Assembly (NCBI GenBank): GCA_030390025.1
Contig: CM059432.1
Location: forward strand, 26,476,001-26,540,000
Reading direction: 5' to 3'
Source: Squalus acanthias
Lineage: Eukaryota
Length of the DNA: 64,000 bases
Shown here one piece after another: positions 1 through 64,000 of the stretch. The notes beneath the pieces are model-generated. The model did not search any database, was not told the origin of the DNA, and worked only from the letters and a program-made list of their open reading frames with translations. Numbering within the stretch: the stretch's first letter is position 1; every line of letters begins with the position of its first letter. The translations under genes and the position numbers were made by a program.

Positions 1-316
1 CCAAAGGACCGCTCCCTCCGCAACATCCTGGTCCACTCCTCTATCACCCCCAACACCCCTTCCCCTTCACCCGGCACCTTCCCATGCAAGCACAGGAGAT
101 GCAACACCTGCCCTTTTACTTCCTCCCTTCCTACTGTCCAGGGCCCCAAACACTCCTTCCAGGTGTAACAGCGATTTACTTGTACTTCTTGCAATTTAGT
201 ATACTGTATTCACTGCTCACGATGCGGTCTCCTCTACATTGGGGAGATCAAACGCAGATTGGGTGACCACTTTGCGGAATACCTCCGTTCAGTCCGTAAG
301 CGTGACCCCGAGCTTG
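1..316 (+). mobile_element. Penelope-like retroelement fragment (GIY-YIG endonuclease region), truncated by window start
   Basis: Translates to FTCTSCNLVYCIHCSRCGLLYIGEIKRRLGDHFAEYLRSVRK, the VY..C..C...YIGE..R....F.E signature of PLE GIY-YIG domains. Confidence 0.85.
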
Positions 317-1129
317 AGGGAAAGGGAGAGCTGAAAGAGCCGAGGGGAATGAGTCCCAAAATTCTGTTTGCCCCTCTTGGAACATCAGGTCCCCCACCCC
401 CTGCAGTTCTGCCTGACAGCCTCCTCTTTTGGGCCACTGCTTTTCCCATCATCAGCATCAATCAGTTCCTGTCTTAAAGCACTTAGTGCACTACTAGTTA
501 GTTTGTAAACTTATGCAATATTTAATTAACATAAATTTCTATAGACAAGCAAATATTACCTCATAAAATGTTCAAAAGTTTATGCAGCTTGCAAAAAAAA
601 TTACTTCAAACCCCAAAATAGGTTTTTTTTTAAGAAAAGAACTGTTTTGAATTGGAAGCCAAACTGAAAAAGCAAGGGAATTGCTGTGATTGATATTAGG
701 CAAGGAAGAATATTAAGATATTAATATGAGGAACCTAATAATTTAAATTTATCTTCTGGCTGGGTTTAAATTGCTTAGAAAACAAACTGAAATATAGTTT
801 CACTTTTTTACTGAGAAAAAGAAGTCCATTCTTGATAAACAAAACAGAAAAACCTATTAATCCATGCACACTGCGGTGCACAGATGTGATTGGTAACTCT
901 TTTCAACCTACCGGGAGAACAATATCTAATTGATGTCTAGGCTTTATAGACAGAATGAGGCCTTGAAATAAAAAATGTAATTATGTTACTGTAAAACATG
1001 CAGTTTTTGGAAATGCATGTAAGTTTCAAGGCTGCATGTCAGAAGCACCCAGCATTAAGTGATTAGCTTTCTCTCTTTTTTTTTAAAGGACTGTTTGTGT
1101 CTGTAACAGTGTGATATCTGGAGTATGAC

Positions 1130-1720
1130 ATTATTCCCTGTGACCCAGCAAATTAATTTCAAGATCCTTGTCCTCACCCTTAAATCCCTCCATAGGCTTC
1201 TTCCATACTACAGTACCTTGGAAATTTTCTCCAAATCTATGTCACAACTTGTAATCACTGTTCTGACACCTAATAAATGTGTGCTTCCCATTCCACTATT
1301 GTAAGTTGACCTTTCAGCAGTTACTTCTTTTCCCTCTGGAACCCTCTTTCAAAACCGCTTTTCCTTGCTATCTCTCTGCCGACCTTCAAAACCAGAGTCT
1401 ACCTCAGCTTTTGAGGAAAGTTTAGATAGATGATTGAAGGAAAGGGGGAATAAAGGGATATGGGAACAGGGCAGGTACGTGGGATTAGGACTACTGCGTG
1501 TGTGGAGGTTAAACACCAACTAATCGGGCCAAACATACTGTTTCCATCTTGTAATTTCTATGTAATTTTATGTAAAACCTATATACACATGTAATCTTCA
1601 ATCATACATTTGGTCCCCGCCTTTGAAATTCTTCACTTCCTTTGGTGGAAGCCTCTCCACCTTGTAAAGCATTCTGGGATGTTCACCACTCAAGGAATGC
1701 TACATGTAAGTGATTGCAGC
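1130..1720 (+). mobile_element. Old L2 3' fragment interrupted by a CR1 3' tail (~1405-1565)
   Basis: ttcaagatccttgtcctcacccttaaatccctccat and ctctggaaccctct resemble the L2 3' end at 31550-31960; gggaataaagggatatggg resembles the CR1 tail. Confidence 0.6.
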
Positions 1721-2111
1721 CTTTCAAAGGTTAACATATTCTACAATCAACTGGAAGAAGCTTTATGTGTTTTTAGAACATATCCTGCAGGGCAAACTGT
1801 AAATCCTCTTGGATTTCTGTTTAGGAGAATGCCAAACAAACTTAATCCTATAGAGTTTTTGATATGTCCTATTTGTTCTTATAGGATCTCCCAAAGCAAA
1901 TTGCAAAGCTGGTAGCCTGTTTTGTAGGATTACAAAGGGTGAAATTCAGTTGATGTACAAATCAGTTTTTTTTTTGGTTTTATATGCTGACCATGTTGTA
2001 CATTTCAGGGAATCTTAAAGGGGAACCGTTGTCTGATCAAGAACTGTGAGGCTCAGTGGAATTACATAAAAATATAAGAAATTTTAGGAGTGAAAAAATA
2101 CCATTTGAAGA

Positions 2112-2556
2112 AAGAAAATACTTGCCTTTCACGACCTCAGGATGCCCCAAAGCGCTTTGTAGCCAATTAAGCACTTTTGAAGTGTAGCCACTGATATAAT
2201 GTAGGAAACACAGCAGCCAATCTGCTCACAACAAGCTCCCACAAACAGCAATGAAATAAATTCACCAGATCATCTGCTTTAGGTGTTGGTTGAGGGATAA
2301 ATATTGGCCAGGACACAGGGAAAACTTCCCTGCTCTTCTTCGAATAGTGCTATGGGATCTTTTACGACAACCTCAGAGGGCAGATGAGGCCTCGGTTTGA
2401 CATCTCATCTGAAAGACAGCACCTCTGACAGTGCAGCACTTCCTCATTACTACACTGAAGTGTCAGCTGAGATTAATTGTTCAAATCTCTGGAGTGGGAC
2501 AGAGTCATAACCTTCTGACTCAGAGGCAGGAGTACTACCAACTGAGCCACAGCTGA
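2112..2556 (-). mobile_element. SacSINE1-like Deu-domain tRNA-SINE, near full length
   Basis: Reverse complement of the copy at 59023-59476; head gtcagctgtggctcagttggtag with A box, Deu-like core, L2-type tail. Confidence 0.85.
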
Positions 2557-2705
2557 CACAGCCCAAAAAATGCCGGTTTCTTTTTTGTTGATCTCAGCCC
2601 CTTTAACTCACTCTTCACCGTATTCACAAAGCTATTCCCTCTCCAGAAATACATCTCCATCTTGGAATTAAGCTTTTGGAATTTTAGCATCTGAATGCTT
2701 AATGG

Positions 2706-2862
2706 AGTGGAATTTCCGAGGGGTTTCCCCAAACGCCCACCATAACTTTGGTAGAACATCGGCAGAAAAGTAAATGGTTGTTGACACTGTTTTTCTCGGC
2801 TTCCTGTCAATCTTCTGCCTAACATATGGTGGAGGATTGGGAAAACTCCCTGCAGAAATGGC
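2706..2862. mobile_element. Small hairpin MITE
   Basis: Imperfect palindrome (ttccccaaacgcccaccata / tatggtggaggattgggaa); related to 25820-25975. Confidence 0.55.
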
Positions 2863-3119
2863 TGGAGAATGCATTTGTGTGAATTCCCTTTGAAATAAAT
2901 GTGTTCGTGCCTCCATTAAAATAGCAGACAAAGAAATTGCATGTGAACACAGTGAGCATTCATACGGTGGTACTGGAAGAGCATAATTTCAATGGCTCTC
3001 TCTTAAATCTGTTTATGCAGTTCACCTCAATGGCTATCTCTGGTAAGTTGTTCATCAAGACTATTAGCCTTTGTTTAAATAAGTCCTGCTTGACGTTCCT
3101 TCTTATTTTTAAATCAAGT

Positions 3120-3750
3120 GTAGATTGGCTCAGTGGTAACACTCTCACCTCGAAGGCAAATGGTCTTAGGTGGAAACCCCACTCCAGGACTTGAGCATAT
3201 AATGCAGGCTGATGTACTGAGGGACTGCTGCATTCCCTTGAATATAGCAAATTAAAGGTACTCTAATTTAAGTGTTTAAGATGATTAAAGGATTTTATAG
3301 GGTAGATGGAGAAAAACTATTTCCTCTGGTGGGGGAGTCCAGAACAAGGGGGCATAACCTTAAAATTAAAGCTAGGCCATTCAGGGTGATGTCAGAAAGC
3401 ACAAAGGCTAATGGGAATCTGGAAACTTCTCCCCCAAAAAGCTGCTGAGGCGAGGTCAATTGAAAATTTGAAAACTGAGATGATAGAATTTTGTTAGGCA
3501 AGGGTATTAAGGGTTACGGAACCAAAGCGAATACATGTTAAGATACAGATCAGCCACGATCTAATTGAATGACGGAACAGGCTCGAGGCGCTGAATGGCC
3601 TACTCCTGTTCCTATGTAGGTGCTGTCTTTTGGATGAAATATTAAACCGCGGCCCCGTCTGTCTGTTCAGGTGGACGTACAAGATCCCATGACACGTAAA
3701 AAAGCAAAGGAGTTCTCCCAATCTCCTGTCTAACATTTCTCCCTCAACTA
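3120..3750 (+). mobile_element. SacSINE1-like SINE split by a CR1 3' fragment (~3265-3615)
   Basis: tggctcagtggtaacactctcacc head at 3126; the SINE core resumes ggtgctgtcttttggatgaa at ~3619; the intervening DNA is a CR1 ORF2 end plus 3'UTR. Confidence 0.75.
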
Positions 3751-3849
3751 ACACTAACTCCAACACCACCAATAACAACTTCCATTTAACATAGAAAAAC
3801 ATCCCAAAGTGTTTCACAAAGACATAATCAGGCAAAAGAAGGAAATATT

Positions 3850-4593
3850 GGGCCAAAAATTGATGCCGCTACGCGAGAGTACACACTGCGTACTCTCGCG
3901 TATTCTCTCTACAATTGCCGGTTTTTTGCATGCACTGCGCATGCGCTGAAAACCGGCACTTGGTCTTTGGAAAAGGGGGCGGTTCCTCGGTGCACCGCGT
4001 GCGCGCTACAGGCTGCGCGCACGCTGTGCACTTTGTGCTTTGGACGCGCAGGTAAGGATGGAAGATTTTAGAAATGAAAAAAGGAGGAGTAAGACCCACT
4101 TTTAACAAGGTAAGTAGTGAATTAAGTATTATTTTGAATTTTTTTTAACAGGTATATCTTTTTTAGAGACTTTAAAGACAAGTAAGTTTATTTTTATAAC
4201 TTTTTAAAAGATTTTAAATTTTTTCAAAAATTTTATTTTTTATTTAAAATGGTTAATTTATTTAACTATACTTATTTTATTAATGTGATGGTTTTTAAAA
4301 AAAATTTAATTGAGGTTTAGCTGTTATTTTGGGTGTGTGTAAGATTCATAGCTTTCACAGCACGTATGTGAAACTTATGAATGGAAGATGGTGTGCTGCC
4401 ATTGGCTCTAACTGAGTCACGTGATCCCACAGCTCGCACGAATTCACTACGCCGGTGGGATACGCAAGCACTGCCCAGCTGATGTCTAGAATATCAAGTT
4501 CGTGCGAGCTGGATCTGAAAAAGCCAACGCGGAGTGAGAGATCGCGCCTGCTGCTTACCCCCGCGGGAACAGAGCGAGATCAATTTCTGGGCC
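3850..4593. mobile_element. 744-bp non-autonomous DNA transposon (MITE family A, Harbinger-like), copy 1
   Basis: TIR gggccaaaaattgat / atcaatttctgggcc, 3-bp TSD ATT, colinear with 5904-6647. Confidence 0.9.
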
Positions 4594-4819
4594 ATTAGGA
4601 GAGGTGGCCAAAAGTTTAGTCAAAGGGGTGGGTTTCACTGAGGCTTTTAAAGTAGGAGATGAAAGTGGAGAGGTGAAGGGGTTTAGGGTGGGAATTCCAG
4701 AGCCTGAGGTGTGTAACTGAAGGTATGACCACCAATGGAGAGATGTGCTAAATACCAGAGTTGGAGGAATGGAGAAATTGGGGAGAAGAGGGTATGTAGG
4801 GCTGGAGGAGGTTACAGAG

Positions 4820-6951
4820 TGTAGGGGGTGGCGTGTGTGTAGTCAGCTCACCTCTGACTGGGTTCCTGAGCAGTTCGAATCGCTCCCACACCCCTGGGTT
4901 CTAGACACCGGACTTAGGTACAGGCGGTGATACAGAATTGGAGTAGACGACTGGTTTGGTACAAGAAACTCGTATTTATTTTATGAACGATACAACACTG
5001 AAAAATTACTGGAATAGTTACAGGCTTACTAAAATGCACATAAATTGGAATGGGGAACACACGGCACATCGAGGGAGAAAAATCACAGTCTTAATCCCCT
5101 TACCCATATCTAACTAAGTGTGCTGTGAGGGGCCAGGGATCATGCTCACCAATAAGGGTCTCTGGACAGGTCGAATCCTGTTGATTAAGCCGGTTGTGGT
5201 TTTGGGATTCGCTCGATGTGTTGGATGGTGGCTGCCGTACCCCATACGTGGCAGAAAATTTCAGCGGCTCTCCAGGCTCAGTCTTTGCGAATCTGCTGAC
5301 GTGGTCGGTTTTGTCCTTGCTTTGGTCGACTGCAGTCTGCTTGGCCTTGCTGTTCCGTGTTCCATAGCTCTCTTGCTGTAATCTGCTGGTCTGCAAAACT
5401 GCCAGTTTGTGCTCTGCCTTGCAATCTCTGTAGAACTGTCTTGTCCCAGCCTCTCGTCTCTGTAGAACTGGCTTGTCCCAGCACAGGTCTATAGTTATAC
5501 TGTTGGATTGTTCCTTATCTGCCTGCCAAATCTTCCCAGTGTTTCGTTTAATTCTGGTGGGCTCGTTAAGGTCGTTAATTTTAATGGCAGGAGAATGGCC
5601 TTTAACGATATTAAATATTTGTTAAGTGGAGGATGATTGCTGGTCTGATGGTTGTTCATTTATGTTGAGTTTCGGGCCATCGAAGGGGTTTAGGGTGGGA
5701 ATTCCAGAGCCTGAGGTGTGTAACTGAAGGTATGAATAGACTGGGCTTTTGGGCTTGTTTTATTCATGTTTTTCTGATATGCCTGGAGTTTTGGTGAGGA
5801 CTCCATTCCTTTACTTCTTTGTATAAATGCTAAGCAGTTTGATGGGCTGGAGTGGGGTCATCCGGTTCCCCAGACAGGTCGACCACCCGTAATATACAAC
5901 ATTGGCCCAAAAATTCGTGTCTCTACGCAAGAGTACGCACTGTGTACTCTCGCGTATTCTGTCTCCAATTGCCGGTTTTCTGCATGCACTGCGCATGCGC
6001 TGAAAACCGGCACTTGGTGATTTCAAAAGGGGGCGGTTCCTAAGTGAACCGCGTGCGCACTACAGGCTGCGCGCACGCAGTGCACTTAGTGCTTTGAACG
6101 CACAGGTAAGCATGGAAGATTTTGCACATAAAGAAAGGAGGCGTAAGACCCTCTTTTAACAAGGTAAGTAGTTAATTAAGTATTATTTTAAATTTTTTTC
6201 AACAGGTATATCTTTTTTAGAGACTTTAAAGAAAGGTAAGTTTATTTTTATAACTTTTTAAAAGATTTTAAACTTTTTCAAAAATTTAATTTTTTGTTTA
6301 AAGTGGTTAATTTATTTAACTATACTTATTTTATTAATGTGATGGTTTTTTTTTTTAATTTAATTGAGGTTTAGCTGTTCTTTTGAGGGGGTATAGATTC
6401 ATAGCTTTGACAGCACTTGCTGTGAAAACTATGAATGAAAGATGGTGTGCTGCCATTGGCTCTAACTAAATCACGTGATCCCACAGCTCGCACGAATTAA
6501 CTGTGCCTGTGGGATACGGAAGCACTGCACAGCTGCTGTCTAGAAAATCAAGTTCGTGCGATCTCGGAATGAAAAGGCAGGCGCGCAGTGAGATATCACG
6601 GGGAAGCCTTACCCCCGCACGAAGGCTCCGTCTTTAATTTCTGGGCCATTGTCTCTGTAGAGGCCAGCCCTGCCTCCTTTGGCAGCCTGTACTGAGGTCT
6701 GCCCAGGCATGTTTTAAAATGTCCCAAGTCCCCTTTTCTAGGGTCTCTCTCTTTTCCTTCGAGTCTTTTGGGGGTCTGGGAATTTTGCAACTCTCTTACA
6801 GACCCAGGCATATCACCTGGCCTGCTGTTTTTGCAGGGCCCTGGTTTCTGTTCAATGTCGCAGGCTTCTGCCACGAGGTCTAGAAGCCACTTTGTCTAGG
6901 GTACCCCTTATTAATAACTCTGGGGAATGTGGGAATTTTGAGAACCCTGCA
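4820..6951 (-). mobile_element. Solo LTR (ERV1- or Gypsy-type), ~1.4 kb once the nested MITE is removed
   Basis: Termini tgtaggg...ccctgca (TG..CA with short inverted repeat), 4-bp TSD AGAG (4816-4819/6952-6955), minus-strand AATAAA at 4975-4980, internal 32-bp-period tandem repeat 5426-5482. Confidence 0.8.
5904..6647. mobile_element. 744-bp MITE family A, copy 2, nested in the solo LTR
   Basis: TIR ggcccaaaaatt / aatttctgggcc, TSD ATT, same length and orientation as copy 1. Confidence 0.9.
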
Positions 6952-7134
6952 AGAGACAAAGAAGGTCAAGGATATGAAGGGATTTAAACACGAATATGAG
7001 AATTTTAAATTGAAGATATTAGAGGACTGGGAATAGGTTAGCAAGGGCAGAAGTGATGGGTGACCGATACTTGATATGCAATAGAATACAAGCAGCAGAG
7101 TTTAGGATGAGCTGAAATACAAATATGTATCGAA

Positions 7135-7645
7135 TGTAATGCATAGAATATAAAAGTTGAGATGTAATGGTGAATCTATATAAAAACTTAGTAAGACCAT
7201 AATTGAAGTACTGTGTGCCATTTTATATGAAAAATGTTGCGACAATAGAGAGGGTGCAGCATAGATTCATTAGAATGCTGCCTGGTATTCATAGGAACTT
7301 AGGAATTGCTAGACGAGAAAAGACCAAGGTCCATCCAGGTCACCTTCTACCATCCTGATAGTCACATGATACAATGATGATGGAGTTGTTGACTAAACAT
7401 AGCAATCAATCTCTATCAATTAGTCTACAACAGACCCAGACACGGCGCAAGGAAAACCCCAGTGGTGGAGAGCTTTGGGAACCATAGATCTAAAGTCACC
7501 TTTTTTCCTCCCAAGCATGCTACACTTACCACAAGACATGTTTCAAATTACTCATATACTGTGTCCCAAAATGTTATTTTCTGAAAGAAATCTATCTAAT
7601 TTGCATTTGAATCAATCAATACTAACTGCTTCCACCATCCTGGAG
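7135..7645. mobile_element. Old CR1 fragments (+ ORF2 piece 7135-7290; - 3'UTR piece 7290-7645)
   Basis: gtaagaccataattgaagtactgtgtg (VRP.L.YCV motif); cataggaacttaggaa tail and aaatctatctaatttgcatttgaa. Confidence 0.55.
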
Positions 7646-8199
7646 TCTGTGTCATATTCAGTATTCTTTGGCTAGGGAGAGGAAGGTCAGCCAGAGAACT
7701 GCTCCTTATTCATAGCAGGTGAGCCCTGATAGAAATAAAATTTCATAATGAAATTATTATCTGTATTAGAAACTATGCTTGAGGTGGGCATCAAATGACT
7801 AGCTTTTACACTGTCCAGTGCCTATTTCGGATTGCACCATCTTGTCAACATATTTGTCCTGCCCATTAATGTCCACAAGCATATTTTGCAAAGATGCTCT
7901 TTCCTATTCATGCCTTGAAATAATTGTACTGACAAGAATTACATTATGAAATATTATCACTCAGCAATGTATGAAAGAGTCATCGGTTCAGTGCTATAAT
8001 TATTAATAATGGAGAGAGAAAGCGTTGCAGAATTGATTATTTATATTTAAAAAAGCCTCTTATCCAGCATGTAGTTGTCACACTCCAAACGCCATATTCC
8101 AGATGTCACACTTCATTGTGCCTCCGGGGACTTTGCTTTAAAAAGGCAGCTCAGCCCCTCAGTGTGCACAACTCTCCCTGTAACTATAATATGAAATGG

Positions 8200-8820
8200 G
8201 ATTTTAAGCACTTAGCAAAATAAGGTGATCAGGGCAAGTCAGCACAGATTTCTAAAAGGCAGTTCACGTTTGATCAACTCTATAGAATTCTTTGAAAAAG
8301 TAATGGAAATGATAGATAAAGGGAATATATAGTGGATGTGGTCTACATTGATTTTCAAAAAGCATTTGCTGAGGGACCACATAACCTATTTGTGGCAAAG
8401 ATAATGGCATGGAATTAATGGAATTAAGAGGAATGTGGCCACATGGACAGAGAGATGGTTGGAGGGCAGAAAACAAAGAGAAGTTTCTCAGACTGGAAAG
8501 ATGTGGTCATCCACAGGGATTTGTCATGGGCTGCTCTTATTTACTCTTTGCATAAATAATCAGGACTTAAGAATTGAGGGAAAAGTACAAAAATTTGTTA
8601 ACAACACCAAATTGGTATGGCAAATTGCAATGAAGATGTGAAAGACTGCCAGATGACAAAGATAGGCTAACAAGATGGATACATATGTGGCAGATGTAGA
8701 AAAATGTGAATTCAGACTTTTTGGAAGTAAGACAAGGGAATGTAAGTACAGCTAAAATGGTAATTTTTTAAAGTAGAGCAGAGGGACATTGGTATGCAGG
8801 TAAACAAAAAGTATAAAAAG
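8200..8820 (+). mobile_element. Highly decayed CR1 RT fragment
   Basis: SQHRFLKGSSRLINSIEFFE, DVVYIDFQKAF and KFVNNTKL remnants. Confidence 0.75.
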
Positions 8821-9109
8821 ACAAGCTACGGTGGGGGACCAGCTCCAAGTAAGTTCTCGGTCAAAGTAAAGTCTTTGTTGTTTTGTAGGCAAACGCAGCA
8901 GCTATTTGGCACACAAACAGGAATGAGATCAATGATCAGTTAATGACCCTGAATTTCTTTGGGATCAGTGATATACGGGGTGGAGGTTCAGTAGAAGGCA
9001 ATTGGCAGGACTGGGAAATGGGAAGGGACCCAGGAACACCTAGTGGTGACCCCAAAGATAGAAACTAGAGAATTCACACCAGGGACAAGGATGGGTGCCA
9101 TCTTTAAAA

Positions 9110-9308
9110 GCAGCAGCAGCGGCAAGAGGATAAAGAGCGGCCCGAGAGCGGACCTGAATTAAAGCAACGGCAGCGGCGAGAGGATAAAGAGCGGCCTGAG
9201 AGCGGACCTGAATTAAAGCAGCGGCAGCGGCGAGAGGATAAAGAGCGGCCTTGGAGCGGTGAGAGGATAAAGAGCGGCCCGGGAGTGGACCTGAATTAAA
9301 GCAGCGGT
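9110..9308 (+). repeat. 54-bp minisatellite in the CR1 5'UTR (~3.5 units)
   Basis: Unit gcagcggcagcggcgagaggataaagagcggcccgagagcggacctgaattaaa at 9110, 9164 and 9218 (partial, then restarts). Confidence 0.9.
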
Positions 9309-9467
9309 AGTGCGAGGCTCTGATTCAAAAACAACATCAAAGAGTGACGCCACAGGAGAGCAGGTAGGTGATTGGTTGGTATTACAGCTCTTTTTTGCTC
9401 TCTAAGTTAGGGAAGGGGGTTAAATTAAGAGCTGAGAAACTGTAGCTTGCTAGTACTTATTAAGAAA

Positions 9468-10868
9468 ATACGAACATAAGAAGTAGGAGCAGGAGTAGGC
9501 CATACGACCCTTCGGGCCTTCAATAGGATCATGGCTGATCCGAACCTAGACTCATGTCCACTTCCCTGCCCGCTCCCCATAACCCTTAATTCCCTTATCA
9601 GCTAGGAAACTGTCTATCTCCATTTTAAATTTATTTAATGTTGCAGCTTCCACAGCTCTCTGAGGTAGCAAATTCCATAGATTTACTACCCTCTGAGTGA
9701 AGAAGTTTCTCCTCATCTCAGTTTTGAAACAGCAGCCCCTTATTCTAAGATTATGCCCCCTAGTTCTAGTCTCACCCATCAGTGGAAACATCCTCCCCGC
9801 ATCCACCCCATCAAGCCCTCTCACAATCTTATATGTTTCGATAAGATTGCCTCTCATTCTTCTGTATTCCAATGAGTAGAGGCCCAACCTACTCAACCTT
9901 TCCTCATAAGTCAACCCCCCTCATCTCCGGAATCAACCGAGTGAACCTTCTCTGAACTGCCTCTAGAGCAAGTATATCTTTTCTTAAATATGGAAACCAA
10001 AACTGTACGCAGTACTCCAGGTGTGGCCTCACCAGTACCCTGTATAGCTGAAGCAAGACTTCCCTGCTTTTATACTCCATCCCCCTTGCAATAAAAGCCA
10101 AGATTCCATTGGCCTTCCTGATCACCTGCTGTACCTGCATACTAACCTTCTGAGTTTCATGCACTAGGACCCCCAGATCCCTTTGTACTGTAACACTTTG
10201 CAGTTTCTTTCCATTTAGATAATAACTTGCTCTTTGATTTTTTCTGCCAAAGTGCATAACCTCACACTTTCCAACATTATATTCCATCTGCCAAATTTCT
10301 GCCCACTCACTTAGCCTGTCTATGTCCTTTTACAGGTTTTTTATGTCCTCCTCACTCACTGCTCTCCCTCCCATCTTTGTATCGTCTGCAAACTTGGTCC
10401 AAATACACCACATCCACTGATTCCCCTTTATCCACCTTGTTTGTTACATCCTCAAAGAATTCGAGCAAATTTGTCAAGCATGATTTTCCCTTCATAAAAC
10501 CATGCTGACTCTGTCCGATTAAGTTATGCTTATCCAAATGTCCTGTTACTGCTTCCTTAATAATGGACTCCAACATTTTACCAACCACAGATGTTAGGCT
10601 AACTGGTCTATAGTTTCCAGCCTTTTGTCTACCTCCCTTTTTAAATAAGGGTGTTACATTAGCAGTTTTCCAATCTGCTGGGACCTTTCCTGAATCCAGG
10701 AGTTTTGGAAAATTACCACCAATGCATCCGCAATCCCTACCGCAACTTCTCTCAAGACCCTAGGATGTAAGCCATCAGGTCCAGGGGATTTATCCACCTT
10801 AAGTCCCATTATCTTACCGAGTACCATCTCCTTAGTGATTTTAATCGTGTTTAGCTCCTCCCCCCCCT
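9468..10868 (-). mobile_element. 5'-truncated CR1 nested antisense in the 5'UTR of the long CR1; internal RT deletion at ~10396
   Basis: ORFs 9552-9914, 9904-10287 and 10352-10588 are CR1 RT/C-terminus; DVVYLD is joined directly to the KFADDTK-coding segment. Confidence 0.92.
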
Positions 10869-10986
10869 ATATAAATTAATAACTTAAACTAAACAAAATA
10901 ATCAAAGAATAAACCTAAAATATTAATTGAATAAAATCTTTAACTAATTAATTAATTAATAATAATAAATAAAACAAGGTTAGAGA

Positions 10987-11882
10987 TGACAGGGCAGGTG
11001 GTGTCTCATTACTGCAGCATGTAGGAGTCTGTGGAGAGCATCGCGATCCCGAGCAACCACATCTGCAGTAAGTGTCTGCAACTCGAGGAACTTCAGCTCA
11101 GAGTTGTTGAGCTGGAGTACGAGCTGCAGACATTGCGATGCATCAGGGAGGGGGAGAGTTAACTGGACATTTTGTTCCAGGAGGCAGTCACACCCTTTAG
11201 GCTAAGTAGTACTTTGGAGTTTGTCAGTGGTCAGGGACAGGAGGGTGTGACTGCAAGTCAGGAAGGTATGGGAACCCAGGATGTAGTGATGGAGGAGCCT
11301 CAGCCCTGAACCTTGTCCAACAGGTTTGAGGTACTTTCTACCTGTATGGATGAGGAAACTGACCACGGCACTGTGGTACAGGGGGCCATCCAAGTGGGGG
11401 GAGAAGGAAGGAATGTGGTAGTAGTAGTGGATAGTATAGTAAGGGGGATAGATACTGTTCTCTGCAGCCGCGAAAGAGAGTCCCGAAGGCTGTGTTGCCT
11501 GCCCGGTGCCAGGGTTAAGGATATCTCCTCGCGGCTGGAGAAGAACTTGGAGGGGGAGGATTCAGTTTTCGTGGTCCATGTAGGAACCAACGACATAGGC
11601 AGAAGTAACAATGAGGTTCTGCTGAGGGAGGTTGAGGAGCTAGGGTCTAAATTAATAAGTAGAACAAAAAGGGTAATAATCTCTGGATTACTACCTGAGC
11701 CACGCGCAAATTGGCATAGGATCAAGCAGATCACACAGTTAAATGTGTGGCTCAAAGAGTGGTGTGGGAAAAAGGGGTTTCAATTCATGGCACCAGTACT
11801 GGGGAAAGAGGGAGCTGTTCCGTCGAGACGGGCTACACTTAAACTGGGCTGGGACCAGCGTCCTGGCGAATTGAACAACTAG
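10987..11882 (+). pseudogene. CR1 ORF1 remnant (Cys motif, coiled coil, SGNH esterase-like domain)
   Basis: HICSKCLQLEELQLRVVELE; VVVVDSIVRG (GDS block mutated), CCLPGARVKD, VHVGTNDI. Confidence 0.88.
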
Positions 11883-12042
11883 GACTGTAGATAGGGCTTT
11901 CAACTAAAAAAGGGGGGGGAGGGGTCAGGTGAGGGGAATTTTAGAAATCTGAAGAGAAAGGTCAGGGCAATAGAGCAGTGTAGCGATTTGGGTAAAAATA
12001 AGCAGAGTTTGACAGGAAGGGACAGAGAGTTTAACGGTAGCA

Positions 12043-15000
12043 GTGCAGCAGAGAATAAGGTCAAAGCAGGGAATAATGGTAAAAAAATTTAAATTAAAGG
12101 CACTTTATCTGAATGCACGTAGCATTCGTAACAAGATAGACGAACTAATGGCACAAATAGAGATAAATGGGTTTGATCTAATAGCCATTACAGAGACATG
12201 GTTGCAAGGTGGCCAAGGTTGGGAACTAAATGTTCCAGGGTACTTGACGTTTCAAAAAGACAGGCAGAATGGAAAAGTAGGGGGAGTAGCTCTGATAATA
12301 AAAGATGACATAAGGACAGTAGTGAGAAAGGATCTCGGCTTGGAAGATCAGGAAGTAGAATCAGTATGGGTGGAGATAAGGATTAACAAGGGGCAGAAGA
12401 CACTGGTAGGAGTAGCATATAGGCCCCATAACAGTAGCTGTACCGTTGGACAGAATATTAATCAAGAAATAGTAGGAGCATGCAACAAAGGAAATGCAAT
12501 AATCTTGGGGGACTTTAATCTTCATATAGACTGGACAAATCAAATTGGCAAAGGTAGTCTGGAGGACGAGTTCATGGAATGCATTCGGGACAGTTTCCTG
12601 GAACAATATATCATGGAACCAACAAGGGAACAGGCTATTTTAGATCTTGTACTGTGTAATGAGACAGGGTTAATTAGCAGTCTCATAGTAAAGGATCCTC
12701 TGGGGCAGAGCGATCATAATATGATAGAATTTCACATTAATTTTGAGAGTGACTTGCCTAAGTCCGAAACTTAAATAAAGGCAATTACAGAGGTATGAGG
12801 GGTGAGTTGGCTAAGGTAGATTGGAAAAATAGATTAAAAGGTATGGCGGTAGATAAGCAGTGGCTAGCATTTAAAGAAATATTTCAGAATTCTCAACAAA
12901 AATACATTCCATTGAGAAACAAAAACTCCATGGGAAAAGTGATCCAACCATGGCTAACTAAAGAAGTTAAGGACAGCATTAGACTGAAAGAAGAAGCTTA
13001 TAATGTTGCAAAGAACAATAGTAAGCCTGAGGATTGGGAGAGTTTCAGAAACCAGCAAAGGTTGACCAAAAAGTTGATAAAAAGGGAAAAAATAGAATGA
13101 GAGAAAACTAGCAAGAAATATAAAAGCAGATTGCAAGAGCTTCTACAAGTATGTAAAAAGGGAGAGAGTAGCAAACGTAAACATTGGTCCCTTAGAGGCT
13201 GAGACAGGAGAAATTATTATTTGGAATAAGGAAATGGCTGAAATGTTAAACAAATATTTTGTATCTGTCTTCACAGTAGATGACACAAAAAGCAAACCAA
13301 AAATGATGGGGAATCAAGGGTCTGATGAGGGTGAGGAACTTAACGTAATTAATATAAGTAGAGAAAAAGTACTAGAAAAACTAATGGGACTAAAACCCGA
13401 CAAATCCCCTGGACCTGACGGCCTACATCCTAGGGTTCTAAAAGAGGTGGCTGAAGAGATAGTGGATGCATTGGTTTTGATCTTCCAAAATTCCCTAGAT
13501 CCTAGAATGGTCCCACCGGATTGGAAGGTCGCAAATGTAACACCGCTATTCAAGAAAGGAGGGAGAGAAAAAACAGGGAACTACAGGCCAGTGAGCCTGA
13601 CATCAGTCGTCGGGAAAATGCTGGAATCCATTGTTAAGGAAGTGGTATCAGGGCACTTAGAAAATCATAACATGATTAGGCAGAGTCAACATGGTTTTAT
13701 GAAAGGGAAATCGTGTTTGACAAATTTATTAGAGTTTTTTGAGGATGTAACTAGTAGGGTAGATAAAGGGGAACCAGTGGATGTAGTATATTTGTATTTC
13801 CAAAAGGCATTCGATAAGGTGCCACATAAAAGGTTATTACATAAGATTAGGGCTCATGGGGTTGGGAGTAATATCGTAGCATGGATAGAGGATTGGTTAA
13901 CGGACAGATAACAGAGAGTAGGGATAAACGGATCTTTTTCAGGTTGGCAGGCTGTAACTAGTGGGGTGCTGCAAGGATCAGTGTTGGGGCCTCAGTTATT
14001 TACAATCTATATTAATGACCTAGATGAAGGGATCGAGTGTAATGTATCCAAGTTTGCTGATGATACAAAGCTAGGTGGACAGTAAGCTGTGAGGAGAACA
14101 CAAAGGTCTGGATTTTACCAGCCCTGAGGAGGCGGGTCTGGAGGTGGGGCTGCTGGGAAAATTCCCCAAAATGGGAGTGGGTCCCAAACTGGGTCCCAAA
14201 CCCACTCCCAACCCACCTCCAACCAATCTTCCCGGGAGTCGGGTCCCCGATTTGCGCAGAGACCCAACTCCTAGCGGCGGAAAGAGGATTATATAGTTAA
14301 CAGGCAGCTAAGAGACTTTTTCCAATTTTTCGACTGCTGCTGCGGGCTTCCCGACATCGGGGAACCCCGCCAGGGTAAGTGCTGTGGGTCTGTTGTTATG
14401 TTGACAGCTGCAGAAGTGGTGTGAAGCATGCAATCGGACACAGGTTAGTATCAGAGCTAAAGAAACGTTGTGAAAGTAATTTTTAATGTGGTTAGATGTT
14501 TCTGCAGGTGACAAGCTGTGAAGTGTTTGTGTAGGCTTATCTCAGCTGCAGCTGCCATCTGTTTTATCCTAAGGAGAGAGTAATTGGAGAGTCTGGGTAC
14601 AAGGGCTCACCTTTGGACAGTGATTGTCAGTGTTTGACAGCACCTCAATGCTGTCAAACACTGTCAAATCATCTGTCAAACAAGTGTGGTGCATATGCCT
14701 TTAAGAAAACCGGCAGATGAAGCCTCATCAACTGATGCCATCTGACAGCAGCTTTCCCTTAATTGGCCGGCAAGCCCGCAGGGCGGGCTTAACAAGGCCA
14801 ATCAAGGCAAAATAGCGTCTGTTCGTCAGACGTCGCTGGGGGCGGGACTCGAACCTGGAAGGCGGCAGTCCCGCCCCCAACACGTCTCGGTGAGTAAAAT
14901 CCAGCCCAAAGAGTCTGCAAAGGGCTATAGATAGACTAAGTGAGTGGGCAGTTAGGTGGCAGATGGAGTATAATGTAGGGAAATGTGAGGTTATTCACTT

Positions 15001-15686
15001 TGGTAGGAAGAATAGAAAACCCGAATATTTTTTAAAATGGTGAGAAACTTTCAATAGTTGGTGTTCAGAGAGATTTGGGTGTCCTCGTGCAAGAAACACA
15101 GAAAGCTAGCATGCAGGTACAGCAAGCAATAAGGAAGACAAATGGCATGTTGCAAGGAGGTTGGAGTATAAGAGTAAGGAAGTCTTGCTACAATTGTACA
15201 GGGCCTTGGTGAGACCACAACTGGAGTACTGTGCACAGTTTTGGTCTCCTTATCTAAGGAAGGATATATTTGCCTTAGAGGCGGTGCAACAAAGGTTCAC
15301 TAGATTGATTCCTGGGATGAGAGGGCTGTCCTATGATGAGAGGTTGTGTAGAATGGGCCTATACTGTCTGGAGTTTAGAAGAATGAGAGGTGATCTCATT
15401 GAAACATATAAGATTCTGAAGGGGATTGACAGGGTAGATGCTGAGAGGTTGTTTCCCCTGGCTGGAGTGTCTAGAACTAGGGCGCACAGTTTCAGGATAA
15501 GGGGTCGGCCATTTAAGACTGAGATGAGGAGGAATTTCTTCACTCAGAGGGTTGTGAATCTTTGAAATTCTCTGCCCCAGAGGGCTGTGAATGCTGAGTC
15601 TTTGAGTATATTCAAGGCTGAGATAGATAGATTTTTGGACTCTAGCGGAATCAAGGGATATGGAGATCGGGCAGGAAAGTGGAGTT
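12043..15686 (+). pseudogene. CR1 ORF2 remnant (APE endonuclease + reverse transcriptase)
   Basis: LYLNARSI, IAITETWL, LGDFN, SDH; KSPGPDG, NYRPVSLTS, QHGF, FADD; frameshifted. Confidence 0.93.
14105..14907. mobile_element. ~800-bp Harbinger-derived MITE (family B), copy 1, inside CR1 ORF2
   Basis: TIR ggtctggattttac / gtaaaatccagccc, TSD AAA; removal restores CR1 gaacacaaagagtctgcaa. Confidence 0.92.
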
Positions 15687-16719
15687 GAGGTCGATGATCA
15701 GCCATGATCTTATTGAATGGCGGAGCAAGCTCGAGGGGTCGTATGGCCTACTCCTGCTCTTACTTCTTATGTTCTTATAGAGAGGCTCAATGTGTAAAAA
15801 GAAGGTGGGACCAGCAGGTCTTGCTGCTTTCACCTCATGAGCACCTAACATACTTTGTACCAAAAATATACTGTACATAACTTTTGTTCAGTAGAAGTGT
15901 GGCCCATAGGAGTTTACAGGTAGAGTCATGGCCTGGAACTCCCCAGAAGGTTGGCATGCCTGCGGCCTAAGCAACAGCCACTGACAAAAACTAAGATTTT
16001 TTAAAATATATATATTTTTAGCGGCCCGATGTTCATTTCTTCAAATGGGCGAGCTGCCTGTGAAGGCACAACGGGTGCCGGCAGCTTGCCTAAGTTACTG
16101 AAATGTGGCCAATTTTGGGCCTCCTGATTTTGGTGCATGCTGTCTGCGCAGTGCCAATTCTAGGCCTGAAAATATATCTAGCCGAATTTCAACCCCACTG
16201 TGTTTAAAACTTGTAGCTCAATGTCAGTGTGCTTATCTCTTTTTCCAACTCTTGAGCTTGGAAAGCTTAGCTACCTCTACTCTAGATGGTAGACGTTATG
16301 CTTCTATAATTCTAACTCACAATTCATCCTCTTCACACTTGCGATCATTCTTGCTGCCTTTCTCTGCACCCTTTCCAGTGCATGTGTCCCCTAAAGAAGA
16401 AGGAAAGGAAATAGGATTACATTCTATTCAAATTACTTCTGCATGTTTATCTGATATATGGTAGTTCACTCCAAATAAATCTAAAATTTGCAACCTAATG
16501 GAATTCTCTCATTAGAGGTCTCTTTCCTTCCAGAGCTTCCCCGCGATCTCAGATAAAATAAGGGGGCCACCTACTTCCTGGAACAGCTCTATTCTTTCAG
16601 TGTGAATCTGTCATTTATATCAGTATATCAGCAGTAATTTTCCAACTTCATACTTCCTCACTCGCTGATAGCATGTATTGGAAATCCGGGCCTGCACAAA
16701 GTTTTCCAACCACTTTAAT

Positions 16720-17250
16720 TTATGGTCACTGGCCTCCCATCTTCCACTCTCCATAAATTTGAGCTCATATCCAAAAATACACCAAGTCTTGTTCACCCAT
16801 CACCCTTGTGCTCGCTGACCTACATTGGCTCCCAGCCCACTAACACCTCGATTTTAATATTCTCATCCTCATGTTCAAATCCCTCCATGGCGTCGCCCCT
16901 CCCTATCTCTGTAACCTCCTCCAGCCCTACAACCCTCTGAGAACTCTGCGTTTCTTTAACTCTGGCCTCTTGGACATCCCCCACTTCCTTTTTCCCACCA
17001 CTGGTGGCCATGCATTCAGCCATCTCGGCGCAAAGCTCTGGAATTCCCTAAATAAACCGCTCCGACTCTTCACCTCTCTCTCCTCCTTTAAGACAGCCCT
17101 TAAAACCTACCACTTTGACCAAGCTGGTCACCTGTCCTAATGTCTCATTCTTTGGCTCAGTCACTTTTTGTCTGATTACGCTCCTGTGAAGTGCCATGGG
17201 ACATTTTACTATGTTGAAGGCGCTATATAAATGCAAGTCATTGTTGTGAG
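16720..17250 (+). mobile_element. L2 3' fragment
   Basis: FKSLHGVAPPYLCNLLQPY...GGHAFSHLGAKLWNSL; tail aaggcgctatataaatgcaagt. Confidence 0.88.
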
Positions 17251-18595
17251 AAAGTTGTGTGCATAACGTATCCAAAGTTTTGTTATGGACTCCTGATGGG
17301 TGAAGCTCCTGACTGTGAATCCAAAGTTGGCAAATTACCCTTTGTCATGTACATTCTGGTCTATCTCTATAGACATAGATGTCACCAAATGCACTAGACT
17401 TTGTACACAGGAAATGGCTTAAGTAGGCCAACAATGGTTGAGTTCATTTTTAATGCAGAATTGCACTTTTGAGTGCAGCTGTATATGTTTCTATCAGCTT
17501 TCAGAAAAAAAAGTAGAACTGTTTAAATCATCTGGCCTGAATATAGCCCAGTCCTCAGGGAACATGAGTACAGCATGCATAAGCAAGAGATTCCGCTGTC
17601 AAAAATTATCCATATGGGAAGAGCAGTCACGCCTCATCTTGGTTTGATTTCATTAATAGCACTGAAGGAGCCACACATAACAGTACATAGCTAATGAGAA
17701 AGCAAAGAAGCACTTTTCTGCAGTGTGACCTAACACAGTGTTGAAAATATTGGATAGAAGACTGATACTCACACCAGGATGAGCTACAGCAAGAACAAGC
17801 TCCCTCATGAACAGAATAGATCCAAGGGGACTCGAGTCTCAGCAAATTTGATACTTGAAGAATAATAAAGGAGCAATGCTGCTGAATTGCTCTGATCAAT
17901 TGCTCTGATCAATGAACTTATGATCATCTTTTGACCAGGCTATTATCACCCACTGACCAAACTATAGTCATGCATTGGTCAAATTATGCACAACCATTGA
18001 CGAATCTTGTTCATAAGCAGCAGTAATACATGCATGACCCTTTTTTTAATGCCTCTAGTCCACATGAATGATGTGGGATTCTGTCCACACTGGTGTGTTC
18101 CCAATTCCAATTGTTGGCACACAGCAGATGTTGAGGACTTCTCACAGGGCAGTGATAATTCTCGGACTGCTCTTGCGCACTTCCTAGTGTTTAGTTGTAG
18201 AGCAGTATTGGGGGAAGCCGTGTGTAGTGAAGATAGTGTGAGGTGCAAAGCCATCCAAGAAAGGAGATTGGAAAAAATAAACAAGGGGGGATAAATTTTC
18301 ATGGGTTTCTCCTGTAACTTTGGCACAAGATTGGCAGAAACCCTGGAGAAATGGCCTGAACAGCCAAGTGCAAATTGTCCCAATTGAGCTGGGAAAATCC
18401 CTCTGTTTTTCATCGTGAGCACTTTTGCCCTGCCATATGTGACATGGAGCTTTTAACAGCATTAATATTATCAATACTTTTCTTTTGTGAGGTAAAGTTC
18501 CCAAGTTCCCACCACTGTTCACCCCACGTGGCCGAGAGGGCTGGCAGGGGACCTCTGCCAACACCCCAACCAAAGACATTGTGAGCAAGCTATCG

Positions 18596-19978
18596 AAGAT
18601 TTATTTATATTCGTTCATGGGAAGTGGGCGTCGCTGGCAAGGCAAACATTTATTGCCCATTACTAGTTGCCCTTGAGAAGGTGGTGGTGAGCTGCCTTCT
18701 TGAACCGCTGCAGTCTGTGTGGTGATGGTACTCCCACAGTGCTGTTAGGGAGGGAGTTCCAGGATTTTGACCCAGCGACGATGAAGGAATGGCGCTCTAC
18801 TTCCAAGTCAGGATGGTGTGTGACTTGGAGGAGAACTTGGAGGAGGTGGTGTTCCCATGCGCCTGCTGCCCTTCTCCTTGTAGGTGGTAGAGCTCGCAGG
18901 TTTAGGAGGTGCTGCCGAAGAAGCCAGGCGAGTTGCTGCAGTGCATCTTGTAGATAGTGCACACTGCAGCCACGGTACGCCGGTAGTGGAGGGAGTGAAT
19001 GTTTAAGGTGGTAGATGGGGCGCCAATCAAGCGGGCTGCTTTGTCTTGGATGGTGTTGAGTTTCTTGAGTGTTGTTGGAGCTGCACTCATCCAGGCAAGT
19101 GAAGAGTATTCCATCACACTCCTGACTTGTGCCTTGTAGATGGTGGAAAGGCTTTGGGGAGTCAGGAAGTGAGACACTCGCCGCAGAATAACTAGTCTCT
19201 GACCTGGTCTTGTTCCCACAGTATTTATGTGGCTGGTCCAGCTAAGTTTCTGGTCAATGGTGACCCCCAGGATATTGATGGTGGGGGATTCGGCGATGGT
19301 AATGCCGTTGAATGTCAAGGGGGGGGTGGTTAGAAGCTCACTTGTTGGAGATAGTCATTGCCTGGCACTTGTGTGACACAAATGTTACCTGCCACTTATC
19401 AGCCCAAGCCTGAATGTCATCCAGGTCTTGCTGCATGCGGGCATGGAATGTTTCATTATCTGAGGAGTTGTGAATGGCACTGAACACTGTGCAGTCATCA
19501 ACGAACATCCCCACTTCTGACCTTATGATGGAAGCAGCTGAAGATGGTTGGGCCCAGGACACTGCCCTGAGGAACTCCTGCAGCGATGTCCTAGAGCTGT
19601 GATGATTGACCTCCAACCACCAAAACCATCTTCCCTTGTGCTAGGTATGACTCCAGCCAGTGGAGAGTTTTCCCCCCAATTCCCATTGACTTCAGTTTTA
19701 CTAAGGCTCCTTGACGCTCGGTCAAATGCTGCCTTGATGTCAAGGGCAGTCACTCTCACCTCACCTCTGGAATTCAGCTCTTTTGTCCATGTTTGGATCA
19801 AGGCTGTAATGAGGTCTGGAGCCGAGTGGTCCTGGCGGAACCCAAACTGGGCATCAGTGAGCAGGTTATTGGTGAGTAAGTGCTGATTGATAGCACTGTC
19901 AATGACACCTTCCATCACTTTGCTGATGATTGAGAGTAGACTGATGGGGCAGTAATTGGCTGGATTGGATTTGTCCAT
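18596..19978 (-). mobile_element. Second CR1-group LINE family, RT to 3' end
   Basis: SNPANYCPISLLSIISKVME, AQFGFR, ALDIKAAFDR, FVDD, ILGVTID, IYKAQVRSVMEY. Confidence 0.88.
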
Positions 19979-20191
19979 GACGGTGATTCAAGAATGAATC
20001 TATCACTGGTTTTCCCACCCCTCTGAGGAAGTGACTTACTTCAAACTTACATAAGTAATCAGAATACCAGTAAATACCTGCTTGTAACCTTAGTAGCTAT
20101 TTTTCATATTGCATACAGAAGGAATAGACACTAAGTGACCTCAGCAGTTAATCCTTGTGTGGAATTCATCTTGCATCAAAGGTAGGAAGTG

Positions 20192-20295
20192 GTGTGTGTG
20201 TGTGGGTCTGTGGGTGGGTTGGTTGGTGGGTGTGTTAGTGGGTGGGTTGGTTGGTTGGTTGGTAGGTAGATAGACATATAGACAGACAGACAGAT
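20192..20295. repeat. Compound microsatellite (GT)n/(GGTT)n/(AGAC)n
   Basis: Directly visible. Confidence 0.9.
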
Positions 20296-20489
20296 GAATT
20301 TCCTTGTACTCTGAGGGTTCTTCACAATGGTGAAGTTTGCTCATTCTGATTGGTTAGGTATAGAATTTGCCATCTGCTTTCCTCTGTTCTAATTAAGTTC
20401 CATTTGGCTGCAGACTTCGAGTAGTTCCTTGTTTCTCAGGCAGATTCCTGTAACTCTTGAGCAGTTCAGCCCAGCCATGTGTGTCATAG

Positions 20490-20646
20490 TGATAGATTTT
20501 CGGTTAGCGACCCGAGTGAGGAACTGGTGTTGTGGCTCCCCTGCCCATTATAGAAACTGCCCAATTTTCACTTGTCGCTTGATATAACGGGCGGCCAATC
20601 CGCAGCATCAGTTTTATGCCCAGGCGGCAAGTTGAAAAATCTACCC
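20490..20646. mobile_element. Small hairpin MITE
   Basis: Ends gatagattttc / gaaaaatctaccc with imperfect internal symmetry. Confidence 0.5.
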
Positions 20647-20964
20647 TGTCAATTCACACCCGGCCAATGCCATTGTGAGCCAGCTGCCAAGGATTCCCTA
20701 ACAGTGATCCAGGAATCAACGTGTCTCTGATTTTTCCCTCCACTCTAAGAAAACGACTGGTTTCGAGATTTCACTCATCATCTTTTGCAGCAGTATGACT
20801 AAACTCAGTTCCTCAATGTTGTGGATAATTAGATCTACTCCTGTCAATCCCATTGCACTGTACAAAAATTAGCATTTAAAAAGTTTCCTGAGGTTTACGG
20901 GTTGATCCCCAAATAGATTTTTACATATGAATCGAAACAATTAATTTAAAACATTGCCTACAGA

Positions 20965-21185
20965 CAGACCATAAAAGTCCTAAATTCAATCTCTGGTCTG
21001 TGACGAGTTAGATAATCGCAGCACGGGCAGCAATTTACTTCAGTAGCCTTGAGTTAAGGAGGGAAAGAATTACCAAGCAATATTGCTCCTGATCACTATC
21101 TGGAAGGTATATATTGGTATCAAAACTGAAGGGGATCAGACTTGGCTGTAATACTTCCCACAGTTAAATATCCTGCTGACATACG
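20965..21185 (+). mobile_element. Ancient SINE fragment (AmnSINE2-like)
   Basis: ctctggtctgtgacgagttag...gctcctgatcactatc; similar stretches at 26430-26650 and 47190-47500. Confidence 0.45.
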
Positions 21186-21194
21186 TGAAGTTTG

Positions 21195-21545
21195 GTTACA
21201 AGATGCACTGCAGCATCTCGCCAAGGCTTCTTCAGCAGCACCTCCCAAACTCGCGACCTCTACCACCTAGAGAGACAAGGGCAGCAGGCGCATGGGAACA
21301 CCATCACCTGCAAGTTCCCCTCCAAGTTGCACACCATCCTGACTTGGAAATATATCACCATTCCTTCATTGTCACTGTGTCAAAATCCTGGCACTCCCTC
21401 CCTAAAAGCACTGTGGGAGTACCTTCACCACAAGGACTGCAGCGGTTCAGGAAGGTGGCTCACCACCACTTTCTCAAGGGCAATTAGGGATGGGCAATAA
21501 ATGCTGACTTGCCAGCAAAGCCCACATTCCAGGAATTAATCATTT
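21195..21545 (+). mobile_element. 3' fragment of the second CR1-group LINE family
   Basis: Reverse complement of 18600-18955. Confidence 0.85.
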
Positions 21546-22363
21546 AAAAATCGCCTCCTCAATGCAGTTCATTCTTCAGGGATACTGGTGTTCATACTGC
21601 CACTTATATATAGCACGAAGAGTAAGCTCCAGGCTGAAAGATCTGTTTTCATTAAAATGGGAATGTATATTTTACAAATACTTGAGTCCATGTTGAGAAA
21701 GCATTGAGGTTATTAAGGCTTTCAGTGAATCTTCATATCATCAAAGCAAACATCAGAACTCTAGCCATGATACCATACATTGCCCTGCCCCTGCTTATTT
21801 TAACTTGGCAAAAAGTATCACACATTAGTCACACCCTTTCACCTGAAGTAGATTGGAATAGGAAGAAGATAAATGGATACATATCTATACATATATACAC
21901 ATGTGTGCAGAGGTTTAGAAAGAGAGAGAGAGAGAGATGTAGGAGTTAAAATAGGTTCAAACTGACATTTTGGTTCTGAGATGAACCATGATAAACCATG
22001 ATAAACTCCAAGAGTACCAGAAGCAGCTTTTACTCTACTTCTTAAAATAATTCAAATGATATCCCTATTTTTTATTCAGAGCATGAGAACCCCAGGTCAA
22101 TGTAACTGTACAACTAAAAGGTGCAGTGCAGTGGTGTGCTGTAATGTGCTGTGCGTCACTTGAATGCTAGTTTGCCAAATCTTATATCTCTCCACGTTCT
22201 GTTTACATTTCCTTCTTCCACCAATGTTGCCAAAGGGTTTGGGTTTTCACCCAGCACTAGCTCGTAAAGGGCTACCAAGAGAAGCATACAGGATCCTGGG
22301 CTTCATAAATAGAATTGAGAGGTCGCACAACACCAGGTTATAGTCCAACAGTTTTATTTTAAA

Positions 22364-22401
22364 TCACAAGCTTTCGGAGTTACAACTCCTTCGTCGGGTG
22401 A
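22364..22401 (-). ncRNA. Mirror copy of the minimal hammerhead-like motif
   Basis: Exact reverse complement of 22450-22487. Confidence 0.6.
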
Positions 22402-22449
22402 AGTGAGGAGATACAGAATCGTCAAAGCATATATAGATAGAGAACAACT

Positions 22450-22487
22450 TCACCCGACGAAGGAGTTGTAACTCCGAAAGCTTGTGA
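22450..22487 (+). ncRNA. Minimal type I hammerhead-ribozyme-like motif (variant core)
   Basis: UCAC-CCGACGA-A-GGAGU(UGUA)ACUCC-GAAAGCUU-GUGA: stem I UCAC/GUGA, stem II hairpin, GAAA, palindromic AAGCUU in place of stem III; the core is CCGACGA rather than CUGANGA. Confidence 0.65.
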
Positions 22488-23443
22488 TTTAAAATAAAAC
22501 TGTTGGACTATAACCTGGTGTTGTGCGACCTCTCAATTTTGTCCACCCCAGTCCAACACCGGCATCTCCGCATCATTCATAAATAGAGGCATAGAGTACA
22601 AAAGAAAGTATTTATGATAAACCTTAATAAAACACTCGTTCGGCCTCAACTCGAGTATTGTGTCCAATTCTGGGCACCACACTTTAGGAAGAATGTAAAG
22701 GCCTTAGAGAGGGTGCAGAGAAGATTTACAAGAATGGTTCCAGGGATGAGGGACTCCAGTTACGTGGATAGACTGGAAAAGCTGGGGTTGTTCTCCTTAG
22801 AGCAGAGAAGGTTGAGAGGAGATTTGATAGAGGTGTTCAAAATCATGAGGGGTCTAGACAGAGTAGATAAAGAGAAACTGTTCCCATTGGCGGAAGGGTC
22901 AAGAACCAGAAGACACAGATTTAAGGTGACTGGCAGAAGAACCAAAGGCGACATGAGGAAAAACTTGTTTACGCAGCGAGTGGTTAGGATCTGAAATACA
23001 CTGCCTGAAATAGTGGTGGAGGCAGATTTAATCGTGGCTTTCAAAAGTGAATTGGGTAAGTACCTGAAGGAAAAAAAATTGCAGGGCTATGGAGAGAGGG
23101 CGGGGGAGTGGGACTAGCTGAAGTGCTCTTGCAGAGAGCCAGCACGTGCTCTGTGGGACGAGTGGCCTTCTTCTGTGCTGTAACCATTCTATGATTCTAT
23201 GTGGTTCCAGTTTAAAGGATTATAGGCATTCTCCTTCTTCCTTTGCCTGTTCATCATTGTTCTGTCCAGAGAACTTAAGAAAGGTTTTCAATTCTTTCTC
23301 TTTTTTTAATAATATATAACAAAGGTTATGGAGCAGTTCATGTGACTAAGGATTCAAGGTCTTTATTTTCAATCAACATTTCTGCAGATTTATTTTTTGT
23401 AGCCAATAGAGGAATCTGTTTTTATGTGTGTGTTTATGCACAC

Positions 23444-23468
23444 GTGTGTGTGTGTGTGTGTGTGTGTG
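23444..23468. repeat. (TG)n microsatellite
   Basis: Directly visible. Confidence 0.9.
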
Positions 23469-23749
23469 CATAATCACCTGTCATTGAGAGAGTCTCTGTG
23501 GCTGACTGAGAATTTTATCATCTCAAAAGGTAAACATTCTTAGCGTGCTAATCTATATTTAACATGCTAATCGACACTAATCGCTCTCCGTGTAATTTTC
23601 TCTTTACTGATCTACACTGAGGAAATGTACTCTTAAACTCGTCTCTTGCCTGAAGAAAACTGAATGAATTTTAAAGGCAAATACCTATAGGTTGGTGATT
23701 TTAATCAAATGCAGCTTTGGGGACTGTGCAGATCCCTTCTTATCCAGTT

Positions 23750-24140
23750 TCTTATTTGTTACCAGGATATGGGTGATACTGACAAAGCTACAAGGCCACT
23801 AGTCACCCAGAGAAGGTGGTAGTGGGCCTTATTCTTGAATAGCAAATATTTCTAACAACTGAGTAGCTTGTTAGGCTACTTTAGAGGGCATTAATTAGTG
23901 TAGACTAGAGTCATATGTAGGCCCAGTCTAGCTACAGGTGGCAGAATAGCTTCTCAGAAGGATATTAGTGAATCAACTGAGTTTTACAACAATTCAGCAG
24001 TTTTCATGGTCATTTTTCTCTGGTGCCATCCCACAAATTACTGTGCTTAGTGAATTCACTTTCATAACTTGCCATGGTGGGAATTTAACTCACAAAGTCT
24101 GGGTTGCTAGTCCACTCCCATTACTACTTCACTAGTGCAC
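23750..24140 (-). mobile_element. Old LINE 3' tail-like fragment
   Basis: ggatatgggtgatactgacaaagc...gagaaggtggtagtgggcctt resembles 18615-18705. Confidence 0.45.
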
Positions 24141-25254
24141 CCTCTTGATGGGAAAACTGGGTATAACTGCAGGTGTAAGACAAACATCTCTCTACCCTTT
24201 TCTTTCTTACATCTTGGAATTCTCAGTCGAGTTTCTCCCTCGTCTTCTTTCAGTTGAGCAGGTAATAGCTAACAAGATATATAAGTGTTATAAAAGATGC
24301 AAAGCTAGAAGTTGTAATTGGTGGTGTTCTGGTACCAATGTTTAACATGCTTGTACCAAGTTCCACTCTGGACTATTTATGTGCAAGTGTTATTCCATTT
24401 AAAACCCTGTTCTTGTATGAGTACATTAAATGAGAACAATGTTGATCTTAATTTCAACCTGAAATACAGAACTGTAAATAATGTCTGTCAATGGATTTAT
24501 TTGAGTGAAGCCTTGCTCCACTGTATGTAAAGTGCTGTGTTTGTGTTGGTTTCTTACTGACCTGTTACTTTATTTTAATACTCTATTTTCTCTCATCAGA
24601 AGAAAAGGCACTCTGAACAGGTTTACTACCCTGAGTGAAGGGGGAGTTGTTAATCATTCTGCTACTGCTGGTTTACCTTAGCTGTGAGGTGCAACTCTGG
24701 TGATTTTGGTTCAGAGGCTTGTTAGTGGCCCTGGTGTTAATGTGTTCACATAACTCTCGTGGCAGCATACATCATTCAGCTTGAGCCCAACTTCTCCTTT
24801 ACTGTCATTTTAATCCAGCTCCAGAGTCCTGATATAAGTCTGCTTGTTTTGGTGGACACTCTAGTTTTTGTTTTATTTATTTTCCTTTGCTGATGTGGAC
24901 ACAGAGGTTTGACTTTAATATTACAGTATAAGTCTCTTTGCTGCTGTTATTTTCTTTATTATGTTCTCTGGGCCTGTGGAACACAGCCTGTAAGTAGGCC
25001 AATAGGAACCCAAGTCATGTTTAATGCAGAATGATAATTTGGAGCAGCACTGACATTGCTTGCCTTACCATTCAAAAAAAATGGAACAATCTTATTATCT
25101 TGCAAGAATATTCCCCAGTCCTGAGAGACCCTGAGTTTAGTGCGTAAGAATATAAAGGTGATGATGCAGGCTGATAGACAAGTAGATAAAGAGATACATA
25201 GAGGAAAAAAAATCAATACAGATAGGTGTAAAAAGGTGGAACCAGATGGCGATA

Positions 25255-25430
25255 TTGGGGATGGAAGCGCTCTTCGGCCAAAGTGCATAATGGGCAATAG
25301 TGAGTCGGCAGCCCGTTTTACACCCCCACCGATTTTTTTTTTCATTTGACTTCTCAGGAAATGAAAATCAGGCGCAATGTAAATTGGGTTACTGATTGGG
25401 TATCGCCCATTTCACGCTTTAGCCAAAGAC
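25255..25430. mobile_element. Hairpin MITE related to 56018-56201
   Basis: aatgggcaatagtgagtcggcagcccgttttaca / tgtaaattgggttactgattgggtatcgcccattt. Confidence 0.65.
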
Positions 25431-25734
25431 CAATTACACACCCAGAGATCCAGAGAGATAATGAGAAGTCTCTCCCTCTCCTTCTCCTTCTCTCAGTTGG
25501 CCAGATAATAGCTGATAATAATATATATAAGATACAACTTGACTACATTTATTGCAAAGTGATAAAAATAGAGTTATCTACATGCATATTGATACAATAG
25601 AGAAAATTGATATAAAAGATAAAAACAGAAGAGTAAAATAGAAATAAATGGAGTCATAAACAGATAAATCCAGATGAAGAGACAGATCTAGAGAGATAAA
25701 GAGGGAAAGACAAATTAATGGAGCCTTAGAGCAT

Positions 25735-26268
25735 GCGTCATTATGGTTGTGTTGATACTCTTTCTCCTGAATCAGAAGGTTGTAGGTACAAACATCACTC
25801 CAGGACCTCAGTGCGTAGACCTGGAATTTCCTTGGGGAAATCTTCTGATCGGTGGTCAGAACTTCGGCAGAAGATCAGCAGAAACCCCATTTATGCAGCT
25901 ATCTGTGGTTTTCGATGAAGTTGCAGTAGCCAGTTGGGAGAACCCCCAAGAAAATTCCCGGCGAAAATCTGGGCTGATACTTTAGCGGAGTATTGACGGA
26001 AAGTTACATTATCATGTGTGCTGTCTCCTGGATGAAGAATTAAACCAAGCCTCCATCTGCTTATTTAGATGGATGTAAAAGATCCCATGGCACTTTTTCA
26101 AAGAAGGACAGGGAGCACTTCTACTGATCTGGCCAACCTTCATCCTCACTAAAACAGATTAACTGGTCATCTATCTCCTTCTTGTTGGTGGGACTCTGCT
26201 GCGTGCAAATTGGCAGCTGCGTTTGCCTACAAAACAACAGTGGCTACGCTTCAAAAGTAATTTGTTGG
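25735..26268 (+). mobile_element. SacSINE1-like SINE with a nested hairpin MITE (~25820-25975)
   Basis: ctgaatcagaaggttgtaggtacaa head; core gatggatgtaaaagatcccatggcac; MITE ends cctggaatttccttgggg / ccccaagaaaattcccgg. Confidence 0.7.
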
Positions 26269-26719
26269 CTGTCTCTTCTGCTAAGACTGTTTTTAAAGCT
26301 AAGCACTTTCCTTGGAGATTCAATCACCTGTTCTTGGTGTTTTAATAATTCTTCAACTCATTGATTGTAGGGGTTCTACAATTTGTCTTAGTGATCCTGG
26401 ATCAGATATGGGGGGCGGGCGGGGTGGGAAGGGAAATCAGCCAAGGTTCCTGCTCCTGATTACTATCCAGTAATTACTCCTGTTGAAAAGTGCACATATG
26501 GGTGACAGAATTGACCTTTTACTGTCAAACAATTTGACTACATTCATATTGTAGAATGGCCATTTGGGCAAGGTAGAAGTTGTTGGGCAGCACCTGTGGA
26601 GAATGTACAAGGGAGGAGTCATCATCTTCAAGAGAACAGGGGAGAAAATCAGACAAAAAGAATTCTTTGGCTTAAAACTTGAATTGGGTGTGTATTCTGT
26701 TTTGTTACCTTCAGAAGAA

Positions 26720-26975
26720 ATTAAATGAGAGAGATTTAAGACTGATAAACATTTTTACAAAACGGTTTGCGAGGCTGTGGAATGCACTAGCGAAGTTAGT
26801 GATTGAAGCAGAGGCCATGTCAGTATTAAATAATAGGTTCAATAGATGGTTGACGGAAAGGGGAATAAAGGGATATAGGAAAGGGTGGGCACATAGGTCA
26901 GGGCTCCTGATCATGTGGAGGATAAACACCAATATGGACTTGTTGGGGTAAACAGTAATCTCTATATAATCTATT
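26720..26975 (+). mobile_element. Old CR1 3' tail
   Basis: FTKRFARLWNAL...FNRWLTERGIKGY. Confidence 0.7.
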
Positions 26976-26979
26976 TTTG

Positions 26980-27170
26980 GTGGTAGTGGTCGGAGAAATG
27001 TTGGATAGGACACTGCAATACCTGCTCTTCTTTGAATAGTGCCATGGGATCTTTTACATCCACCTGAACAAGCAAACAGCACCTCAGTTTAATGTCTCAT
27101 CCAACAGATGCCTCTTGCACTGGAGCGTCAGCCTAGATCAATCTTCTGACTTAGAGCGGAGAGCACTCTC
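26980..27170 (-). mobile_element. SacSINE1-like fragment
   Basis: gaatagtgccatgggatcttttacatccacctga matches the other SINE copies. Confidence 0.7.
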
Positions 27171-27189
27171 TTGGTTGAAGTATTGGTGG

Positions 27190-28385
27190 GATGATGATGG
27201 TTTGGAGTTTGACCTCCGAGTGTGCGCAGACGCAAGCGTCGTCTGCATACTGTAATTCGATGACAGAGGATGGGATGACCTTGGATCTGGACTGGAGGCG
27301 ATGGAGGTTGAACAGTTTTCCGTTTGTTCTGTCGATTAGCTCCACTCCAGCGGGAAGCTTACTGAGGGTGAGATGGCGCATTGCAGCAAGGAAGATCGAG
27401 AAGAGCGTTGGTGCGATGACACAGCCTTGCTTGACCCCGGTCCGTACGTGAATTGGGTCTGTGGTGGATCCCTGGCCCAAGACCGCTCAAAGTGGAGGAG
27501 AAGCATCCGGGAAGGCACCGAACACCTCGAGTCTCTTCGCCGGGAGCAAGCGGAAGCCAAGCGCAAACAGCGGAAGGAGCGCACGTCAACCCAAGCACCC
27601 CACCCACCCGCCCCTTCAACCACCGTCTGCCCCACCTGTGACAGAGACTGTAGGTCCCACATTGGACTCATCAGTCACCTGAGAACTCATTTTTAGTGTG
27701 GAAGCAAGTCATCTTCGAAGTGCTCCTTCCAGCGGGCACTGACTGCCTCTCTGTCCTTGATGAGTACCTCTCCGTTCTTGGCCCGCAGTGGGGTAGGGCC
27801 TTGGGTGCTTGGGCCGTAGATGGTCTTGACTGCGCTAAAGAATCCACACACGTCGTGGTTGTCGGCTAGCTGCTGGATCTCCTGCGCTTTCTCCACCCAC
27901 CATCTGTTCTTTAGGTCGCGAGTTTTTTGTTGGACCTCGGCCTTCAGGCGTCTGTAGAGCTGCTTTCTTGCTCTCGAGTTCTGTTGCTGTTTCCAGATCA
28001 GGAATGCCTTGCGCTTGCGACTTATTAGCTCCTAGATCTCCTGGTCATTCTCGTCGAGCCAGTCTTGGTGTTTCCTGGTCGAGTGACCGAGCGTCTCTTC
28101 ACAGGTGCTGATTATGGAGGCCTTGAGTGCAGACCAGGCGCTGTGGACACTCTGTGTCTCTGCATCACTGGGAGTCGTCAGGTTGGTTGTGAGGCGCAGG
28201 CTGAATAGGGCTTTCTTAGCGGGGTCTTTGAGTGCTCCAGCGTTAATTTTCCTGCGGCATTGTTTCTGTTGCCGCCGCTGTTTTGGGGCTACATTGATGG
28301 AGATGACAGAGCGGATTAGGCGGTGGTCTGTCCAGCAGTCGTCCGCTCCTGTCATGGCTCTGGTGATGCGGACGTCCTTGCGGAA
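27190..28385 (-). mobile_element. RTE-clade LINE, rearranged: RT piece (-, 27190-27471), 3' end (+, ~27468-27720), EN/tether piece (-, 27711-28385)
   Basis: GVKQGCVIAPTLFSIF...LQYADD; CWTDHRLI, RKHQDW.DEND, ARWKEHF; C-terminal AQDRSKWRRSI and CPTCDRDCRSHIGLISH. Confidence 0.9.
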
Positions 28386-28879
28386 GGGGTTAATGGTTTC
28401 ACTTTCTGACATAAAGGCAGGTTCAGGCTACAAAGGGTTAATTCCCAGAGTTCCAGCATATTTTTCTGGTTTGATAGCAAAATGCCTGAAGCCAATGAAA
28501 TAAACAGTGGCTGGGAATGTTGATGGGAACTCCTGAGGGGAAAATGGTTAGTCATTAAAACTAATCACCTATTGTCTATATCAGGTTTGAGACAATGAAC
28601 GGGGGGGTAGTCATTAGTACATTCCAGTAATGCTTATATTGCACGCTGCTGGAGGCCTAGCTAAACAGATAATGTAATTGCCATGACTCCCACATCTAAC
28701 AGGGAGGGTGTCTCATCATGGTGGTAGCTTTGATTGACAATCCTCTACACAGAGAGCTGAGGGAGGGGTCAGAGGTCAGCCTTTTCACCGCCTCACTCTG
28801 CAGCAGATTTGAGTCCAGAACAGTCAGAATGGAATAGTGAGGTATCGCTTTTTAACATGAGTGCCAGTCCGTTCAGGGA

Positions 28880-31800
28880 TTGATGAGTGAGTTTGTAAAG
28901 TGAGTTTTGCCCATAATAAAAGGGGAAACCCACATAGTCTCTTGCTTTAATCTTGCTAATCTTGCCAATCTCCTCCCCGTCCAACTTACCCCTCCCAGCG
29001 CTGACCCTGTGGATGCTGGCAGTGGGTCAGCCATCACCGACCCTCTCCGCATCTCCCTCCAGAATGTCCATTCACTTGCGAACAAGGCCCTTGCCATCCA
29101 TGAGCTTATCATGGATGATTGCATCGACATCATGGCCCTGATGGAAACTTGGCTGAGGGGTGATGATACCTTACCCTTAAATGAAGCCTCCCCGCCTGGC
29201 TATACCTTCCACCACTTCCCCCGCTCAGATCGCCGTGGTGGCGGTGTGGCTCTCATCACCAAATCATAACTTGGTCTGTCCCCCTACTCCTCCGACACTT
29301 TCTCCTCCTTTGAACATCTCACCTTATTTCACCCCCTTCACCTCTCATTTAAAATTCTCATTCTCTACCGCCCACCCAAGTACCATAAAAATATTATTAC
29401 CGAGATATCTTCACTGCTTTCTTCCCTCAGCCTCTGCACCGAGCGACTTCTCATCCTCGGTGATTTCAACCTCCATCTCAATTCATCATGCTCTCTCTCC
29501 TCTAAGTTCACTAGCCTCCTATCCTCCCTTAATCTCTTCCTCCATGTAAACTCCTCAACACATATTCTCGGCCACCCCCTCAACCTTGTCATCTCTCGTG
29601 GTCTCGCTACTCCCATCGTGTCAATCGCAGTTAAGGCCATCTCTGACCAATTCCTCGTATCGCTCTCCACCCACATCCCCCTTCCATCACCCCCCTCCCC
29701 CGCCCCAACTCTACTTCTGTCTCTGCCCCTGAATAAACTCTCTCCCAACTCTCTTACAACTGCACTTAGTAAATCCCAACTGTCCAGCCTTTGGCCCTCA
29801 CCACCCCCTTTGATGCCCTAGTCCCTATTAAAACAATTACTCTCGCTCACCTTGGCCGTTTCCCCTGGTATGGTCCTCATCTTCGCTCCCTTAAGTCCAA
29901 GGGACGCAGACTTGAATGGATATGGTGGACAAATGGTTTAGCCATTCACTGCCACATCTGGACCACATAAAGCATTATCAGCTCCTGCTCTCGTCTGCCA
30001 AAATTGCTCACTGTTCCAGAATCATTCTGGAATGCAAAGATTAACTCGGCTTCTATTCTCCACTTCTAACCCTGAGCATCCCTGATTATAATCGCTCAAC
30101 CATTGGTGGCCGTGCCTTCTGTTGCCTAGGCCCTAAGCTCTGGAATTCCCTGCCTATACCTCTCCACCTTGCTTCCTTTCCTCCTTCAAGATGCTCCTTA
30201 AAACCTACCTCTTTGACCTAGCTTTTGGTCACCTGCCCTAATTTCTCCTTATGTGGCTCGGTGTTAAATTTTTTGTCTTTTAACACCCCTGTGAAGCGCC
30301 TTGAGACGCTTTACGATGTTAAAGGCGCTATATAAGTACAGGTTGTTGTTGTTGTCTTCTTAAACCCCTCTCCCCTGTCTCCTCCACCCTCACCTCCGAC
30401 AACAAATGTGAGGACCTCATGGACTTCTTTGACTCTAAGATTAGACCATCCATTCAGCTGCCTCTGCCACTTCCCTTCTTTACCCTAGCCCACTGGGCCA
30501 AACTTCCTCGAAGGATCCCCCCTGCCCTAGCCCTGAACTTGCATCTTTCTCCAGTTTCTCTCCGATCTCCCCTCATGACCTCTCCACACTCATCTTGTCT
30601 ATGAGACCCACTTCCTGCTCCCTCGACCCTAGTCCCACTAAACTGCTGACCACCCAACTTCCTTTTCTAGCTCCCATGTTAGCTGACATTGTTAACGGTT
30701 CTCTCTCCTCAGGTACTGTCCCCCCCACCTCCCTCAAATCTGCCGTCATCATCCCTCTCCTCAAAAAACCAACCCTTGACCCCTCCGTCCTTGCAAACTA
30801 CCGAACCATGTGCAACCTCCCTTTCCTCTCCAAAGTCCTTGAACATGTTGTCAGCTCCAAAATCCATGCCCATCTTTCCCGCAACTCCATGTTTGGATCC
30901 CTCCAATCAGGTTTCTGCCCCTGCCATAGTACCGAAAAAGCTCTCATCAGAGTCACAAATGACATCCTTTGTGACTGTGACAAAGGTAAGCTATCCCTCC
31001 TCGTCCTTTTTGATTTGTCTGCAGCCTTTGACACGGTTGACCACTCCATCCTTCTCCTACGCCTCTCCACCGTTGTCCAGCTGGGTGGGACTGCACTCGC
31101 CCGGTTCAATTCTTATCTATCGAATTGAAGCCAGAGAATCACCTGCAATGTCTTCTCTCCCCGATCGTTACCTCTGGTGTCCCCCAAGGATCTATCCTTG
31201 GCCTCCTCCTATTTCTCATCTGTATGCTGCCTCTTGGCGACATCATCCGAAAACACAGCGTCAGTTTCCACATGTACATTGACGACACCCAGCTCTACCT
31301 CCATAACATCGCCCCTCTCTGCCCTTGCCTCAGCTCATCCACTGCTAAAACCCTCATCCATGCCTTTGTTACCTCTAGACTTGACTTTTCCAATGCACTC
31401 CTGGCTGGCCTCCCACATTCTACCCTACGTAAACTTGAGGTCATCGAAAACTCGGCTGCCCGTGTCCTAACCCGCACCAAGTCCCGTTCACCCATCACCC
31501 CTGTGCTCGTTGACCTACATTAGCTCCCAGTTAAGCAACGCCTCGATTTCAAAATTCTCATCTTGTTTTCAAATCTCTCCATGGCCTCGCCCCTTCCTAT
31601 CTCTGTAATCTCCTCCAGCCCCACAACCCCCCCCCCACCCCCCCGAGATATCTGCGCTCCTCTAATTCTGGCCTCTTGAGTATCCCTGATTATAATTGCT
31701 CAACAATTGGTGGCCATGCCTTCTGTTGCCTAGGCCCTAATCTCTGGAATTCCCTGCCTAAACCTGTCCGCCTCTCTACCTCTCTTTCCTCCTTTAAGAC

Positions 31801-31975
31801 GCTCCTTAAAACCAACTTCTTTGATCAAGCTTTTGGTCACCTGCCCTAATTTCTCCTTAAGTGGCTCGGTGTCAATTTTTTTGTCTTATATTAGTCCTGT
31901 GAAGCACCTTGGGATGTTTTACTACATTAGAGGTGCTATATAAATACAAGTTGTTGTTGTTGTTGTTGTTGTTGT
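28880..31975 (+). mobile_element. L2 LINE, most of ORF2 plus 3' tail, decayed
   Basis: [71 protein letters not shown]; (GTT)n tail. Confidence 0.93.
30071..30354 (+). mobile_element. Short L2 3' end nested in the longer L2
   Basis: Near copy of 31675-31960 with its own (GTT)n tail, lying in the middle of ORF2. Confidence 0.85.
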
Positions 31976-32894
31976 ACAAATATTTTAAAGTCAAAATTAC
32001 CGAAAACAACTTTAATATCACACGATGACAACACAAATGAGGAAGACCATTCAGCCAATTATAGATCATCCATTTAAAAAACTTCCAGTTTCCACAAGAC
32101 AGCATACAATAATCTCACCATACCCGTCCCCACCCCCCCCCCCCCCCCATTAAAATCAGGGCATAAATCGTTCATTTAAAAAAAACAGGGTCCCTAACTC
32201 CACTCCCTGAGCACCTCACCCTGACAAAACTCCCCTAAAAAAATACCTGCAGCCTCCTTTCTGCCAGTCAATTTATGCCATATGCAGGTTTCACGTTAGA
32301 TGCCCATTGCTTTAATCTTAACAGCAACCATTCATGAGGAACTTTATCAAAAGCTTTAATATAAGTGCCATTACAGTGAGTTGCTGCTGTGGGGGAAAAA
32401 AAAACAGAAGGTCGGAAAGATGAATTTCATAAATAAAGATCATTATGGTAATATGAGGAAAAGTGCCTAAAAATGGTTTGCCGTGACCTATTTTTGTGCT
32501 TTTTTAATAAAGGTGCTTTGCAGAGCTGAGCCATGTTTTCAAAGATTCTAAAACTGTCAAAACTCTTGAGGTGCTACATGATAATTAGTCCCACCGAGTA
32601 AAAAGAGAACAAAGAAGAGGGTGACATTAGTACTAGTTTCCTTCATCAATTCTCAGCCCACAGCCAACAAGGTGCAGAATAAAACAAGGATCAATAGACA
32701 ATTTTGAGAATGCTGGACCCTATTGAACTATTCAGCATTCTTTGAGTGCTGGAGCCAAACTGCGGCATAGGCCTTGATTTTAACTCCCCCGCATCACCCC
32801 CTGCGGAAACCAGGCAGGGTGGACAGTTAAAATGGAGCAGGGGACTTACCCACTCCTTTCCCATCATGATTTGACCGACTGCAATTTTAAATTG

Positions 32895-35800
32895 GTAGGT
32901 ATGAGGGGCGAGTTGGCTAAGGTAGATTGGGAAACTACATTAAAAGGTATGATGGTAGACAAGGAATGGCTAGCATTTAAAGAATGAATACATAATTTAC
33001 AACAAATATACATTCTTCAAAGGCACAAAAACCCCACAGGAAATGTGGTCCAACCGTGGCTAACAAGAGAAGTTAAAGATAGTAATAGATCAAAGGAAGA
33101 GGCTTATAATGTTGCCAAAAAGAGTAGCAAGCCTGAGGATTGGGAGGATTTTAGAATTCAGCAAAGGAGGGCCAAGAAATTGACAAAGAAAGGGAATATA
33201 GAATATGAGAGTAAACTAGCGAGAGACATAAAAACAGACTGTAAAAGCTTCTATAGGTATGTAAAAAGGAAAAGGTTAGCAAAAGTAAATGTGGGTCCCT
33301 TACAGGCTGAGACAGGAGAAATTATAATGGGGAATAAGGAAATGGCAGAGACATTAAACAAATACTTTGGCCACGATTTTATTGGCACTGAGAGGACGAT
33401 TTTGGAGGCGGGTCAAGAGTTAAAATTGTTTTGATTGACGACAGTTCTGATCCCGCTGTCAACCCAACTCCAAACAATTTTTCCAAGTGTTGGGTTCCCG
33501 ATTTGCACATGGACCCGGCACCTAGCGGCGGGAAGAGGATTAAAGCCACTTACCTGCCTGTTAACAAGTTCTTGACAGTTGTTAACAGGCTCTTTTTCAA
33601 TTTTGCTGCTTCTGCCTCGGGGTTCTCGAGGTCTGGACACCACGCCAGGTAAGTGTGGTGTGTTGTGAGTCTGCTGTAATGTATCTGCATTGATGACAGC
33701 TGCAGAAGTGGTGTGAATGATCCAATGGTGCACTGGTGAGTTTCAGAGGTAAGAAAATATTGGGAAAATCATTTTTAATGCATTTACACTTTTCTGTAGG
33801 GAACAAGTCTTGAAATCGATGTCTAGTCCCACCTCATTGGGAGAACCTCTCTCACCAGTGACAGATCGCTTCTGTAACCTTACCTGCAGCTGCCATCTGT
33901 TCTAGCCTATGGAGAGAGTCATTGGAGAGCCTAGGTGCAAGAGCTCACCTTTGTACCATGATTGTCAGTGTTTGCAGCACCTCAACGCTGTCAAACACTG
34001 AGAAATGAGCTGTCAAAAAAAAATTGTGCGTGGTCCCTTTCAGAAAACCGGCAGATGACGCATCATCAAATGATGTCAACTGACCGGCTTCCTTTTAATT
34101 GGCCAGCAAGCCCGCAGGGCGGGCTTAACAAGGCCAATCAACGTAAAATCATGTCTGTGGGCCGGATGCAGTTGGTGGTGGGACTGGAACCCGGAAACCA
34201 CCTGACCCGCATCCAATGACAAAATTGCAGCCTGTGTGTCTGTCTTCATGGAAGAAGATGCAAAAAACTTCCTGGAAATAGTGGACAACCAAGGGTCTAG
34301 CAAGAATGAGGAACTGAAAGATATTAGTAAAAAAAAGTAGTACTGGAGAAACTAATGGGACTGAAAGCCGATAAATCCCCTGGACCTGATGGCTTACATC
34401 CTAGGGTTTTGAAAGAGTTGGCTATAGAGATAGTGGATGCATTGGTTGTTATTTCCACAATTCCATAGATTCTAGAACGGTTCCCGCGGATTGGAAGGTA
34501 GCAAATGTAACCCCACTATGTACGAAAGGAGGGAGAGAGAGCTACAGACCAGTTAACCTGACATCAGTAGTAGGGAAAATGCTAGAGTCTATTATTCAGG
34601 ACGTGGTAACAGGGCACTTAGAAAATAATAATAGGATTGGGCAGAGTCAACACGGATTTATGAAAGGGAAATTGTGTTTGGCAAATCTGTTAGAGTTTTT
34701 TGAGGTTGTAACTAGTGGATGTAGTGTATTTGGATTTTCAGAAGGCATTTGATAAGGTGCCACACAAGAGGTTATTAAACAAAATTTAGGGTTCATGGGA
34801 TTGGGGGTAATATACTAGCATGGATTGAGGATTGGTTAATGGACAGAAAACAGAGAGTAGGAATAAACGGGACATTTTCGGGTTGGCAGGTTGTAACTAG
34901 TGCGATACCGCAAGGATCAGTGCTTGGGCCTCAGCTATTTACAATCTACATCAATGATTTGGATGAGGGGACCAAATGTAATATTTCCAAGTTTGCTGAT
35001 GATACAAAGCTGGGTGGAAATGTAAGTTGTGAAGAAGATGTAAGGAGGCTTCAAGGGGATATAGACAGGCTAAGTGAGTGGGCAAGAACATGGCAAATGG
35101 AATATAATGTGGAGAAATGTGAAGTTATCCACTTTGGTCGGAAAAACAGAAAAGCAGAGTATTTTTTAAATGTTGAGAGATTGGGAAATGTTGGTGTTCA
35201 GAGGGACCTGCGTGTCCTTGTACACGAATCACTGAAAGTTAACATGCAGGTACAGCAAGCAATTAGGAAAGCCAATGGTATGATGGCCTTTATTACAAGA
35301 TGATTTGAGTATAAGAGTAAAGACGTCTTACTGCAATTATATAGGGCCCTGGTGAGACCACACCTGGAGTATTGTGTACAGTTGTGGTCTCCTTACCAAA
35401 GGAAGGATATACTTACCATAGAGGGAGTGCAACGGAGGTTCACCAGTATGGTTCCTAGGATGGGGAGGGATTATCCTATGAGGACAGATTGAGTAGACTA
35501 GGCCTATATTCTCTAGAGTTTCGAAGAATGAGAGGTGATCTCATTGAAACATACAAAATTCTTACAGGGCTTGACAGGGTAGATGCAGGGAGGATGTTTC
35601 CCCTGGCTGGGGAGTCTAGAACCAGGGGTCATTGTCTCAGAATAAGGGGTCGGCCATTTAGGACTGAGATGAGGAGAAATGTCTTCACTCAGAGGGTGGT
35701 GAATCTTTGGAATTCTCTACCCTAGAGGGCTGTGGAGGCTCAGTCGTTTTGTATATTCAAGACAGAGATCGATAGATTTTTGAATATTAAGGGAATCAAG

Positions 35801-35922
35801 GGATATGGGGATAGTTCAAGAAAGTGGAGATGAGGTAGATGGTCAGCCAGGATCTTATTGAATGGCGGTGCAGGCTCAAAGGGCCAAATGGCCTACTCCT
35901 GCTCCTATTTCTTATGTTCTTA
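32895..35922 (+). mobile_element. 5'-truncated CR1 (tether to 3'UTR) with nested MITE
   Basis: ORFs 33045-33434, 34839-35303 and 35489-35725 are CR1 ORF2 pieces; tail cttatgttcttat. Confidence 0.92.
33369..34232. mobile_element. Harbinger-derived MITE family B, copy 2 (more diverged)
   Basis: Ends ggccacgatttt / aaaattgcagcc, TSD TTT/TGT, colinear with 14105-14907. Confidence 0.88.
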
Positions 35923-37447
35923 TAGACCTGGACATTTCTAGGGCCCTGCGCCGCTGGTGTAAGGGCAGCAAAGCAAACCCTTGCCCAAGACCAGAGAACC
36001 CATCCCTATTCCGAGGGATGAGCTCATGTGCATATCCACGGTAGGCTGTCAGTGCCTGCAAGGTGGCATCAGCCCAACCCAATCTGCCCTCCTAAGGTTG
36101 AGTGGCTCCTTGCCATTCTGCCTGAAGTCCCTCCGAGGCTCAACTGAAGTCTTCTGCTGCTACTGGAACCATTACGTCACTAGAGAAGGTAACTGATCCC
36201 TTCTTGGATCAATTATTTCACTAGTAAAGGTCTGAAGGCCTCAATGTGATTCATGTCAGGTCTCAGCTGAGGCCTTTCAAGCGTGTAAAGCGAGGAATTC
36301 CCTGGAGAAGCCCAGGATCTCCCCTTGAAGTGCCCTCTTGATATGGGAGGGGAGCAGTGCAAGATTTGCCCATGTCTCCCCCAACATGAATTTAAAGGTC
36401 AGGTCTAAATGGGGCAACTAATCAGTCTGAGCAAGTTTTAAAGCCAGGACCATGAGGTAAAAGAACAATTCCGCAATTGCTGTGCACCTAGTGCCCCCAA
36501 TTCAATGACTCCTCACATTGTTAATACAAATTCAAAAGAATATTGTACATTAAATAGAACAAAAGTAACAATGAAGTTTGAAAATCACAGAGGGTTGAGA
36601 GAGAATTCAAAATACTGAATGCTTTATGCCTCAGTTTAAATCTCACAGGAGTCAAAAAAATGAATCAAATATTTGCCTAACGTCAGACAAGTTTTCAATG
36701 CATCACTGACCTGTCAAAAAAAGACTTGGAGCAAACCTTGCTGGTAATCATTTTCCTAGAATCTGATTATCTGAGACATGTATAGTAACGACCACTGATA
36801 GCACAGAAATGATAGTGGTTCAAGTCCATTGCACCTCAATCCCCTTCGCCCATCTTCCCCCAAACTGTAAAATACAGGATTCTTGTTGCATCCTAATTGT
36901 CTGTTTTAGAAGAAAAGATATGAAAATTATTTTTATGACAATATTATGTGCTGATGCTGAAAAATAAAATAAAATAAAATACTGGTTATATAGGAAGCTA
37001 TGAGTGGATATGTTAACCATTATTTCCTGTTTGGGTGAGGTAGTCCATTTTGAGATTTTTAGCTTTTCAGGAAATCAAAATCAAACTTTTCTTAAATAAA
37101 ATTTGTTGATTTTGGATTGAACTACTAAAAGGAAACAGTCAACAGAGGAAACAGAAGCTGATATTCGGCCTAATATCAACATTGAACAGCATCATACAAC
37201 TGGAACTATGCCTCAGGATCTCCACCACATGATGGAGCTCAAAGTAAGTCAGAATGGCCCAAGGACCCATCAGCATTGTCCTCAATTCTAGAAAAGGCAT
37301 TCAGATTCAGTTATGATCGAGCATTTCCCCGAGATTTTCATCTCTCAGCCCTTCACGCCAAGGGTCTTCCTCATCCGATTTGAGTTTCCTTTTCCCGACA
37401 TGTTACTTGTGTTCACAGCCAGACAACAATTTCCAGAACTACACTAA

Positions 37448-38052
37448 GGAGTAGAAATTGGTTTGAGGCCAGTGTGAACTGAACACAAGAAATAATACCT
37501 GAACGGGAACTGGTAGGCCCGAAGCCTGATCGATCGGACGTTGGGCCTCATTTTAATAAGACCAGCGAGCTGCGGACACGTACCACGCCCCCTCAGGCAC
37601 CTCGCCGGCAAAGCGAGGTTGAATGGCGAGCTGTTGAGACGCCGGCAGTACCCCTCGGGCCAGGCCTGTGAGTGTTGGAGGCGATCGGGAGGTAGCCTGA
37701 AAGGGGGCCGCCAGTGGGCCACAGTAATGCTGAGGAGTTGCGAGGAGCACCCCTGCTCCTCCTGGCTCCACATTACGGCAAGAATATTTTTTAAAAACTT
37801 ACATTTTTGGCGGCAGCCTTTAAGGACCACTGGTTAGGCCGTATGTAAACCAATTAATCCTTAGTGGAGCCTGCTCTAGTCAGAGCAAATTAATTTCTAG
37901 AATGGGTCCTCAAACCGGCGTTAGGCTGTTTATTCGGATATTAAAGGGGCCTAACACCTGTTTTAGGCTGACTTCAGGGATACCTCTACAGCGCCTGAAT
38001 TAATATGGCGTCAGAGGTTTTTCTGACTCTGGGCATAGGAAGTTGGCCCCCT
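37448..38052. mobile_element. GC/CpG-rich non-autonomous DNA-transposon-like element
   Basis: CpG-rich block; ggcgttaggc...ggggcctaacacctgttt hairpin shared with 44865-44890; the termini match poorly. Confidence 0.5.
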
Positions 38053-38719
38053 AAATTGGAACTCCATTTTCTGCTGAGAAAACAGGCACAATGAGGGCCA
38101 ATTTTGATTAAATGACATACACAAGCATAGAATGCACAGTAAGATACAGATATAGCACAATAATCAAACTTCCATAACATGTGAACATGGCCCGACTTTC
38201 CATAAACAAGAAAAGACAGAGTCTAAAATCCTTGCTACTTTTCACAGCAAACTCTTGATAACAAAAGTCTTTGACAGTGATTTTATGTGACAACTGCTTA
38301 TCGAGCTTCCATTCTACACTTCTCATAAAGGTTTGGAGAAATAGAAGACGAAAGAACACAAGAGAGTCATTAGGTTATCTTTCCTTTGAAGATTAAATGA
38401 TTTCTTCTCAATGGGAAGACAACCATAATGTTAACTCATTTTATCACCTTCAAAGACAAGTGGAAATGGCTCAAACAGGGGCTTCTAAAAGAGCTAATAT
38501 TCTATTTTTGGCACCTGACAGCAATTGGAAAACACAATTCTGTCTGTGTGCCTGAATTAAAATTAGCGTATAAAATACTCCTTGCCCCTCAAGGTACCTG
38601 TCATCTGATTAATTCTGGATCAAAAATTCTATTTTCATCACAATCCTTTCTCAATCATTTGGTAAGCTCCTGCCTTTTCTGTATTATAGAATGTGTTTTT
38701 TCTATCCCTCAACCAACAT

Positions 38720-38905
38720 AACAAAAACAGATTATCTGGTCATTATCGCATTGCTGTTTGTGGGACTTTGCTGTGCGCAATTTGGCTGCCACGTTTCCCA
38801 CATTACAACAGTGACTACACTTCAAAAGTACTTCATTGGTTGTAAAGCGCTTTGAGACGTCTGGTGGTCGTGAAAGGCGCTATATAAATGCAAGTCTTTT
38901 TCTTT
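38720..38905 (+). mobile_element. SacSINE1-like 3' half
   Basis: aaacagattatctggtcatt...aaaggcgctatataaatgcaagtc. Confidence 0.85.
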
Positions 38906-40311
38906 ACAAAAAGTTAAAATTAGGTGGTTCATTAGAGCAGGATTGTCCAATCTTTGGCATATACCAGATCCCATACATAAAAATACAAGACCCCCATATA
39001 CAAGACCTCCATACACAGAAAACGTGAGCCCCCCACCCCCCCATGCACTGCATCCTTCTCCCTCCCTCCCCCAATCATCTCCCTTCCTTTTTCCTATTCT
39101 GTCCTTGCCTGAAGCTTGAAATTTGGAACCTTTAGCTGTCTAAAGTTCCTGGGACCAGAGGGCTGGTAAGGATTGATTCCTGAATGACTGTAATCCTTAA
39201 ACTGATTATTATTTGTTCAGAAGATTCTTTAGTGGTAATTTTTTGAGTCCGCAATGAACGTCGAGAAGCCTCACCCACAGCAGTGCATATTAGAAATGCA
39301 GTCGTGTACTGCCATGATATTCTGGACAGTGCAGAATCATAAAATTACTCCTTATATTTAATACATATAAGAATAGTATCTAAGTACCCACATATTAAGA
39401 AATGGTACACGTTCCATAACTGCACTCCAACAAGTGGCTCATCTCCGGCCAAAAATTGGTACTTTTTTCCCCATTTTCCACCTGGAAAACGGGTGTAATG
39501 AGGCCCAATTTCTACCCCATACTGTGTCCCTTCATCATCACTAGGTCAAAGCCCTGAAATTCCCTATCTAGCATTATCATGGGAGCACCATCACCAACAG
39601 GGGATGGGCAATAATGTGGCTTTGCGAGTGCCGTCCACATCCTAAGAATAAATAATATAAAGTGTAAAAGCTGAGTAAAAGTATACACTTACAATAGATT
39701 TTAAGGAAGATGTGACTTTTTACAAACTAGTGAGAATGATCATATATAATTAACAGGACAGTAATATCGAGCTATGTTAATAAATAACACCGGCATTTCC
39801 GCATCATGAATAAATTACTTGGGATGAAGCAAGCCACCTTCTATTTGCATACATTAAGAAAATAAAATCCAAGGGTTACAGGCACAGTTCGTATGCCAGA
39901 AACTCCAGAAAAAAATTGAAAGTGTAGGACACAGGACCATCTCACAGAAATGACTCTACCCTGTCTTTTTTTTTAAATCGGCATTGGGCATTAATATACA
40001 GTTAAAAGATCAATAGTTCATTTCATCAGTAGATAGTGTGATGGTATTTGCTGCAATTGCGAAACACTGAAATTGATCTTCAAAATGAAGATTCACTGCA
40101 AAAGTTCTTCACATGGTCCGTCTCTTACCATCAACCAATAAGGACAAACTAGTTGGGCCTAATGATTTTATTTTATCTGCCCCTAAAATTAGTTTCTAAA
40201 TGGAAGGAGGGGAGCTTGCTATTTTTTTATTTAAGATTTTCAGCAGTAAAAAAGATGGAAAACCAATAAAAACAAATATAAAGAAAATCGCACAAAGGGT
40301 TCTCTGGTAAT

Positions 40312-41737
40312 CATAAGAACATAAGAAATAGGAGCAGGTGTAGGCCATTTGGCCCTTCGAGCCTGCTCCACCATTCAATAAGATCATGGCTGATCTTCTA
40401 CCTCATCTCCACTTTCCTGAACTATCCCCATATCCCTTGATTCCCTTAATATCCAAAAATCTATCGATCTCTGTCTTGAATATACTCAATGACTGAGCCT
40501 CCACAGCCCTCTTGGGTAGAGAATTCCAAAGATTCACCACCTTCAGTGAAGAAATTTCTCCTCATCTCAGTCCTAAATGGCCGACCCCTTATTCTGAGAC
40601 TGTGACCCTTGGTTCTAGACTCCCCAGCAGGGGAAACATCCTCCCTGCATCTACCCTGTCAAGCCCTGTAAGAATTTTGTATGTTTCAATGAGATCACCT
40701 CTCATTCTTCTAAACTCCAGAGGATATAAGCCTAGTCTACTCAATCTCTCCTCATAGGACAATCCCCCATCCCAGGAATCAGTCTGGTGAACCTTCATTG
40801 CACGTCCTCTATGGCAAGTATATCCTTCCTTAGGTAAGGAGACCCAAAACTGTACACAATACTCCAGGTGTGGTCTCACTAGGCCCTTATATAATTGCAG
40901 TTAGACGTCTTTATTCTTATACTCAAATCATCTCGAAATAAAGGCCAACATACCATTTGCTTTCCTAATTGCTTGCTGTACCTGCATGTTAACTTTCAGT
41001 GATTCGTGTACAAGGACACCCAGGTCCCTCCTAAACACCAACATTTCCCAATCTCTCACCATTTAAAAAATACTCTGCTTTTCTATTTTTCCTACCAAAG
41101 TGGATAACTTCATATTTCTCCACCTTATATTCCATTTGCCATGTTCTTGCCCACTCACTTAGCCTGTCTATATCCCCTTGAAGCTCCTTGCATCCTCCTC
41201 ACAACTTACATTCCCACCCAGCTTTGTATCATCAGCAAACTTGGATACATTACATTTGGTCCCCTCATCCAAATCATTGATATAGATTGTGAATAGCTGA
41301 GGTCCAAGCACTGATCCTTGTGGTACCCCACTAGGTGCAGCCTGCCAACCTGAAAATGACCCGTTTATTCCTACTCTCTGTTTTCTGTCTGTTAACCAAT
41401 CCTCAATCCATGCTAGTATATTACCCCCAATCCCATGAGCCCTAATTTTGTTTAATAACCTCTTGTATGGTACCTTATCGAATGCCTTCTGAAAATCCAA
41501 ATACACCACATCCACTGGTTCCCCCTTATCTATTCTGCTAGTTACAACCTCAAAAAACTCTAACAGATTTGTCAAACACGATTTCCCTTTCATAATACCA
41601 TGTCGACTCTGCCCAATCCTATTATTATTTCTAAGTGCCCTGTTACCACTTCCTTAATAATAGATTCAAGCATTTTCCCTACTACTGATGTCAGGCTAAC
41701 TGGTCTGTAGTTCCCCGTTTTCTCTCTCCTTCCCTTC
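40312..41737 (-). mobile_element. 5'-truncated CR1
   Basis: ORFs 41168-41593 (FQKAFDKV, GVPQGSVLGP, FADD) and 40589-40879; tail cataagaacataag. Confidence 0.93.
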
Positions 41738-42780
41738 ATAGGAACAAGAACATAAGAAATAGGAGTAGGAATAGGCCACTTGGCCCCTCGAGCCTGCTCC
41801 GCCATTCAATAAGATCATGGCTGATCTCGGGCTCAAAGCCACTTCCCAGCCCGCTCCCCATAACCCTTCACTCCCTTATCTTGCAAAAATTTGTCTATCT
41901 CCACTTTAAATGTATTGAATGACCCAGCCTCCACAGCTCTCTGCGGCAGAGAATTCCACAAATTTACGACCCTCTGAGAAAAGAAGTTCCTCCTCATCTC
42001 AGTTCTAAAAGGGCGACCCTTTATTCTGAGTCTGTGCCCCCGATTTCTAGATTTCTCCATGAGGGGAAACATCCTCTCTGCATCTACCTTGTCGAGCCCC
42101 CTCAGTATCTTATATGTTTCGATAAGATCACCTCTTATTCTTCTAAATTCCAATGAGTATAGGCCCAGCCTGCTCAACCTTTCCTCATAAGTCAAACCCC
42201 TCATCTCTGGAATTAACCTAGTGAATCGTCTCTGAACTGCCTCTAATGAAAGTATATCCTTCCTTAAATAAGGAGACTAAAACTGTACGCAGTACTCGAG
42301 GTGTGGTCTCACCAATACCCTGTACAGTTGTAGCAGGACTTCCCTGCTTTTATACTCCAACCCCCTTGAAATAAAGGCCAACATTCCATTTGCCTTTTTG
42401 ATTACTTGCTGTACCTACATGCTAACTTTTTGTGTTTCATGCACAAGGACCCCCAGGTCCCTCTGAACTGTAGCATTTTGTAATCTCTCTCTATTTAAAT
42501 AATAGTTTGCTTTTTTATTTTTCCTGCCAAAGTGGATACCCTCGCACTTTCCCACATTATACTCCATCTGCCAAATGTTTTCCCACTCACCTAGCCTGTC
42601 TATATCCCTTTGCAGATTCTTTGAGTCCTCTGCACAACTTGCTTTCTTAAATAGTGGGGTTATATTTGCTACTTTCCAATCCGCGGGAACCATTTCAGAA
42701 ATTATGGAATTTTGGAAAATGACAACCAATGCATCCACTATCTCTATAGCCAACTCTTTCAAAACCCGAGGATGCAAGTT
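41738..42780 (-). mobile_element. Second 5'-truncated CR1 directly abutting the first; large RT-core deletion at ~42640
   Basis: ITPLFKK is joined to ASCAEDSKNLQ; own 3' tail at 41738-41830. Confidence 0.9.
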
Positions 42781-43984
42781 AACAGTGAGCAGAAGAACAA
42801 GCATTTAGAGAACATTAGTACAAATATGAGGAACCAGCCCTAGCATCCATAGCACTGGTCTTCCCGCTGCAGTGTTTGAGGTATTACTGAATACTGAGTG
42901 AATACTGAGAGTTATAACTCAGTAATATGGATGGACCATGGGAAGAGTAACACAACCCCATGAAAGAACATTTATACAGATGCTAAAACTATCCCAAAAT
43001 ATTATTGTAAATGTACTGCCAGGTCCAACAAGTTCCTAAATTAAGGGTCTGGAAAACATTAAGGTAGCAAACCACTGCTCCAGTAGAAATAGCAAACGGG
43101 ATAGTTACCGATCCAAGATCACCACATAGACGCATAAACCCACAAATCCATCTATTCCCCTGCCCACCATCACATCTACAATCCAACAACTGTTCAGATT
43201 GATCAGTAGGCATTCTTTTTACAGAATCAGCAAATACCACATTTAAATCAATGCATTTGCCACCCAACCTTACGTTAGATAATTTGCAGAAGATCCAGAA
43301 AACCATCTCAATATTTTAATGAATGCTTTGACATGCAGAAATGAGAAAAAGAAGTGAAATGTCAAACTTCCTAATATATCAATGCCTGTCTTTAGTGCCT
43401 CTCACTCTGCGCTGATTTTAAATTTGAACTGTCTTTCACAGCGTTTGTTGGTCTCTGGAAACTCATTCCATTTCTCTTCAGCTCCTTTGAAATCTTACTC
43501 ATCTTGACCTGTCTTTTGCAAGGTTTCCTCCAAGGTTTATTTTTTGACACACCAGTGACACATTGAAATTTCATTTGACTCTGTTGGAAAAAAAGCAATT
43601 AATTTGCTTTGACATGGAATAATACTTTACGGACATAGGGTACTCTCAGAGTCTTCACAACACAGCAGTTCCGCTTGGCCCCAGAACTCTTCTCTGTCTG
43701 GTTTTATCTTTGTTTTTGATGGTGGGGGGTTCATTCTGTGCCAAGGTCAATGCAAATAGTGGATATCTACCAGTGATTAGAAGGCACTAAATACATCTCA
43801 AGGCTCATAGGACATCATAAATTACAACAGAAAAGGTGGAGTAGATTTTACCTATTATTGAACCTTGAGATTACTTTAACACTTTGACATTATTTTTTTG
43901 GGAAACCTGGATGAGGAGCCAAGGTCAACTGTGCAAGGTTGAAAAAAGAACAAGAGAAGATGAGGTAAATCAACGGGTAATGGT

Positions 43985-44220
43985 TTGCTCCAGCCACCTA
44001 GGCCCCATGCTCTGCAATTCCCTCCCTAAATCACTTTGCCTCTCTTCCCCCTCTTTAAGACTCTCCTTAGAACTCACCTCTTTCACCAAGTTTTTGGTCA
44101 CCCCCCTCCTAATATCTCCTTCTTTGGCTCGTCATCCATCTTTTTTGTTTATACCTTTGTGAGGCATCTTGGGACATTTTTCTACATTAAAGGTGCTTTA
44201 TAAATGCACCTTGTTGTTAT
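43985..44220 (+). mobile_element. Old L2 3' tail
   Basis: ctctgcaattccctccctaaa...aaaggtgctttataaatgcac. Confidence 0.75.
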
Positions 44221-44347
44221 GCCAAGTTTGGATTTTAAAAACCTGAAGATTGTAGGAGGAATGATAGTATGAGGGATGTAATGAATTTCATCGTTTTCAA
44301 GTACCGAGAAAGAAGAGGTTAGAGTAGAATATATTGCAACGAGTCTT

Positions 44348-44465
44348 GGGCCATAAATTTCCTGCTCCACCATTATAATTACGCCGGCAGTGCGATGAAA
44401 ATCCTGTTTACACACGTAAGTCTGCACTTCCAGTGAATTTATGGGGCAGGGGAAATTTCCAGCCT
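44348..44465. mobile_element. Small MITE
   Basis: ggccataaatttcctgctcc / ggggcaggggaaatttccagcc. Confidence 0.55.
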
Positions 44466-44589
44466 TGATTTTATGCAGTGAGGCGGGAGAAAGGGCATAT
44501 ATGTAGGGTGATGTAGTTGCAACTTAAGAGAAACAGGGAGAACAAGGTTTGGAGGAGTATTGATAAAGTACTGCTCTGTAAAATTCATA

Positions 44590-44945
44590 GGGGGTAATTT
44601 TGATTTTGGCCTATCGTGTAAAACGAGAGATATTGGATCAGCCGCCCGTTAGACATCTCTCCTGATTTTCATTTCCATTAATCGTTTCCAGAAACTTCCC
44701 CACAATTCATGCTGAGACCGAGCAGGGAGAAGTTTGCATTGGAGTCACCTTAGACCACAGCAATCCCACCAAAACCTGAGCGGAGCTGGCCTGACGCTTG
44801 CTCTGCTCATCGCTGGCCAACATTGCTGAGTGTTCCTTAGACAGGCGTTAGGCCCCTCATTAGCAGATGCAAGGGGCCTATCGCCTGTTTACAACAGCCG
44901 TCTGGGACACCTGAAAAATGGGTGCAATAAGAGCTATTTTACCCC
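44590..44945. mobile_element. MITE-like composite
   Basis: ggggtaattt...ttttacccc ends; left part similar to 56018-56100, right part similar to 37915-37985. Confidence 0.5.
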
Positions 44946-44994
44946 ATGCTTTAGAAAGTAGGTTAATATTATTTGTTAATTTACAGATATATAG

Positions 44995-45470
44995 AATACT
45001 CACCACTCGCCGAGATGAATGAAGCTGCAACACCACTAAAGAAGCTCAGGACAGAACAGTCTATCTGATCGGCACCCATAACACTGGGGTCAAAATCCAT
45101 CCCTTACACCACTGACAAGCTGTGCCTGCTGTATGTACTATTTACAGGATGCATCCCAGCAACTCACCGACCTAACTTTGATAGCACCTTCCAGCCCCAC
45201 AACCGTTACCACCAAGAAGAACAAGAGCAGCAATGTCCTGTGAACACCATCATCTCCAGGTTCCCCTCCAAGTCACAGACCATCCTGGCTTGGGCATAGG
45301 CCACCAATCCTTCATCGTCACTAAGTAACACCATTGTGGGAGAACTATTAGCACAAGAAGGCAGTGGTTCAAGGAGAAGACCCACCAGCACCTTCTCTGG
45401 GAAACTTGGGATGTGCAATAAATGCAACCTTGCCAGCATCGTCCACATCATGAGAACAAATTATTTAAAA
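44995..45470 (+). mobile_element. Old 3' fragment of the second CR1-group LINE family
   Basis: Colinear with 58405-58800 but more diverged. Confidence 0.7.
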
Positions 45471-46052
45471 AACTAACTTTTGAGTTCTAGCCTCACAAAA
45501 CGATCACCTCACCTGACACCATGGGCCCGATTTTAACAGCCCTTTGGAGGCGCGTCAGCTGCAAAAATCGGAAAAAATGGCTTCAGACACCCATCCCGCC
45601 CCCATCCCGCCCCCACCCGATTTTTGTGAGTGTCTGTTCAGCTGCTCCCAAACTGACCCAACTCCAACCGGTGACACAGGTAGTTAAGGCTGTTAAGAGC
45701 CTGTTAACTGCCTTGATAATCCTATTTTGATAGAGGTTTCCCATTTTCGTGCCTCTGGCTCCTGTTTCCCATCTTGTCAGAAACAGTCCTGCTGCAAGAA
45801 GACGAGTTGGTGGAGAACATGATCTGTCGTCATTATTGGTGCAGAACTTTAAAAGCACTACTGTAACATGGCTGGCATTCAAATGCAACAACTTTGTTGT
45901 TGGAGGTTTGGGTTAAGATTTTGCAAATCTACTGACCTTGTGACTGGTCAAACTGACACACATCTGCTGTTTGAACTGATTGGGATAATTTCAGGCCACT
46001 TCGACTGTGCGCTTGCAAGCTTCTTGCCTCAACTGAAATCTATAACAACGGG

Positions 46053-46285
46053 ATGGGAACCATTTACATCCCCTCATCCTGGTCGTCAGATTCAGAGGAA
46101 GAGCAGCGCGGCTTAGTGCTGCCGGATGAACAAGTGGCTCCACACACAGCCTCCTTGGAGGAAGAGGAAGGGGACGGGGAAGAGGACGGGGAAGAGGACG
46201 GGGAGTGACGCCTTGCGGGGCCGGATGTGGCCAATCCAGCAGCAGGCGACCACATTGCTGGCCGTCAGGCAAGGGATGCACTCAC
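46053..46285 (+). pseudogene. Probable Harbinger transposase remnant (N-terminus fused to acidic C-terminal tail; catalytic core absent)
   Basis: MGTIYIPSSWSSDSEEEQR ... EEEEGDGEEDGEEDGE*...HIAGRQARDAL, resembling the acidic stretch and G...RD.L ending of Harbinger transposases. Confidence 0.5.
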
Positions 46286-46489
46286 CCATGCCAGCTTCGC
46301 ATAAGCTTACACTTCAACCACAGGTGGCTGGCACATGGAGAGGAATATAAGTCCGACATTCTCAAAACCCCAGGCATCATCTCTCCAATAAATGATGATT
46401 TGCGGTCAGAGTCACCACCAACATTCTACATGGAAATCACCCTGAGCCCTCACTCTTCAACTTCCATTTCCCAGAACACAGAGGCCACA

Positions 46490-46748
46490 CTTTAGGTGAT
46501 CTCAGCAGATCATTAACCCTTTTTCCACACTGAACCCATGTGCGTCTGCACACAGACCTTGAGCTCACCTCCTCAGCAATTTGCAGCCAAGCTGCCTTGG
46601 TTTGCTGAGGAGGCCTCCTCCTTCCGTTTCCAGGGAAGAGGAATCCCTGACGTCCTCTGACTCCCTCAACAAGAGCATGGAGGGTGCCCTCATTGAACCT
46701 GGGTGCAGCCTTAGTTATTGGGGCTGTCGTTCCTGCAGCAGCCAGCAC
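46490..46748 (-). pseudogene. Harbinger Myb/SANT-like (trihelix) DNA-binding protein, open exon-sized frame
   Basis: AAPRFNEGTLHALVEGVRGRQGFLFP...TKAAWLQIAEEVSSRSVCRRTWVQCGKRVNDL; preceded by the minus-strand acceptor ttttttctcttctag. Confidence 0.85.
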
Positions 46749-47189
46749 CTAGAAGAGAAAAAAGCATTAATATTACTAAACCAATGATTGGAACAAATCT
46801 GGCATCTTTTTCATTTCATAGTCAGATAATAAAAAAATCATAAATATCTTTCTGGAATAATATGACCAGCAATTTCATTCATAAAGTTTTGTTCAGAGCA
46901 GACGCTGTCAACTCCCCTTTCTATATAATACAGCACCAATTCATCCCATTGACATTTTTTCCAAAGGGGACATGGCTACTTTAAATTTTCATTAAAACAA
47001 CGCGTCATGAGACCCGAGAAGCTGACAGCCTCGACACAATTGCCTGGAGGGACCCGCACGTCGGCCGTAACAAGGCCAATCAAGCCAAAATAGTAAGTGA
47101 TGGGAGGCGGCAGCCGGGAGCGGGTCGGAAAGCCGCCGAGCAGCGGGCCTGCCTTCAACCCGCCTCCTCCATTAAAATCGAGCCCCATA

Positions 47190-47500
47190 GGTCAGTGCAC
47201 TGTTAGTTTAGTTTGCTTCATGGCCCAATGCTAAATGCACTGTCCAGTGTAATAGTGAGCCGCGCAGAGCAGGTAGACTCTGGTCTGTGCTGAGTTTGCT
47301 GATCTCACCTAAGGCCATCAGTAGGAGATTTATAATTGTAACAGTCAGTGCCTCTGTTCAAAGGTGTATTAAAATTTCAGCCAGAGTTCCCTATTGGGAA
47401 ACGTAGGTTTGTGTGGGGATGCTATGAACTGGGCTTGCGTGTGATGTGCCCCACCCTCCTCGGTCAAACTGCTTGCTAATGGTCACTCTTCAGCATCACA
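47190..47500 (+). mobile_element. Ancient SINE (AmnSINE2-like)
   Basis: ctctggtctgtgctgagtttgctgatctca...cagccagagttcc. Confidence 0.45.
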
Positions 47501-47504
47501 CATA

Positions 47505-48885
47505 AAATCATAGAATGGTTACAGCACAGAAGGAGGCCATTCGGCCCATTGAGCCCATGCCAGCTCTCTGCAAGAGCACTTCAGCTAGTCCCACTCCCCC
47601 CTCCTTTCCCCGTAGCCCTTCAATTTCTTTCCTTCAGGTACTTATCCAATTCCCTCTTGAAAGCCACGATTGAATCTGCCTCCACCACCCTTTCAGGCAG
47701 TGCATTCCAGATCCTTACCACTTGCTGCGTAAAAAAGTTCTTCCTCATGTCTCTTCTGCCAATCACCTTAAATCTGTGTCCTCTGGTTCTCGACCCTTCC
47801 GCCAATAGGAACAGTTTCTCTCTATCTACTCTGTCTAGACCCCTCATGATTTTAAACACCTCTATCAAATCTCCTCGCAACCTTCTCTGCTCTAAGGAGA
47901 ACAACCCCAGCTTCTCCAGTCTATCCACGTAACTGAAGTCCCCCATCCCTGGAACCATTCTTGTAAATCTTTTCTGCACCCTCTCTAAAGCCTTCACATC
48001 CTTCCTAAAGTGCGGTGCCCAGAATTGGACACAATATTCTAGTTGAGGCCGAACCAGTGTTTTATAAAGTTTCATCATAACTTCCTTGCTTTTGTACTTT
48101 ATGCCTCTATTTATGAAGCCCAGGATCCCGTATGCTTTTTAAATCGCTTTCTCAACCTGCCCTGCCACCTTCAGTGATTTGTGGACATATACCCCAAAGT
48201 CTCTCTGTTCATACATCCGCTTTAGGATTGTACCTTTTAGTTTATATTTCCTCTCCTCATTCTTTCTACCAAAATGTATCACTTCACACTTTTCTGTATT
48301 AAATTTCATTTGCCACGTGTCCGCCCATTCCACCTGCCTGGCTATGTCCTCTTCAAGTCTATCACTATCCTCCTCACTGTTCACTATACTTCCATGTTTT
48401 GTGTCATCTGCAAATTTTGAAATTGTGCCTTGTACACCCAAGTCCAAGTCATTACTATATATCAAGAAAATCAGTGGTCCTAGTACCGACCCCTGGGGAA
48501 CACCACTGTGTACCTTCCTCCAGTCTGAAAAATAACTCTTCACCACTACTCTCTGTTTCCTGTCACTTAGCCAATTTTGTATCCATGCTGCCACTGCCCC
48601 TTTTATTCCATGGGCTTCAAATTTGCTGGCAAGCCTATTATGTGGCCTTTTGAAAGTCCATGTACACCACATCAACCGCATTGCCCTCATCAACCCTCTC
48701 TGTTACCTCATCAAAAAACTCAATCAAGTTAGTTAAACATGATTTGCCTTTGACAAATCCATGCTGGCTTTCCTTAATTAATCCATACTTGTCCAAGTGA
48801 CTGTTAATTTTGTCCCGGATTATCGTATCTAAAAGCTTCCCCACTACTGAGGTTAAACTGACTGGTCTGTTACACCCTTTTGTGA
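47505..48885 (-). mobile_element. 5'-truncated CR1
   Basis: ORFs 47620-48078, 48139-48693 and 48638-48870; tail atcatagaat. Confidence 0.92.
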
Positions 48886-49099
48886 ACGTTGGTTTACTTG
48901 GATGAGGTACCAGAGGGGTGCCAGTAGCTGGTGAGCCACACCCCTCAAGTTTCAGGACAGATGGGGAGGAAACTGAGGAAAAAAACATTCAGGCAGATTT
49001 TCCTCTTTAGCTTTTGAGCATAAAACATCGCCTGGGCACTGTGCATTGTGAAAAATCGGTCGGAAATGATGAGGCACATGACAGAGCTCACCCAATTTT

Positions 49100-49400
49100 C
49101 ATAGAATCATAGGAGGAGGCCATTGTACCTGTGCTGGCTCTTTGAAAGAGCTATCCAATTAGTCCCACTTCCCTGCCCTTTCCCCATAGTCCTGTAACTT
49201 TTTCCTTTCCAGGTATGTATCCAATTCCCTTTTGGAGGTTTCTATTGAATCTACTTCCACGCAGTACATTCCAGATCCTAACAACTCACTGCGTAAAGAA
49301 ATTTCTCCTCATCTTCTATCTGGTTCTTTCGCAAATTATCTTAAATCTGGGTCCTCTGATTACTGACCCTCCTGCCTGTGGAAACAGTTTCTCTCCATTT
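49100..49400 (-). mobile_element. CR1 3' tail inside a small MITE (48991-49480)
   Basis: catagaatcatag tail; the flanks aggcagattttcc / ggaaaacctgccc form a TIR pair. Confidence 0.65.
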
Positions 49401-49825
49401 AAATTAATCTTCCCTGCCCAACTTTCCTCTGTTCCCTCTGCCATGGGGATGCTTTATGCATTATGGGAAAACCTGCCCCTTTAAAAAAAATGGTATGTGA
49501 GTTACAAGGTGTCCGGCAATCTCTGTGGTAGCTTGTACAGTGTAACTACAGTGACAGCGCACTCGAGAGAAACAACGCTTATCTCTGCTCAGATGTTTAC
49601 CTCCCTAAAATGAAAAAAAATCCCTTTAGAAATGTATCCTTGAAAGCATCCAAATACCCTTTTAAAAAATGTATTTCCAATTTACTCAGCAGCGAAATGA
49701 CATTGAGGTATCATTTTTAAGATGGAAGATGAAAGTTCTATGGAAGTCATGCTGTCATCTGCCCTGGGGCAATAAATACATCAATATTTTAGATGCTAAG
49801 CTGTTACCAATAACATTAAGTCTGC

Positions 49826-50030
49826 CACAACAACTTGCAATTATATAGCACCTTTGCTATGAAGATACATCCCAGAGGTAGAGAATGGCACTGATCAGCA
49901 ATTGGGAGAAGGGAAGGTGACTGAAGACCATGTCAAAGAGATAGTTTTTGAAGAGGCTTTTGAAGGTGGGGAGAGATGAAACAAAGCAGAACGGTTTTGG
50001 AAGAGAATTCCAGACTGAAAGATGATGCCA
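49826..50030 (-). mobile_element. Old L2 3' tail
   Basis: acaacaacttgcaattatatagcaccttt. Confidence 0.65.
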
Positions 50031-50225
50031 GGCTCCTCCACCAAAACAATTCAGAATCAGAATAATGGAAGGCGTCAGCAGAAACAGAAAAGGGTGCAGA
50101 GGTAATCAATGTAGCGGGTGATGTGGAGCTCGTGTAGTTTACGTAGTATGGGATAAAATGTGGAATGTGCAGTTCTGGATGAGTGTGATTTTATATAAGG
50201 TGGGGCCTGTGAGCAGAGCATTGAA

Positions 50226-52438
50226 GAAATAAGAACATAAGAACATAAGAAATAAGAGCAGGAGTAGGCCATTCGGCCCTTCGAGCCTGCTCCGCCATTC
50301 AATGAGATCATGGCTGATCTTCTGCCTCAACTCCATTCACCGGCCCTATCGCCATATCCCTTGATGCCCTTACTAGTCAGAAATCTATTGACTTCTCTTT
50401 TGAATATACCCAATGACCGAGCCTCCACAGCCCTCTGGGGTAGAGAATTCCAAAAATTCACCACCCTCTGTGTGAAGAAATTTCTTCTCATCTCAGTCCT
50501 GAATGGCCTACCCTTTATCCTGAGGCTGTGGCCCCTGGTTCTAGACTCCCCAGCCAAGGGAAACATTCTCCCAGCATCCATCCTATCAAGCCCTGTAATA
50601 ATTTTGGATGCTTCAATGAGATCCCCTCTCATTCTTCTGAATTCAAGAGAATACAGGCCTAGTTTACTCAATCTCTTCTCATACGACAGTCCCGCCATCC
50701 AGGAATCAATCTTGTGAACCTTCATTGAACTCCCTCTGTGGCAAGTATATCCTTCCTTAGGTAAAGAGACCAAAATTGTACACAGTACTCCAGGTGTGGT
50801 CTCACCAAGGCCCTATATCATTGGAGTAAGACTTCTTTACTCCTGTACTCAAATCCTCTTGTAATGAAGGCCAGCATACCATTTGCCTTCCTAATGGCTT
50901 GCTGCACCTGCACATTCACTTTCAGTGACTCATGTACAAGGACACCCAGGTCCCTTTGAGCATCTGCATTCCCCAATCTTTCACCATTTGGGAAATACAC
51001 TGCCTTTCTGTTTTTTCTACCAAAGTGGATAACTTCACATTTATCCACATTATATTCCATCTGCCATGTTCTCGCCCACTCACTGAGCCTGTCGAGATCC
51101 CCTTGAAGCCTCTTCACATCCTCTTCACAACTGACACTGCCACCTAGCTTTGTATCATCAGCAAATTTGGAAATGTTACATTTAGTCCTCTCATCCAAAT
51201 CATTGATATAGATTGTGAATAGCTGGGGCCCAAGCACCAATCCTTGCGGTACCCCACTAGTCACAGCCTGCCATCCTGAAAAAGACCCGTTTATCCCTAC
51301 TCTTTGTTTTCTGTCTGTTAACCAATTCTCAATCCATGCTAGTATATTACCCCCAATTCGATGTGCCCTAATTTTGTTTACCAACCTCTTGTGTGGGACC
51401 TCATCAAAGGCCTTCTGAAAATCTAAATACACCACATCTACCGGTTCCCCTTTGTCTACTCCACGGGCAACACGGTGGCATAGTGGTTAGCACTGTTGCC
51501 TCACAGCGCCAGGGACCCGGATTCGAATCCGGCCACGGATGACTGTCTGTGTGGAGTTTGCACATTCTCCCCGTGTCTGCGTGGGTTTCCTCTGGGTGCT
51601 CCGGTTTCCTCCCACAGTCCAAAGATGTGCGGGTTAGGTTGATTTGGCTATGATAAATTGACCATTACTTTTAGGGGGATTAAATATGTGGGGATAGGGT
51701 GGGATATGTGTCGGTGCAGGCTCGATGGGCCAAAATGGCCTCTATTTGCACTGTGGGGATTCTGTGATATTACTAGTTACATCCTCAAAAAACTCCAATA
51801 GGTTTGTTAAACAGGATTTCCCTTTTCATAAATCCATGTTGACTCTGCCCAATCTTACTATTAGTTTCTAAGTTCCCAGTTATTGCATCCTTTATAATAG
51901 ATTTCAGCATTTTCCCAACTACTGATGTGAGGCTAATAGGTCTGTAGTTCCCCGTTTTCTCTCTCCCTCCTTTCTTAAATAGCGGGGTTACATTTGCTAT
52001 CCTCCAATCTGCAGGAACCATTCCAGAATCTGTAGAATTTTGGAAGATGACAACCAATAGCCTCCTCTTTCAAAACCCTAGGATGTAGGTCATCCGGTCC
52101 TTGGGATTTATTGACTTTTAGTCCCATTAATTTTGCTAGTACTGTTTTTTTACTAATAATTTCTTTAAGTTCCTCATTCTCGCCACACCCTTGGTTTTCT
52201 CATATTTCTGGGAGGTTTTTTGTGTCTTCCTCCGTGATGACAGAAACAAAGTATTTATTTAATTTCTCCGCCATTTCCTCATTCCCCATTATAAATTCTC
52301 CCGTCTCTGACTGTAAAGGACCTACATTTACCTTCGCCAGTCTTTTCCTTTTCACATACCTATAGAAGCTTTTACAATCCGTTTTTATATTTTTCGCTAA
52401 TTTGTGCTCGTATTCCATTTTCCCTTTCTTTATCAATT
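50226..52438 (-). mobile_element. 5'-truncated CR1 with nested HE1 SINE
   Basis: ORFs 50327-50773, 50818-51435, 51785-52057 and 52200-52436. Confidence 0.93.
51465..51768 (+). mobile_element. HE1-like V-SINE
   Basis: tRNA head ggtggcatagtggttagcactg...gattcgaatcc; V-domain gtttgcacattctccccgtgtctgcgtgggtttcctc...tttcctcccacagtccaaag; CR1-like tail. Confidence 0.9.
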
Positions 52439-52459
52439 TAAAAATCAGGGCTGTAGCTG

Positions 52460-53440
52460 AGCAAGTATGGATAGAATTTCAACAAGGGTATTAGTGAGCT
52501 AGGGACAGAGAGGGTAACACTTTGGAATTAGAAATTGGTGGTCTTGGCAATGGACTGGATATAGAGTTTCAAACTGAACCTAAAGGTTGAAGAGGACACT
52601 AAGCTTATGCACTGTCAGGTTCGGCCTGAGGTAGCAGCTGAAAGGGGGATACAATTGGTGTGGTGTTTCTGGGAGGAACCAAACAGGATGACTTTAGTCT
52701 TCCCAGTGTTTAGCTGGCCAAAATACTAGCTCATTCAAAACTTGATGTTATACAGGCAGCATAGTCATTGAGCCGAAGTTGCTAGCAGAGAAGTAATGCT
52801 GCGTGCCGACTGCATACTTATGCAATCTGACACCGTGCTTAGGGATAATATCTCTGAAATGAAGCATGTAGATTGAAGATGGAGCCTTGAGGCATGTCTG
52901 AAGTGAACGTACAACTATGGGAAGAGAAATCATTGCAAGAAATGTGCTAGCTATTTTGATGCAGATACAAATTAAACTGTGCACCATGGAGGAGAAGTGG
53001 TGAAGGAACATGGAGTGGTCACTAAAGAGAGGGATAACTCAGTTGAAGTCCTACAAGATATAATTTAACTAGGATGGTGTGGGTGAGATGCAAGGCAACC
53101 AAAAAGGAGTCAAGTTATCAGTGGTAGCAGATGTGGGTTGAGTTAGGTAGTGATAGCACATTCAGGGACCATAGAGAGGAAGAGGACATTGGAATTGAAA
53201 TGGTAATTGGAAAGAGTGAAGGAGACAAGTGTAGTCTTTTTTAACAAGAAGAGAGTGGTTTTGAAAGCTGGGAGAACAATGCCTGAGTAATAGGAGCAAA
53301 TAACGATGTCTGTGAGAATTAGTCCGAAGAGAGGGAGAGTGGGCAGGAGCTGGATTGCGAAGGGGATTAAGGGAGCAAGTGCTGGGTCCCTTGGTAGGGC
53401 TGATTTTAAAGAGCACCTGAAAAGTGACAGGGATATGGAC
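52460..53440 (-). mobile_element. Old, heavily decayed L2 RT fragment
   Basis: PSTCSLNPL, LLKKTTL..LSNYHFNSNVLFLSMVPE, DIIPKHGVRLHKYAVGTQHY. Confidence 0.75.
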
Positions 53441-53730
53441 ACATAAGCTGCGATTTCACCAGCGGAGGCGGGATCGCGGCGGCAGAGATGGTTGGCGGGT
53501 TCCAGTCCCGTTCCTGGCTGCAGCGGCTCTGTAAAAAGGATTTTCCGTTAATAGGGCTTCTTAAGCCTGTCCTGCAGGGTTCCCGGCCAATTAAAAGGAA
53601 GAGGGTCTGATGGCGTCATTTGATGATGCGTCATCAGCCAGTTTCCTTAAAGGGACCACGGCCGCATTCATTTTGACAGTTGTGCTGTCAGTGTTCTGCA
53701 GCATTGAGGTGCTGTAAACACTGACAAGCA

Positions 53731-54572
53731 CAACAACAACAACAACTTGTATTTATATAGCACCTTTAACGTAGTAAAACGTCCCAAGGCACTGCACAGG
53801 AGTATTTTAAGACAAAAAATTTGACATCGATCCACATAAGGATAAATTAGGGCAAGTGACCAAAAGCTTGGTCAAAGAGGTAGGTTTTAAGAAGCGTCTT
53901 AAAGGAGGAAAGAGAGGTAGCGAGGCGGACAGGTTTAGGCAGGGAATTCCAGAGCTTTGGGCCTAGGCAGCAGAAGGCACGGCCATCAAAGGTTCAGTGA
54001 TTATAATCAGGGATCCTCAAGAGGGCAGAATTAGAGGAGCGCAGATATCTCAGGGTGGTTGTGGGGCTGAAGGAGATTACGGTGATAGGAAGGGGCGAGG
54101 CCATGGAGGGATTTGAAAACAAGGATGAGAATTTTGAAATCGAGGCGCTGCTTAACCGGGAGCCAATGTAGGTCAGCGAGCACAGGGGTGATGGGCGAAC
54201 GGGACTTGGTACGAGTTAGGACACGGGCAGCTGAGTTTTGAATGACCTCAAGTTTCCATAGGGTGGAATGTGGGAGGCCAGCCAGGAGTGCATTGGTATA
54301 GTCAAGTCTAGAGGTAACAAAGGCATGGATGAGGGTTTCAGCAGCGGATGAGCTGAGACAAGGGCGGAGATGAGCGATGTTACGGAGGTGGAAGTAGGCG
54401 GTCTTTGTTATGCTGCGGATATGTGGTTGGAAGCTCATTATAGGGTCAAATATGACATCAAGGTTGTGAACAGTGTGGTTCAGCCTCAGACAGATGTGTT
54501 TTCGGATGATGTCGCCAAGGGGCAACAAATAGATGAGAAATAGGAAGGGGTCAAGGATAGATCCTGGGGGGA
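53731..54572 (-). mobile_element. L2 3' fragment nested in the Harbinger derivative
   Basis: ORF 54031-54528 ([24 protein letters not shown]); (CAA)n tail. Confidence 0.92.
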
Positions 54573-54574
54573 CA

Positions 54575-54800
54575 CAGGTGCACGGCTGCTCCCAAGCTCT
54601 CGTATGACTCCCTTCATATGCTTATGGAGGGAGTCACAGCACGCAGGGAGGTTCTCTTCCCTTCCAAGGGCGGAAGAGAGCTCCCCAAGAGACCAACAAA
54701 GCCTGATTGCACATTGCACAGGAGGACAAAAGCAGGGATGTCGTCAGGAGTACCTGGTGCAGTGGTGCAAACCTTTCAATGATCTCAGTAGATCACAAAA
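54575..54800 (+). pseudogene. Frameshifted Harbinger Myb/SANT-like remnant
   Basis: Across frames: AAPKLSYDSLHMLMEGVTARREVLFP...ETNKA*LHIAQEDKSRDVVRSTW..CKPFNDLSRS, homologous to 46490-46748. Confidence 0.8.
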
Positions 54801-56017
54801 CGTTACTGCAAAGCCACACTCAACCTCATCCTGCTGCGCCACTCATCCCCATCACTCTGCCTTCCCTACCCTACTCCTGCACATCCTTACTCACACCAAC
54901 TTACCTTGCACCTCCAGCCATCTCTCTCAATCTATATTATCACTTCCCCATCTCACTAGCCACCCCTCACACTCACCCTCATCCTAGTGCAATCATACCA
55001 ACTAACAACACACAAGGAGGCCACTTGGGTGTTTTATGCAATGTTCATGTACATTTTCTGTTAATGTGTTGAAATCTTTATTTTCAGCACTTTGCCTTAT
55101 TGTACAGATCTGTGCTCACCTTTGGAAGTGTCTTAGTGAGTTGCAGTGAATGGTGAGACATAACGGTATCCCCGGAATGGTGATGAGTGTGAAAGGAATG
55201 ACTAGGTCATTGTAGGAATGCTTTATGGTGCTGATGTGGGGTGGTGTTCACCTGGTGCATCATGTGGCAGCTAGGGTGTACAGCGTCAAGTGAAGTAAAT
55301 TTGGCCATGGTGATGCCATTGCTGGCCTCCTGGGCAGCAATGTTGTCGGGTGCTGATGTCCTGTGTCCTGTGCAGCATCAGATGATTGCGGAGAAGGCTG
55401 GTGTTGTTATTGGTGATGTTGGTGTGCCTGGTGATGCTGGTGTTGGGGCTGATCATGGAGGGATTCAGAGGACCAAGGTGAGATTTTTTCAAGGGCAACA
55501 ATGTTGTTGAAATAGATGGCAGCTGAAGTTGAAATGACAGAAGCGATCTGTCAATGGTGAGAGAGTTTGCTCCAAGGAGGTGACAGTGGATAGAGAGTTT
55601 ACTCCAAGCACTTCCAAGTCCTGAAGGCTCAAGCTTGTGACATTGGAAAGTGACCAGCTGTGAAATGGTAGCTTTCATACCACTTTTGCAGCTGTCACTT
55701 ATTCACAGCAATGGGGAGACATAGAGAACCCAACCTACTTACCTGACGTGATCTCCGAACGACGTGAACCCCATTAAAAATGTGGTAAAATAGAAAAAGG
55801 TTGGCAAAATAGTAGTAAACAAGCAGTTAAATATCTTAAATGCCTTCCCCGCCGCTTGGTGTCGGGTCTGTTCTGAAATCGCAGACCCGACGCAGTTGAA
55901 AACTTACATGGATGCAGGTTCGCAGCGGGTTCCCAATCCACTGTCAATCATTTCAATTTTGACAACGGATCTGCCTCCAGACCCGCCCTCTGAGCACCGG
56001 CAAAATTCAACCCACAG

Positions 56018-56201
56018 GGGGTAAATTTGACTTTGTGCGATAGTGTAAAATGGGTGATAGTGAATAGGCAGCCCCGTTTACATCACTCCCGATTTTTATT
56101 TCTATTGAAGTCAACTGAAATAACAACCAGGAGTGTTGTAAAATGGGCTGCCAATCTGCTATCACCCATTTTACACTATCGCACAAAGACAAAACTACCC
56201 C
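56018..56201. mobile_element. 184-bp palindromic MITE
   Basis: Perfect 30-bp arms ctttgtgcgatagtgtaaaatgggtgatag / ctatcacccattttacactatcgcacaaag; ends ggggta / tacccc. Confidence 0.85.
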
Positions 56202-56384
56202 TCTAATCCCTAAATTTCCTGGTGGTTTCTGCCACCATAACTCCAGTGGCAGAACTTCAGCACAAACAACTGGAAAAAGGCAAGAACCTGGTTATGCAGA
56301 GTAGCCCTCCCACCCCAACTCCAAGATTGCCCATTCAGGCAGAACCTCCGGAGCATTGGTCAATATGTCAATAAAATGCTAGCA

Positions 56385-56580
56385 GGAGCTTATACTGAGT
56401 TAGCTTCAGGTCCATGAGCGATTCCTGTAGACATTGTCCCAAAGTCATCTGGGAGGGCTAGATCCTGCATCAACTACAGAAGATTGAATGAGCTAACTGT
56501 TAAAAGACAAATACCCAATGCCATGTGTGGATGTCAAAAGCTAAGTATATCAGTATACTGGGTTTGGCTTCTGGATGGTG
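56385..56580 (+). pseudogene. Ty3/Gypsy reverse-transcriptase fossil
   Basis: SGP*AIPVDIVPKSSGRARSCINYRRLNELTVK/DKYPMPCVD...AKYISILGLASG matches the SPW..P...VPK..G..R.C.DYR.LN..T..D.YP.P and LDL..G motifs. Confidence 0.8.
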
Positions 56581-57967
56581 GCAAGGACTGTACATCTTGA
56601 CAGAACAAGGCCAATGACACCAAGGGGGCAGACCAGGAGCATGGACTCCCAACATCGAAGTTTCTTCTTCCCCAGATCAAAAGGGACACAGTATAATATT
56701 GAAGGCCAGTATGCCAGGAGAAAGGTAAGTTTATTTTTTTACCAAACATTCTGGATCGGCTTCCTTACAGAGAGGGGTGAGGGAGAGCTAGATGGGGTCT
56801 TAAGGGAGGTCCAAGACATACCCTCCCCAGATGGGGGGCAGATGCTTCCAGCACCATGGGCAGGCCACCATTGAAGATGCGCCCATGGTGTAACTATCAG
56901 GATTACAGCCCATGGATTTTCAGAGCTATAATATGTTTATACTATTTTACTAACCTAGAAGCCCCTCCATCCTGAGGTGCTGAATATTGTTGGTGTACAG
57001 TTCCATGGACTCCAGTAGCCACTGGTATCTGGCCCAAGTTACCGTTCACCCCGTCTATTCAACTATGGGGGCACCACCGCAAAGCTAACCCATAGGTACT
57101 GAGACCAGTTGTAGCACTCTCATCCACTTCAGATGGTCCTAATTTCAATCAATGCAAAGTTATCTGATTTCAGCTAAAGTGGCGGTAGGGCCCTGCAGTT
57201 GGTCTCAGAGTTAGAGTTTGGAAACTCAGCAAGGGTTCCCTCCTTATTGTCGTCCAGCATCCACGACCGGAAGTGCATGTATGTGAATAATTACCTTGGG
57301 CAAAGTACTGGAGGGTGCCTGTCACATGTGGAACTGCATTAATCTGGAAGTTAATGCCTTCAGGAGAGGAAAGTAAAGGGAATGAGAAAAAGTGAAAGAT
57401 AAATTGATGCAAAATAATTCTGGAGTAGGTTGGGTTGGATAATATGTTTACATTAGACACTGCTGTCACAAATTGTGAAATTTGTGCCTGTTTATGTTTC
57501 AAACAACTAAGGCCTGTCAAAGGGTTAATTAGGTTAATTGATTTCTCTGAGTTTTCATCAATCCACTATACTTCGAAGGCGCCTGACTACCTCAGGCCAA
57601 TTAACATCATTAGTTAATGACCTTTGAAAGGCAATGAATTGTCTTCAGCCGTGTGAAGCCTTGTATCATGTAACAGCAAGCAAATTGGTGTGTCTGGAGC
57701 TTTGCTTACAATCAGTTCGTTAATGGATTGCTGTCTGACATAATTGTGCTTTCCTTATTGTTTTGTGCCAATAATAGCCATCCATTATGCAAGAAATCAG
57801 CCAAGTGATAGGTTCCAAATCAACCTACTGCAGCTGCAGATATTGAACTGTGAAAGTAGCTAAGAATCGAATGTGTGTATATCTTCCCATTAACATTCCA
57901 CAGGGTTTTCATCGTGATATTGCAGTTCACTATTATGAGACTCTGTGCTCCTTTCATTATGATTAAT

Positions 57968-58370
57968 CCAGAGACGTGAGCACAAATACCTAGGCTGACA
58001 CTCCAGTGCAGTACAGAGGGAGTGCTGCACTGTCGGAGATGCTGTCTTTCGGATGAGACGTTAAACCGAGGCCCTGTCTGCTCTCTCAGGTGGACGTAAA
58101 AGATCCCATGGCACTATATCGAGGAAGAGCAGGGGAGTTATCCCCAGTGTCCTGGCCAATATTTATCCCTCAATCAACATCACTAAAACAGATTACCTGG
58201 TCATTATCACATTGCTGTTTGTGGGAGTTTGCTCTGCGCAAATTGGCTGCTGTGTTTCCTACATTACAACAGTGACTACACTTCAAAAGTACCTCATAGG
58301 CTTAAAGTGCTTTGGGATGTCCTGAGTTCGTGAAAGGCGCTATATAAATGCAAGTCTCTCTTTCTTTCTT
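57968..58370 (+). mobile_element. SacSINE1-like SINE, 5'-truncated
   Basis: Colinear with 59090-59476. Confidence 0.88.
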
Positions 58371-58404
58371 TAATTGGCTGCTCAATCTTCAAAAGAACTA
58401 AAGG

Positions 58405-58800
58405 TATAAACCACTGGCGTACCGTGGCTGCAGTGTGCATCATCTGCAAGATGCACTGCAGCAACTCGTCAAGGCTTCTTCGGCAGCACCTCCCAAATCC
58501 GCGACCTCTACCACCTAGAAGGACAAGGGCAGCAGACGCATGGGAACACCATCACCTGCAAGTTCCCCTCCAAGTTACACACCTTCCTGACTTGGAAATA
58601 TATCGCCGTTCCTTCATCGTCGCTGGGTCAAAATCCTGGAACTCACTCCCTAACAGCACTGTGGGAGTACCTTCACCACATGGACTGCAGCAGTTCAAGA
58701 AGGTGGCTCACCACCACCTTCTCAAGGGCAATTAGGGATCGGAAATAAATGCTGGACTTGCCAGCGACACCCACATCCCAGAAACGAATAATAAAAAAAG
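58405..58800 (+). mobile_element. 3' fragment of the second CR1-group LINE family
   Basis: Reverse complement of 18600-18990. Confidence 0.88.
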
Positions 58801-59022
58801 AGGATCTCTCAGTTTGGCAGTTTAACTCAGATTTCCAGTACTGGTTCTGAAGATAGAACTTCATGAGTATAAAGTTTCACGCATCTCAAGTGAAACTTTC
58901 TACCTGAGTTGCTGTTTGAGCTTAAGAATTTTCAAGAAGAAATTGACATTTTAAATGTGTGCTCTCAGTGTACATATTACAGGTTATTAATTGTACTGTA
59001 TAGAGTTTGCCTAATTTAATTC

Positions 59023-59476
59023 AGTCAGCTGTGGCTCAGTTGGTAGCACCCTCGCCTCTGAGTCAGAAGGTTGTGGGTTCAAGTCCCACTCCAGAGACCT
59101 GATTACAAAATCTAGGCTGACACTCCAGTGCAGTGCTGAGGGAGTGCTGCACTGTCAGAGGTGCCGTCTTTCAGATGAGATGTTAAACTGAGGCCCTGTC
59201 TGCTCTCTCAGGTGGATGTAAAAGATCCTATGGCACTATTCAATGAAGAGCTGGGGAATTCTGTCTGGTGTTCTGGCCCATATTTATCCCTCAACCAATG
59301 TCACTAAAAGGTCATTATCAGATTGCTCTTTGTGGGAATTTTCTGTGTGCAAATTGCTTGCTGCGTTGCCTACGTTACAACAGTGACTCCATTTCAAAAG
59401 TACCTCATTGGCTGTAAAGCGCTTTGGGACGTCCTGAAGTCGTGAAAGGCGCAATTTAAATCCAAGTTCTTTTTCA
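59023..59476 (+). mobile_element. SacSINE1-like Deu-SINE, full length
   Basis: Pol III A box tggctcagttgg, B box ggttcaagtcc, Deu-like core, L2-type tail. Confidence 0.9.
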
Positions 59477-59917
59477 TTTTTAAAAATTATTTCATTGGAA
59501 ATACATTTGACTAATTATTTTAACCTGTATAAAACTGGTTTAATGTATGATATTTTCCATTTTTTTGAGAGTGCAGAGAATTCTATGGAGCTTCAGTAAG
59601 CAATGTATTCCAAAACAAATGAACTATTAAGATCCAGAATATGATATTTTGCATGACTGAAAGCAAACAATGTAGATTTTGCATCATAAGGGATGAGTTC
59701 CACTAATGGAAATTGGCTTCCGGCTGATTGAGCAAGAAAACTGTGGGGGGCAAAACCTAAGGTGTATCAATTACTTTGAAAGGAGGGAAGTATTGATTGG
59801 GTTTTGGGCCCAATCAAACTTAAAGCTCCCATTGTTTCACTTCAGTCAACAGCCATGAACACTTTTACATTCTCCAACAGACTTTGCCAGTAAAATGTTT
59901 ATTTTACTTGCATATTT

Positions 59918-62720
59918 CCATAGAATCATAGAATGATTACAGCACAGAAGGAGGCCATTCGGCCCGTCAAGCCCAGGCCGTCTCTCTGCAAGACCACTTC
60001 AGCTCGTTCCAGTCCCCCGCCCTTTCTCCTTAGCCCTGCAATTTTTTTTCCTTCAGGTACTTATCCAATTCCCTTTTGAAAGCCGCCAATGAACCTGCCT
60101 CCACCATCCTCTCAGGCAGTGTATTCCAGATCCTAACCACTCGCTCTGTAAAAATGTTCTTCCTCATGTTGCCTCTGGTTCTTCTGCTAATCACCTTAAA
60201 TCTGTGTCCTCTGGTTCTTGACCATTCTGCCAATGGGAACCGTTTCTCTCTATCTACTCTGTCTAGATCCCTCATGATTTAAAACACCTCTATCAAATCT
60301 CCTCTCAACCTACTCTGTTCTAAGGAGAACAACCCCAGCTTCTCTAGTCTATCCATGTAACTGAAGTCCCACATCCCTGGAACCATTCTCGTAAATCTTT
60401 TCTGCACCCTCTCTAAGGCCTTCACATCTTTCCTAAAGTGCAGCACCCAGAATTGGAGATCATACTCCAGTTGAGGCCGGAGCAGTGTTTTATAAAGGTT
60501 CATCATAACTTCCTTGCTTTGTACTGTATGGGCTGGATTTTACCAGCCCTGAGGAAGCGGGTATGGAGGGGAAACTGCTGGGAAAATCAAAAAGAATGGG
60601 AGCGGGTCCCGAACCCACTCCCAACCCCCCTCCAACCAATCTTCCTGGGAGTCGGGTTCCAATTTGCGCAGGGACCCGACTCCTAGCGGCGGGAAGAGGA
60701 TTATAGCCACTTAAGTGCCTGTTAACAGGTAGTTAACAGGTAGTTTAGAGGCTTTTTCCCATTTTGAGACTTCTGCTGTGGGCTTCCCGATGTCGGGGAA
60801 CTCCGCCAGGTTAAGTGAGGCGTGCCGTGGGTCAGTTGTAATGTTTGTGTATCGATGACAGCTACACGAGTGGTGTGAAGAATGCAATGGGACACTGGTG
60901 AGTATCGGGGGTAAGGAAATGTGGGGAAAGACATTTTTAATGTGTTTAGATTTTTCTGTAGGTGACAGCTTTGAAGTGTTTGTGTGGCCTCACCTCATTG
61001 GGAGAAGTGACAGATCGCTTCTGTACCCTCACCTGCAGCTGCCATCTGTTTTATCCTAAGGAGAGAGTCATTGGAGAGCCTGGGTGTAAGGGCTCACCTT
61101 TGTACAGTGATTGTCAGTGTTTGACAGCACCTCAATGCTGTCAAACACTGTCAAATCATCTGTCAAAAATAAATGGTTCATGTCCCTTTAAGGAAACTGG
61201 CAGATGAAGCGTCATCAACTGACGTCATCTGACACCAGCTTTCCCTTAATTGGCCAGCAAGCCACAGGGCAGGCTTAACAAGGCCAATCAGGGGAAAATA
61301 GCGTCTGTGTGTCGGATGTCGCTGGGGGCGGGACTAGAACCCGGAAGGCAGCAGTCCCGCCCCAACTTGTCTTGGCACGTAAAATCCAGCCCTATGCCTC
61401 TATTTATGAAACCCAGGATCCCGTATGCTTTTTAAACCGCTTTCTCAACCTGTCCTGCCACCTTCAATGATTTGTGCACATATACCCCAAGGTCTCTCTG
61501 TTCATGCACCCCCTTTAGAATTGTACCCTTTACTTTATATTGCCTTCGTTCTTCCTACCAAAATGTATCACTTTGCACTTTTCTGCATTAAATTTCATCT
61601 GCCACGTGTCTGCCCATTCCACCAACCTGTCTATGTCCTCTTGAAGTCTATCACTATCCTCCTCACTCTTCTCTATACTTCCAAGTTTTGTGTCATCTGC
61701 AAATTTTGAAATTGTGTCCTGTACACCCAAGTCCAAGTCATTACTATATATCAAGAAAAGCAGTGGTCCTAGTACCGACCCCTGGGGAACACCACTGTGT
61801 ACCTTCGTCCATTCCGAAAAACAACCGTTCACCGCTACACTGTTTCCTGTCACTTAGTCAATTTCGTATCCATGCTGCCACTGTCTCCTTTATTCCATGG
61901 GTTTCAACTTTCCTGGCAAGCCTATTATGTGGCACTTTATCAAACGCCTTTTGGAAGTCCATGTACACCACGTCAACCACATTGCCCTCATCAACCCTCT
62001 CTGTTACTTCATCAAAAAACTCAATCAAGTTAGTTCAACACGATTTGCCTTTAACAAATCCGTGCTGGATTTCCTTAATTAATCCACACTTGTCCAAGTG
62101 ACTGTTAATTTTGTCCCGGATTATTGTTTCTAAAAGCTTCCCCACTACCGAGGTTAAACTGACTGGCCTGTAGTTGCTGGTTTATCCTTACACCCTATTA
62201 TTGAACAAGAGTGTAACATTTGCAATTCTCCAGTCCTCTGGCACCACCCCCATATCTAAGGAGGAATGGAAGATTATGGTCAGTACCTCCGCAATTTCCA
62301 CCTTTACTTCCCTTAGCATCCTAGGATGCATCCCATCCTGGTGACTTATCTACTTTAAGTACAGCCCGCCTTTCTAGTACTTCCTCTTTATCAATTTTAT
62401 CATTTTTTTAACTCATCCAGTATCTCAACTACCTCCTCTTTCACTATGACTTGGCAGCATCTTCTTCTTTGGTAAAAACAGATGCAAAGTATTCATTTAG
62501 TACCTCAGCCATGCCCTCTGCCTCCATGCGTAGGTCTCCTTTTTGGTCCCTAATTGGTCCCACTCCTCCTTTTACTACCCGTTTACTATTTATGTGCCTA
62601 TAGAAGACTTTTGGATTCCCTTTTATGTTAGCTGCCAATCTATTCTCATACTTTCCCCCTCTTATTTCCTTTTTCACTTCCCCTCTGAACTTTCTATATT
62701 CAGCCTGGTCATCATTTGCT
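59918..62720 (-). mobile_element. 5'-truncated CR1 with nested MITE
   Basis: ORFs 60030-60275, 60279-60506, 61530-61853 and 62444-62720. Confidence 0.92.
60530..61392. mobile_element. Harbinger-derived MITE family B, copy 3
   Basis: Perfect 14-bp TIR gggctggattttac / gtaaaatccagccc, TSD TAT. Confidence 0.93.
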
Positions 62721-62823
62721 TGAAAGATTAATTGTTTACAGAGCTTCCAAGCTTTTAAACAGACAATTGCCCTTACCTGTGCTGTCTTTTTCAGAAGAGA
62801 AAGATTTTTCAACTGAATTTGGA

Positions 62824-63529
62824 GCCTTGTTCAAAAAAGGGTGTAAGGATAAACCCAGCAACTACAGGCCAGTCAGTTTAACCTCAGTAGTGGGGAAGCT
62901 TTTTGAAATGATAATCAGGGTCAAAATTAACAGTTACTTGGACATGTGTGGATTAATTAAGGAAAGCCAGTACCGATCTGTTAAAGGCAAATCGTGTTTA
63001 ACTAACTTGATCGAGTTTTTTGATGTGGTAACAGAGAGGGTTGATGAGGGCAATGCGGTTGACGAGAATGATTCCAGGGATGAGGGATTTCAGTTATGTG
63101 GATAGACTGGAGAAGCTGGGGTTGTTCTCAGAGCAGAGAAGGTTGAGAGGAGATTTGATAGAGGTGTTCAAAATCATGAGGGGTCTAGACAGAGTAGATA
63201 GAGATAAACTGTTCCCGTTGGCAGAAGGGTCGAGAACCAGAGGACACAGATTTAAGGTGATTGGCAGAAGAACCAAAGGCGACATGAGGAAAAACTTTGT
63301 TACGCCGCGAGTGGTTAGGATCTGGAATACACTGCCTGAAAGGGTGGTGGAGGCAGATTCAATCGTGGCTTTCAAGAGGGAATTGGATAAGTACCTGAAG
63401 GAAAAACAATTGCAGGGCTACGGGGAAAGGGCGGGGCAGGGTGGGACTAGCTGAAGTGCTCTTGTAGAGAGCTGGCATGGGCTCGAAAGGCCGAATGGCC
63501 TCCTGTGCTGTCACCATTCTATGATTCTA
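62824..63529 (+). mobile_element. CR1 fragment with a large internal deletion at ~63062
   Basis: NYRPVSLTS...DEGNAVD is joined to TRMIPGMRDFSY; tail attctatgattcta. Confidence 0.9.
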
Positions 63530-64000
63530 AGTGAAGAGGGGAGAGGCTTGTGTCATGATTAACATGTACAATGGCCAATCAAAGTGAACCTAATAATTCA
63601 AATTCAGGTTTAACCCACTCATAATATTTGGCTTTCCACTAAGAAAAGGAAATACATTTTCAATAAATAATCTTTGTTTTGCTTTCTAAATGTCAAGAGA
63701 AGAAACAACAGGATCAAAAACAGAAAAGTCTGGGGACAGTCTGGGACACTCACCAGGTCAGGTAAGGGGGGAGACACCCTAAACACCAACCCATTTGCGC
63801 CCCCCCCCTCCCCCCACCCCCGATCCCTGGAAACACTGGCACAACCATCCTACATTGCCTGCACCTACTGCCACAGAAGGAATAGCAGCTATAGTTAAGG
63901 TCAATATAATGGCTACAGGAACTGGGTGTGACAAACAGGAAGTGCGTGTTAGAATCAAGACGCTCAACAATAGATAAATGTACATCTCCTGTTCGGAGAC

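Follow-up and report, generated by a model that had tools for sequence, protein, structure and literature searches.

A 262-bp palindromic insertion with hammerhead-shaped motifs in Squalus acanthias, probably formed from two truncated ends of a Penelope-like element

Penelope-like elements (PLEs) are described as typically having an inverted copy truncated at its 5' end and a tail of 30-40 bp on one side (PMC8557442), and TATA and Inr-like motifs have been reported in their pLTRs (PMC3846280). The locus described here shares with canonical EN+ PLE insertions the head-to-head pLTRs, the tail at one end, a duplication of variable length and the TATA and Inr-like motifs (PMC8557442, PMC3846280), and differs from them in that both of its copies are cut to the last 129-134 nt, with no ORF left. 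Minimal hammerhead motifs on opposite strands, 100-700 bp apart, have likewise been reported, and dispersed motifs have been tied to truncated PLEs (PMC4209133). The motifs of our locus have the type I form, the extra base before stem II and the palindromic stem III of these metazoan PLE hammerheads (PMC4209133), whereas the subfamily to which the locus belongs carries a U4C core. Neptune- and Nematis-type PLEs encode a CX2-5CxxC linker (PMC8557442); the shark family departs from them in its targets, which are fixed LINE sites and a tandem repeat instead of (TA)n. Poseidon PAc of Anolis resembles the shark family in its AT-rich targets, in the two fixed 3' ends that delimit its tail and, as far as the available part of that study goes, in giving no sign of ribozyme-cut RNA as the main template, but belongs to another clade and has its start codon within the hammerhead, whereas that of the shark family follows the tail (PMC11167929). 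The available text of the same study leaves the inverted copy without explanation (PMC11167929). Animal non-LTR retrozymes are also ORF-less, about 260 bp long, PLE-related and equipped with a type I hammerhead, yet they are head-to-tail tandems with at least two sense ribozymes and a circular RNA (PMC7229834; 10.64898/2026.07.22.740005). We rejected this class for our insert, which consists of one unit, arranged head to head, and has a single sense motif on each strand.

The insertion lies in a stretch of 64,000 nt of contig CM059432.1 (hereafter the window, whose coordinates are used throughout). A direct repeat, TTCATAAATAGA, found at 22302-22313 and 22576-22587 (plus strand), forms a 12-bp target-site duplication that encloses 262 nt. 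Inside it, two inverted arms of 92 nt each, 100% complementary, correspond to pLTR positions +1..+92, the left one (22313-22404) on the minus strand and the right one (22447-22538) on the plus strand, so numbered that +1 is 22404 or 22447, respectively. The 42 nt between them (22405-22446, minus strand), i.e., the “spacer”, match ORF-bearing copies as the last 42 nt (-42..-1) of the autonomous 3' UTR/upstream pLTR, and join the right arm with a 1-nt microhomology at 22447. A 37-nt PLE tail (22539-22575, plus strand; +93..+129 by comparison with a full-length element) is present on the right side only, leaving the left arm untailed, and ORF sequence is absent from the 262-bp unit. Repeat analysis confirmed this anatomy as first described, including the mismatch-free arms. 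The host site has two relatives that lack an interruption, L055 and L184; in both, the flanks meet and overlap by 12 nt, which shows a clean insertion with a genuine duplication. The left copy of the duplication sits in a LINE ORF2 fragment, a recurrent target of the family, and over 166 aa the right flank shares 55% identity with the C-terminus of a LINE ORF2; we take the host LINE to be a CR1. The CpG observed/expected ratio is 0.91 in the insert vs 0.37 in the window, and the young age proposed in the original prediction is borne out as part of an interpretation that is, overall, partly supported. A TATA-like sequence had been noted earlier in the spacer; this needs one correction, in that the TATA consensus belongs to the minus strand, as TATATATG, 31 nt ahead of the left arm. 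An Inr consensus is at +1; together they make up a predicted promoter.

A search of the shark's own genome (3.7 Gb; the best 40 of 46 candidates scored) gave at least 70 matches, and the element body had 2285 candidates (40 scored). Spacer and left arm together (-42..+92) match ORF-bearing Penelope-like copies at 134/134 positions, in agreement with the Penelope origin originally proposed, and the same segment recurs exactly at 16 other fetched places, among them the ORF-bearing L173, L130, L144 and L145; in L010 and L015 there is a GIY-YIG C-terminus, encoded on the opposite strand, into which the spacer extends for ~470 nt. An autonomous PLE sharing the arm, which the original prediction had proposed to look for, was found in L066, where the arm flanks an RT/GIY-YIG ORF. 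This full-length element has a 5' pLTR, an 892-aa ORF (P0001), a 3' pLTR without tail and a 13-bp duplication; pLTRs also flank the ORF in a second full-length copy, L204, and in the full-length element the ORF start codon takes its A from the final base of the tail. Domain scans of P0001 returned RVT_1 (E 4.5e-9) as well as GIY-YIG at the C-terminus (E 1.3e-4); the protein also has DKG, and its RT and EN are connected by a CX4CxxC linker; a PDB search with P0001 gave 0 matches. L066 is ~95% identical to the window's subfamily in the pLTR and 97-98% in the ORF and, judged by sequence, is a sister subfamily of the window copy. The window's own subfamily sequence is carried by L173, with a 741-aa frame open to its stop, while no copy of precisely this subfamily was found to be both intact and full-length. 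In its associated ORF, pLTRs, inverted copy with tail and hammerhead motif the insert has the features of a truncated copy of an EN+ PLE, and we consider it almost certain that it is a truncated inverted copy of an ORF-bearing one; the source family would be an active-looking Neptune-type PLE, the linker being a mark common to Neptune and Nematis. The GIY-YIG fossil at positions 1-316, cited earlier as showing that the clade exists in this genome, was rejected as a partner: it is 28% identical to P0001 over 101 aa, without a nucleotide match, and hence belongs to another family. The stretch 13-306 within it is the degraded GIY-YIG end of that other PLE family and includes a cysteine linker.

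Each arm contains a minimal type I hammerhead-shaped motif, at 22450-22487 (plus strand, predicted cut 22483/22484) and, mirrored, at 22364-22401 (minus strand), the latter arm also carrying AATAAA. Both motifs, and the cut, had been predicted and were recovered by eye and by folding; the Rfam scan of the insert returned no hammerhead family match, and a MIR821 match, which fell short of the gathering score, was discarded as the generic signal of a long hairpin. The motif combines a stem I of TCAC/GTGA, a CCGACGA core (U4C) that differs from CUGANGA, an extra A, a 5-bp stem II, GAAA and, as stem III, the palindromic AGCT. Folding recovered stems I and II weakly (z -1.9, with 7/200 shuffles equally good). 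For the complete unit the predicted fold is a perfect hairpin (-171.9 kcal/mol, z -23) in which the one sense motif of each strand is paired with its own complement. According to the available part of PMC4209133, metazoan minimal motifs do not cleave as monomers and do so little as dimers, and U4C is reported to reduce activity in vitro (PMC3088659). As a read-through RNA would bury each motif in a 92-bp duplex, the hammerhead motifs are best read, on the folding model, as passengers. Among long arms U4C is found in 7/42 and U4 in 35/42. The L174-L252 arms show the core variants CTGAGGA, CTGACGA and CCGACGA, and a stem II loop that is highly variable among young subfamilies, with the stems and GAAAGCT fixed. 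Ribozyme-cut RNA as the main template was rejected, given that 1/100 arms starts exactly at the cut and 5/100 within ~8 nt of it. One copy (L131, 2932-3047), with a duplication around it, ends at +37, exactly the predicted cut, which may reflect chance microhomology with the target.

Genome-wide, the arm 30-mer has 20,243 matches, a subfamily 28-mer 867 and the 23-mer across the window junction one, i.e., this locus. For the family census we took all of the first 100 arm-30-mer matches, from the first 13 Mb of one contig, with the query motifs placed inside the arm; an exact 30-mer was required, so that diverged or very short partners are missed. In this sample, arms no more than 3.5 kb apart form 27 inverted pairs with spacings of 106-2955 bp, 11 of them at 200 bp or less (the window locus would score 188 on the same measure), and 46 arms are unpaired, 15 of which are tailed. 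One of the unpaired arms pairs in tandem with a full-length copy, and the sampled insertion sites number 72 once it is left out. The inverted share is a lower bound, since several “singles” have a partner that deviates from the exact motif, and the members of one pair are separated by 5.3 kb. By extrapolation, the window locus is one of roughly fourteen thousand family insertion sites. When tight palindromes with the core variant of the window locus were examined, 40/41 matched, with duplications of 10-16 nt in 37.

The original prediction went further and saw in the insert a SINE-like unit, ribozyme-bearing and mobilized in trans. On this reading, a non-autonomous mini-element of SINE or retrozyme type would have its palindromic RNA copied in trans. 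Short palindromes are indeed common (at least 102 tight ones with this core variant, and the 11/27 sampled pairs of this size class), a few junctions recur, one locus (L002) has this spacer plus 11 nt, and the minus strand retains the TATA/Inr core. We nevertheless regard a mini-element as very improbable. The many copies of equal length and identical spacer junction that it led one to expect are represented in the genome search by a single junction match; spacer lengths are continuous, and the spacer is the upstream sequence of the autonomous element. Those junctions that do recur are seen on up to three loop variants or subfamily backgrounds with differing duplications, and their recurrence is therefore convergent and not clonal (L265 and L266 are a segmental duplicate pair). 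Moreover, there are no tandem units, the single sense motif of each strand is buried by its complement, and the unit is without the ORF sequence that, by analogy with the Poseidon template (PMC11167929), would be required.

The same LINE site is hit at 8/72 sampled sites, a raw count unscaled for target abundance, and the recurrence of this and other fixed sites points to a marked endonuclease site preference. Across L174-L252 a small fixed target set (LINEs and a ~67-bp tandem repeat) is reused, 52/100 flanks falling into 14 clusters. Elsewhere in the window, 39787-39809 holds a 24-nt match (22/24) to the end of the PLE tail between AT-rich near-repeats, possibly a tail-only micro-insertion judging from its sequence, and in L116 (1153-9901) a 4.9-kb block containing an inverted PLE pair is tandemly duplicated.

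The sampled pairs also inform on how such units form. Exactly one arm is tailed in 27/27 inverted pairs, the longer arm is the untailed one in 16, the tailed one in 8 and neither (equal lengths) in 3, and the lengths of the two arms are correlated (rho 0.68, n = 27, four pairs censored). Both arms have the same stem II loop variant in 37/38 scorable tight palindromes. We consider it very likely that the insert consists of two 5'-truncated PLE ends (-42..+92 on the minus strand and +1..+129 on the plus strand) set head to head, likely in one insertion event via two cDNAs, and that it is probably a dead end. The two-cDNA mechanism itself is somewhat less secure, being the explanation that we favor with modest confidence. 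The GIY-YIG domain would nick both target strands ~12 nt apart, and the 3' end at each nick would prime reverse transcription at one of the internal starts (+92 or +129), with one RNA probably serving both. Of the two cDNAs, the tailed one would have run off at +1, the predicted transcription start, and the other would have continued for another 42 nt along a template that included upstream sequence, after which the cDNA 3' ends could anneal via microhomology (1 nt here) and be filled in. In vitro, a Poseidon PLE has both target strands cut and extended, with two internal RT starts bounding the tail (PMC11167929); this support comes from another clade than that of the window family.

Alternatively, a single cDNA could fold back and prime itself, a template switch adding the tail or the extra length. 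Self-priming has been proposed for head-to-head PLE palindromes (PMC3846280) and would accommodate the identity of the arms within pairs, their correlated lengths, and the frequency of short palindromes or microhomology at junctions. In its simple form it is excluded, because of the one-tail rule in 27/27 pairs and the longer untailed arm in 16 of them, and neither arm of the window locus is a plain fold-back copy, because each holds sequence that the other lacks, i.e., the 42 upstream nt on the left and the 37-nt tail on the right. The outer ends, moreover, lie at two fixed 3' positions and come with a duplication. Overall, we judge self-priming improbable and retain two cDNAs as the preferred reading.

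The idea that +1 is the transcription start was set before sampling, the width of the interval used around it being picked after seeing the data. The TATA consensus occurs at -31/-32 in 40/42 long arms and the Inr consensus at +1 in 42/42, counts that are not independent because the arms are related. Among the 100 arms, 12 have their 5' end in +12..+58, 32 in -10..+11, 7 in -11..-60 and 49 further up, so that the per-base rate near +1 is ~8x that on either side. For the window's own subfamily (21/96 in -10..+7 and 15/96 in -11..-60, ratio ~3) the excess is weaker and broader, reaching ~-27, and the query motif hides ends past +7. Arms ended at +1 are found among tailed (16/42) and untailed ones (16/58) without a significant difference (p 0.29). 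From the sequence evidence we lean slightly towards +1 as the true RNA start. A single sharp start leaves the ends upstream of +1 unexplained, and the cluster is broad, above all in the window's subfamily, with a small hairpin predicted at ~-19..-6. Both latter features would suit a stall or template switch of the reverse transcriptase at RNA structure around the hammerhead. Yet the hammerhead stems, at +30..+41, would be reached first by an enzyme travelling 3' to 5', and just 5/100 arms end there; moreover, the TATA-Inr spacing is kept across subfamilies with different intervening sequence; we therefore think stalling unlikely, if far from negligible, as the cause of the cluster at the putative RNA start.

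The stumps might even record the PLE cycle. More speculatively than any of the preferred readings above, we suggest that one RNA is primed twice (at each nick and each start), that many cDNAs stop at the transcription start in the manner of a retroviral strong-stop, and that strand transfer, or else a template in tandem or circular form, is needed for long copies. Thousands of young copies in this genome offer material for examining the double-priming reading. A literature search, thin on subscription journals, returned no PLE paper on 5'-end clustering or twin priming, none pairing strong-stop with the pLTR, and nothing on inverted Neptune/Penelope retrotransposons in shark. The shape of the locus is already published, it is an ordinary insertion by-product, and taken alone it has little importance. 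It is the one-tail rule, the same-variant arms, the correlated lengths and the 5' ends near the predicted start that constrain how PLE inverted ends are formed. For annotation, such stumps deserve caution, as they resemble MITEs, miRNA hairpins or retrozymes.

In the window, no host gene was identified, given that a Pfam scan of 92/199 stop-free segments of at least 75 aa, which short exons escape, gave transposon-type domains only. One of these, at 46440-46748 (minus strand), is a fragment of a Myb/SANT-like domain (PF13873), presumably from a Harbinger-type transposon. Outside the window, several PLE copies are interrupted at pLTR +57..+60 by an ORF-less element of ~895 bp, which has GGGG...CC at its ends, shows a 4-bp overlap (TTGG) and occurs in at least three sequence variants (L090 1555-2449; L116 4162-5055; L141 from 3384; L045); from its sequence it seems to be a DNA-transposon-like element that targets the PLE. 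Finally, in L062 (2027-6956), L064 and L065 a PLE copy lies within a repeated unit of more than 9 kb, which has a 789-aa frame of envelope-like look without a Pfam match, plus shorter frames, and is 99% identical on several contigs.
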